Shown: positions 1 to 64,000 of the stretch, piece by piece
How the letters are laid out: the number at the start of each line of letters is the position of its first letter
Position numbering within the stretch: the stretch's first letter is position 1
Source: Lama guanicoe
Taxonomy: Eukaryota
Length of the DNA stretch: 64,000 nucleotides
NCBI GenBank assembly: GCA_013239625.1
Contig: MU053561.1
Location: 3,969,992 to 4,033,991 of the forward strand
Reading direction: 5' to 3'
Program-made: the position numbers and the translations under genes
Notes under the pieces: generated by a model
The model's database searches: none
Seen by the model: only the letters and a program-made list of their open reading frames with translations
Told to the model about the DNA's origin: nothing

Positions 1-95
1 TAACCTCCCCCAGGTCACCAGCTAGGAAGTGGAGGAGTCTTGGGTTTGAGCCTCAGTGATACAGAGCCCATGCTTTCAACAGTCACATTCTGCCA
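1..95. mobile_element. MIR SINE fragment
   Basis: aggtcaccagctaggaagtggaggag...cagagcccatgctttcaac is a MIR core-like motif. Confidence 0.6.
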
Positions 96-372
96 TAAAA
101 TACATGCCAATTATGTGCCATGTTAGGGGGTGATAAGTTCAGGAGGAAAAACTAACAGGGAAGCAGGACAGGAAGTGCTGGAATGTCTGCGTGAGAGAGG
201 GTGGTTTATATTTTTAATTACGGTGCTCGGGAAAATCCTCAGTATGAAGGGAGCACTTGAGCAAAGACTTGGAAGAAGTGAGGAAGTGAGTTTTTGAGGG
301 AGAGCTCTCTGAGGAACAGGCAGCAAGTGCAAAGGCCCTGAGGAGGAGTAGAGGTTCTGCACCCAATTTCAG

Positions 373-1150
373 TGTAGGAGTTGGCAGGGGGGTGGGGGGC
401 TTTTCACACCACCAAGTCATCTCTGACACCAGCTGGGTGTTCTACAATTCAACTCAATTCTGACACTATCAACGCAGAGAGAGCAACAGAATCCACAGGT
501 TAAGGGTTCGTGTCTACAGAATTACCACCGCCACCAACTCCACTCCACTTCAGATGCCAAGCCCAAATCCAGGTTGTCACCTATGCTTCTGACCAACCAC
601 CTATAGACTGGAGAGTCCAATGACCCCTTCCTTGAGTTTAATTAATTAAATTAATTGTGAGCCAGAGAGGCTCACAAAACTCAGAAACATTTTATCTACT
701 GGATTACTGGTTTATTATAAAAGCATATAATTCAGGAACAGCCAAATGGAAGAGATTCCCAGGACAAAATATAAAGAGAGGGTGTGAAGCCTTCACATCC
801 CGTCCTAGTGCACCACTTTCCCAGATCTCCAGGTGTTCACCAATCTGAAAGCTGCTCTCTGAGCCCATCCTTTTGGGTCGTCATGGACTCATCATTATAT
901 AGATGTGACTGATTAATCATTGGCTACTGGCAATTGATTCAATCTCCAGCCCCTCTCCCCTCTGCAGAGGTCAGGTGGTAGGGCTAAAAGTCCCAACCCT
1001 CTAATTACGAGGTTGGTCCTCACATGTGGTCCAAAGGCCATCTCCTTAATGAAACATGAGACTCTCATAATAGGCAGTTCCAAGGAGCTCTGTGCTAGAA
1101 ACGAGTTGAGGACCAAATATATATTTCTTATTATAAGACACAAAATCTCA
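373..1150 (-). mobile_element. Solo LTR, MER21-like (ERVL), inserted in an L2-like fragment
   Basis: Motifs ctgacaccagctgggtgt, caattcaactcaattctgacact and accaaatatatatttcttattat resemble the MER21 consensus as recalled; left boundary approximate. Confidence 0.7.
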
Positions 1151-1307
1151 GGGAGCCTGCCTGGAGTGTAGAGTGGCCAGAGTGAAGGGAGAGAGGGAAG
1201 TGGAAGGAGATAAGACAGACAGAGGTAGTGGGGTTGGGGGGTTGTGCCATGTGGGGCGGTGGAGAGTGTGATGAAGACATGGGGTATTTTCTGAGTTAGA
1301 TAAGAGC

Positions 1308-1560
1308 AGTGGCAGTCATGATTTCCGCTATGTATTTCCCACCTTCTGCCTTCGGACCTCACGATAGGATTGCTGTCCCTTGTCCCGTTGAAGCTAGGTG
1401 TAGCCATGTGACTTTCTCAGTCAACAAAATGGAAGCAGAGGGGATGTGGTCACTTTGAGGCAGAAACGCTGGATGAGAAATAAACTTTGCTGGGTTAAGC
1501 CACTTCGATTTTGGTGTCATTTGTTACCTCCGCATAACTTAGCCCAAACTGATGAATACA
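1308..1560 (+). mobile_element. MLT1-type (ERVL-MaLR) LTR fragment
   Basis: ccatgtgacttt...gagaaataaactt...ttaagccact...ttgttac...gcataac...aataca is the typical MLT1 3' end. Confidence 0.75.
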
Positions 1561-1784
1561 GATTCCAAGAGGGAGTATGAGGGTGTTTTCGATCATCACT
1601 AATATTGGAAATAATGAAAAGTGATCAGATTCTAGATACATTGAGTTGAATGTGCTAGTGAATTTGCTCATGAATTGGATATTGGGTGGAAGAGAAAGGA
1701 ATCCAAGATGTCCTCAAGTTTCCTGGTGTGGGCAACGAAAAGGACAAAAAAGCCCTCACCCCTCCAAACCACCCACTTCGTGAA

Positions 1785-1811
<27 letters not shown>
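1785..1811. repeat. (CA)n microsatellite
   Basis: About 13 uninterrupted AC units. Confidence 0.95.
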
Positions 1812-1816
<5 letters not shown>

Positions 1817-3883
1817 TTTTCAAAAAAAGAACCCTGCTTTTCATTCGGCAGGCAGAATGCCTGAAATTTCACCATTAAGGAGTCATTCCTCTTGGATAAG
1901 CATTGCCCTTTCGGGCAGCTTATTTTAAAATTAAAATACCCACAAAAGCAGTTGTTTAATGTGGATGGATTTATTTTAGCCACTCAAAGACATCCTTGAA
2001 ATCATCTAGTTCAAGCCTCTTATTTCATTTGAAGGAACCAGAGCCCCAAAAGGTAAATAATGTTGCCCAAGGTCATGTAGAAAATTAAAGTCCAGCTGAG
2101 AGTCCAAGAGAAGAACTGACTCCCAGTGCCCTGCTTTCTCCCTGGCCTCTTGTCCAGCCTGGGCAGGAGGGTGGGGTCGGGTGCTCCTGGCCAAGAACGG
2201 GCCTTGGAGAGGATGCAGGGAAAAGCAGGGGAGCCATGTAAAGGAGCATCACCTTCTTCACTATTTTGTGTGGACCAGTCCCAAGCAGGACTCGGGAGCA
2301 TCTTCCTTCAATGTTGCAAATCCTTCCATCATGCTAACCTTGACTCGGTTGGTCCTGAGCCAAAAACCAAAGCTGAGAAGAAAAATTATTAAAAGGAACT
2401 GAAAAAAAAAATGCATCCCGTTCAACTTTGTGATTGTGTCTGACGCTTAGCAAGCGTGGAGCCCATTCAAGTCCCTTCTCCCCTCCGTCCTGTTAGATGT
2501 CTTCCTGCCCTGCCAGCTTTGTGCCACTCTTCCTGCAAAGCATTCTGTGAGCTGCTCCCCATGGGCCGGGTGCAGCTAAAAACAGACAGCGCCAACACTC
2601 CTCTTAGTATCCTAGCACACTGTACCCTGGCACCCTAACTAGAATCATTTGATTCTGCATTTTTACGTCAGGCTTTAAATTTGCAAAGCGCCTGACTGTA
2701 ATTTTTATTAGATTTTTTATTATTAGTTGTACCTTTTAAAACAGCTATTTGAAACCATTAATACTGAAATTCCTCTCTGACTTTTGCAAATCTTGGACAG
2801 TGGCCATTTGTAGTGACTTTTGTCTTAGACCTACTCTGGGGTGTAGGGAAGCCAAACAACATTTTTAGGTAGTTAGCGACCGGCAATTTCCCATGAGTGG
2901 CAGAGTAGGGAGAGGTAATAAGGAGTTTTAGACCAGAATCTCGTCCTCTAGGAAGGAAGGAAAGAATAACCCAAAGAGCAAAATACTGCCGAAGAGATTC
3001 ACAGGCTTCAAGGCCACATAGCAACTCTCAGAGCCACTGGCAGCTGAGGGACAGCTTATAATGTTTATCAGGCCCCCGTATTAGAAAAATGTGTAGCATA
3101 AACTGAAATTGTATTACTTTTTCCTTCTGAAGTTTAACTGAATGTCTATCTATATTACACAAACGTGCTGAAAAGTACATCAAAGCCTATAAAAATGTTA
3201 ACTAAGACGGTGTTTCCAATGATTTTGCTTTCATTGGAAAAGAAATGTCCCCATAAAAAGGCATAATCTGTGCCTCATTCCCCTGTTGAGAGATCTACAG
3301 ATTCTGCACTCAATGTCCTGGGTAAACGTCCCTTTCTTCCAATGCAAACCAATTTTTTTCTTTCCCTGCACACGTGCAAGGAGTTTGGAAAGCTCGCTCA
3401 AGCCACACTTGGAACCGTGTGATGTTGTGTGCTGCTTCTGGACACACGGCCTGTTTCATATATTAACCGCATTCTGAATTCCACTGATGACAATGCCATA
3501 TGTGCTGTCTTCAGTTTTCACCCCCATTTATACCTTTATTCCCCCTAACAGATCCCAGCTGTTATTAAAGAACAGTATTTAGGTCCCATTACAGCAAAGA
3601 TTTCTCTATAACAGATGATCCCAAGCAAATGGCCCATTTCTTGGAATAATTTTACTCAGTTCAGTCTCTGCCATGTACTGTATGTATTCAGATCCACCAA
3701 CGCAAAGAGGAGAAAAGCTAAATATCCGATCTCAGTGGGCTCAATATTTGAAATGACAAGATTCCCAACACAACAAAAGAAAGGTGGTTCCCCCTTGAAC
3801 TTTATCCTGATGGGACCTAATAGAGAATTCCAAGTGGGGATGGTGCTGCGACCCTATCGGGATTTTAAGGGGATTTTCCCCCC

Positions 3884-3946
3884 TTTTTCATTTCTCTTTC
3901 ATTTCATTTCTTTCTTTCTTTCTTTCTTTTCACTTCACTTCACTTC
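3884..3946. repeat. (TTTC)n/(TTCAC)n pyrimidine-rich simple repeat
   Basis: tttctttctttctttctttc followed by ttcacttcacttcacttca. Confidence 0.8.
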
Positions 3947-5735
3947 AGACCTTCTTGGTCTGAGGGCTCTGAGGTTCTACCACAGGGATAAAAGTCCTTT
4001 AGCAGCTGCCGTTGCTCTGTGACAACACAGATTCATTTCCAAGGGGCCAAGGAGGCCTCCCCATCACCTTACTCACACCAACCAGGTCTGACAGTATGAT
4101 ACTGGCATCGACACTACGTGGCTTAACAGGGATTTATCTGCCCCAAAGCACACACCAGACGCAGAGCTGAAACCAGCTCTTTGCCCCACCCTAAGACCTT
4201 AGCTTCAAAGCAGCTCTTTATTCCGTCTCAGCACAGTGGGACGACATCGCACATTGGAGCTTTTCTTCTTGGGCCTCTTGTGCAAGCATTTTTTCCCTCA
4301 CCACAAAATGCTTTTCTTTTTTTAAAAAATGAATTTGCTGCTCCAACCGGCTTGGTATCTGGCTCTGGGTTCAGAACTTGAGGGTACGTGGTGAGGGTGA
4401 AATGTGTTTCTGGATTCTGTGGTTTCAAAGTGGCTACTCTTTCCAAACCAGGGTGGGCCCTCTGGAAATCCGTCAAGTTGGCGAAGTCTGCCTTTCCCTC
4501 CTCTGTCACCCCAGCTTGATCTGAGTAGAAGGAAATGCATCCACGGAATCAAATAATTCCACTCAGTACTCACTCGATGCAAAGGAATATCTCAAAGTGC
4601 CTTATCTCCACTGTCTTGTTTAAATCTCCCAGTGTTTCCACGAGCCTTCCAATCTTCCTCCTCCAGAGGGGGTCTTCCTCCCCTGAGGAATCTGATGCTC
4701 AGAGAGGTCAACTTGCCCAAGGTCACAAAGACAGTCAGTAGTTAAGGCAGACAGGACTCCATCCTTGGATAAAGGAAATTTGAAGGCCACAGGCCCAACC
4801 CCTATACCAATACAGTCTTCTATCAAACGTCAGTCATATTCTTTATGCTACATAATACAAAGGTGTGCTACTTTCCAAAAGAGACAAAGAAGAAAATTTC
4901 CTATAAAAACATCTAACTTGGCTTCAACCAAGGTCTTCCAGTCCTCCCACGACATCGTATAAGCCCAGCACTGTCTTCCTCCCTGCAGCTGGGACATGAA
5001 CTTCTTGCTGCAGACACGACATTGCAGGCAGTGAGGGTATACACCTGCTCGATGGGGCAGGAGAAACCTGTCTGTCAGGAAAATGCCTTCCCCTCATGTA
5101 CTTCCTTCTTAATTAAAATAACATTTTGAAAGTAAAATTATACAGTGTGTAGAATAAACAGCACAACAATAGCTGTGATTAATCTGTCAGAGATTGTATA
5201 ATGTGATGCTAATAGGAAGAAATAAACTCCCGCTGAAGCTCAAAGTCAGCTCTGCACATGGGGAACTTTTAAAATTAGAATGCCGAGAAATGAATCTCCA
5301 TCCTGGAAAAAAAAAATCAAAAAAGTCCTCTGCAGGCCTTCGGGACGAGGGAGGAAAGACAACCGGAGGGGGACATTCCACTGCCCAGAGGAGTGGGGAG
5401 CCTGGAGAAGGAGAGTCCAGGTCTGCAGCCTCACCTCGTTGTCCCCCAGCATCTGGCAGCCCCCACTTTCTAACCTTGTGGCGGTCACTCCAACCTCCCT
5501 CAGCCCTCACATGTACTGCTACAATGCATCCAGCTCAGCCCCGGCAGGGCACGTAGGGGTGTGCACGCATGGGGCAAGTGTGCATGGGAGTGCCCGGGTC
5601 TGTGCTGAGCACCTGCTAAACAGAGCCTCTGCTATGCCTTATGGTCAGGGGCTGCTTTAATTTATAGGTATTGGGCTCAATAAGCAAAGAAACTGGAATT
5701 AAGAACCCAGATCTTTCGGGATCTAAATCCTGGGC

Positions 5736-5758
5736 TTTTTTTTTTTTTTTTTTTTTTT
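5736..5758. repeat. Poly-T (23 nt)
   Basis: Direct count from the sequence. Confidence 0.9.
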
Positions 5759-8079
5759 AGAGCGGTATAAGCTAAGAAAGAAACTGCGCATGTTTGACTT
5801 ACATCCATGGAAAGGCAAATAACTAGTTGAGGAGCATGTGCCTAAACATGCAGTTAAGCAATGATTTAAAATGGAGCACCTACTGTGTACAGGGACTGTG
5901 TTAGGTGCTGGGAATGCCCTGGCCCCTGCCCCCCAAGAGATAACCTTGTTGCAGGGGAGAGAAGGGAGACCAACAAGCAGACAGACACTTACAGTCTAGT
6001 GCACATGCTTCAGGGGCCCAATCAGAGGGGGCGACGGGGCCACAAGGGAAGTCAGGCTGCCTCCGAAGTCATGTCTACACTGAGGTCTCAGAGACAAGGC
6101 AGGGTCAGCTTAGTGAAGGGGATGCGGAGCAGGGGAAATGTCCCAGGAAGAGGAAAGAGCATGTGCAAAGGCCCAGAGACCAGGAAAAGCACAATCCAGG
6201 GATGTCCACACAATCTGTCTATAGACAAATGAGACGTGATTTCAAACCCCGCCCCCAGATTCTGTATTCCCCCAAATACTCTCTTCACCCAGTTTACAAG
6301 TTAGCCCTGCTAGTGACTGTGCCAGGCCATTTTCCAAGAGTAGAATTGGGACCTGAGGGTGATCACTGGTCCCCTAAACGGAGGCAATTTTTGCCAGACT
6401 CACAATTTGGCAGAAGTGAAGTCTTGTTGGCACCAAGATCCTTGTCAAAAAGCTGCTATCTGCAGGGGTGATGCGTGTCTCACATCTGCTGCATCTGCAG
6501 CGTATCAGCAGATACACCATCAGATCCCCAAAAGGGATCCCGGGAACTCCCTGCTGGTCCCAAACTGATGCTTAACAGGACTACAGCCTGGGACTGAGCG
6601 GGGCTAAGGGAGCGTGGCCAAGGTCAGGGTGGAACTGAATTATTAAAAGAGCCAGTGCACCCAAGTGGTTTATAGTCTTCTTGGCTTCCACCATACTGAC
6701 AAAAAAAAAAGAAAGAAAGAAAGATTTTAGAGACCTAAGACTTAGTTCTTTAAGATTTTTTCCCAAATATTAGTCAGTAAGGTGTGATGCTGAAGGCATG
6801 GGCTTTGTTGGTCACCAGATTAGGTTAGTTATTTGCTGGCCGTGTGACCTCAGGCTAGTTATTCAAACCCTCGGAGTTCCAATTGATTCGTTCAATAACA
6901 TGCATTTGTTGAGGACCTACTACATTCCTGGTGTTGTGATGGGAATTTACAGTTCCTAGGATTTTATGGCTTAGTGGGCATGGTAGACTATTGCCTGTTA
7001 CATAAATGTAATAAGGATGTATGTACGTACACTCTCTTTCGCATTCCCAGTATCTGACCTCCCCCTCTTCTTCCAGAGACATGTGGTTTCCATAGGAGAC
7101 TTTGGGGATTTTTGTAGCCAGAATGCCAAGAGAAAGAAAGAGTCAACATTCAGCTTTCCACATCCTGAATAGGATTTTTGAGTCCACTGCAAGACAATGG
7201 TTTTGAAAGCCAGGCATTGGGGTGGGGTGGTGGAAGGGCAGTTCTGAATTCCTTAAGCTCCCATTAAAATATCAAGAGCCAGGCTTGGAGTTTCTGATCA
7301 CAGAGTTTCAGGATAAGCCTGGGGTGGGGAGGGCTCTGGGTGTGACATAAGAGGAGTCCTGACAGGGAAGGAGGAGGAAAAAGCTCTCCCCTTCAACCCC
7401 ACAGGGGAGTAAGGGAGGGGAAAGACAGGACAGGGAAGGAGATCATTGGCCAGTATCTCATTTTCCCTCACTCTCGGGCCTACCCTAAAGGTGGGAGTGA
7501 GTATTATAGAAACAGAGAGGTAGGAGAGAACCAGAGAATATTGGAGCTAGCGGCCTGTTTCCCTGGGCTCAGCCTCTGGGAGATGCCCCACAGTCGGTTT
7601 GGCGCCAATATGGTGGAGGAACGGGAGTGTGGCATTGGTGGGGAGGGGTCCTCAGTAGAGACTTTAGGAGGATGTGGCTGGCTCCCGGTAGCCTGCACGC
7701 AGTGCGCAGAGATCACTAGCCCTGACATTGTTGTTGACCTCCAGACTTCTGTGCTGCACATATGCGCTTGAATGCTCCATAGATCCCCTCAAATCCTAAA
7801 CTGAAGATCTCTGCTTCTCAGCCCACCCACAGGCTCCACCACTGATGCCACATCTCCATAGCTGGCACCAACATTTACCTGGTCAGGCAAATCAGGAAGC
7901 CAGGGGACATCCAGGAGACCCCTGTCTCTCCCTCATCCTCTCATCCAACCATTCCCCATGTCCTGACAAATTCACCCCCTACATTGATTTTGAATGCATC
8001 TCCTCGCTATGATTAGCTCCCACTTCCCCTCTTGGGCCATCATCATTGTTGTTCACTTGGATGCGAACTTTATTTTTCA

Positions 8080-8460
8080 ATCCAAGTAGAGCAAACTGGG
8101 AGGACAGAATGGAAGACTTTGGGGCATCGGGCTAAGAAAGTGTAGCATAAGGTACTGCCCGTGCTCCCTCTGATCTCACTGTGCTGATGGACTTTTTTTT
8201 TTTTTTTACAAGCACCTGGGGGCTTTCTCTGGCTGCAAGAGTGTGTTCAACAAGTACAGGAGGCAGACTACTAGTGATGGAGGATTAGTCTCCCTTCCCC
8301 CAAAACAGCCTTCAACCAATTTTTGAATGGGAGTTGGTGGATAAATACCCCAGCTCCGTTACTCTTCATGAGAGATGCTGCTGAGGAATGACCGTTTTGC
8401 CTGGGAAAGACCCTAGACCCCAGGTGGTCTCCCTGCACTTGGTCTGACCCTCCGAAATTC
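8080..8460 (+). mobile_element. LTR16-like (ERVL) fragment
   Basis: tgggagttggtggataaataccccagctcc motif characteristic of LTR16 as recalled; boundaries approximate. Confidence 0.55.
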
Positions 8461-11400
8461 ACACCTTCTTTGACCTGCCCTGTGACTCTTCCAGCTTCAC
8501 CGCCTACCACTTTGTGCCCCATTAATTCTGAGCTGGCTGCAGCCTCCTGCACGCACAATGCTGTTTCACACTTGTACACCTTACTTCAAGTTGTTGCCTC
8601 TGTCTGAAACGATGCACTTCTTCCCTGGCTCTTCCCCATGCCTCAGAGCTTAGCTCCGGCAATAACTCATTTACATATATTTCTTAAGCCTTTGCTCTGT
8701 GCAACACAAAGAGCTATAGAAGAACCTAGAAAGGGCACCCAGTCTTGACTTTTGGGATTGAGGAAAGCACCTTTTAGAAGTGTCAGCTTAGATTCTAAGA
8801 AATGAGTCTCAGAGGAAGACGAATGGGCTCCTGAAGAGTGCTGAGGATTGGCCCTAGTGGGAGAGGAGTGGGAGAGCCTCAGGTGTCTGAACACAGCACC
8901 CACGAAGGTGTTACCTAGGCTGTCCAAGTGGTGGCTGTAGGGTTATTGGAGGCCCTTGTAGGGACAGAGCTGGAGAACTTGGAGGCTCACAGCTATTTGC
9001 ATCAAGAGAGCAGAGGAAAGACTCCAGTCTACCAGGAGACCCGCTTGCCTCTGTCTGCACCTAAGGAGATCATTGCCTTTATCACTGTGGCTGATTTCTG
9101 CATCTATCTCACCTTTCTTTCCAAATCAAGCCCACCCAAATCACAATTTTATTTTCACACACCTGGTGTATAATGTATATTAAATAACTATGTATTAAGT
9201 GGGTGAAGCAACTCACTAGAATTTAAGTTCCATATGGCTAGAGGATGTTGTGTTCGCTTGCTGAACCTCTGGCACCTAGAACAGGACTGGCCTGTAGCGG
9301 GTGTTCAGAAATTACTAATTTAACATATGTAACTCTATAATTACAAGTCACTATAGTTATTATGGCTCCAAGAGGATAGATCTTTCTTCCAAGGTCGCAC
9401 CACCTTTGAGGAGCTAAATCTTCCCGATTCCAAGCCAGTGGCTTTCCTGAGCTGCAGTGCCCCTGCTGGAGAAGGGCTGAACTGCTCTGAGTCCCACTCG
9501 GTTCCCTGACGGGTTCCAGTGATGAGATCCATGGTGGCTGCTGAGTTCAGAGCAAGGACTCTGGGTGGAGGCACTGAGGGTGCAGGTGGGATGACAGCAG
9601 AGTCAGTGATGATGCCTGTGCACGTGCACGTTGGCTAAAACAAGAACCCAGGTAGCCCTTGGCACATAGGGACATTCAAAATGTCAGTGACAGAGGGAGC
9701 ATGCATGAGAGGTCAGAGTTGAAGCTAGGGGTAGAATCAGAAAGCAAGGAGGGAACACCCGGGAGAGGGTACACGGGGAGGAATGTGAGGTCCAGGACGG
9801 AGCCACAGGAGGCACGGGCATCCTGAGGGCAGAAGGAGAAGTCAGAGCAGTAGATGGCAAGTCGGGACAGGACAGTCACAGAAGCATGGAAAGAAAAGCG
9901 TTAGATGCAGGAGGCCATTGGACAGCAGGCCGAGGACTGGCAAAGTCTGCTGAATTTGGCTGAAAGGAGGAAGAAGCATGGTGCTGAACAACAAGAGCTT
10001 CACAGGCTCGGGTCAAATCTCTGCTCAGCCATTGGCCGGCTACCAGTGACTTATGCTGAGCAGAAGACTTCCCTCTCAGGTCCTCAGCTTCCGTGTCAAC
10101 AAACACATGATACCTACTGATCAGGCCATGGGATGCCTCGCCAGGGCTTGAAAGGAGGGATGTGCTCAATCATGCTACTGTTACTACATTGGTGGCAATG
10201 TTGTTATTGCCACTGGTGACCTTGAAGAAGAAAACATCAGTTCCGTAGGCAGAAGGGAAGGAGAGGGGAAGAAGATGGGAACCAGATTGCAGGAAGTCAA
10301 GGAGATCCAAGGAAATGGTGGGTGTCAATGACTTTGCTGGGGAATCTGGTAGTGAAAGGAGCTGAGAAATCTAGTGGTCCAGCGGCAGGACGGTCAGTGG
10401 TTTCCTTAAGAGAGAAAAGGCAAGTGAGTGCTCGTAAGCACAAGCTTCCCTCTGCAGAGATGGAGAGTCTGAAGATATCCGAGAAGGGGGAAAGCCAGGA
10501 GCAAGCCCCATAAGAAGGCAGGGATGGCCTCTGAGAAGGGGGAGCCCCCTGACTGCACCCCACCTTCCTTCGCTCCTTTTCCTCAGCCTCTTTCAGAAAG
10601 AAGACTTGCCTGGAAGCCAAGAGGCTCACGTTCTGGTGCTGATCCTGGCTGTTCGTAATCGGCTTCCTGAACACTTGCGTTCTCCTGCATAAAAGAGGTG
10701 GCTGGAGTGATCGTGTCTGTGATTCTGTAACCATGTTATTTTACTTGGCATTAGAAAACATTTCTTCTTCTGAAGTTTTTCTCCACGCTGATTAAAAGGA
10801 AGGGAAAAAATGCTTTGAGCTGAAGCTATCACTTCCTCCAGCAATTGGGACAATATTTCTATTTCACACGTACTGTGAGCAGATCCGGTGATTCCATCAG
10901 TACTGGCAGATCACTGCTGAGCCTCCTGGTATTTTAAATAGCATGTGCACTTTGTCCCTGCCTTCTGGAAAGAAGCAAGGGAGAGGCAGGAGCTTTGTGC
11001 TAGGCTGAGTGGTGCTGTTGGCGAGGCACTCAGTGGCTGCAGGCTTCTGAATCCTCAGAAATAACGACAATTACTGTGCACGCCACAATCTGTCCTCCAA
11101 GGCAGCAAATGTATCAGCTGCTGGTTATTTTGAAACCCTGGATGAAAAGCTCTTTCGAGAAAATCGAATACAGAAAAACATGCTTATCCTCTGCTGGTCT
11201 GCACCATTCCTTCTGCCCACTGCCCTCTCAGCTGTTTTCATTCCTCTCAACAAAGCTGGTCCAGGCCTGAAGGGCCTTGTCTCAATGACCCAGGAGAGAG
11301 ACATTTTTGGGGGCCCTTCGTGAAAGTGGAAGAGGCAAGAGAAGAAGACACCTGGCTATGTGACTTGATGCCAAGGCTGGTCTGACCTAGAACCTGCTGG

Positions 11401-13771
11401 AAACCAATCCACTGTGTGTGGGTGGGTTGTCTGACAGCCACAAACGGCTCTGATCATTGTTGGATTCAACAAGCATTCACTGAACACCTACTGTGTGCCA
11501 GACCCTGAGCAAGGACGAGGAGAGATGGTGATAACCATGGCCGGGATCTGATAATCCAGCCCTGACAAGAGCACAAGCTCTCTGATCAGGATCATGGCCA
11601 TCTCACAGTGCCTGGCACATAGTCTGTGCTCAAAAATCTGTCTTTGGAGTGCATGTGTGTTATTTCCATGCTATAATTTACTCAAGATCCTTAAAGCTCA
11701 GGGACAGAAACAGAGCTAGTCAGGGATGGAAAGGAGCTCTTATTAAACCAACATGTGCCATCAGTATGTGACCAATCATTTGAGGGGCGGGGCATCCAGT
11801 CTTATATCCTGCTTACATCATTTTAAAATTTCCCTCTTAAACACCACATGAAAAAGAACCACAAGGGCCTCAAATCCTTTTGTCCTTCTGGGTGACGCCA
11901 CAAGGACACATCCAAAAGCTTTGGATTCAACCTTCAAATTCTGTTATTTCAAAATTTTCAACTTCATCCCTAAATTCTCAGGCAGCTATTATGTAAGGCT
12001 TAGCGGCTAGTGCTTTCAAACAAGTTTATACATGGCATGGCTGATGAACGAATTTGTCCTATTGTCTGGAAATTCCTTTGTTTCATTGATGATGATAAAT
12101 TTCCTAATGGATCACCCTGACTCTGATGAGACTTCTACAAAAAGGCCATTCGTGGTGGTCCCCGAGGCTTGCACCCACCTCCAAAGTGTGTTCCTCCACC
12201 AGTCTCTATCTGAACAACTCAGAAATGGACTAGCCTTTGCTGAGAAGTAACAAGGTCAGATCAAAGCTAAAGCTCCCTTCTCTTTCCCTTTAGCTAAAGC
12301 TGAAGTCTGGGGATTTCTTCCTACCTCCTCCTTCTCAGAGGATGCAAAAGTGGGTGAACTCGGCTATGGGAGCAAAGGTGAAGACAGAAAGAAGTGACAA
12401 CTTCAGACCAGTCTGTGTCAAGTGCCTGAGCAGGACCTCCTTTGCTCAAGTGCCCTCCACTGGGGTCAAGGGTCACCCATGGACTTATATTAGGAACCTC
12501 TGTACTTCACTAGATCCCAGGACCTGAGGGTGACCATTGCCTTAATCGCGCTGGCTTAGCTTCGTCCATAATGGGAGACTCTACCTCTCCCTCATCTGTG
12601 TCTCCCTACATGTCTTCCTCCCTTGTGGCATCAGGCACAGAGTAGGGCTCAGCATGTGATCTGTTCAAGGACGAAGTGAGGACATCTTCAGGCTCAGCAC
12701 CAGAGTGGGTGGGGGTATGGATTTTCAGAGACCCGTGAATCCCCCAGAACATTATTACAATTAATGATGCACATTTGGTGGAAATCAGACTTTACAGGTA
12801 TTTCTGGGTCTTGCTAGTATGGACCATGGGTCAGACAAGCTCCCCCAGCAGGCTCTGAATCCACAGAACCCAAGAAATCTTGGAGGGCCGGCCAGGAGAT
12901 CCCACCTCACTGAAAGTCTGGATGGTGGAGAAAAAGAAGAATTTGGCTTGGGGTGGGGCAGAAGGCTCTCTGCCTAGGTCAGTTTAGAGCCAACAGAACT
13001 CTTGCAAATTTGATGAAAGCTGGAGACCCTCAACCCAGAAAAATGCACTCATTACACACACACACATACAGTTCTGCCTCCAAGTTCAGAGTGGTCAGGG
13101 ACCCCAGGAATGAAGCTTCTGGAACAAGGGCTTTAAGTTAAGGCTTCGATTCTAGGACTTGAAGCCTAAATCCTCTGCCCCTCATTCCTGCGCTGGATTT
13201 GTCTCTGTCCCAGGGGCCTTCTAGCTGGTTCTGGCTCTCAGAGCCACAGCTCTGTGTTGGAGGAACCCCCGCACCTGCATCTCACGGAGCTACCCTGGGT
13301 GTTCTTTTCGCCTAAGGTGACGGGAGGCGTCCTGGGAGAAAAAGGTCTCTGGGCTTTTCTCCCTTGGCTGCCAGGAGCAGAAGCAGCTGAAGCCTAGGGC
13401 ACGGAGGATGGCGCCGGACAGACCCCCCCACCCCCACCTCGCCCCAGGCGCTGGCTCGAGGGAAGGGCGGGGAAGTGCGAGGAGCTCCGGGCAACTCCGC
13501 CCCACCCACAGCCTGCTCGCCCATTGGCGTCGGGGGCCAACACCCCCTCCTGGTACTCCAGAAAACCCCCAGCCAGCCGGGCTTTGAGCGCAGACCCTCC
13601 AACCCCCGTGCGTTTCCTTTGACCTCTGGAGGTTTGAACCCCTCCTGTCACGGGAAAGATCGATGTCTGGTTCCCAAGATCCCTACGGGCTGGCACCTCC
13701 GCTTGGCCAGAGCAGGTACGGGACTGGGGCCGGGGAGGGGGGTTGGAGTGGGGGAAAGGATTTGGAGTGGG

Positions 13772-13778
13772 TGACTCA
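13772..13778 (+). promoter_or_regulatory. AP-1 consensus TGACTCA in the proximal promoter (about -75)
   Basis: Perfect consensus seen in the sequence; function is inferred only. Confidence 0.55.
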
Positions 13779-13849
13779 GGAGTCCGGGAGGAGGGGCTAA
13801 GAATTCAAGAAGCCTGTGTTAGAGCAGCAGCTCGGCGCTCCGGCACAGC

Positions 13850-13882
13850 AGAGAGCGCTGGGAGCCGGAGGGGAGCGCAGCG
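13850..13882 (+). other. NGF: NGF exon 1 (non-coding; equivalent to rodent exon IB); TSS approximate
   Basis: Matches the recalled 5' end of NGF mRNA and ends at a strong donor, GCG|GTGAGT (intron starts at 13883). Confidence 0.9.
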
Positions 13883-13883
13883 G

Positions 13884-13890
13884 TGAGTCA
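13884..13890 (+). promoter_or_regulatory. AP-1 site TGAGTCA overlapping the exon 1 splice donor
   Basis: Perfect AP-1 consensus about +35 from the TSS. An AP-1 element at the exon IB/intron 1 junction is a known functional element of the rodent Ngf promoter. Confidence 0.85.
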
Positions 13891-15751
13891 GGCTGCCCCA
13901 AGCCGAGCCGGAGAGGGGCGCAGCGCGGGTACGGGCGCGGGCCGGCGTGGCTGGGCTCCCGGGGAGAGTATGCATGGATCTCGGTCTGGCTAGATCTCCG
14001 GGCACCCCCGAGGCTCCCTCGGACTGAAGTGCGGCCGTAAGCGGAGTGTCCCGAGTGGGTGCGGGAGCCTCGGCGGGCAGGCAGTCGTGGGGAGCAGCGC
14101 TCTCTCAGGTCGTGGAGTTCTCGATCTCCAGATGGCCCAAAGTCTGGGAGGCGACTCTGGCGCCTGCTGTCGCCGCACGGCGGTGCCAGGGTGCTCGAGG
14201 GCTAGAAGGGGACAGCGCACAAGTGAGAGAGATCGAACGAGCGTGGCGAGAGGGATGCGCGGGCTGCGAGCGCGCCGCGGCCGCAGGAGTGGTGGTCTGC
14301 ACCGCGGAGGGCGAGTGCGCGGCGCGCGCGGGCTGGACTGTGCGCAGAGTCCTGCGAGTGCTAAGTTGCCCCCAGATAAGGGGACAAGCGGGACAAGGGC
14401 TCTGGACCTGGTGCAGGGAATGGAATAAGGGTCTCCTGGCGCCTCCGCCTGACGCTGGAGGGCTGGGAGTTCCGAGTGAGGGCCCCAGGGGTTGATAGAG
14501 GAAGCCTGCTTGCCAAGCACCTCTACAGAGCCGCGCTGAACCGAGGTCACCAAGGCTCGGCCCTGCGTACTTGGGTCACACGCCTCACCTCCAGCTGTCT
14601 GCTGCCAGGTGTGGGAGAAGCTGACACGGAGAGGTGGGGCCGGGCTGCGCCTTGGGTCCAGGCGGCAAAGACTCAGGGAAGGGAGAGAGGACACACGGGT
14701 CAGGGAGAGGCATCTTCGAGCCATGGTAAACAAACGACTCCACTCTGATTACAACTCTCCCCCTTTTCTTTTCTTTCTTTCTTCTTCTTTTTTTTAAAAT
14801 CTCTGAGATTCTCATGGAAGGTGTTTTCTGCTTGAACTTTCTCTTCTCTAGTGACTTGAGAGATTAAAATAGAGCCTGCTTGCTAGGCTGGTTTTTCCAA
14901 GTTGTTCCAGGTTGGAAGTTGTAACAGTTTGTCGGATAATTTATGGGTGTTTCATGCATTAAAGTGTATTACAGCAAAGCCTTTGGGTGCTATGGGTATT
15001 AAAGAAAACTTAGTGCATGTTCCCAGCTGGAAACCAAAATAGGGCTCTCCTGGGTGCCTCTGCCCCCTCTGTCATCTGAGGCCAATGGAAATCCTGGAGA
15101 AAAGGCACTTGATTAATTGTCCTGGCTCCAGCCACTGGGTGCACGCACTGTCAGTGCCAGCCCCCACCTCCCCCGCCAGTGTGGTTGCATTCTCAAATTC
15201 ACAAATGGCAGTGGAGGGCCCACCAGTAACTTCTTTCCAGGATCTTCAAACTCTTGAAGCTGTCAGTTAAGTCTGCTGGAGGGGACAACCTCTCCCTCTC
15301 AAGGCAGTGGAGAAGGGCCCTGCCCTTCTCGCGCAGTGTTTACAGTTTCCTACCGAGTGTCTGAAACTTTCCCCTTCTGTAGAGCCACTGAAGAAAGGCT
15401 ACATTAGGTCTGGATGGGTCTCTTCTGTAGCAGAAGTCATATGTCAGTGTGGGCAACCCAAATGTCAATCCATTATGGGTGGTATTCCCAGCCCTTCAGA
15501 GGTGACTAGGGACTCAGGTGCGGGGAGTGAGAGTGGTCTAGGGACTGAGATGGAAATGAATGTTCCTCATACGTGGGCGGTTCTCAGGGTTTGGGGTTAA
15601 CATCACATGCTGTCACACTCCTCCCCCATGCTTTCTCCCACATTTTTATGCAGGTGGGAAAAAAGGCAGTCTTGAAGCAAAAACCATTGGGAGGTACCAC
15701 AGTCGGGAAACTAAGGTCTCTGGGGCATAAGGACACACGTTTGTTTTTGAC

Positions 15752-16099
15752 TTTTTTTTTTTTTGAAGTAGAGTTGATTTGCAATGTTGTGTTAGTTTCT
15801 GGTGATTCAGTTATACATATATATTCTTTTTTATGTTCTTCTTCATTATAGGTTATTACAAGATATTGAATGTAGTTCCCTGTGCTATACAGTAGGACTT
15901 TGTTGTTTATCTATTTTATATATAGTAGTTAGTCTCTGCAAATCCTAAACTCCTAAATTATCCCTCCCCATCTTCCCCCTTTGGTAACTAAGAGTTTGTT
16001 TTTTATTTCTGTGAGTCTCTTTCTATTTTGTAGTAAGTTCATTGGTATCACTTTTTTATTCCACATATAAGTGACATCATATGATATTTGTCTTTCTCT
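15752..16099 (-). mobile_element. L1 3'-end fragment (older subfamily)
   Basis: Poly-T followed by gaagtagagttgatttgcaatgttgtgttagtttctgg. The reverse strand encodes the ORF2 terminus EKDKYHMMSLICGI and resembles 30700-31055. Confidence 0.88.
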
Positions 16100-18502
16100 G
16101 GGGGAGATGTGTTTTGATAGGACTGTAGGAGTCCCTCGGAGGATTTTATAGCCAGCTGCTGGTGCCACGCCTTCCCCTGGAGCAGCATCTTACCCCAAAC
16201 CAGCCCAGGCCCACTGGAGAATTGGAAAATTGGGTCCACTCAGGGCAGCCATCCTGGTACTGGTGACTCTGCACCCTTAGCCTCCATCAAGAAGTGAGGT
16301 TCTCACCTTCTCCTACTGCCCACTCCACATCTCCCCTACCCCGAGGGCCAGAGCGAGCAGAGGATGAGGCCTCACACCCTCCTTCTCTTCCATGGAGAAA
16401 TCTGTGCCGTGGCCAGGAAGGGGGCCCCAGCTGCCGACATCAGCAGGGAGGGTAGGGCATGGCAGGGCAGGGCTGGAGCCCGAGGGAAGTTTCTCATCAT
16501 TACTGAGATTAAACAGATGAGAAAATTGCAGAACTTTACTTTCAAATGCGAGCTGAGCACTACTGCTGCACATCCGTGGAGTGCCCTATTGCGGTGACAA
16601 CTGCTCTGGAGTGGCAGAGAAACTGCTCTGTGCTCTCCGCAGGCAGCGGGAGGTGTGCTGAGGAGTCACAGAAAATCTGAGTATCCTGAGCAGACAACAC
16701 ATGTTCCCAGAGGTTCTCTTTCTTGACTGGCACTTCTGGTCTTGCAAACCATCAGCTAAATTCTGAGCTCCCAGGCTTAGCTGATCCTGAGAAATTAACT
16801 CTGTGATGGACCGGTTTCCCCCAACAGCATATGGTGGCTTCTAGCAAATAGATGGACATGAAAGATCCTTCCTCAACCCACTGCCAGGGACCTTGCTTCC
16901 TGACAGTGGGGAAACAGTTAACATCCTAACTCTGAACAGCATTAAAACCGGGATGGCCCTGAGGCAGAAATGCCCCTGGAGAAATGGAGGCTTTGGGGTC
17001 ACTGACCTTTCGGTTGGGTGTGCCCGAGGGCGGAAATGTCACTATTTAGGCCGAAAGGGTAGACCTTGAGCCACAAAATTCATCCAAGACCAGAATAATG
17101 AAAACCTACAATAAAGAAGGGTCTTACGCTGTGTGATTTTTTCATTATTCTTCTATGGGTTACTTTACATGTTTTTCAGGAGTTTCTATAGGTTGTTGAC
17201 CTCAGACTATGACACAGTAGGAATCAGATTGAAATGTTAAGATGATCTCTTGCTATTTCACTCCTGTGTTTTGGGTAAACTTCCTGTAGTAGTTTTCTGA
17301 GTTGTGAGGCTCCTAGGAGGGAAAGTAGCTTTGCGACCTTGAGCGAGTCACTAAACTTCTTAGACTTTATTTTCGCAGTCTATAGAACAAGGGCAGTGGG
17401 TGAACAGTGTTTCTCAGCGGGGCTAGTGGCATTTGGGGATGATTCTTTGTTTACATGACGCAGGAAGTTTAGTATCCCTACCTAGCCCACTGAAATGTCA
17501 GAGGTCACGGTGACAACCAAAGACCTCCTGCCCTCCATATATGGCTAAATGTTTATTAAAAAGGTAATACTGATCTCGATTGAGAACTCCCTTGGAAGTT
17601 ACCGGTAAGGGCCTTTCTTTCAGGCCCTACAGTCGGGTCATCCATGATTTAATCATTGAATTGGGGCTTCAGATGTCCAGCTGTGGGCGTCATTCTTCAG
17701 GAGCCGGCATATCAGGCTCCAGGAAGCCACTGGCAGGATCCTCAGTGCTGTGGTCCGCCAGGCACCGTCCTGTGCTTTTGTCAATGGAGTGTGACTACAA
17801 ATGACCCACAGGGAAAGGAAAGCAGAAAGGGTGGGGGGAAGGGACAGGTGGTATTAGAGCGTGGCAGCTTCCTTCTTGGCCATATGCTGTTAAATACACA
17901 GGCAGACTGCCTGCCCCGGGTGTCCCAGCACTGAGGGGAGATCCCTCTCTCTTTCACTGAATGGATCACACTCTGGCACCAGGAGGGCCTTTCCTTGAAT
18001 GAGAGAACGAGGAAGCAGAACCCTCCCCAGCGCTGGCAGCACTTAATACAGCATGGGCACATGTTGACATCAAATTAATACAACTGTGCCCAAGCTGTGA
18101 GAATAAATGGAAATCAACGATGTGACATTTGACTGAAATCAGGCTAGGAATGCTACGCTGGAGGGATGGCGCTTGTAGCCCTGGGTTTATTCTCAAGGAG
18201 AACAGCACGTACATCCTTGCCTCTGCCCCAAGGTCTCACTGGAGGACGGAAAATAGGACCATTTGGATATTCATAGTGCAAAGAGCTAAAATGAATAATA
18301 TCTTTGGCAAATATTATTGCCTGCTACTCACTCTCAAGTGGAAGAGAGAAAACTACTGGACAGTAGGACTGGCAGAGTTGGAGGTGATTCCTAATGAGGC
18401 CAAAAAAAAACAAAAAAGGAAATAAGAGACTTAAAGAGATCCCCGGAGGAGGTTGAGACTGGTCTGGTGATGCAGTCTGTCAGGTGGGACTAGCAACAAT
18501 GC

Positions 18503-18600
18503 TTTTTTTTTTAAAGTTGAAGTATAATCAGTTTACAATGCTGTGTCCATTTCTGGTGTACAGCATAATGTTTCAGTCGTACGTATACCTACATATGTTC
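18503..18600 (-). mobile_element. Short L1 3'-end fragment with diverged TSD
   Basis: Poly-T then ttgaagtataatcagtttacaatgctgtg; flanked by caacaatgct (18494-18503) and caacagtgct (18601-18610). Confidence 0.8.
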
Positions 18601-21600
18601 CAACAGTGCTGTTTGAATTGCCCAAGTGTGGCCAACCTCTTCCACATGCAGAAAGTCTTTTTATTAGCAGTAGTATTAGTCAGTCAGAGAGGGTTTCCCT
18701 GAAAATTCCCCACTGGGGTAAGCAGATGGAGATGTTTGGCATCGCCTGTGGTGGCTGCTGTAGATGGAGAGTTCTGCAAGGGGAACGGTCTGGCTCTGAA
18801 GTCGGTGGGAATGAATGGTCCAAGCTTCCCACAGAAGCTGTCCCACATCGAGGGCAGTTAGAATCCACTACTACTGGAACTGTCTCCCAATAACCACAAA
18901 GTATTTGCTGTTTGGTACAAATGGGCTGATTTTCCCATTTCCTTTGGCTGTTCCTTCGGTAGCCAGGGTTGGTGGAATGTGTTGTCTGTCTGCATGCTGC
19001 ACGCTATTCCAAGTTTGCCCAGGAAGGGCCATCTGCTGGAAACCATAAGAGCTCAGCCCCGGCTGGCAGGGAGGTCCTGCCTCTGCCCCCCCATCATTGT
19101 GGCTCTGAGATGTGGTTGAAGTTACTTGGGTTTCTCACTGGTCCAGTCTGGTGAAAATGCCATCCCGTGTTTGGACATGAGAGACCTGGCTCAGATGTTA
19201 ACACACTGGGGTACCACTTTGCCCTTGTCAATAACCATGTATTGACCCCCACGTTGTACAGGAGATGCCAGGAGAGGCAGGCTCCCTTCAGATTGTGACT
19301 TCTAAGGAAGGCAATCATGCTGGGTTCTCATCGCCTGAAGGATGCTAGACTGGGTAAGCAGGGAGGAAGGTGACGAGCACCAGTAGCGCAGAGATGCAGA
19401 GATGCAGGAGGGCGTCTCTTGGACCCGGTGCTCCTCTTCTGTGACACAGAGCTACCTGCTCTGTCAGGCTGTAGTGCACATTAAGTGGGATGATGTTGGT
19501 GGCAGGTCACAGGCCTGGCACACAGTAGGTACTCAACCAACACCAGTCCCCTTCCATCATGTTCTCACGCTCTCCCTTGGTGGCAGAGATCTGAGGGAGT
19601 CCTCCCTTCACACTTTACACTTCAGTTGGACAACAGCATCTTTGCAATTTTTATGCCTCTGTATGTGTAAAGCTTTGCTGCACTGGGAGAAGAAATCTTT
19701 CTGGTAGCCTTGAAGCTTCTCTAGGAATTTATTTGCCTATATTTTGACCTTCTGTAATCAAGATTCTCATTTGTATAGAATTTTAAACAAATATTTCATC
19801 CTCAGAGTTATCCTGGCCTCATAATATCCAAGTAAAAAAAAGCTTGTGGATATTCTTCTGTAATTTTCTTTCAGGAGCCAACTTCTCCTCAGACTTGTAT
19901 TTCAGAAATGTTATGTAATGCTCTCTAAATAAGGCATTTCTTGAGAATGGCCATTTGTACTGGCAGCTTTAAGAGTGTTTTGGTTCCTTACCCCACATAA
20001 CAGCTCCTCCTCCTCCAACAACTTGTTTCCTTAGGATTTTATGTATCTTATCAAGTTCACAGAGAGGGAAGAGGAGGAAGTGAATTTTTCTAGGGCAGCC
20101 AGGCACTTGTGCGCTCCCACCCCAAGGGTCAGTGGCTGAGCAGCTGTTACTGAATTGCATATAACCTGTGGTTAAAGAGGGAACAGTCCCCTCCCCTCTG
20201 GAGACGCAGACCCACCGCATAGCAGGCCACTGGATTGATTTTCCTTCACCCATTTAGCACCTTGATTCATATGCTAACCAGGGGCCTGGGCCCTGTAAAG
20301 AGTCATAATAAATAAAAATCTTGATCCTGCCCTAGGAGCTTGCTCTAGAGTCAAAATGTAAATGGCTTCCAGAGGCTCATCAGATAATGTAAATGAGGTA
20401 AGCCGTGAGTTGGTGGGGACTGCAGGAACTAGAGAGTGTTTGCCCCAGCAGAAGGGGACAGGCAGTCTGTTGCTTTGCAAGTTTGTAGGTCCAGTGTGGC
20501 CAGATCATCCAACTTTTCCAAAAGAGTCAACATTTGAGTTTGAATGTATAGTTTCTTCACTTCTCAAAACATCCTGGCAGACCAAACAAAACCTGCCTGT
20601 AGGTTCTTTTGTCTTCTAGATTAACACACTTGGAGCAGTTGAGAGCAGTGTCAAAACGGGGACCAGCTGAAGAAGTGCTAGCTGCGTGGCTCTCAGAGAG
20701 GGCTGGATGGGCAGTGCCCTCTTGGGAGGGTTCCTGGGGGAGGGGATGTCCTGCGGGCAGGTAGGATTTTATAAAAGCAGCCCTGCCACAAAACAGAACT
20801 AGCTTCAGATCCAAGCTCTGCCTCTTGCTGGCTCTACAATCACATTCCTTAATCCTTCTAAGCCTCAGTTTGCTCATCTGTGAAAGGGACTCATAATGCT
20901 GACCTGGGAGGGCAGCTGTGAGGGTGAGAGGAGGGAGGGCTGGAAGTCTGGAATGTAGCGGGTGCCCGGTGAGCCTGAGTCCTGTTCCTAACGCTGGGCT
21001 GGGCGGGTGCGGCTTGGCCAGCCCGGAGGGCGTTAAGGGCCAGAGGCATGAAGGAGGCCCCTCACTGAGCTTCGTGAACAGTTTCTTTCCAAGGACTTGG
21101 GCCTCAGTTGCCACTTTTCTTCTCTCCTACCCTCTTCCTGCTTCTCCCTAAGCCCTGAGACAGTGTGCCCACTTGCTCTCTGTCAGCCTCCCACCCTTGA
21201 AAAGCCTGACCTGGGCCACAGCAGAAAAACACAACTGTCCTCGGTAAGAAGGAAAAGTACTCCGGGAGGCTGTATAGACACGCACGGCAAATATTCAAGG
21301 AATTCTTAGGAATAAAAAAAAATACGTAAATCTGGAGTTTTGCACGAGGCCATCACAGGAACATGTTTTCTCAATTAACATACATATTGCTTGGAGTGAA
21401 GTCACCGAGTCCACGGCTCATCGGGGCTGGCTTGTGCCGAAGCCACCTGATGGGGACCTCACTTTCCATGGTCTAAATCTGATTCAGCCAACCCTGTCCC
21501 TGCCCCTAGCTGCCGAAACAAAATCACCCCCCAAATCCTAAGCCACGGTGGAGACACGTGCACTCCCCTGAAAAGGAGTCTCATTTCAGATCCTGGGGGG

Positions 21601-22344
21601 CCTCACCAAAAACTGAGAAAGACAACACTGCTCTTGATGGTGGAGTGACAGTCACAGTCCCCACAGCGCCTTGCATTTTCCTTTTCCTTGGGCATTTGAC
21701 TGTACATCATCCCGTCAGGCCAGATGAGTCCTTTAGGTTCTGAAAGCAGAGAAAATAGTTTCTTTTGCAAAAGCCTGTATCAACTGCCTGAAATGTTACT
21801 AGTCGGTGCCTGAGATCAGCGATTATGTTTCCTGGATGTTTTCCTGGACTGATTCTTTTCCAACCAAACAGCTTTGTCAGATATTTGTAATTTCTGAAAT
21901 ATTTCATTAATGATGTCCCCGTACCAGAGGGATGGTCCCGGGCGCCTAATTAGCAGCATGCCTCAGAAGCAGAGATGCTGCCCAGCATCCAACAAGATCA
22001 AGCAGGAAGTTGAAAAACACTTCCAATCTACTGCCCTGGAGTGGAGGAAAGGAAAATGGTTTTCAATCTACAGGTTGAGACCCATTAATGGGATGTGAAA
22101 TCAGTTTAGTGGTACAGCTCTCTCTCTCTAATGAAAGTGGCATCACATTTTTAAAACATCAGTATGCATTGCATGTAGCAAAGGAAAGTATTCTTGAAAC
22201 TTTTAATTGTATATATGTTTCCACATATATGTGCGCAAACTGGATCATGATGGAAAATGTATTTTTTCACTATGAGTCATGGTTAAAAAAGTTTAAAAGC
22301 TACTGGTACAGACGACAGCATGGTTTCGAAAAGGGCATAGCCCT

Positions 22345-22550
22345 GAGGCCAGACAAACTTGGGGGTTAAATCCCAGCTCTGTGATTCCTAGTTGTGTGAT
22401 CTTGGGTAACTTAAGTTCTCTGAGCATCAGCGTCCTCATCTGTAAGGTCAGAATAATTGCTTCCTCATAGGGCTGTTGTGTAGATGAAGCGACAAAGATG
22501 TCTACAGTGTCTGTCAGTACGGGGCCTGCCACCAGGCAGGCCTCAGTAAG
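22345..22550 (+). mobile_element. MIR SINE
   Basis: aatcccagctctg...tgtgtgatcttgggtaac...ctctgagcatcag...cctcatctgtaa...cctcatagggctgttgtg. Confidence 0.7.
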
Positions 22551-25339
22551 CAAAAGCCTCTGTCATCATCTGTCTTCTCCTTCCCCCTCCCCGACCCCCA
22601 CCTCCTCCTCCTCCCTCTTTGTCTTCTTCTTTCGGCCTAATCAGCCTCAGAACTATGACTTCCCTAGATGTTTTTTGTGGGGTTTTTTTTTTAATTGGAG
22701 TACCAGAAATGGACACATTGTAATTCCATAGATGTTTTTATTCCTAGACATGATCATGACACTAATAGTCCAAGGGGCCCAAGACATCCTCCTCCCAGTT
22801 ACTGGGAACCATTGGAGGGGTATCACGGCCTCTCCTGGCCTTGTGACCCGGACAAATGCTTTGGTCCTCATGTGGTGGTACAGTGACTCTGGAAGGAGCT
22901 TCTGTTCCCACAAATCACATCTTTCCTTCTCAGTATATTTTTATAAGGACAACAGGGCTAAGATACCATTAAAATGTTGACATTGTCAAATTCTTAAGAG
23001 GTTCCTGCCCAGAGCCGAGAGCCTAACATTTTCTTGTGAGGGAGACTCCAGGCCAACCGAGTGCAGAGGATTTAAGTTTCTCCTCTGGTATAAACAGCTT
23101 GAAGGCTCCTAGTGCGGGCGCTGGAGCTGACACCTTCGGGTAAACCCAACCCTAACCCTGGCTCCAGCCCTCAACCTGGCCCACAATCTGTCAGCAACCC
23201 CAGCCCTCCCCTTGCCCATGGAGGGCACATGAAAGCATGACCCACACTAAGGTTCCGCTTTGGGGCCGCAAAGGTGACATGTCCCAATTTTCTTGAGAGC
23301 CTGGCTAATGCGGCCCCCGAGGACAGACTGGCAGTGACAAACGGCTGCCTTTTTGTTCAGGCGGAAGCTTCCCTCTCCCCCTCCTCAGTTTTGGGCTCCC
23401 CGGGGGCTCATTCCAACCCTCTCCTGGTGAAATTCCTCCCCTGGGGCCCCATTTTCACCACTCAGACTCAGAGAGGATTATTAGTGACATCTCCTCAAAT
23501 GCTGAATTCCTGGCCAGACTAAAGATTTAATGCTCCTTTCTAGGCAGTGAAGACATCTCTATTTGAGGTGGCAGGGTGCTGGGGCCTAAGGGGAGAACGT
23601 TCTGGGATCATTTTCAGCTCTGTAAGAGTCTCCTTCTGGCCTCTCCACCACTCATTCCACTATTCCCTGTAAAATTAACATCACCACGCCGGTTGCACAT
23701 TCTGAATAACATTTATCACAGAGGAGAGAGATTTTTCACATCCTACCCAGCCCCTTGCTCCTTAAGCAGGTGGGTTATATTGAACCAAGCACCGGGAGCT
23801 TGACAGGACCGTAAGCAAAGCCGCCAAGAGCTGTTTAACTCCATCGCTGTTGCACTTGGGTTTTTTTGGTTTGGTTTTGTTCGGTTTTTAGGAAAAAGCA
23901 AAGGCTGACTTACTTTTTCTGTGCCCAAAAGGAAAAAAAAAAAAAGTATATTTCCACCCTTTCTGCAACTTGCAATGACAAATGGAATCAATTGTCCCAG
24001 CACATGACACACCACCAAGAATGTTTCTCATACATGCAACGAATTACCTTTCTTTTCATCTGGGTTCAAGGGTATTGTGTCTGTCCTTTCCCGGAGAAAG
24101 TGTGAACCCTTAAAAATATTTTCATTTTCTCTTTGGAGGAGGTCAGACACCCCAGCCCGACTCCAGATTTCATGCCCATGTGTCAGCATCTCTGTATCTT
24201 GGAAATGAAAGAAAATATTTTGGGAGTGGAGCTTTTAAGTATTGTTTTGAATTTTTCTAAAAAGGAGTGGGACCTGTCAGAAAGTGGAGGGCTTCGGAAA
24301 GCAACAAATATGTTTCAAAGGTTATTTTTAAAGCGTATTTATGATTAAACCAAAAGAAGTAATTTTAAGTTGGCACAGTACACAGACTGTCCACCTTCTA
24401 GCCATTTCAACTTCTTAAATGATCATGGCCCTATTACAGAATTCTGACTGGCAATACTTGTGCTTGGGAAAATTCCACAAACCTGTCTGAAGCTGATTTC
24501 TTTTATGGGTTGGGAAAGTTGTTACGTAAGAAAGAAAAATGGTTAAGTTAGATATAGATTTTTTCTTTCAGCTGAATAATACTGAGAGTTAGGAGACTGG
24601 AGACTTATTTCCAACTTGGTTTCTTCCTAGCTGTGTAACTTGGGCATACCACAGAACCTCTCTGAGCCTCTGTTTCTTAATCTGTAAAATGAGAGTATTA
24701 AAATTGCCCTTGCACACTGGATAGGGCTCTTGCTCGAATATGGTTGCCAGCTGGGGAAACACCTTGGCTGTGGGTGTAAGAGGCAACATGCGAGAGCCCT
24801 GGACAAAGAGTGTGAGACTCCAGGCACCAGTGCTGGCTCTGCCTTTAGTTGGGTGAGGGACCGCGATAGTCACTTGCCCCACGTGAGCAACCTCAGCTCC
24901 TGCTTGCCCATTTCAAATGCAGTAGCAGATGCGAAAGCACTTCACATGAGCCCGGGCAGAAACGAGCTGTTCCTGCCGCGGTGGGAATGGAGGCCTGTGC
25001 CAGGCATTGAGCAGGCCCCTGCAAGGCAGAGGCCAAGGGCATCCTGAAAAAGCGTGAACGTGGAATCAGACTCTCCAGGCCCAGGAGTGGGGCTGAAGAC
25101 ACGTGATCGAGGGCGAGTTACTGCAGCTCTCTGCTTTCCAGTGTCCTCAGCTGTAAAATGGGACTACTAGCACTTACTTCTCAGTGTAAAGATTAAACAA
25201 GATGACTCCTGCTAGGCATTTGTTGTCCAAAACCTGGTTTTGTAGTGGTCTTGGTGCTGATCACAAATGAGTGCCCAAGGGTGACCTGGCTGAGGACAGT
25301 CCAAGGCAGATGCAGTTTCAGGGCCAGGATGCCTCAGGG

Positions 25340-26695
25340 ACATGTCCCCTCTCCCTCACTGGTCCTCTTTTGCTGGCCTTCCCTTCTCCTGATCTCTGAA
25401 TATTGGGGCACCCTGGCATTCCATCCAGGATCCTTTCTTTTCTGTGTCCCTCTCTTCTGAGATGATCGCATCCTCTCCAGGCATTAAATATGATCTACAA
25501 TTCCTGGATGCCTATTTCCAATCTGGACCTCTCCCCGAGCTCCAGGCTCTTACGTTCTACTGTCATGTCCACTCAGAGATCCAATGGACATGTCCAAGGG
25601 AGGACTTTTGACCCCTGAACTACTCTTCTCCAAGCCTTACTTTGGTCTTCCCAATTTTAGATAATGACATCATTATTCCCAAAGTTGCTCAGATCCCAGA
25701 TCTAGAAAGCATCCCTGATTCTACCTTCCTCATCATCTTTTATATCCAGTCCATCAGCAAGTCTTGTTGGTTTCAAAAGAAATTCTGAATCCAGTCACTT
25801 CTCACCATCCCACGACTGCCTCTTAGTCCAAAGCCCTATCACTTCTCAACCAGACGACCAAAGATCCCCTGCCTCCATTCTTGTTCCCCTGCAGGCTTTT
25901 AACCCAGCAGCCGTCAGAGTGCCCTTTTAAAAATGTCAATCATGTCACATTCTTTCCCAGCTCTCAACCCCCCAATGGCTTTCCATCACATGTAGAATAA
26001 AATCCATACTCTTGCCATGGCCTTATTTCAGTGGTTCTTAACCCAATGAACACTGGCAACATCACAAATGGCAAATGGGATTTTTGATCGTCACAAGTGG
26101 AGGGAGTAGGGAGTGATGCCAGCATCTAGTTGGTAGAGTTCAGGGATGCAGCTAAACATCCTACAATGCACAGGACAGCCCCCACAACACAGGATTATCT
26201 GGCTCAAAATGTCAGTGGGGTCAAGGTGGAGAATTGCTTTACATGGTCTGGCCTCCAGCAGCCTGTATCACTCCTCCACTTGCCTGTATGTGGAGGCCTC
26301 ACTGACCTTCTTGCCATGTCTTCAACACACCACTCCTGCTACTATCTTAGGCCTTTGCACTTGCTATTTCCCCTTCTGGGACACTTCTACCCACAGATCG
26401 TCTTCATATTGTTAGCTTTTGTTCATTATTTAGTTCTGCTCAGAGGTCACCTCTTGAGCACCCTAATTTAATATAGCTCTTCCCACTCCATCAAACCCTG
26501 CCACCAGTAGACTCTGTTCCCTTACCTGACCTTATTTATCTCACAGTACTTAGTTCTATTATTTGTTTTCTTTTTTATTATCCTTCTTCTCCAAGGAAAT
26601 ATAAGACTAGGGACAGGGACTTAGATGTGTTCATCAGGTGCTTCCTCACGTAGTAGGAGCTCAAGAAGTATTTGTTGAATGAGTGAATGGTTGAT
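25340..26695. mobile_element. LINE-2 3' region, interrupted by MER20
   Basis: Typical L2 motifs (ccagtccatcagcaagtcttgttg, aatggctttcca, gcctttgcacttgct) and an L2 tail tatttgttgaatgagtgaatg. Confidence 0.7.
26029..26238 (-). mobile_element. MER20 (hAT-Charlie) DNA transposon nested in L2
   Basis: cagtggttcttaacc end; gggatgcagctaaacatcctacaatgcacaggacagccccc...aaaatgtcagt is the MER20 core. Confidence 0.8.
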
Positions 26696-29260
26696 GAGTA
26701 TGGCACAGACAGGGATTGCTACAGAAGGTTAGGAAAGCAGATTATTGGTGGGATCTAGCATCTGGGGGATGGCTTCCTGGAGGAGGCATGACATGGGCTG
26801 CTTTGCAAGTTTGTGGAGTCCTGCCCCTTCAGCTAAGCTGGCCCCAAATAGAGCAGGGCTTTTGGAGGCTTGGGCTCCTCTGAAGCATGAATGTCCCTGG
26901 GGGCACCTCTTGTAGATTAGAGCCAGCTGTGGACTTTAACATTCAATAGGATGGAGAGCAAAGCCGGAGAACTCAGGGGTCTGAGAGGTGTGACTGAAGA
27001 GAGGAGTCAGGAACGAGAGGCAAGTGGGAAAAAAGCAGAAGCAGGACGGAGAAGTGTGAGCTCAAGTTGGCTCAGCTCAGGAGCAGAGCTCAGTATAAAG
27101 GGGGGGCGGGGGGAGGGCTGGGAGGGAGGAGGAGTCATCTCCAGGGGAAAAAATCTCCGGGCAGCTCATCCTGAAGGGCTGACAGTAGCTCCTGAGAAGT
27201 AACTAGGGGATCTTTTGCTATCAATTTTCTAGGAGCTGAGTGTGATGATTGTGAGTCAGACCTGGGGTGTTAGAAGGCCGGTGAGGGGTAAAGTCAGATC
27301 TTTCATGCAGTCAGGCAGAGTTTGTGTCCTGAATAGACATACTGACCTATAGCTAGTTGGTCCTACATGAAATAATTTTGAAAATCATAATTCCAGGATA
27401 GTCTTGATTTCAAACACTCTGACCCATTGTCAAATGCTGGTCCTGTGCTTCAGTTAAAAAAACTCAATTCCCATAATGCCAAATGTGCCAATATAAAGTC
27501 CGTGTTCAGCACAGGCCAGGGGATGAGTGGGTGTCCCCCCACCCCAGGTCAGCCCCCTGTGCCATCTCACAAAAAGAATGTTGGTGTCCAGTTCTTGAGG
27601 AGGGTGGGTTCAGATCATGGATTATTTTTCCAAGGTCTCAGGATTCCAGCGTTTGTAGCTCATGGAGCCTCCTGTGGAAGGGGAAGGCCTGGTCCCAGAG
27701 ACACAGCTCCGGTCATCCCAGAGTCTCCTCCAAGTGCCACCGTGTGGGCAGGATGTGTGCCACCTTGGGCACTTACTCATAACTCTGGCTCATTTTGCTG
27801 CCTGGATACTTCTGAGGATATGACTACGGGGAATTAGCCGGCCAACACCTTATTTTATTAGTCTGTTAACGTAGGTTTAAAATAATACACCTCAAATGTA
27901 GACAGCTACTCCAACCACCAAAAATATCATTGTGAACATTTACAAGGTCTAAAGAATGAGATAATGGTGATGAAATTTAGATGTGCTGCATTACCCTAAT
28001 GTCTAGTTTAGCCCTGACTCAGTCCAGAGAAATACGAATTTCCCCACAGACGTAGTCTCATAGCCTCCTGGGCCTTGCTGTGCCTCGTAGGGCTAAGGTG
28101 ATGAGTTTATCTGTCACACAGCCTTGACAGTCATCAAACACCCCTGAGCTGACCATCTCTTCCCTGCTGCCTCAGAAAGCTGCTGGCCCTCCACTTGACT
28201 TTTTGGTCACAAAACCTATCTGCCAACTTGTCACTGGGGTCCCCTCCCATCACTGGGTCTCCTTCTTGGTATACAGAGGTTTGATGCTCTCAGACGTCTA
28301 TTCCATCAAAAGGTGACCTCTGACCCTTCATTCATAGTGAGAAATACGTGGCTGACAAGGGCTCAGATGGATGCTTATTCTAGGGGCCAGGGCTCTCAGC
28401 AGCCATCAAATTCCCTTGATCAGAAGGCAGTGAACCACTCACAGACAAAAGAGCAAGCAAAAGGCTGGCCTTGGTCCCTCCTTCCCACCGATAGTGGGAC
28501 TTCAAATACATTACAAAAACTCCCTTTGATTCTCAGTTTCCTGAACTGTAAAATTGGAATAATAATAATAATACTTCCTTTAAAAAGCAGTGATTTAATG
28601 AGAGAATATATGTAGCAGTTAGCACAGTGCTTGGCACATAAAACCTGTTCAACAAACAGAAGTTATTCTCATTATATTATTAAAATCTTGGAAAGTAAAA
28701 TTTCAGACATCAGTCAGTGACTCATGGAAATATTTTGGAGCTTAAGTTCTTCAAAAAGTGAGAGGGAAAGGAAATGGAGTTTAAAACACTGGGAGGAAAT
28801 CCCTAGACAAGGAAGGCAGAAGTTCAGTGTCATGGTGTCACTGTGATTACCGTTCAGTTGTGGGGTGAGCCTCAGTTAAGCCGTCTGTCAAATGGGAGTA
28901 TTAATAAGGTCACTGTGATTATTAAATATAATAATGCTTATAGAACAGTTAATATAGCACCAGGCACATAAGTGTCAAAAAGTTTCACATTCTTGTTGTT
29001 CTGATTGTTGTTATCACAACCTGGCTTCCCCATGCCACTTTCTCTATCAACTCTTTATTCAGGTCAAGCCTCTATATAGACAGGTGCAGCCTGAGCTCCT
29101 AAGGATTATTCCAGGATTTAGGCTGGAGCGGCTCTCCTCCACCTGCAGGGGTCTGTTCCCCCATAGGGCATTTACAGCCAGCTAAAAATCACTCCCACAG
29201 ATTTCTGGGCTTCATTCCTTGCTGCCCCCACGTGGCATCATCATGTGGAAAGGCAACGTC

Positions 29261-31068
29261 TAATTAGGTCCCATTTGTTTATTTTTGCTTTTATTGCTAT
29301 AGCCTAAGTAGACTGCCCTAGGAGAACACTGCTATGATTTATGTCAGAGAATGTTTTGCCTGTATTCTCTTCTAGGAGATTTATGGTGTCCTGTCTTACG
29401 TTTAAGTCTTTAAGCCATTTTGAGTTTATTTTTGGGTGTGGTGTGAGGGAGTGTTCTAACTTCATTGATTTACATGCTGCTGTCCAGCTTTCCCAACACC
29501 ACTTGCAGAAGAGACTGTATTTTCTCCATTGTATATTCTTGTCTCCTTTGTCAAAGATCAGTTGGGTGAGTTTATTTCTGGGCTCTCTATTCTGTTCCAT
29601 TGATCCATATGTCTGGCATCTTGTGCCATTACCATACTGTTTTGATTACTGCAGATCTGTCGTATTATCTAAAGTCTAGGAGGGTTATGCCTCCAGCTTT
29701 ATTCTTTTTCTTCAGTATTGCTCTGGCAATTCTGGGTGTTTTATGATTCCATATAAATTTTAGGATTATTTGTTCTATACTTCTGTGAAAAATATCCTGG
29801 GTAATTTGATAGAGATCACATTTGGGTAGTACACTTCGGGTAGTATGGCCTTTTTAACAACATTAATTCTTCCAACCCATCCATCTTTCCACTTCTTTAA
29901 ATCATCTTTTATTTCCTTTATCAATGTATTATAGTTCTCAGCATGTAAGTCTTTCATCTCTATGGTCAGGTTTAAATTTATAAGTTTTTGCATAGCAAAG
30001 GAGACCATAAACAAAACAAAAAGACAACCTGTGGACTAGGAGAAAATATTTGCAAATGATGGGACTGACAGGGGCTTAACTTACAGAATATACAAACAAT
30101 TGATACAACCCAATAACAAAAAAACCAAACAACTCAATTAAAAAATGGGCAGAAGACCTAAACAGACATCTTTCCAATGAAGACATACAGATGGCCAATA
30201 GGCACTTGAAAAAATACTCAACATTACCAACTGTCAGAGAAATGCAGATCAAAACTACAGTGAGGTTATCACCTCACACCAGTCAGAATGGCCATTGTTA
30301 AAAAGTCCACAAATGATAAATGCTAGAGAGGGTGTAGAGAATGGGGAACCTTCCTATACTATTGGTGGGAATGTAATTTGGTACAGCCACTATAGAAAAC
30401 AGGACGGAGATTCCTTAAAAACTAAAAACAGAGTTACCATACAATCCAGCAGTCCCACTCCTGGGCATATATCTGTTACATATCCAATTGAAAAAGATAC
30501 ATCCACCCCAATGTTCATAGCATCACTATTTACAATAGCCAAGACATGGAAGCAACCTAAATGTACATTGACAGATGACTGGATAAAGAAGCTGTGGTAC
30601 ATATATACAATAGAATACTACTCAGCCATAAAAAATATTAAAATAATGCCATTTGCAGCAACATGGATGGACCTAGAGATTATCATACTAGGTAAAGTAA
30701 GCCAGACAGAGAAAGATAAATATCACATGATATCACTTGTATGTGGAATCTAAAAAAATGATACAAATGAACTGATTTACAAAACAAAAACAGACTCACA
30801 GACATAGAATACAAACTTATGGTTACCAAAGGGGAAAGGGGGTTGGGAGGGATAAATGAAGAGTTTGGGATTAGCAGATACAAACTACTATATGCAAAAT
30901 AGATAAACAACAAGGTCCTACAGAGTAGTGCGATATTGAACTATATTCAATATCTTGTAATAACCTATAATGAAAAAGCACATGTATGTATAACTGAATC
31001 ACTGTGCTGTACACCAGAAACTAACACAAGATTGTAAATCAACTATACTTCAATTAAAAAAAAAAAAA
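29261..31068 (+). mobile_element. 5'-truncated LINE-1 with 5' inversion (ORF2 3' part, 3'UTR and poly-A)
   Basis: 29261-~29972 is antisense L1 ORF2 (ORF 29304..29600, [15 protein letters not shown]...[13 protein letters not shown]). ~29973-31068 is sense L1 with the ORF2 C-terminus (ORF 30295..30753, ...MPFAATWMDLEIIILGKVSQTEKDKYHMISLVCGI*) and an A-tail at 31056-31068. Frameshifts and stops make it non-functional. Confidence 0.93.
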
Positions 31069-31289
31069 GCAGGGTCATGCTATGTACAGACAAGGGACAG
31101 CTCCTTTCCTTTCTTATGAAGAGCCTGGAGGTGGGCCCACCTGGCTATCACCTCTCCTTCCTGGGATGGTCACAAAAGCAAGAGAGCCGTGGACCCTGAA
31201 TGAATGCATGCAGCCATCAGCAAAAGTAAAAGGGGCCCAGAACTTACCTTTTGCCATTGGTCTTGCCAGAAAGTGCTGAATGGGGACAG

Positions 31290-31454
31290 AGAACAGGGAA
31301 ATATACACAAAATGTTATGATAAATCACAGAGAAAAAAATGTGACAATGAGTGTGTATATGTCCATGAATGACTGAAAAATTGTGCTGAACACTGGAATT
31401 TGACACAACACTGTAAAATGATTATGAATCAATAAAAAATGTAAAAAAAAAAAA
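31290..31454 (+). mobile_element. Young L1 3'-end fragment (camelid-type L1 tail)
   Basis: L1 3'UTR-type sequence ending AATAAAAAATGT plus A-tail; a near-identical inverted copy lies at 46877-46983. Confidence 0.85.
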
Positions 31455-32616
31455 TCCCAGAGACAAGGGTCTTCTAGCTTCCTTGGACTCAAGGAGAAGT
31501 AAATTGTAGGTTGCCTCATTTACGGTCAAAGCTACCATGTGCTCCTAAGCAAACATATAAAAATGGAGGAACATTTTGGTCCCAACAAAACTGGGAACTA
31601 AGAGTACCTCTGATTACCAAGGTGAGGTCTGTCTTAAGGAGAACTACTCAGCAGGTGTTCCTGAGTTCTCACTGTGTGCACTGTGCTGTTCTGGGCTTTA
31701 GAGGATGTGAGGAAGTTTAAGGCTGCCCACAAGGGACTTAGGAGCTGATTGGCAGCTCTTCCTTGATTTTAATGCCAATGAAGCATTCAGCCTCTTGGGA
31801 AAAAAAAAATCACTGGGATGAATCTAATACCACAGGGCTGGCTGTCAGAATGATTTTTCTATGACCCGGTGGCCTTGGACATGAAAAGGAAATGAAAACA
31901 TTTCATTATGAGATTTTCTTCTCCCCTTCCTCCTGCTTCTGACGCCTGCCTGTCTACCCTCCACACCACACATCCACACACACACACACACATGTACACG
32001 CCATACGTATCACACATAAAAAGTGGAGATGTTGCTGAAGCAGATGCAAATACTCAAAAACTGTACTACGTTTCTGACTCCAATATCCATAGAATCCTAG
32101 CATTGAAGAAATCATGAGAAATCATGCAGTCTTTATATAGAGAGACAGACATAAATTTTAAAAAGAAGGAAAAAAGCCAAAAAGCTAGCAGGTGAAGTGC
32201 CTTGTCTAAAATCAGGGTTAGCAGCCAAGCCCTACTCAGGTCTCAGTTCATTTCTTTTTTCCCTCTGTCAGCAGCTATTTCATAAGTACCCACTATGTGC
32301 CAGGAGCTGTGCCAGGGACCTGTAATACCAGGTGGATAAAAATTGTGCAAAGTTCCCTCCCTAATGGGGCTTACAGACTCATCAGGAAGACAGTGGCCAA
32401 GAATGCCACAGAGGAATGGGCAATCTCCACTCTGAGAAGTGCTCCATGTGTGAGAGCCACATTGCTGCTAGAGACGGGGTGTTAGGCAGGCAGGGGAGAC
32501 TCCTGTAGGATGGCATGATTCATTTGAGATCTGAAAGGTAGGCCGGAAGAAGAGAAGGAGAGACACTCCCAAGATAAAGGGAAGCCCTCCTTCTTCACCC
32601 AGGAAGACGGTTCCGA

Positions 32617-32798
32617 CAGTGGAGTGCTGGAGCGGGCTTGGACAGGCTCGCACCTGCCCCACCCAAGCTCGCCTTCCCAACTCCACATTCAGTGAGGCCA
32701 CATTGGTAGCTTGAAATTGGCCATGGTGGGAGTATTGACACCCCAAAAAGCAGCAGATGCCCCCTGCTTTGGAGAACCGGTTTTACCAACACACCATG
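32617..32798 (+). mobile_element. MER63-like (hAT-Blackjack) DNA transposon
   Basis: cagtggagtgctggag start, ttggtagcttgaaattggccatggtgggagtatt core, ccaacacacca end. Confidence 0.7.
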
Positions 32799-35700
32799 GA
32801 CTCCATATATGTTCCACCTGCTTCCCAGCGGTGGGCAGCACAGACCCGGCCCTTTAAGCCAAATGCCTTCCCCTTCCTGCAGAGACTCTACCAAGAGCCT
32901 GTTCCCAGAATGGCACTGTCAACAAGTGACTTGGGCTCGGGGCTGTTTATGTCAGACCCTGGGCCATCTGGCTTCTAAGAAAGAAGCCGTTCTTGTGGTC
33001 TTCGTCACCCCCTTGCCATCTAATGATATTTATCAACCGCCCACGCCTGCCCTGCGCTGCATGAGACCGTCGGCCAGGCAGATCTCAAGTCAGGCTCTGA
33101 CCCCTTAGGAATTTGGGGCCTGGCTGAGGCTGCTAGGCTGGCATTGTTCCTCCTTAGAAAACTCGTCCTGCTTAGGGTGCAAGAACCGGGGGGCTGAAAG
33201 CCCTACCAAGGGCATGGGGTTCAGAGACGGCACCACTGCTGTTTCTCCCAGTCTGTTTCTAGGCACAGGAAACACCAGGGGAGCACAGGTCAGACTTCAT
33301 GATGTATACGATTTCGTCAAGTTTTTAAAACAACTGATTCTACTACCCTTGTACCCCTACTGTCACCCCGGTTCTCTAAAGAGATTTGCCAAAAGAAAAA
33401 GTGAGCTTTGAGTTCTTACGAAGATGGGCAGGAAGCGAGGTGGGTGGACATCACAGAGGTGGACGTGCCTTTGTCTCCAGGACGTGGGTGCACCTGTATG
33501 TGTGTGTTTGTGTGTGCTGTTGGCTGTGTGTACAGAATTTGGGGGAACAAACAGTGGCCATGGATGCAGGTGCAGATGAGGCAGTCAGGCAGGGCTGTGA
33601 GAGGGAGCTTCTTGGAGGAAAATGCCCTAGGGTTTTGTTGGGAAAAAAGAGCTGGACGTTCTAGATAATTCCTTCTGATCATCTCCCGGCTCCTGGATGG
33701 GAGCCCATGATGATCACATTTGGCCCATCCTGGGGAGGGCACCCCCTGTGCTATGGAAGAGCAACCATTTATTAGCTTAACCTCTAATCAGATTTAAAAG
33801 CTGGGTGACACCAGCCAACAAGTTCCCCAGCCAGGATTCTCAGTGAGAGCCAGGCATGAACATGCAGCAGTCCTGTGAAGCCACCCAACATTAGCTGCCC
33901 ATAGCTCATTCTAGGCATCTTCCCTTGGGCCGACAGTGAGTCTCCCAAAGGCTTCCCTTAAAAGCAAAATCAAAAGTGACCAGGGCGGCAATACTAACAC
34001 CTAGTCTTGAGTTCACTTCTCAGATTATCAAACTGCACATGCAAGGTACAGGGGCTGTGCTGAGGGAGGAAGGTTCCCCAAAGCGGATGTGGCTGGAGAC
34101 CAGCAGGTGGGCTGCCAGGGTGGTGGGACGTGGTGATGCTGGAGTAGTTGCTGTTTGTAGGTGCTGTGTAGTTAGAGCACGGGGGTGACGATGAAGGAGA
34201 GAGAGTGGCTGGGGATCACAGAAGGTGTGCAGAAGGAGGTTGGCACAGGGTGAGGCGCCCACAGAAATGCAGACAAGAGGTGGGTGGATGTGAAGACAGC
34301 TCCCGGCTACCCTGCCGAGAGGCTACATCCCCTCCTTGTTTCTCCTGACGCTGCCTTGGAGTCCGAGGGCACCTACTTACCTTTCTGGCAATGCGTAGGA
34401 AGTCCAGGGTCCTGGCCCACATCCTGTAAGTCAGTGAGGAAGTCCAGAGCGGAGCCCTGTCCAGCCATCGGCAGCGGGACTGGGCAGCCCCTATTCTCCA
34501 CTGCACTTGCGCAGCTTGTGTTCTGTATCTGGCAACCAGCCAACGGGATGAGTGGGGGCTCTGCTAAGGAAAGGGCCCCTTCCACTAATTCACACAAAGC
34601 CTCCATAGACCTGGCTGCAGCCTGCCCCTGGGAAAGCCCCCTTGGGTCCCAGAAGAGAGACCTCGAGAGACGATGGGAAGCCCAGAGAAGAGGGATGACA
34701 TGTACCGCGGGGACCAGGGAAGAGGCAGCATTTGCAGGAGGGAAAGGTGAAGACAGATGCTATGCACTTAGCAGCATCTCCTAGAGCCAGCCCAGGGTTA
34801 TCTGTTTACTCTGCTGAAACGCACAAGGTCTGAAGATCAAGGGATGTCTTCCCTATTAACATTGAAACAACTAAGCAGTTTATGTTATTATGTGCATTGT
34901 CTAAATATTGTTAAATAAAACATCTTAGTACTGATAATTACCCAGACATTTCCGTGACCACAGGACTCCTGCAAGGGGCAGGGATGCGTTTCCAGTTGGA
35001 CAGTGAGCACCAAGGGTTTACTTTGCTGCCACATAGTCACTTGACTGGGGTCTTCTGACTGCAGTTCCGCTCGGTGGAAGCTCTTTATCAGTCCCAGGTG
35101 AAGAGAGCTCGGATAAAGTGCAAATTATTCTCTGCGGTCAGATCCCGAAGTATGTGGGTGACAAACATAGTGGTATTGTTTCCCTGAGTGAGTCTTGTTT
35201 TCCACATGTGGGAGGAATTCCAGACTTGAGAATTCTGCATCCAGACTTCATAGATTTTTTTTCTAATTGAGACAATACAACTAATGATAAAGAACAATAC
35301 CAGCCTGGGTTGGTTCTAAGCTCCAGAAGGCTCTGGGTCAAAACTTGACCTCCACAGGGACTGGACAGGCTCCAACAGCAACTACTGTCTTCTGCTGTCA
35401 AGCTGGACCACGGGCTCCACGAGACCAACTTTCCGTTGGTTTGTGGGGTGTGGAGACAGAGCAGACGTGCCTGCCTGCTAATGCGCTGTGGGATGGAGCT
35501 GCTCTCTGGGCTTATTGAAATCAGATGCCCAGTCCTTGGAGCTGCCCTGCAACCAGATGCTGCTTCCACGCAAGCGCCATCACATTGGAAAATTACAAGA
35601 GCCATGACTCCATCTCCTCACCCCCATGCAAAACTCCAGTTTTACAGACCGGGCAAGAGAAAGGCCTTCCCTTCTCCATGACACACTCTGAGGGGCATGT

Positions 35701-36480
35701 GTCAAAATAAAGTACTTCCAAATAGCTAAAGTCATATAAAAATTTGAATACCAAAGACAATTCCAGAGGGTGTGCCCTAAATGTTAACATTAGTTATCTC
35801 TGAGTTGTGGGATTGGGATAAAAAAGCACAATGGCATATCTGGAATTGTACATAATTGTTCAAGAAAATTACACTCAATCCTCAAATAATATTCCATTTA
35901 ATATAAATAAATTTTGAGGTTATGGGGAAATCTTTTTCTTCTTACTATGCAGTGCCATTTGAGAAAAATATATTTTAAAATGCTAGTTAGTTAATAAACT
36001 ATTTCAATTGCTCTAAGACTTAAAAGTTGAATCTAAATTGTATTGACTTTGAGATTTTCTAGGTTAAAATTATGTAATCTGAGTAAAACATTGTTAGACT
36101 GAGTTGGTTGGTTGGTTGATTTTTGAGATTTACCTAAGCAAATATATAGACACGGCCTTGGTTTCCTCCTCTGTGCAAAAAACAAACAACTACTCATAGA
36201 GCTACTGTAAGCATTAAGCGAGATAATCTGTTTAAAGTATTTACCACAATACCTGGCACATGGATATTTGATCAGTTTTGGCTCTCATTAGCTATATATA
36301 TATTTTTTTCATTTTCTTTTAAAGATAACATCAATATCTGCAAAAGAATAGGTAGGTGATGAGAAGATATCAATTGTCTCCTTTTCTGAACTTACCTGAA
36401 ATAGGTGAATGTGAAGCAAATATCTAGAGCCCAACTGAAGTTTTATAGCCTCCATCAGGTCTTAGATATCTTCCCAGTTA

Positions 36481-36543
36481 CTCCTGTAAGTAATGCTCCT
36501 ATAAGTAACCTTAGAAATACTCCTATAAGTAATCTTAGAAATA
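36481..36543. repeat. 24-bp tandem duplication (about 2.6 copies)
   Basis: ctcctgtaagtaatg / ctcctataagtaaccttagaaata / ctcctataagtaatcttagaaata. Confidence 0.85.
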
Positions 36544-37049
36544 ATCGGTCCAGATCACTTTACAGATGAGAAGACCAAGCCCGGATGTGTGAGGACTTAC
36601 CCAATGTCACAGAGTGACAAAGACCGGACCAGATCCTAGGTCTCCAACCATTTCCTGACTGTGCATCTCTGTACTCTCACAGATGGTCTCTTGGTTTCTC
36701 TACTGGCTGATGTATAATGATACTGACTCCCCAGTGGTGCCTTACTCCACCCATAATACCACATGGCGCATAGCACAGCCCTGGGTGCATAGCAAGTATT
36801 TGATAAATGGTTTGCTTAATCCAACTCAACAGCAGTCTGTAGTCTCTGATGTGACAGGTGCATGCTGGGCAGTATAAAGGATAGGAGGCTAAATAAGACA
36901 GGGTCTGCTTTCAAGAAGCTTCCAGAGACTGACCAGGGAAGGCACAGAATGGGATGAGGGGGTCTCGGAGTGGGGACACTTGTTTAATTTCATCTACAGA
37001 AGAATGAAGGTCAGAAATTGCATCACACAGTAAACCTCAAGAGTTAATT

Positions 37050-38078
37050 CTCCAAGCTTCTTATCCCAGACAAGCTCCAAATCTCTATGTTTCCAAAATT
37101 TATGTTTACAACTCTTGACTTCTCTCCTTAACTCCAAATTGCTGTATCAACTGTCCACTCAAACTTCCCACTTGTATGTTCAATAGGGATCTCAAATTTA
37201 ACATGTCTGTACCCAAACTCTTGATTCTGTCCTTGAAAACTGTTCTTTCCCCAGTGGTTTCCATCTCAGCAAATCGCAGCTCCATCTTGCTGGATGCTAA
37301 AACCTTGGAGTCATTCTTGATTCTCCTCTTTCTCACTTCTCCACATCACAGTCCATTAGGGAATCCTGTTCACTCTATTCCTTCAGCTTTTACCACTTAC
37401 AGTGTCCTCCCACCTCCCCTACACTGCCATCCTAACCCTGACCATCACCACCTCTTGCTGGGTTAATACAGAGCTGCTCCATTGATTTTCCTGCTTCTGC
37501 TCAGTTAGAGTACTCCTTTTAGAATATGTCAAATCATTTCACCTTTCTGCTCTTCTTCTCTTCAGAATAAGTCCAAAGCCCTCACCAAGGTCCATAATGT
37601 CTTACAAGAACTGACCCATTTGCCTCTCATATCTTATCTTCTGCCGCTCTCCCCAGGGATCACTCTGCCCCAGGCCCACGGGCTTCTTTGCTCTTTTCAG
37701 CCAAGCATGTTCCTGCCTCAGGACCTTTACACTGGCCATACTCTCTGCTTAGATTGTTTCTCCCACATTTCTGCATGGCTCTCTCCCATACTTTATTCAG
37801 ATCTCTTTGTAAACATCACCTCATCGGAAAGACCTTCCTGTCACAAACTAGCACTTCCCCAATTTGTAATTCCTAAAATCTTACCATGCTTTGTTTTTTC
37901 TAGCACCTATCACCAACTGACATTTTGTTGGTTATTTGTTTTCTATCCATCCTCACTAGAATTTAAGCTCCTTAAAGCACAGACCTTTTCCGCCTTGTCC
38001 ACTGCTATATCCCCAAATCTAGAATACTGCCTTGGCGGGTAGAAGGGGCTCTATATATATTTGCTAAACGAGTGAATC
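37050..38078. mobile_element. LINE-2 fragment (~1 kb)
   Basis: atctcaaatttaacatgtc, tttccatctcag, aaaaccttggagtcattcttga, cctgcctcagg motifs and a tail ending tatttgctaaacgagtgaat. Confidence 0.72.
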
Positions 38079-41051
38079 AACAATATACTTTCATTGTGTG
38101 TTTCATTGTAGCCGTTTGGTTTCTCCTTATTGCTCCAGCTAGACCAGTTTTATTCCTTTCTGTAATTCCTGCAAGTCCTAGCATGGCCCACCTGCATGGG
38201 ACAGGTATGCATCAAATGTGTGTCGAATTAAATTGAACAATTACTAAGTGCTAGCCACAAATTACATGGCTTAAATCCAGTTCATATCATCTACAAGAGG
38301 CACTGTGCCCAAAGGGTTTGTTCATTTTTCTGAGAGATGGTCTGAGTGTCTCATTAGAACTTAGGCAGCAACTTTGCAGAGAAGGAGCAGCACAAACGGA
38401 GCTTTGTGTGCTGGAGAAAACGGGGAGGTGCGGTCACGGCAGAACTGAGCCTCCAGAGCCAAGCTCTGGGAAAAGCAGCCGAAGCAAATGTGACCGAAGG
38501 GTTGACTGGCTATGGGCCATTAGGGTCACGGGTCTGTCTTGGAGGGGAAGAGTTTACCATATGTCCTCCACAGCACCATGTAGACCAGCCTTGGTGAGTC
38601 GGACACACCCAGATTTTTGCTCCTGTCTGATTCTGCTCACTTCTACAGGACTTGACAACTTTGTTCCCTGACTTGGGAATTGAATCCATTTGTTTGCCGT
38701 ATGATCTGGGGTCTTTCTGCAGTGTTATCCTCAGGCCCCAGACTCCCAGGTCCTGGTATAGATGAGGATGTGCTATTATGAGGCCCATTCACAGTAACCC
38801 GCTCCTTTGGCAGGAGTCCAGGTGCAGAATTCAGGGTTATCTGTTGGACTAGAACATGACCCAATGTACTAGGAATCATTTTATAAATTTATCTTAAAAG
38901 CAAAGCTACTTGCAGAAATGGATTTAGCTCTGCCTTCAACTGTATCCTCAGGCTCAAATGTTTAAATGAAATAATTCACAAAATGTGTCACTGTCTGCCT
39001 GTATTTTCTCCCGATGGCAATAGAATGTTACTCAAGTCCCCAGTTCACCATCAATTATTTTTAAACTGCTTTGTCTTTTAATAAAGGCCCTTTGGGATCT
39101 GGAAGACTTGTTTCCAACGTTGATTAGAAAAGGAGAAGCAAATGTACATTTGAAAGCTATACTAAAGTTAAAAAAAAAAGCTTTTAATAAGGAAAGAAAC
39201 TTAATGTAATAGGCATTTTTGCTTTTACATTTTGAGTGGGTTGGTGCCCATAAGTGATCCTTATCATTGGAACTATGTAGGGAAACCCACCAAAATCAAA
39301 GTAAGTGCAGATTTACAGAAAAACAAACAGCAGCTGTCCCAGATCATCTAGGGCGCTGGGGCCAGCAGTCTGTTGAGAATTTATCAAGCCCAGTAGAGCA
39401 GTTCAGGGCAAAAGACATTTAAAAAATAAAAGTACAAGCCCATCGGGAATATTAAGAAAAGACTCATTCAAATTTTTTAAAAATGTACATCCATTACAAC
39501 AGTCGAAATAGGACTCTCTAAACCAGAGCTGCAAAGAGGCCACTTAAGAGAGCTTTCTCAAGGGTGGCATAAAAAAGTGTTCTGGCCTTTCCTTCACACA
39601 GCTTGGCTTGGAAGGACAGGACTTCTTTTTCCCTCTCTCTCGAAAATCCCCAAGTCACAAGTTTATGGGCTCCATTATACTGGGTTTTAAGCATTGGTCA
39701 ATTCAAGGAACCATTTTCTTTGGATAATTTAAACCAATTATTCTCAAAAGTGAATTTCTTGGTGTATTGATTCAAAATTATGTTACCAAATCTTGATTTA
39801 AAAATGTTTCCATGATCAAATAAGATTGACCTCAGATTAGTGAATCCTTCTCCAGATTCTCAGTGCACACTGGTATATGGAAAGTTCTGATTAAAGCGAG
39901 TTGTTTCTAACCTTACAATTCATAAATGCATTTGACTGTGGAACTCTTGTTTTACCAAACCTCTTTTGAAATTCCAGGGGTGGAAAACACTGATTTAGAC
40001 ATTCCTGTGACTTCAAGGCCAAGATCAAGGTCCATTTCCTTTTGATATCATTCATTCACTTATTTAATGGACATTGATTTGACTTCCACAGGTAGCTGTC
40101 AGTGGAATGGGGGAGGTAAACATATGAACAAACATCAACAATTTCACGTGACTGAGGCTTCTCTGAACCTGTCATTGTTAACAGTCTGTACAACACAATT
40201 TAGACCCACGTTATTTACTAAACATTTCCTGTGCACTTGTCTCATCTCCTCCCCTATGTTGTTTAACCTTACTTGAGGGCAAAACTCGTGCTTTATGCTT
40301 GTCTAGTGTTCTCTCTGATACTGAGCATGGAATTGGATGTGTAGTAGGTCACCAGTGAATACGGGTTGATTGATTAAAGACTAAACTAGATGATCCCTGA
40401 GTCGTTTTTAGTTTTATAGAGTTTCTAAGAGTTTTTCTCAAATATTGGTACAACCCTATGCCTATAACACTATGGTGAACCACAAAAATACTGAGTAATT
40501 CATTAGCTCTGGTTATCCAGCGGCTGTCTTATTGCCATAGAAGTAACAAAATTAGTATCTGCTGCCCCTCCAGATAGGCAAGCCACAGCAAACCAAAGCA
40601 ATTTACTCTCTGCTTATGGACACAGTTTAAGTGTTAAAACTTAGGGATTCGACCTTATTTTTATCGGAGAACAGCCAAGTTTCTGATTTTATATGGGGGA
40701 ATCCTGAGACTTAAGTGAATGTGTAGCTATTTTTTGCAAAATGTAATACAGATTAGGGTTAGCCACAATTGGTAACACTTGGGGAGCTGTTAATTTCTTG
40801 CTGGCAATTACACTGTAAACTCCCTTCATAAATTTCAGACTTGAACTTGGCATTGTCATCCAGATTTTATGCACATTAATTTGATTTACATATGCTGAGT
40901 GGTTCCTAATCCTATGATCAGTAGACAGACAGCACCTCAGTTGCTTTATATATTTGAGAATTGCTCAGAACCACAGAAACTTTATTTCGTAAGTGAACAA
41001 AGAAGTGAATGTGGCGGGGATAAGTTACACTAGGTTCTATTCAGTTATGAC

Positions 41052-41255
41052 AAGGTTTCTCAACCTCAACACTATTAACATTTCGGCCCAGATGATTCTT
41101 TGTTGTGGTAGGTGGTCCTGTGCACTATGGGATGTTTAGCAGCATCTACCTATGAGATGCAAGTAGCAACCCTTTACGCCATTATGACACCCAAAATGTC
41201 TCCAGGTGTTGCCAAATATCCCCTGGGGAGGGGATGGTGGTCGGAATCGCCACTG
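41052..41255 (+). mobile_element. MER20 DNA transposon
   Basis: tttctcaacctcaacactattaacattt...gtcctgtgcactatgggatgtttagcagcatc...aaaatgtctccag...gccaaatatcccctgggg. Confidence 0.8.
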
Positions 41256-42059
41256 ATGATAGAAGACCCTGGCAATTAAAGTCAGGTCTAGACTCCTTTT
41301 TTCATTTTGTGGATTATCTGTTAGTATGTGCTCAGAGCATGGAATCTTACTGTGCTTTGAAACTAGATAATTCCTTTTTCCTAGCCTGTGTGGCCTGGGA
41401 CAAGTTACCTAATATCTGAGAGTCTCAGTTCCCTTGTCTGTCTGGGAGCCACACATGAACAAGCTCCTAGAATTATTCCTGGAGAGGGACAGGTATGTAT
41501 TCAATGTTAGTGGTTCCCTCCTCCTTCTCCTCCTTCCACTCCTCCTGCTCTCCCATCCTGTTTCCCCCAGAGCTGAGGTTAACACCACCAAATGATATGT
41601 ACTACAAATAGCCTGGTGGTTTGTTTCCAATTTTTTCCTTCCACAGATCATCAGGAGCTGACATTATATACAAGCCTTATGTGAGCTTTGGGGGATAAAA
41701 CCGCCTAAGTCAACAGTAGATGGAGGAGAATCCAAGTCCCCAACACGCTGCATTCATGCCCAAGTATAGGGAGTGTATCCACATCCATCGGAACCATTCA
41801 TCAGTTTCTTATTCTCTGCTCAAGGCAACAAAGCTGTAACTTGACTCAACAAAGAGGATGCTCACAGATTGAGCACGTCCCCCACCTGCAGCCACCCAAA
41901 GCCATAGAATAAACCTGGTGGCTTAGTCGGCAACACCGACTGCTCCCCTGCAGAATGTGGAAGCCCGGGCCAGGCACCTTGAGGGGAACACTAACACAGG
42001 AATGTATCTGGTATTGCCTGAAACCTGAAGGGTTTACAGAAAGAACATATGGAAAGGTT

Positions 42060-42790
42060 TATAGACCTTATTTTCATTATAAAGGCATTATAACAACATT
42101 CTGAACCATTTGGAAAACGGGGGAGAAGGGAAGATCACCCAAAGTTCTAACATGCAATACAACTGTTTTCACTTTAGATATTTACTTCCAGGCCTGGTTC
42201 CTGTGCACATGTGATTTCCCTTGGCTGCAATGATTTCATACATGGTCTTCCTGAACCTGCTTTGCCCCTTGTTCCACCCCAAGTCAACACACAAACCTTT
42301 CTCCTTGTTCTTAACTGTCTTAACAGTTTTCATATTTAACAGCTACACAGAAGTCCTTGAAAAAGATTTTCCACCAAGGAACTAATGAACTATCCCATTT
42401 CTGAAGAACACTTGGCTTCTGATTTTGCAATTATAAATAATTTAGAAAAAAAAATGTCAGGAGTACAGCTTTTTCCCTCCTAGGATTATTTTTGTGGCAT
42501 AAAATCTCAAAAGTGGGATTAAGAGGTGAACTCCATGGACATTTCTGCGGTTTTAAATATACACATGTCAAATTGTTTTAAAATACATTATTCTGATTGC
42601 AAAAGCTATTCATGGCTCATGGCAAAATATTTAGAAAATACAGAAAAGTATAAAGAATAAAACAAACTCACCCATCATCCTTTAACTTGACTACTGCTAA
42701 CATTTGCTGTATTTCCTTCCAGCCTTTTTTCCCGTGTCTATCTTTAATGTATGTATGTATCTAAATTGAGTTCTGTTGTAATATTATTAA
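42060..42790. mobile_element. Ancient L1 (L1ME-like) 3' fragments
   Basis: AT-rich segments such as aaaatatttagaaaatacagaaaagtataaagaa...ctactgctaacattt typical of old L1M 3' ends. Confidence 0.5.
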
Positions 42791-43382
42791 GACTAGGATT
42801 CCTAAATGAGCCGCTGTATATGGTACTAGGCTCCACAAAGACAGTCAGATGAGTAATTCTAGCTTGCACAACAAGGGGTCTTGTGAAAGTGCAGGGGATG
42901 GCTGGGGGCTACCATGAGCACTTCAGGACACCCGCAGCCTCCTCCAGCCACCCACCTCCTGTTAAAGGCCATCTATCTTCCCTCTAGTGTTCCCAACAGA
43001 GGAAGCTTGGCTGATCTCATGCAGGGCTGTGTTCTAAAGGTAATGTGTAAGAGGGCCAGTTTACCTTCATAAACCCCTCAGGACGGCCCCCCCATTGGAC
43101 AATAACAATCCCTCTCAATAAGTTCAACCAGCTGCTTTTTCCCCGAGTGTGGGAACAGACTGCTCTTTCTTCGGAGGCACACCAGATGAAGTAGTTAGCT
43201 TGCGAAGGGGCCATGTTGTTTAAAACATACGAATCTTTCCCAGTAAGTCCACGCAGGCTCGCAAAATGAGAGAGAGGGTGATGGGGACTGACACTGAAGG
43301 AAGAAGGGCATCCCTACCTCCCACCCTGCTCATTTGGTGGGACTCCAGGAAGAATAACCCTCACTATGTACGTTGTTGTTCA

Positions 43383-43450
43383 TTTTCTCTTTCTCTCCTT
43401 TCCTTCCTTCCTCCCGTCCTTCCTTCCTTCTTTCCTCCCTCCCTCCCTTC
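43383..43450. repeat. (TTCC/CTCC)n polypyrimidine repeat
   Basis: tccttccttcctcccgtccttccttccttctttcctccctccctccc. Confidence 0.8.
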
Positions 43451-46400
43451 TATTTGTTCTAGTTGCTTATAATTTACACATGTTTAATGCTCTTATAATG
43501 AGAGTTATTATAGTTATTCAGCCTGAATTGAACATGGCTCATGACGGGGGACTGGACCTCAGCAGGCAGCCCATTTCCCTTGCTGGAGATCGTTAGCAGC
43601 CTTGTGTTGAGGTAGGACCTGCTCCTCTTCCACTTGGGCCTTTTCATCCCAATTGTGTCTCCTGGAACAATGGACAGCAGCTCTTCTTCCCCCGGTGAAA
43701 GCTTTCCTGAACTTGTGACATCCCTAATTCAGCCCATCATTTTTACTAAGGGCTGGTTTCTAGATGTCCCACCTTCCTGGTTTGCCTTTAACTGTTGCCA
43801 CACTGAGAAGAGAAGGCCTGTGGGTCTTGGGCAGAGCCCGTGGTCTCCCTCAGCTTGTTCACTGGCTGGCGGAGCAGCTGTAACAGGGAAACGGCAGTGG
43901 CACAAGCGGAAAGGCGGAAGCACACCCCAAGGCAGCCTCTCTGCAGCCCCAGCCCCAGTAGCCTGCATCCCAGATTTATGGATGGCACCTGGTGAAGCAG
44001 TGATGCAAGTCCAATGTGAAATCCAAGCACATCATCATTTATCTGTGTTTGGATTTGGTTAGGGCTTTTATTAATGACAGAGGACTTGATTAAACAAAGT
44101 TTACACTGTAACCAATTCCAGCTGGATCTAGGCCTCAGTGGGAAGCCCCAGTTCCCCTGCTGTTGTCCACTTGTCCTTTTCACTCACCATTTCTTTTCCA
44201 AGGCATTTTCTTTGACTCTGATAATGGTGAGGTCACTCGATCATGTTTATTTTAAGGGCCAGTCTGGCACGGTGGCTCTGTGATGAGGGACGTTTGTGTT
44301 GAAGGTGCTGTGTACCCTGGGACATGGCCTTATCCTAAGCTATGGGATGAAATCACTGTGTCATTCTGCCAAGGCAATGTTATCATTGAGTTTGGGCTCA
44401 CATTTAGAATTCCTCCAGCAAAAATCATATTCTAATAGACTGTTAATTGAAACATCATCAGGATTCTCTTGTATGACTACCAGAAGCCAGCTTGATGAAA
44501 TCTGGGTTCTTTGTGGGGGAGACACTAATTATAAATGGCTCTGATTACCTTTTGCTTGAGCTGTTTCCCCGAGGAAATCCACATCTCGCCAGCACAGGCT
44601 GAAGAGTGTGAGTCTGTTTGTGATTTGTGGGGAGTTCTAGCCCCTCACTGGAGCTGAGGTCAAGGCCATCTTCAAAGTTTTCTCTCAATCGGTGTCCCTT
44701 TCTTCCATCTCCTCCCCTGGCCCCGCCTCAGCCCACTCTCCTGTTCTTGCTGCTGCTCCTTTGCCCTTTGGGTCCCCCCTTCCCCTCCTGCTTTGCTCAC
44801 TCCTCTCTCTCTCAAATGCTTCTTATTATATTTCCATCTTTCTCACTTCATTTCTTCAGTTTCCCTCTATGATGACATCAGAATTCCTAAGGGCAGGGCG
44901 AATCCCAGCTCATGATTCTGTCCCAGTCAGTGACTGCAGTTGTTGGGCTGGTCTGGTTCCATTTGTTCAGGGCTCATCCATTCATGCCACAAACACTCTT
45001 CATGCTCCAAGCTGATGGGAAATGAGAGAGGCGTTTCTCCCTCTGTCCCTGACCTGGACCCGGCCCCAGGCTGGCCCCTAATTGGAAGCAGCAAATCCAG
45101 CACCAGAGCCAGGTCCATCCTCAGTGCCAGCATTACTCAGATCCCCCATGGTGCCTGGTGGAGATGGGGCCAAGCCACATAATTCACGGCCAATGCGTGT
45201 CCTTCTGATGTGTCTGCCAAAATGTCACTCTTAGCCTGTAGGTGACAGCCACTGCTCATGGGTGAAGAGCCTCCTTGTGATTTCTTCTCCTTTCTTCTTC
45301 ACCTTTCCTGCTCATTGCTATTCTTGAGAAGTTAGGAGAAGACAGCAGCCCTGTCTCTTTCAAAGAGAGTTTCTGAAGGCTGTAAGCTGGTGGGCTAAAG
45401 AAACTGCCTCATTTTCACCCCACAACTTAAAATGAAAACCATCATCTGCTACACACATAGCAGTGAGATTTCTACTATTAAACCATCTATTCAATTCAAC
45501 GTGGCAAATCAGAAGGAAATGTTTCTGTTCTGTTTAGGTGTCCTGTTTCTCATAGCACGAGAATCTCATTCTTCTAGGAAAAGACCATTTCATTCATGAA
45601 CAATGAAAATAACTGTCTTCCTAAAAAACAAAACATAACAAAAAACCAAACACGAAAAACACTGATGGTAACTCAACCTCTTCTTCTTTGCCTTTGATTC
45701 ACTCTTGTTATGTGAAGTACTCACTGCTAAGAGCATGAAGCCTGGACAATTGAACCCTGACTGAGTAATTCACACAGTTCTGGAAAATAAACTCAACAAC
45801 TCACAAACTGAATCCACTTATAGATGCTCATCCACCAAGGACCCTTGACATTCGATCTCTCCACCTCTCTGTCCAGTGTTTACTGCTTTCCCCCACCCCT
45901 CAAACCAAAGTCATAGCTTGGTAATTTCTTGTTTTAGAAAGTGACAAACAGAGTAGGCAGAGAAAACACTGTATATTTTGGATGAAAAATGAAATCATTA
46001 GGGTAGGTTTCTATTCTTGGTGACTGGAATTTTACTCTGGTTCTGATTAAGCGCAACAAAGATATTATATTTGATGTTTTCCTGTAAATGTATGAGATGG
46101 GTTTCTATTGCATGTCCATGAATGGAAATATTAACAGACTCCAGTTGGCTCCATCAGTCTCTGGCTTGGTCTTCACACCCAAAAAACCAACCAACAGAGA
46201 ATCACATTCCAGCCCAGAGTGAGTAGTTCCTGTCTTGCCTGTGTTTCATTTGTTTGTTTTTCATGGTCTCACAATTAAGAGTAAACATTATCCAGAAAAT
46301 GTATGAGAGTACATGGAATAGACACATTCTCATGTTCCGAAATTGCTCAGGGAGAAACAATTTCACATTTTAAGCATCTATCTTCTATGCCTACATTTCT

Positions 46401-46859
46401 GTCAGAATGGCAGGTCCATCCGGAATCTGTGTCTTGGTGGTTAGAGTATTTCAGTGAGGAGGGAATTTCAGTGTCTATGGGCTGCCTCATGGTGGTGAGC
46501 AAGGAGGACCTCATGACAGAGAAGTAGAGAAGTCCAGGTATTCTAGGAATTAGAAAACCAGCACTAGACTTTTAAAAGCAATTAGGTAAATTCAAGAATA
46601 GAAGCTATGCCGGATCCCACCTATACATTATCCACATCACAGAAGCAGAGATCGATATTCAATAGAAAACCTAGAGGACACAGCTGTTGCCCCTTTGGAT
46701 GGCCAGGTTTGTGAGCAGTCTGGAGAAGGGTGACAAGGAAGACCTGGGCTGCTGTCTGCCATGCCATCCACTAAGCAGTGCAACCTTGCACCTGCCCACT
46801 TCATGCCGTGTGCAAGTTACCCTATGTATAAAATGAGGGTAAGACTGATCTCAGAAGAC

Positions 46860-46983
46860 TTTTTTTTCTGCTTAGCTTTTTTTTTTACATTTTTTATTGA
46901 TTCATAATCATTTTACAGTGTTGTGTCAAATTCCAGTGTTCAGCACAATTTTTCAGTCACTCATGGACATATACACACTCATT
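46860..46983 (-). mobile_element. Young, severely 5'-truncated L1 3' end with target-site duplication
   Basis: Poly-T head; reverse complement of the 31347-31451 element; flanked by cagaaga(c)tttt and cagaagattttt. Confidence 0.88.
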
Positions 46984-47713
46984 CAGAAGATTTTTAATGG
47001 GCATTTAATAAGACAATCTCTAGAAAGCCCTTCATAGGGTGGCTGGCACATAATACACAGTAAATATTGCTTATTAGTGGTAGTAGTTGTATTCATTGTT
47101 AACCTATGGTTTATGCTAGTGAACTTTTTAATGTATTTTAATACATCATATTATATTGCATTTAATTTACACTTAAAATATAGGTAATTCCACCCTTATC
47201 GATGCCTCTTAAGCAGCCCAAGGGAGAGACCCAAAGGGGCTCTTCGGGGGATTTCTATCCTACACCTGCCCTTTGCTCCGCCAAGCCCAGACTCCAACTT
47301 CCAGTATCTGAACAAGTGACTGAGAAAGAAGCATGCCAGGGAGCTAGCCTCCTCCTGGGACCCTGGGGGCCCTTGTCCCGCTGGCACAGAGGGGCCAGGA
47401 GAGAGCCACTCTCCAGCTAGTCTTTGACTCCCAGGGAACTCCCCTCTTCCGAGTGGGAGCCAATCACTGCATGGAGTCCAGCTAGTCAGAGGAGAGTCTC
47501 CTTCTGGAGGCTGAGAGGAGGAGTCAGGGAGAGCTTTCCCTCCGGTAGGGGCCTAAACACAAAGTCCTCTTGTCTTCAGATTGTGAAGAAATAGAAAAAC
47601 TCAAAGATGCAGCAACAATGGCGCACTTATCCTCAATACATTGCACAGACAAGTGAAGGAACCCACCTCCTTCTGGGAGGACCGAGATCCGTAACTCCTT
47701 ACCTACCTTTTGG

Positions 47714-47714
<1 letters not shown>

Positions 47715-47746
<32 letters not shown>
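47715..47746. repeat. (GT)n microsatellite
   Basis: 13 perfect GT units at 47721-47746. Confidence 0.95.
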
Positions 47747-48151
47747 AATGTCCTTGTAACAGCCATGGATAGTCTTCTTTTGAGATGATAAAACTAGTTA
47801 AAAAAATGATTAAACTGAGTAATGTTGTCATCTACATTACTGGAAATACAAAGTTAACAATAACAACAAAACTCAGGGGAAAGCAAGGAAAAAACAGCTT
47901 CCAGAATAAGCGCTGGAAATACATCTATGGAAAGCAGGCATACTGATTTATAGACTCAGCTCTCTTCACCACCCAGTTGGAAGTTATATGGACCTAAATA
48001 ATTCACTTGAGTACTTGGAACAGGCTAAATGATCCCCCAGGCACGGCCCTCTTCTGGCTCTGCTGATTCTACTGACAGCCTAAGAGCAGGACTTGGGGAA
48101 CACTGGTCAGACTTCCCTCCCTGACTCCAAGAAGGTCTTTTTCAATCCTTT

Positions 48152-48357
48152 AGTGATGGTGGTGATGGTAGTAATAGTCGTAGTGGTATTGATAGTGGGG
48201 GTGGTAATGGTAATGGTAAAATGGAGGAAGTGGTGATGCTGGTAGTGGTGATGGGTGATGCCAGGAGGGTGGTGGTCATGATGATAGAGGGGGTGGGGGT
48301 GGTGCTGGCAATGCAGGTGGCACTCGTGGTGGATGTGGTGGTGGAGGAGGTGGTTAG
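48152..48357. repeat. Degenerate (GGT/GAT)n trinucleotide low-complexity tract
   Basis: gtgatggtggtgatggtagtaatagtcgtagtggt...; explains the His/Thr/Val-rich spurious ORFs here. Confidence 0.85.
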
Positions 48358-50195
48358 GGATAATGCTGCCATGCTGTATGGATCTGAAAAAGAGGCCTGT
48401 ATAAATGCTGTGATAGATTTGAGAAGTGGACAGAGAGAGGTGGGGCACTTAGGTACTAGGACTTCATGAGCACATGCGCATTGGGTACCAGGCTCTGCCT
48501 GTAACTACAACATGTGCCTTTTGAGGTGATTCCTCTCTTGGGATCAAGGCAAGCAAAACAAACTGGTGGAGGCAGATACACACTTTTACTGGCAGTAAAT
48601 TAGGTGGGATTGTTTGTTCAAAGTTTTTTGTTTGTTTTATTTTTAATTTTTTATTTATTTTTGTTTTTCCTCCTAAAAATATATTTGAATCTATATTTGG
48701 GGAATAGAAAAATTAGGTCTGAGGAAAGAAATAAAAGTAGAAAAAAAGCGGGGGCTACGAGTCCTGGACACAGAAGGGTGGACACAATGCAGGCAAAGAG
48801 GAGAGCCCTTCGTACACAGAGTGGACCAAATCAGCTTTAGGCAGAGCTTAAAAGTCCCTGAGGCCAGGTGCCCACAGGATGGGTAGGTGTCCTGGGACAG
48901 AAGGTGAGGGCTGGAGCCAGGCCTGGTGGCTGTGGCCAAGGGGAGCTGGGGCAGTCTGTCAAGAACCCACCTTCCTAGGGACAAAGGGTGACACTCTAGA
49001 CCGGACATGGCGGGATGAGTCCCTGGAAGGTCTCGGAGGGGCAGCTCCCTTTCACAGACAGAGGCCTGGTGCCAGGAGCTCAGCTGCTTCTCAAAGAAAG
49101 AGTGACTGCTAACAAATGGTTTTCATTATCATCTCACAGCCTCCACCCTTGTTCTGTATGTGTGTGCTCGGCTTTTCCCTTTCTTTTCTTCATCTTTTCG
49201 TGGGCTGTAACTAAACAATGAGGTGATTGCCATCCCAGTGGATTGCACAACACAACCAGCGGCTGGGTTGGCGCATAACTTTCTCCAAGGAAATTCTTAG
49301 ACAAGAAAAATAAGCAAGCTGGAAATAAGGCGTTTGTTTTGCATAACACCTGTGTATGCTTTTGGGCGCTTGTAAGGAAGGCAGAACGGGGTCTGCTGAG
49401 AGCTGATACTTGGTTCCTCAGCAGTGCACCTGTCAGCACGGCAATGGGGCATTCTTCTTCTGAAATAAAACCCTACATCGCCAAAGTGAAAGGGGGGCTC
49501 TCCCAGGTATCCAGGAATATAAATTGGGACCACTTGTTATTTACCAATATGAACTAATGATTGCCTTTGAATAAACTGGTGCAGCCATGGGAAGAGTTCA
49601 ATTCTGTTTGATAAACATTCATCACGTGCCTACCCTGGCACATCCTCATGGAGAGGAAAACACCTAAGACCACAAGACGTTAGTGATTCAGCAGATGCCT
49701 AAATTTGTCCCAAATCCCTGGATAACTGAGCATAGCCTTGACCATGAAGATGGTCCGTGTTGTGTTCTTCTTGTGATTCACTTGCCCTGTTAGGCAGCAA
49801 TCACCCTGAGCAAAGATACGATTAACTCTACAGGGCTGGGCAAGTTTTCATCATAGCTGGGGCAGGGCAGCTTCCTCCCTCTGACTGCAACAAGGCTGAA
49901 GAAAATGGATCATTTCAAAAACGAGTATTTCAGTTCGTTACTCAGCATCTTTGTCGGGAAATGATTGCAGATAATCGTCCTGCAGCTGCAGACTGTGCTC
50001 TACGCTTGCACAGACGGAGGCCACTGAGCATGTGCCTGGCCAGCCAGTCCACAAAGATGGGGACATAAACAAGGACTGTGGCACAAACGGGATTTCTTCT
50101 TGCCAGAGACAGCCCGACCAGGACATGGGATGGACACGAGGCATCACTTCCTATTCTGCACCCAGACTCAGTATAGCTGAATGTCTTTAATGGCA

Positions 50196-50400
50196 TTAAT
50201 AAAAATAGCTAACATTTATGTAGCATCAGCTAGGTGCCAGGCACTGGGCTAAATGCTTATTCTATTTAAGCCTCTCAACAACCCAAGGTGGAAGGTATAA
50301 TTATTTCGAATTTTTAGAGGAGACACTGACACACAGAGAGGTTAAGTCACTTACTAAAGGTCACACAGTTGGTTAAGCGGTAGGGTTGAAATGCAACCAG
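50196..50400 (-). mobile_element. MIR SINE
   Basis: aatagctaacatttat...tgccaggcactgggctaaatgctt...cagagaggttaagtcactt...aaggtcacacag. Confidence 0.75.
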
Positions 50401-50612
50401 CCCCAGGCCTCAGGGCCTTGGGTAACCGGCCATCAAGGGAACTGCAGCGTCACTAGTGGCCCTTTCCTCACAGTTCTAACAGCCTACAATTCCGTAAAGT
50501 AATAACCAAGATTCTAAAATAAATAGTTCTATTTCTCTGAATCTTAAACATCTAAACTTCTTTAAAAGCAATAGGATGAGTAGCTGAGTGCCTGGTTTCT
50601 TCTTTCTCTGCA

Positions 50613-50661
50613 TGTGTGCGTGCGTATGAGAGTGTGTGTGTGTGTGTGTGTGTGCGTGTGT
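50613..50661. repeat. Interrupted (GT)n microsatellite
   Basis: GT run interrupted by GC/GA units. Confidence 0.9.
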
Positions 50662-53600
50662 CGTGATGGAGCAGGGAAAACTGCCCTTACCTTTGGAATT
50701 TCTCATTATCCACAATGTTCTGGGTCCCTGGAGATGATGCACTCTGTGGGTCTCTTGTTAGCCCTGGAGTAAATTTCCCCAGTACAGAGTTTTGGTTTCG
50801 TTCATGATGTCATGGTCCAATAAAGCTTAAAAGAAGAAACACTAGAAGATGGAGAATGCTCTGAAGTACAATTGTATGAGAATCAAGTGCCTAGGAGGAC
50901 AGCAGGTTTTCATCTCCCCTGACCTCTCCTCCTGAGATAATGAAAGAGCTAAATGAAACCCCTTAAACTAAGCTTTAAAACGCCCATCAAATAGCCCCTC
51001 ATTACAGTTAACCAGCCGCTGACATTCTGACATTCCCCATCAGGCATATATGACACTGGGACTGGAGGGTTAAAGCCACACGCAGGAAGTAGCTCAAACA
51101 GCCCAGAGCCCCCTGACAAACACACACAGGGAAATCAGTTCTTCATCTCCAGCCCTTATCTTAGCCTCGGGTTCCCTCGGATTTGCGTGGGCTGCATGCC
51201 TGGGCAAAGCCGGGCTGTTCCCTCTTTCATGCCTGGAGTCAGATTTTCTGCATGTGAAGTGAGCAGACAAGCCAGGAAATGTCAGCTCAGAAGAGGGAGG
51301 GAGCTGTCACTCCAGGGGCTGTGCAGTGGGGCAGCATCTGACATGCCCTCAGGACTCAGTTTCCCCAGGATGTGTTTGCTGCTGGCTCCCTTGGAACCAT
51401 GTTTTCTTGGCTGCGGGGTAGTTGGGGTGCAGCTGCTTTTGCAGCGAAATTGAAGTCCAGCTGCTTCAGCAGAAGTAGTCTCATCTCATGGACACTTGCA
51501 CGAGTCAGGGTGGCCTTTTATGGGGACCTTTACATCCAAGTCCCATGGCTTGTCCCTTATCCCTCTTTAATTGAAGGACAGAATGCCTGACTTTTCAAAA
51601 GCCGGAGAACACTGCTTGTCTGTTTCGCCAAGATTTTTCCTGGGTCTTTTTCAGGGTTTAGCTTGTCTTAATTTCTCAAGTTACATCTGAATTGCATTAT
51701 AGACTTATGTGTCGTAACACTGCTTGACCTGTTGCTTGGAAAACATACCACACACTGAGAGGAAAAGGCTAGCTCAAGAAGAGCTGAAGACATTTAATCC
51801 TATAAAGCAAATAGAAGAGCGAGCTTGGATCCCGTTAGCATTCACTGGCAACGTTCTGTTTTCATTCACGTATTCCATCCCAGGTGGTCATCTTGGTCTG
51901 CAATGGGCTGGAGGTGCTGGTACTGTTGGATCTAAACTTTGATTCCAACCAACCCAAGAGTCTCCTTTTTCCCGCAATACTTCTGTCTGCTCTTAGTCCC
52001 AAGTATGGGAACAACAGCCGGGAAAGGCCCAAAGCAGAGCTGAAATGGATCTTTTCTCTTGTGGTTTAAGGATCAGCCAGTTGGAACTCAGGAGATGTTT
52101 TCTTAGGGTTGCAGAAAAGTTTGAAAAACCGTTGGATTGTCTTTGGCACTCAAATGTAGATTATAGATATATCGTTAGTATTACTAAGCTGATGGGCTAT
52201 GCTACAAGGACTGTTATTTAGTAGCACATTCTTGCAAAAATATACTGCCCTCAGCTCTGTAATGGGAGGCTGCTGTGTGTTTAGATGTCTTATCATGTCT
52301 ACCGCATTCATGTCATTGTAATTACCCAAGTTATGGAAACCCCTCTGTGGCATCGGCATTACACAGCTTGTGAATCCACAGCTCATCAATCCAGTTGGGG
52401 AAATATCATGCAGACTGTGGCCCAGAAGGCCACGCACAGTTGTAGCAAATGCTTTGATTCTGAAGCTCAAGGTCAACCAACCATGATGGTTTCTTCCTTG
52501 AGCTGCCTGACTCTCTGGGGAAATGCTGGAAAGAGTTTGTAATTTATCCCAGAAGCTCCAAAAGAGCCATTGGACCATCCCCTCTTTTAGGAAAATGCAG
52601 CAAGGCCCTTTAGAATTGTCAGTATTGAAACTTTCAGTCTAAAAGAATAGCGATTTTGCTGAACCTTAATGTCTTCCTAAGTCCTTGTTGCCAGATGCAC
52701 TGTTTTCCCATTGGATGTGCCAAAACCACCAAATAGTTAAAACACGTCAGATCGTCCCAAGATGGCCCAAACTGAATTTTTCCCCCAAAGAAGAGCTCCT
52801 AGTCAGCAAATCATGGTCATATTCCATATTAGAAAATGTCTGATTAGGCTAAAAATTAGGAAAACAGACTTTCAACACAAAAGACTTCACATTTTCTTTG
52901 TGAATAGGCTCAGAGCAAGAACTAAGAGAGAGAGGGGCGAGTTAAGGGGAAGAGTTACAGGAATGAACGTCACAGCAACAGCGCCACCAGTTATTACGAC
53001 GCCCTCAGGAACATGTTCTTAATGCCCAACATTCCTAGTGAGTTCTCCCAACTCATCTAGGAGGATGGAGGCTGCAGCTCACACCAGCTGCTCTAGCGTA
53101 TTTGATGTGGTATAAGCTACTCTTGGGACTAGCCATTGTGTCTGAGCATATGCAAGGAGTGAGTGGTCCAAGAATTCTTTCTAGTCAAGCATCCTCCAAT
53201 TTCTGGTATTAAAAATGTCAGCAAATAATCCTTGGGCATAATAATATGCTAACCATAGCTTCAATACCAAAGAATGTTGTAAGTGGCATGCAAGGAGTAA
53301 AAAGAAAACTTCACAATTGACAAATGTCAATTACATCTAGATAATTTGGGGGTGGGGTGGGGTGGGGTGGGCAGGGGAGACAGGGACAACATCCCCCAGC
53401 GACTCTGCAAGGCATAGTCTCACACCTGTTTATTGCCTACAGTGTGACCGAATCTACACTTTATATTTCCTGAGGTATATTAATTTCTTGATAATTTCTC
53501 CTAACTGCTAGCTCATCAAAGCCAGCGTCAAGTTTCCCATTCATCCTGTACAGCCGTGATTCTCAGCCCTGGCTTTTTCTTGGGGTCGTCTTGGGAGCTT

Positions 53601-53921
53601 TACAAAATGCAGTTTGTATTTTGAAATTGACCAAAATATCACTGAGACCTCATGACAGTGAAGTGGCCACTGAGACAAGTGTCCGCAGTCCACAGAGACG
53701 GTCACATACACAGGCTTAACTTCAGGGGCCTTCAGAAGAGCCTTTAGCTCTAGCTGACTCAAGGCTGGTTGGTCAGGGGCTCTGGGGTGTGGCCTAGACA
53801 TAAAGTTGACCGTAATAAGGGAAGTTATAGTCAAGCAGGCAGCCCACGGCAGTAAACTGACTCTGGCTGTCACTCTCTCGGTGCTGCAGTCAGAGGAGGG
53901 CCAGAGTGGGACCCTCCAAAA

Positions 53922-54115
53922 CAGTGCTTCTCAAACCTAAGTGTGCATCAGAATCACCTGCATGGGTTGTTAAAAGTCAGATTGCTGGGTTTCACTCAGC
54001 ATTACTAGGCTTCACTCAGCATTGCTAGGCCTATGGTGGAGACAACGATTTTGCGTTTCTAACAAATTCCAAGATACTGCTAGTACTACAGTGGAGCACA
54101 CTTTGAGAAGCACTG
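53922..54115. mobile_element. MER5-type hAT MITE with perfect 14-bp terminal inverted repeats
   Basis: CAGTGCTTCTCAAA (53922-53935) and TTTGAGAAGCACTG (54102-54115); internal gcatcagaatcacctg. Confidence 0.85.
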
Positions 54116-56249
54116 CTTTGAAGCCTGAGACCCAGGCCAGGCCAGCGTTGTCCAGGTCTAGAAGGGGTACACCAGACTTCAATAGTTTTTCCTTCGTGCC
54201 CTGGGAGAAGGAATGGAACGTGGTCCTGAGATGAGCTGGGATTTATTTCTATGCATTTATAAAAGTGTGAAAGCTGTCTGATGAAGTGATTACCGCATGA
54301 GCACAGACAGGGTTTTAAAAATAGATATGCATTTGCATTGTTTGTTCCTAATATCTTTCCATTAGAAATCAGTAGTATTTAAATCAGATTTAATTTTAGA
54401 GCCCCAGCCTTCACTAGCATGAGACTAAAAACAATGACAATGGTATCTATGAAAATTACTGTTTCCATATCCTAGACAGGAAGTTGCTCTCTCCAGTAGC
54501 AACTACCTGTTCCTACGCTGAACAAGGGAAGGCCAAAGGCATAAAAGATGCAAGACAGGGTCTCAAATAAATCAGGCATCTAGATGCGGTGGGCAGGGGG
54601 CCCTGGTATGCAAAGGTAGCTTGGCCTGAGGTTGTAGATATACAGTCAGGGAACCTATTGTGGCTGGTCTACAGCTGATGCCCCAAGAAGGCAGGTCTGC
54701 CCAGGAGCTGTGGAATGCTTCATTTAGATAGCCCTTCTTTCTCCTTCTAATCACCTAGATTGGAGGCCATCCTGGCTGATAGTGGAACATACAGAATACA
54801 GTCAGAGAGTCACTCTTACTTCCCTAGTTGTCCCATAGGTTACGGTGGAGGCTTTTCGTGTCACACTGGAAGGTACAGTCAGCAGGCAGGCCACAGCACT
54901 GAGCTCTGCAAGCGCATGAGCACGTGCTGCTGTATAAGCCCATCACATACTCCTCCCACCCGCCCGCAAGACCCCATCTTAAGCCATGCTGGACCTCCAG
55001 CCAGTTACTGAGCCCTGGGGCTCTGGGATGCCTTTCCTTCTCTTCTTCCCTGATGCGCTCCTGTTCATCTGTAAGAACCTGGCTCAGATGCTGCTTCCTC
55101 TGTGAACATATGTCTCTGGCTAATCTGGCCAGATAAAATCAATTCCTTCCCCCACTATGTTTTCCATCCCGTGTCAGATATCCACCATTCTTATCGCATT
55201 GTGCTTTAAATGGTGCTCGTGTGCTGGCTTTCCTCACCTCTAGCTTATTTGCTCTTGGATGTTGTGCGATGTCTCATTCTTTTTTGGATCCCTAGCACCT
55301 AGCACAGTGGCTGGTGAAGCACTTCCAAGTTTAGTGCTTAATAAATGAAATAAATGAATTCCAGTGTTTAAGCAGGGGAGAAAGCATTTCTAACCACAAA
55401 GCAGGGATGCAGGCTAGGGAACTTTAATGCTCACAGAATCACAGGCAATCAGAGCTGGAGGGGACCTGAGTTATCACCAGTACCAGTTCCTTATCCTGTG
55501 GAGGAGGAGGCTCAGAGTTGCTCAAAGATACTCAGTGACTCACTGAAAGCGAACTGGGCCAGGACACAGCTCGGTAGGTTCCAGTCTAGCGATCAGTCAG
55601 GTTTGGCCAAACATCCAGCTGCAGGGTTGTGGACCAGATCAGATCCTCCTCCTGTAAGTGACGGAACCAGACCCCAGGCTGCCCACCTTCTACCATGGGG
55701 ACCAGACAGCCTCCCTCTCCTGTGCTCAATCCAACCCTGAGAGGATTTAAAAATGGTCTCTGCTATAGAATCTAACTTTTTTAGGGTGTTTGAAAAAGTA
55801 TTCATCTCTAGCCCTGAAGCCCAACTGAGTATCGGAAAGTTTTTCTGACAGTTCAGAAGCAAAAAGGGTATTTTGAGTAGAGTGGGTAAGAAAGAAGAAT
55901 GGAAACATCCCAATCCTTAATTTCATGATTTCTAGCAGCAGAAAAACCATTCCAGGCCCAGTCTACCTCCTTGTCCTCCTCTGTGATTTGGGGCCATGGT
56001 AGCTTCACTGACATTTGCTTCTGTAGCACAGGATGAGACAGGGTGTTGCAGGAAGATAAGCGGGTGGGAGGGTTCCGCACTGGGAGAAGACAGGATGGGG
56101 AAAGGGGTTTGGGGAGTTGAAAAGACAATCTAAACAGGAAGGATAAGGATGCCATTCTAGAATTTTTTTAGGGGGTACAGGGGAGTTACCCCATCCTACA
56201 GTAAGTTCTGCAATAGACATAATAGTTCATTTATTCATTCATAAAAAAT

Positions 56250-56755
56250 GTCATGTCACCCTCCAGCTTACAGCCTTCCACTTCCTTCCCATAGGCAATA
56301 GGGTGAAACCACAGTCCCGCACTACATCCCTGCACAACTGGCTCCTTCTACCTCTCCAACTTATTTCCCACGTCTCTTTCCTACATGCGCAGCATCTTTG
56401 ACTTGTTTCTACCTCAGGGCCTTTGCACTTGCTGTTCCTTCTGCCTGGAATACTCTATTCCCCATTCCTTCTCACCCTTCAGATCTCAACTTGAAGGCCA
56501 CTTCCTCGTAAACTCTTGACTGAGCAGCCTATCTACAGTGGCCCTCACTACACCCTGCAGTCACCTCTATCATCATCCCCTGCTTACCTTCAGGGCATGT
56601 CAGGAATCTGAAGAGAACTTGTTTACTTACACAAGACTATAAACTCCAGGAGAGTAGAGACCTTGTCGGTCTCACTCTCTGTCGGGTCCCCAACACCTAG
56701 ATCAGTACTCGGCACACAGTAGCTGCTCAGGAAATACTGTTGAATAAACGAATGA
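56250..56755. mobile_element. LINE-2 3' fragment
   Basis: cctcagggcctttgcacttgctgttccttctgcctggaa...ggcacacagtag...tgttgaataaacgaatgaa. Confidence 0.72.
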
Positions 56756-57456
56756 AACACCTATATATATGAGACTTATAGAATTGAATGGAGAACAGAA
56801 ACCTACCATTGCTTCTAGGAACTACAATCTAAAATTGGACAGAATCTTTCTTCTCATCGTATCAGCTCCCTAGCTCCTATTCTGAACATGTGACTCTTGG
56901 CACAGTTCTCTGAGAGTCATGTCCTAGTTCTGCAAGAGCTCTTGGTATCTATCAAGTGGTCAGGTTGTCTTGTTTGCCACCATTACACATCTGGATTTTC
57001 ATCAAAGCACCAACTTGTTCTCAATTGTCAGGACTTCTTCTTCTGTATAATTTACCTTAGTTACACTGGTCCAGAGTTGGGTCTAGTACATCTACACATG
57101 TATAGTGTACAGAATAATTCTATTTTTGATGCTGGTTTAGGGGCCTGCTGAGCCGGACTCTGACGTGGGGCTAGACACACCTACATCAGCCATAGACTGT
57201 GTCCAGGCAGAAACCAGGTCCACACAGGTTCAGCCCCTGGCCTTTTCAGTAGTTGAGCTCTAGCTCCTCCTGGACCCTGAGGCTGGTAAAGTCCCAGCCC
57301 TCGGGGAAATGGGGCTTGTCCAGTTGGCACATCCCTTCCCTCCTGCTTGGGGCACAGCTATCCGTCTGCTAGAGACTGTGGGGGAAGTGCCCATCTAATG
57401 CCAGCTTTCTCCTCCCACAGAGTCCTGGCCCGGAGTCGTGCAGTCCACGGGGCTGG

Positions 57457-57501
57457 ATGGCATGCTGGACCCAAGCTCAGCTCAGCGTCCGGGCCCAATA
57501 A
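57457..57501 (+). other. uORF1 in the NGF 5'UTR (MACWTQAQLSVRAQ*)
   Basis: ATG at 57457 with G at +4 and TAA at 57499-57501; entirely within exon 2 and out of frame with NGF. Confidence 0.6.
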
Positions 57502-57544
57502 CGGCTTTTCCAAGGGAGCAGCTTTCTGTCCTGGCCACACCGAG
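57462..57544 (+). other. uORF2 in the NGF 5'UTR (MLDPSSAQRPGPITAFPREQLSVLATP...), continuing into the next exon
   Basis: ATG at 57462 with G at -3; no stop before the exon 2 donor. Confidence 0.55.
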
Positions 57545-58601
57545 GTAAGCACTGGAGGGGCATCTGCTCACCGAGGTTCCTAGTTCTAGAGCTGCCAAGA
57601 CAGCTGGAAGTGAGCCCCAGGGTGAGGATCGGCATCATTGGCTCCAGCTGCTGGTCAGTGGTGGCCCAGGTGGCTCCTCGTGACCCAGTGCATGTGGCCC
57701 TGCCAGCCCGTCTGGGAGAGCAAGCCGCCCATGCTCTCAGGCTGGCCCCATGACTTCCAGGGACATGTGGAGGGTCTGAGCCACCCACCTGTAAAGTAAC
57801 AGAACACAGGGCCCCCAACAGACGGTCAGCATCACTCAGACCCTCCACATAGCTCCTGGTCTGTCTGAGCAGGCGACCTTATAAGATTGAAGGCCTTTGA
57901 TCACTCTTTATGCCCTTGGCCATGGAGTAGAGGGTGGGGAGAGCCCCAGATCTGGGGACAGAGGCCTGGCTTGGAGTCCCACTTCCACCAGTTTACTCTT
58001 ACTGTGTCTCCTGTTTCCTTCTCTGTAAAATGGGAAGAATAAGACCTACCTCCTAGGTTTGTTGTGATGGGTAAAGAGACAGTTATGCCCAATAAATGAT
58101 AATGATGTAATTATGATCTCTCCTCACTCATTTTAAGATGTGTCTGTAAGAATTCAGACCAGTAGATTCTGTTTTCCATTCCACCCTGGAGTAGACAATG
58201 AATCCACAGGTGCCTGTACCTGCTACTGCTTTCTGGCCACATATTTCTATCATGGGCATTTTAAGTGCTTTTGAATCAAGTCTGCATGATGCCTAGAAAC
58301 CTGATAAACCAGATATAAAACAATTAAATAGCCAACTCTTCCCTTCTCTCTTGATTTATGGCTTTGGGAAGGTAAAACTTACAGTCTGTTGAATGGAATT
58401 TTTATTTTGATGTTGGAGGCTTGGAAGCACAGCCCAGGACCCATCCATTACAGTGTGCGCTGTCTCGGGCCTCTCTGCTCTAGATCAGCCGAGGCTGAGC
58501 AGTGCCAGGCGTCCACGTGCAGAGCCTGCCACTCACCAGCTGCACTGAACCTCCCCAAGGCCCATTTCTCTCCTCCATAAGGTTCAATGATTGGACTGGA
58601 T

Positions 58602-58760
58602 TAGTGGTTCTCAAATGTGGTCCCCAAACCAGAAGCATCAGCATCACCTGGGAACTTGTGCAGATTCTCGGGCCCCATCCCAGACCTACTGAATCAGAAA
58701 CTCTGCGGGTGGGCCCTGCAGTCCGTGGTTTAACAGGCCGTCCAGGTGATCCTAATGCAC
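58602..58760. mobile_element. MER5A DNA transposon
   Basis: agtggttctcaaa...cagcatcacctgggaacttgt...cagacctactgaatcagaaactctg...ccaggtgat. Confidence 0.85.
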
Positions 58761-61700
58761 TGAACCTCTGGCCTTGATCAACCCCGAAGTTCTTTCCAGT
58801 CCAGACTTCCCCCTAGTAAATCCACCCTGGGAGATGCTCGCAGAAGAACTGGAGTTTATTCTGTCAATGCCTTTCTCTGTTGCAGCCTCCCGGGGAATAC
58901 CTCCCAGGGAAGCGGAGGGGCCCTAGAATTCGTCTCTCACTCTATGCAAGCCTCAACCCCCAAGAGTGTCCCAGTCTTTACAGCTGAAAGCAGCAGCCAG
59001 TTTACATTTAGAGCGGAGGCCACATGTAAAACAAAAATGACTCTTGACCCGCTCTCGTAATGTGGCGTGTGAGATGGAGGAGGAGGAGAAGGCTGGATTT
59101 CCTCAGCCACAAGGATTTCCTCTCTTGCTAACAGAGTGACCCCGGTTCACTGATCTAATCTCTAGCCTGAGAATCACTAACAGCTCTCAGCATCCCTCCC
59201 TATAAGGCAGGAATTCTCTTACTCCCTCTACAATGCACCTCCAAAGGCAGGTGCCTCTCAGCGCCACAGGCCGTCCTGGCCACAGAGGTGGACCCATCAC
59301 TTGGCCCAGTCTAGGAGCTTCATCAGCTATTCAGGTGGGGCCAGAACCTGTGTGAACTCATTCACCTGGTGCAGGGAGTTTCTCTGATGACTGGAGTGTA
59401 TGAACCACGGGAAAGCCACAGGATGTACCTCCGGCCCAGGAGCAGGCAGGATTGCTGCGTGGCCCATCAGTTGCTGGATAAAAGGCCCCTGACAGGTCTC
59501 CCCACTCTTAGTCACTTATCTTCCGTTCTGATGGGAGTGGGACAAATACAGAACATTCACACCTTAAACAGAACATGTTCCTTCATGTGAGTCCCGAATT
59601 GCTTCTTCCGCAGCCAATCACTCCTCTCACAGGGCTTAGCTTAGCCCCAGAGAGAACTGTCATCTCTTTAGGAGGTAGACTTCCAAGGTTGTTTTTAAAA
59701 ATAAAGAAATAAAACTCCTCCCCTGGTTCACACCAACTGGGGAGAAAATGTTCTTTTGTAAATTGTGCTTTGTGCTTGAAATCACGAGAATAGAAAACAC
59801 ACTATATTTTCTTTTCCTTCTTATTCATGAATTTTTCAAATAAAAGGCTTTTTTCTAATTTAAAAATATTATAGAGGCACACAATTATGAGTAGGTCAAT
59901 TTAAAGAAGAAAAAAACCTTTTCTCTAAGACCCAAATGAGAGATGTATTTGCAACATCTTCCAACAGTAGTGAAACAATCTGGCCAGGATGCACATCTCC
60001 ACTGGGATTAAATGCCACCAGGTACCATGTGTTATCTGGACAGGGCACTGAGGAGCAGCATTAGACTTGAAAAACTGTGAAGTCAACTGAGTAGAACCAG
60101 CAGAGTGCCAGGCAGAGCAGAAATCTTTATAATTGCTTCAGCTCAAAGGATGTGAGGGTTGGAAGATACTTTAAACATCACCACTCAGATGGAGAAATGA
60201 AGGGGCACACAAGGAAGGAGACTTGTCCACACACTCACTGACTCTCAGAGGTGGAGCTCACTGCGCAGGTCAGGTCACTTGCACACGACAAAGATGCACA
60301 GGATGCATTTCTGCCTCTGGGAACTTTGCCCTGTAGGGGGCAGGATAAGGGGAGAATACGCTGCCCAAGAGAGCATTAAGGTAATGCTTTTAGAGATGGA
60401 GAAGGGAGAGAGTTCGTCTCTTTGGAAATAGGATACGCTCTCCAGTGGACGTGGTATTTAAGTTGGGAGTTAAAAGACAACAGGAAGGACTCTGACCGGC
60501 ATAGGTAGGGGGCAGGGAAGGCCCGGGGAGGGGCAGGGGGAAGTATGTCTGGCACGGAAGAGTCTGAACTAAGGACAACGGTGGGGAAGCACAGAGCCAT
60601 CACTGCCTGTGAGAAGTTCAGTTTGCCTGGAATGCAAAATATGCGAAGGGAGGAGAAGGAGGGCTGGATCTGTCTGCCAGGCTGAGCTGTCCTAGTGGCT
60701 CAGTGGACAACCACTCACCTGTGGATCCTTTGAGCAGGATGAGGGGATCAGAGCAGGGTTTTGGGAAGTTAGATGGGGCAGCCAGGGATGGCGGGCATTG
60801 GGAGAAGAGAGAGGAACAGGCCAGGGCATGGGTTGGGAGACTGTTCTATGACCTGAGCCAGGAGCATAGAGGTGGGATTAGAAAGTACAATTTCAAGAAA
60901 TTCTGTTGAAGCAGAATGGAAAAGACTGGATGGAGGGCACAGAGGAAAGAGCAGAGTCCAGTGATGAGCTGAGGTCTGCAGCTGGTGAATGAAAGAGTGG
61001 GAATTCCAGGAACAGAAAAAGGAAATGTAGAGAAACATGTTCAGGAGGATGGGGAGAGATGCTCGCAAGAGATAGTAGCTATGGAACTACTTCGTAAATC
61101 AAGTGGCCCCAAATGGGGCAGTGGCCACTGTGTAAAGAAGAGGAGTCAGGGGGTGGGGGGTGATGACCCTAGAAAGGATTATGAGGATGAAGACTTCTGT
61201 TTTGGATGTCTTGCATTTAAGATGTCAACATCTGTGGGGAGTCGCCCATCAGGAAGCTGGGAGTTCAAACCTGGCTTTCAAAAGAGAAGCTGGGCTAGAG
61301 ATCCTGGCGTGGACATGAACTGCATAGACATTTCAGTTGACCCCTTGGAAGAGGATGAGCTCACTGAAGGGGAGACTGTAGGGTGAGGTGGGAACCTCTA
61401 GTAATGGGAAATCGGAAGCAGTATGTCCCTTATTACCATCAGCTCCTACAGATGAGTCTTTTTTCAGCTCCCTATCCAAATTCTAAGTGTTACTAATACG
61501 GATATAGAAGGATGAATTTCCATGTCATTTCTTCTCCCTTTATCTACCTGATGAGAGATAATGTGTGCTGGGAAGCAGAAAGGAGTGAAACAAGAAAAGG
61601 AGCAAAAGTCAAGGACTTGACTGGGCTGCCAGCTGACTAATCAGCTGGCTACTTATCTGCAAGATCATTAGCCAGCAAAACCAGTGATGGTCAAACACGC

Positions 61701-63974
61701 AGATGTGTCACTGCCTCCTTTGCACGGCTGGCTGGAGAACTGGAGCAAACAGAAACATTGTTCAAAGTAACCGAAGAGAAAAGAATCTTGCGGTTTTATT
61801 TTTGGTGTCTCACCAAAGAGCTGTCTATTTCCAGCTGAATAATTCCACATTACTGAGAAGAATGCATCACTTTAAAACGGATTAGGAATGCAGCATGTGG
61901 TCACAGGCACAAAAGCCAAAAGGAACCAGGCACCACGGTGGAAAGAAGCTGCCCTGACCATCCCCACTCACTCTCTCATTCATTCTCCATATAGATTTTT
62001 TTAGGACCTACTACAGGCCAGGCACTGTACACAGCCCCAGAAAGATGTAAATTCAAAGGGCACAGCTTCTAAAGCACTCTCAGGGAGACAGACACGTGAA
62101 AGATTATACACAGCATGAGGAGAGGTGAGAAGGTTGTGCACAAACAGAAGACAAGGGAATGCACGCTGAGGGGTGGAGTGACTAGCTGTGCAGGTGGATG
62201 AGGCTCAGCTCTGTCCTCCAGGACCTTGCGGCCAGTGGCGGGACAGGCTGAAGTCACTGGGCTTAAAAAGAAGCCTGACAGGTCAAACAATGAGCTATGA
62301 GGTGATATGGATGGAGTCAGCTCTGAGAGTGAATAAGCAGCAATCTAAGTGAAGAAAACAACGTCCTTGGCCACAGAACATTGGAATGACTCAGAATTAA
62401 ATAAGTGTGTGATCACCTATTTAATCCTAATAACAACCCTGTGGAATAGTGTTTATTGCCTGCTTTTTATCAGTGAGGAAACCAGGGCTCAGAAAGATTA
62501 CATGACTTTTTTCTGCTAACAAGTAGCGGGGCCAGGAATCCAAACAAGGTTTGGATCCAGTGCAGAGTTCTTTTCATGGCACTGATTTAGTAGGAGAGAA
62601 CACACACACACTTCTGAAGTTGAGAATGAGAAGAGATGGCTTTTGGTTGGGACAATCTGAGAAGGCCTCAAGGAGGAGGTGGTGCCTGTGCCAGGCTGGA
62701 AAAATGGGCAGGGAGCAGAAATGACTGGAGCTGTGGGGAGAGAGATGGGAAGGGACAGAATTGAAAGTTTAGCACCCTTTCTAGGGGATGACTCTAACCC
62801 TACCAGGAAGATCTGGGAAGCTTTCCAGAGGAGGTGATATCTGATGTAGATGTGTAGGTGTGCATAGGAGCTCACTGGAAGCGAGCTCAAGAACACTCGT
62901 CTCCCAGCTAGTTAACCTGGGGGAGGTCACTGGTCAACAAGTACAGTGCAGTGCAGAGCCCCGTCTGGCACATGCTCAGGAAGGGGCTGCACAACCTTGT
63001 GGGGTCAGATGGGTTTATGCCATTTGGTCTCTTTTCATGAATGATCATATGGTTCTTTTTAATTAAAAAGAAACATTTAAGAATAAAAGAGAAAGTGGGC
63101 GAGGAAGGAAGGACGGAACGGTATTCTGGCTTAGTAAGGGGTCAGGTTTGGATTCTATTTCTGGTCTAGTTTTTGTTTGTAACTTTAGGCCTGTCAGTTA
63201 ATCTCCTGTGGATCGCTTTCCTTGCATTTCAAAGAGAGATGATAATCCTAACCTAACTCACAGACTAATGAGACACTAGAAGTAAACTCACTTGAAAAGT
63301 TGAAAAACCTCACCCACATAAAGAGGAACCATTATCAGTATCACATGTATATGCGGGAACTAGAGGCTGAATAGATGGACTGGCTAAGATGGTCCCAGAG
63401 CTATACACATTTTTTTTTTCTCCCCAAAATGATGCTTCATGGATTTTCAGTCACCAGATCTCAGAGCTAACCCAGTGCTGCTGGCTGAAGAGGGTGTGTT
63501 CAGTGCTGAGGCTTCAAGATAGGTCCCCAGCAGCCCTTCCCACTGCCCTCCCAGAGGAGTCAAGCCTCCGGGCAGGACACAGTGCTGGGAGAGGTGTCAA
63601 ACTCACCCCCTGGCCGTCTCAGTGCCAACACTACATGCATATACCTCCTGCCCACAGGCAGAGAACTCAAACAATTCTGTAAACAGCACTGCCAGGTCAT
63701 ACCACGTCACAGGGTAGAATTTCAGGGGCTCTGTTCCATCCCGTGTTTGGGATGCGCAGACATCTGGGTTGTCTGAGCCAGCTCTGTTTATGCCTGTCAT
63801 CCCAGTGTAACTGTTGTAGCATCGCCTTTCACTCTCAGAAGTGTCCCAGTTTGAATGGTCAATTCCAGGATCACCTTGCCCTTAGCCACCAGGGGCACCT
63901 CCTTGTCATCCTCTTAGAGATCAACTCTGAGGGACCCAGAAACTGCCTTTGTCCAACACTCAGCACTCCGTGGA

Positions 63975-64000
63975 ATAATCCTCGTTTCTGTTTCATTCCA
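63975..64000 (+). other. NGF: Polypyrimidine tract and near-complete 3' splice acceptor of the NGF coding exon
   Basis: The window ends ...taatcctcgtttctgtttcattcca; the expected continuation is g|GTGCATAGCGTAATG. The distance from exon 2 (~6.5 kb) fits. The final G and the exon itself are not visible. Confidence 0.75.

Follow-up and report, generated by a model that had tools for sequence, protein, structure and literature searches.

On a modest balance of probability, exon 2 of the NGF gene is a dual-use exon which encodes part of the long precursor proNGF-A and whose conserved uORFs, placed in the leader of the short transcript, dampen translation of proNGF-B. The exon was examined in a 64,000-nucleotide stretch of the guanaco (Lama guanicoe) genome (contig MU053561.1), in the following referred to as the window. 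Repression by uORFs is a common mechanism, and that this exon also serves as coding sequence has long been known. Judged from sequence, the NGF uORFs are probably a new, deeply conserved case of this known type of repression, located in an exon of known coding role. No literature on uORFs in the NGF leader was found in searches conducted mostly outside subscription journals and uORF catalogues in supplements.

Exon structure and reading frames

NGF exon 2 spans positions 57421..57544 (124 nt) of the window and, like all features described below, lies on the forward (+) strand. It is flanked by an acceptor CAG ending at 57420 and a donor GTAAGC starting at 57545, is present only once in this genome, and serves as leader in the short transcript and as coding sequence in the long precursor. 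A first-pass annotation, made from the letters alone, had proposed potential coding use of this exon in all three frames. Its exon-level sequence observation is confirmed: the frame from 57422 gives the 41-residue peptide reported there, without a stop and in phase 0 at the exon end (57422..57544, 41 codons, the common core of the proNGF-A N-terminal extension), the exon holds two ATGs only (57457 and 57462), both out of the NGF frame, and the claimed 14-codon uORF with TAA at 57501 as well as the second uORF open to the donor are both found. Its title, in contrast, was overstated, as the uORF1 frame is shut after 57501. The sole stop triplet in exon 2 is TAA 57499-57501, and the frame from 57423 is likewise open through the whole exon.

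By itself, the open NGF frame is at chance level. Across 20,000 shuffles preserving the dinucleotide content of exon 2, it comes out open in 54%, and two frames or more do so in 59%. Taken as a whole, the pattern (open NGF frame, ATGs in both other frames, uORF2 reaching the donor without a stop) was seen in 2.6% of these shuffles; among 397 real 124-mers drawn from the window at matched GC content, its share is 3.8%. Having been defined post hoc, it constitutes weak evidence in one sequence alone.

The first NGF exon was placed at 13850..13882, with a GTGAGT donor at its 3' end and an approximate 5' end, positioned partly after the human transcript. Predicted Gulo and Marmota proteins join it to the exon-2 peptide. 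It contains neither an ATG nor an NGF-frame stop, and in the spliced leader (exon 1 ending at 13882) the NGF frame runs without a stop and without a Met. A CpG-rich region at window positions 12001-16000 surrounds exon 1, as expected for a promoter island.

The bases past 64000 were read as well, and the coding exon begins 2 nt beyond the window end, with the start sequence given in the first-pass annotation. Its acceptor and pyrimidine tract occupy 63980..64000, the exon starts at 64002 (L001:2503), and the main ATG lies at L001:2515. Translation of L001:2503-3243 gives pre-proNGF; its identity with the closest mammalian proteins named NGF, which carry PF00243, is 90-92%. The first 12 nt of this exon continue the reading frame, so that the frame from 57422 is indeed the NGF frame. 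Equally real is the TAATG overlap stated there, the last base of the uORF2 TAA being the A of the main ATG. The latter has G at -3 and T at +4, and a second Met follows two codons later in 291 of 295 stored sequences.

Just past the window, where the signal peptide ends, the coding exon also contains an in-frame internal AG (L001:2566). The upstream exon is spliced directly to this AG in five models (from lynx, deer, zebu, mole-rat and quail), and such splicing would remove the main ATG, the stop-start overlap and the signal peptide.

Geometry of the uORFs

uORF1 (57457..57501) comprises 14 codons plus TAA, and its start has T at -3 and G at +4. In the spliced RNA, its end lies 55 nt ahead of the main ATG. 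uATG2 is nested inside uORF1, 5 nt after uATG1. The exon-2 part of uORF2 (57462..57544), with G at -3 and C at +4, stays open to the donor and adds up to 31 codons in total after splicing. Both have what is asked of a regulatory uORF, namely an upstream AUG that is out of frame with the main ORF and a stop of its own.

Conservation of the start and stop signals

Conservation was judged from NGF-frame peptides, whose codons constrain the other frames, and hence refers to compatibility at the protein level, not to DNA alignment. Scans for cross-species DNA confirmed none of 197 pattern matches in metagenome contigs using the exon-2/exon-3 peptide alignment, none of 115 matches in metagenome contigs using the exon-3 protein, and none of 138 matches in viral contigs. 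Homologues were taken from 100 stored proteins having 33 or more residues ahead of the main Met; 78 of these were kept, corresponding to 41 distinct peptides. They were chosen by identity in 24 signal-free columns, leaving the signal columns unused. The 22 dropped rows comprise bird and caecilian long forms, intron read-throughs, other models and one Pelobates model. Protein databases receive only species with an open NGF frame.

Among the 41 distinct peptides, 5 of 33 columns are invariant, i.e., W13, A15, P17, N26 and V45. Four of these carry the signals of the two uORFs: W13 uATG1, A15 uATG2, N26 the stop of uORF1 (stop 1) and V45 the stop of uORF2 (stop 2). Finding four of the five invariant columns among the six signal-spelling columns corresponds to a nominal hypergeometric P of 0.0017, which is optimistic given the relatedness of the rows and the generally slow change of W, N and P in proteins. 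Column 14 is exclusively H or Y, so that xAT-G is kept, and column 27 exclusively N, K or R, so that T-AA or T-AG is kept. The first-pass annotation had named conservation of uATGs and stops as a test of its proposal; at the protein level, each of the 41 distinct peptides, which range from coelacanth to mammals, is compatible with conservation at all four signal positions.

A homologous peptide was found in placentals, wombat, frogs and coelacanth. Identity to the window over the 33 residues amounts to 26 in wombat, 12-13 in frogs and 16 in coelacanth, and in wombat, seven frog proteins and coelacanth W13 stands 33 codons ahead of the main Met. Comparing two frogs with mammals, 0 of 12 residues are identical before W13 versus 12-14 of 29 from W13 on; frog similarity thus starts at the uATG1 codon. 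Pro-domain identity of the same two frogs with mouse is of similar extent (38/96 and 41/90). The coelacanth model itself starts at W13, and a search with the frog N-terminus returned the two frog representatives only. Bird and caecilian long forms gave no alignment to the exon-2 peptide, and the Pelobates model has kept the central motif and lacks W-H-A.

Primer sequences afforded a view of the DNA itself. Seven NGF primer sets were chosen for species spread among the matches listed by a motif search, which returns matches only, and the species was taken as the study animal of each source paper. GTA-ATG is present in 7 of 7 sets (horse, pig, goat, rabbit, mouse, rat and human), and GTA accounts for only 1 of 53 Val codons in the NGF, NT-3 and BDNF coding sequences of this genome. 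The letters of uATG2 are present in the goat and human primers, those of the uORF1 stop in the pig and mouse primers. Counted by species, the primers in this material cover uATG2 in 2, stop 1 in 2, stop 2 in 7 and uATG1 in 0. uATG1, which requires a free third base, observed only in this sequence, is covered by the primers of 0 of 27 papers.

Peptide-coding use of the two uORF frames found no support. In the part belonging to uORF2 only, changes at uORF2-wobble positions relative to other changes stand at 21:19, compared with 86:87 in the signal/pro control (Fisher p = 0.86; an indirect measure using protein data only), i.e., no constraint was seen.

The long precursor and its upstream starts

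That exon 2 codes for most of the N-terminal extension of proNGF-A is established and not new. Hence, the coding potential proposed for the NGF frame holds, but was already known; the first-pass annotation had missed that it was looking at the front end of proNGF-A. The 41-codon frame found here is the homologous part of this extension and shares the frame of the main Met. Searching with the 41-mer identified 18 proteins among 26 candidates, many of them named beta-NGF, and a HMMER search gave 8 matches, comprising 7 exon-2 peptides and one repetitive, unrelated-looking protein. Primary papers on NGF precursors and transcripts are reportedly those of Edwards 1986, Selby 1987, Racke 1996, Soligo 2019 and Soligo 2020. 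The exon-2 peptide is carried by mouse isoform A (NP_038637.1, 307 aa), human X1 (296 aa, AXN77605.1) and rat X1 (293 aa), in all of which it abuts the four residues preceding the main Met. As described in the literature, the long precursor has a 66-residue tail in mouse (PMC6295934), long and short human precursors differ by 55 residues and the short transcript is translated better in human cells (PMC13057041), and the long and short forms run at 32-34 versus 25-27 kDa (PMC7188814, PMC10988682).

The starts of the long form upstream of exon 2 look unrelated among mouse, human-type, rat (with an ATG just inside the intron) and frog proteins. Donor strength was scored with general splice-donor weights. 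The probable homologue of the end of the human-type upstream coding exon is found at 51475..51503, the top match in the window for the human, beluga, chinchilla and lemur N-termini, although at low scores of 24-32. This segment has a weak donor and a frame open for just 16 codons, and lacks an in-frame ATG. A rabbit primer pair gives a length of 157 bp, which by our arithmetic fits 11 nt of a human-type upstream exon plus the 124-nt exon plus 22 nt of the next exon. A candidate alternative upstream coding exon end, as a prediction only, lies at 38778..38821, with an in-frame ATG, A at -3 and a middling donor; within the window, the start of false killer whale isoform X2 matches best here, and the segment is in frame with exon 2. 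The larger stretch 38697-38821 matches long isoforms predicted for bat and false killer whale at their starts. Neither the mouse-type upstream exon nor the frog/bird upstream exon has a convincing match anywhere in the window.

Closer to exon 2, an intron-side in-frame ATG in weak context (57398..57420) is a candidate start of the long precursor for transcripts initiated shortly before the exon. Rat X1 (293 aa) and several models of 294 aa start at the homologue of the ATG at 57398, and, in a by-eye comparison, a rat proNGF-A primer resembles the stretch upstream of exon 2. Within the exon, a near-cognate CTG at 57425..57427, in frame and with G at both -3 and +4, is a candidate non-AUG start for a 44-residue extension; the homologous codon is CTG in the rabbit primer and TTG in the mouse primer. 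This CTG is possibly the start from which a long form would arise from the ordinary transcript. The candidate in-frame starts left for a putative long form in guanaco are ATG 57398, ATG 38778 and CTG 57425.

In three long NGF models of frog, caecilian and bird (P0257, P0094 and P0060), a different upstream in-frame segment with C-E-W-L and D-W-x-A motifs is held in common. A rodent-like protein (P0034) has a Met inside the exon-2 peptide where Ala or Val is found elsewhere, which gives an extra in-frame start in one lineage.

Proposed damping and alternative readings

The two uORFs are, on their sequence, likely to act as a brake on the amount of NGF. In long transcripts with an upstream in-frame ATG, exon 2 encodes most of the proNGF-A extension. 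In the short exon 1-exon 2-exon 3 transcript it is leader, and the two nested uATGs in imperfect context would split the scanning ribosomes. The steps after initiation at the uATGs follow general scanning rules. Ribosomes initiating at uATG1 would translate 14 codons, skip uATG2 and possibly reinitiate 55 nt further on at the main ATG. Those initiating at uATG2 would translate 31 codons and stop on the main ATG; most of them would be lost or would resume at the second Met, two codons further along. The remaining ribosomes would leak through to the main ATG. The net outcome would be a conserved damper on proNGF-B synthesis in which the peptide sequences of the uORFs are irrelevant.

In favour of this damping we count the geometry, the invariance of the signal columns, the 33-codon spacing, frog and coelacanth similarity from W13 on, retention of GTA, the variation of long-form starts among lineages, the absence of the human-type start in guanaco, and the uORF repression of BDNF. 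Against it count that deep conservation is seen only at the protein level, that the stop-start Val is common to BDNF and NT-3 and provides a purine at -3, and that the short transcript is the better translated one in human cells (PMC13057041), though both forms are expected to contain exon 2. Additionally, conservation of exon 2 equals that of the pro-domain, and selection on the protein therefore explains the extension equally well.

A rival reading, rather unlikely in our judgement, is that the exon is conserved solely as proNGF-A coding sequence, with the out-of-frame ATGs and the stops as mere by-products of the G-W-H-A, N-N/K and V-M codons. The exon is annotated as coding in the long isoforms of mouse, human and rat, its frame is open and its length fixed from coelacanth to mammals, V-M is found family-wide, and proNGF-A has been described as a real 32-34 kDa variant (PMC7188814, PMC6295934). 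In 15 placentals, the exon-2 peptide reaches a conservation of 0.84 versus 0.81 for the pro-domain. The substitutions in the same placentals, however, are near neutral expectation (mean BLOSUM of -0.59 vs -0.74), although their spectrum does not differ from that of the pro-domain (p = 0.20); being near-neutral yet pro-domain-like, they neither show nor exclude protein selection. Moreover, only 11 of 369 single-base changes in exon 2 create an NGF-frame stop, so that the frame easily stays open, the upstream starts are unrelated among lineages, and the rare codon GTA is kept in 7 of 7 primer sets, all of which speaks against a purely coding role. A nucleotide-level element (splicing enhancer, binding site of an RNA-binding protein or RNA structure) fixing the sequence, with peptide and uATGs riding along, would agree with the deep differences, most of which take a single base change at codon position 1 or 2, no frame being preferred, and with a reported binding of SRSF1 close to nucleotide 31 of the short NGF transcript (PMC13057041). 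Such an element is nevertheless improbable, given that the invariant columns fall on start and stop signals, exon 2 has no RNA folding signal (z = -0.08), and an Rfam search of it yielded no credible match, the single one being at chance level (E 0.86).

Least probable of all is a coupled termination-reinitiation, in which ribosomes leaving uORF2 would restart on the overlapping ATG and feed NGF synthesis instead of dampening it. The exact stop-start overlap, GTA-ATG in all seven primer sets, and a Val before the main Met in 41 of 41 distinct homologues are in line with this idea. Exon 2, however, is without UGGGA, the sole nearby GGGA, at -43, is missing from the rat and horse primers spanning that place, and BDNF and NT-3, with other leaders, have the same overlap letters. 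Going beyond the favoured damping by the two uORFs, it can tentatively be suggested that the ancestral selected unit was a nested two-uORF stop-start module which has set NGF output since the coelacanth-tetrapod ancestor; proNGF-A would then be a lineage-variable read-through from whichever upstream start is available, possibly including CTG/TTG within the exon.

Relevance

How much NGF is present is relevant to pain, neurodegeneration and tumour innervation, and its protein level can shift while its mRNA stays constant (PMC13057041). If true, the uORF brake would offer a concrete, mutable explanation for such mRNA-independent changes and a handle for raising NGF, as uORF disruption did for BDNF (PMC12974206). 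The long precursor, with its start varying across mouse, rat, human and frogs, would also be seen in a new light.

Comparison with known systems

The TURBS motif of caliciviruses and influenza B consists of UGGGA about 40-80 nt upstream of a stop-start site. As in NGF, the stop in these systems overlaps the next start. Their upstream ORF, however, encodes a full protein, whereas that of NGF is short and lacks UGGGA 40-80 nt upstream of the overlap, the sole UGGGA being at -160. The dedicated termination-reinitiation device considered in the first-pass annotation hence found no support, with no TURBS-type UGGGA near the overlap and a T-R-ATG overlap in BDNF and NT-3 as well.

In the ATF4-type switch, the second uATG lies downstream of the stop of the first uORF. 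NGF shares with it a short uORF permitting reinitiation and a second uORF reaching the main start. The layout is nevertheless not ATF4-type, since uATG2 of NGF lies within uORF1, 5 nt past uATG1. Due to this nesting, reinitiating ribosomes cannot meet uATG2, and delayed reinitiation cannot choose between starts.

Closer relatives are found among the neurotrophin paralogues of the same genome, whose loci, recognised by their sequences, we take to be NT-3 (L012), BDNF (L013) and NT-4 (L014). NT-3 and BDNF have GTG before the main ATG, within a V-x-x-V-M motif common to both, which creates a TGA overlapping the start; a stop-start overlap is thus present in three of four paralogues (NGF, NT-3 and BDNF), NT-4 being without. 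The strongest uORF described for BDNF is a minimal start-stop, in contrast to the nested 14 and 31 codons of NGF in an exon that is also coding; PMC12974206 holds 0 mentions of NGF. BDNF shares with NGF the V-x-x-V-M start region, where a stop triplet overlaps the ATG, and AUG uORFs in its 5' UTR repress the main ORF in reporters (PMC12974206, PMC9943900).
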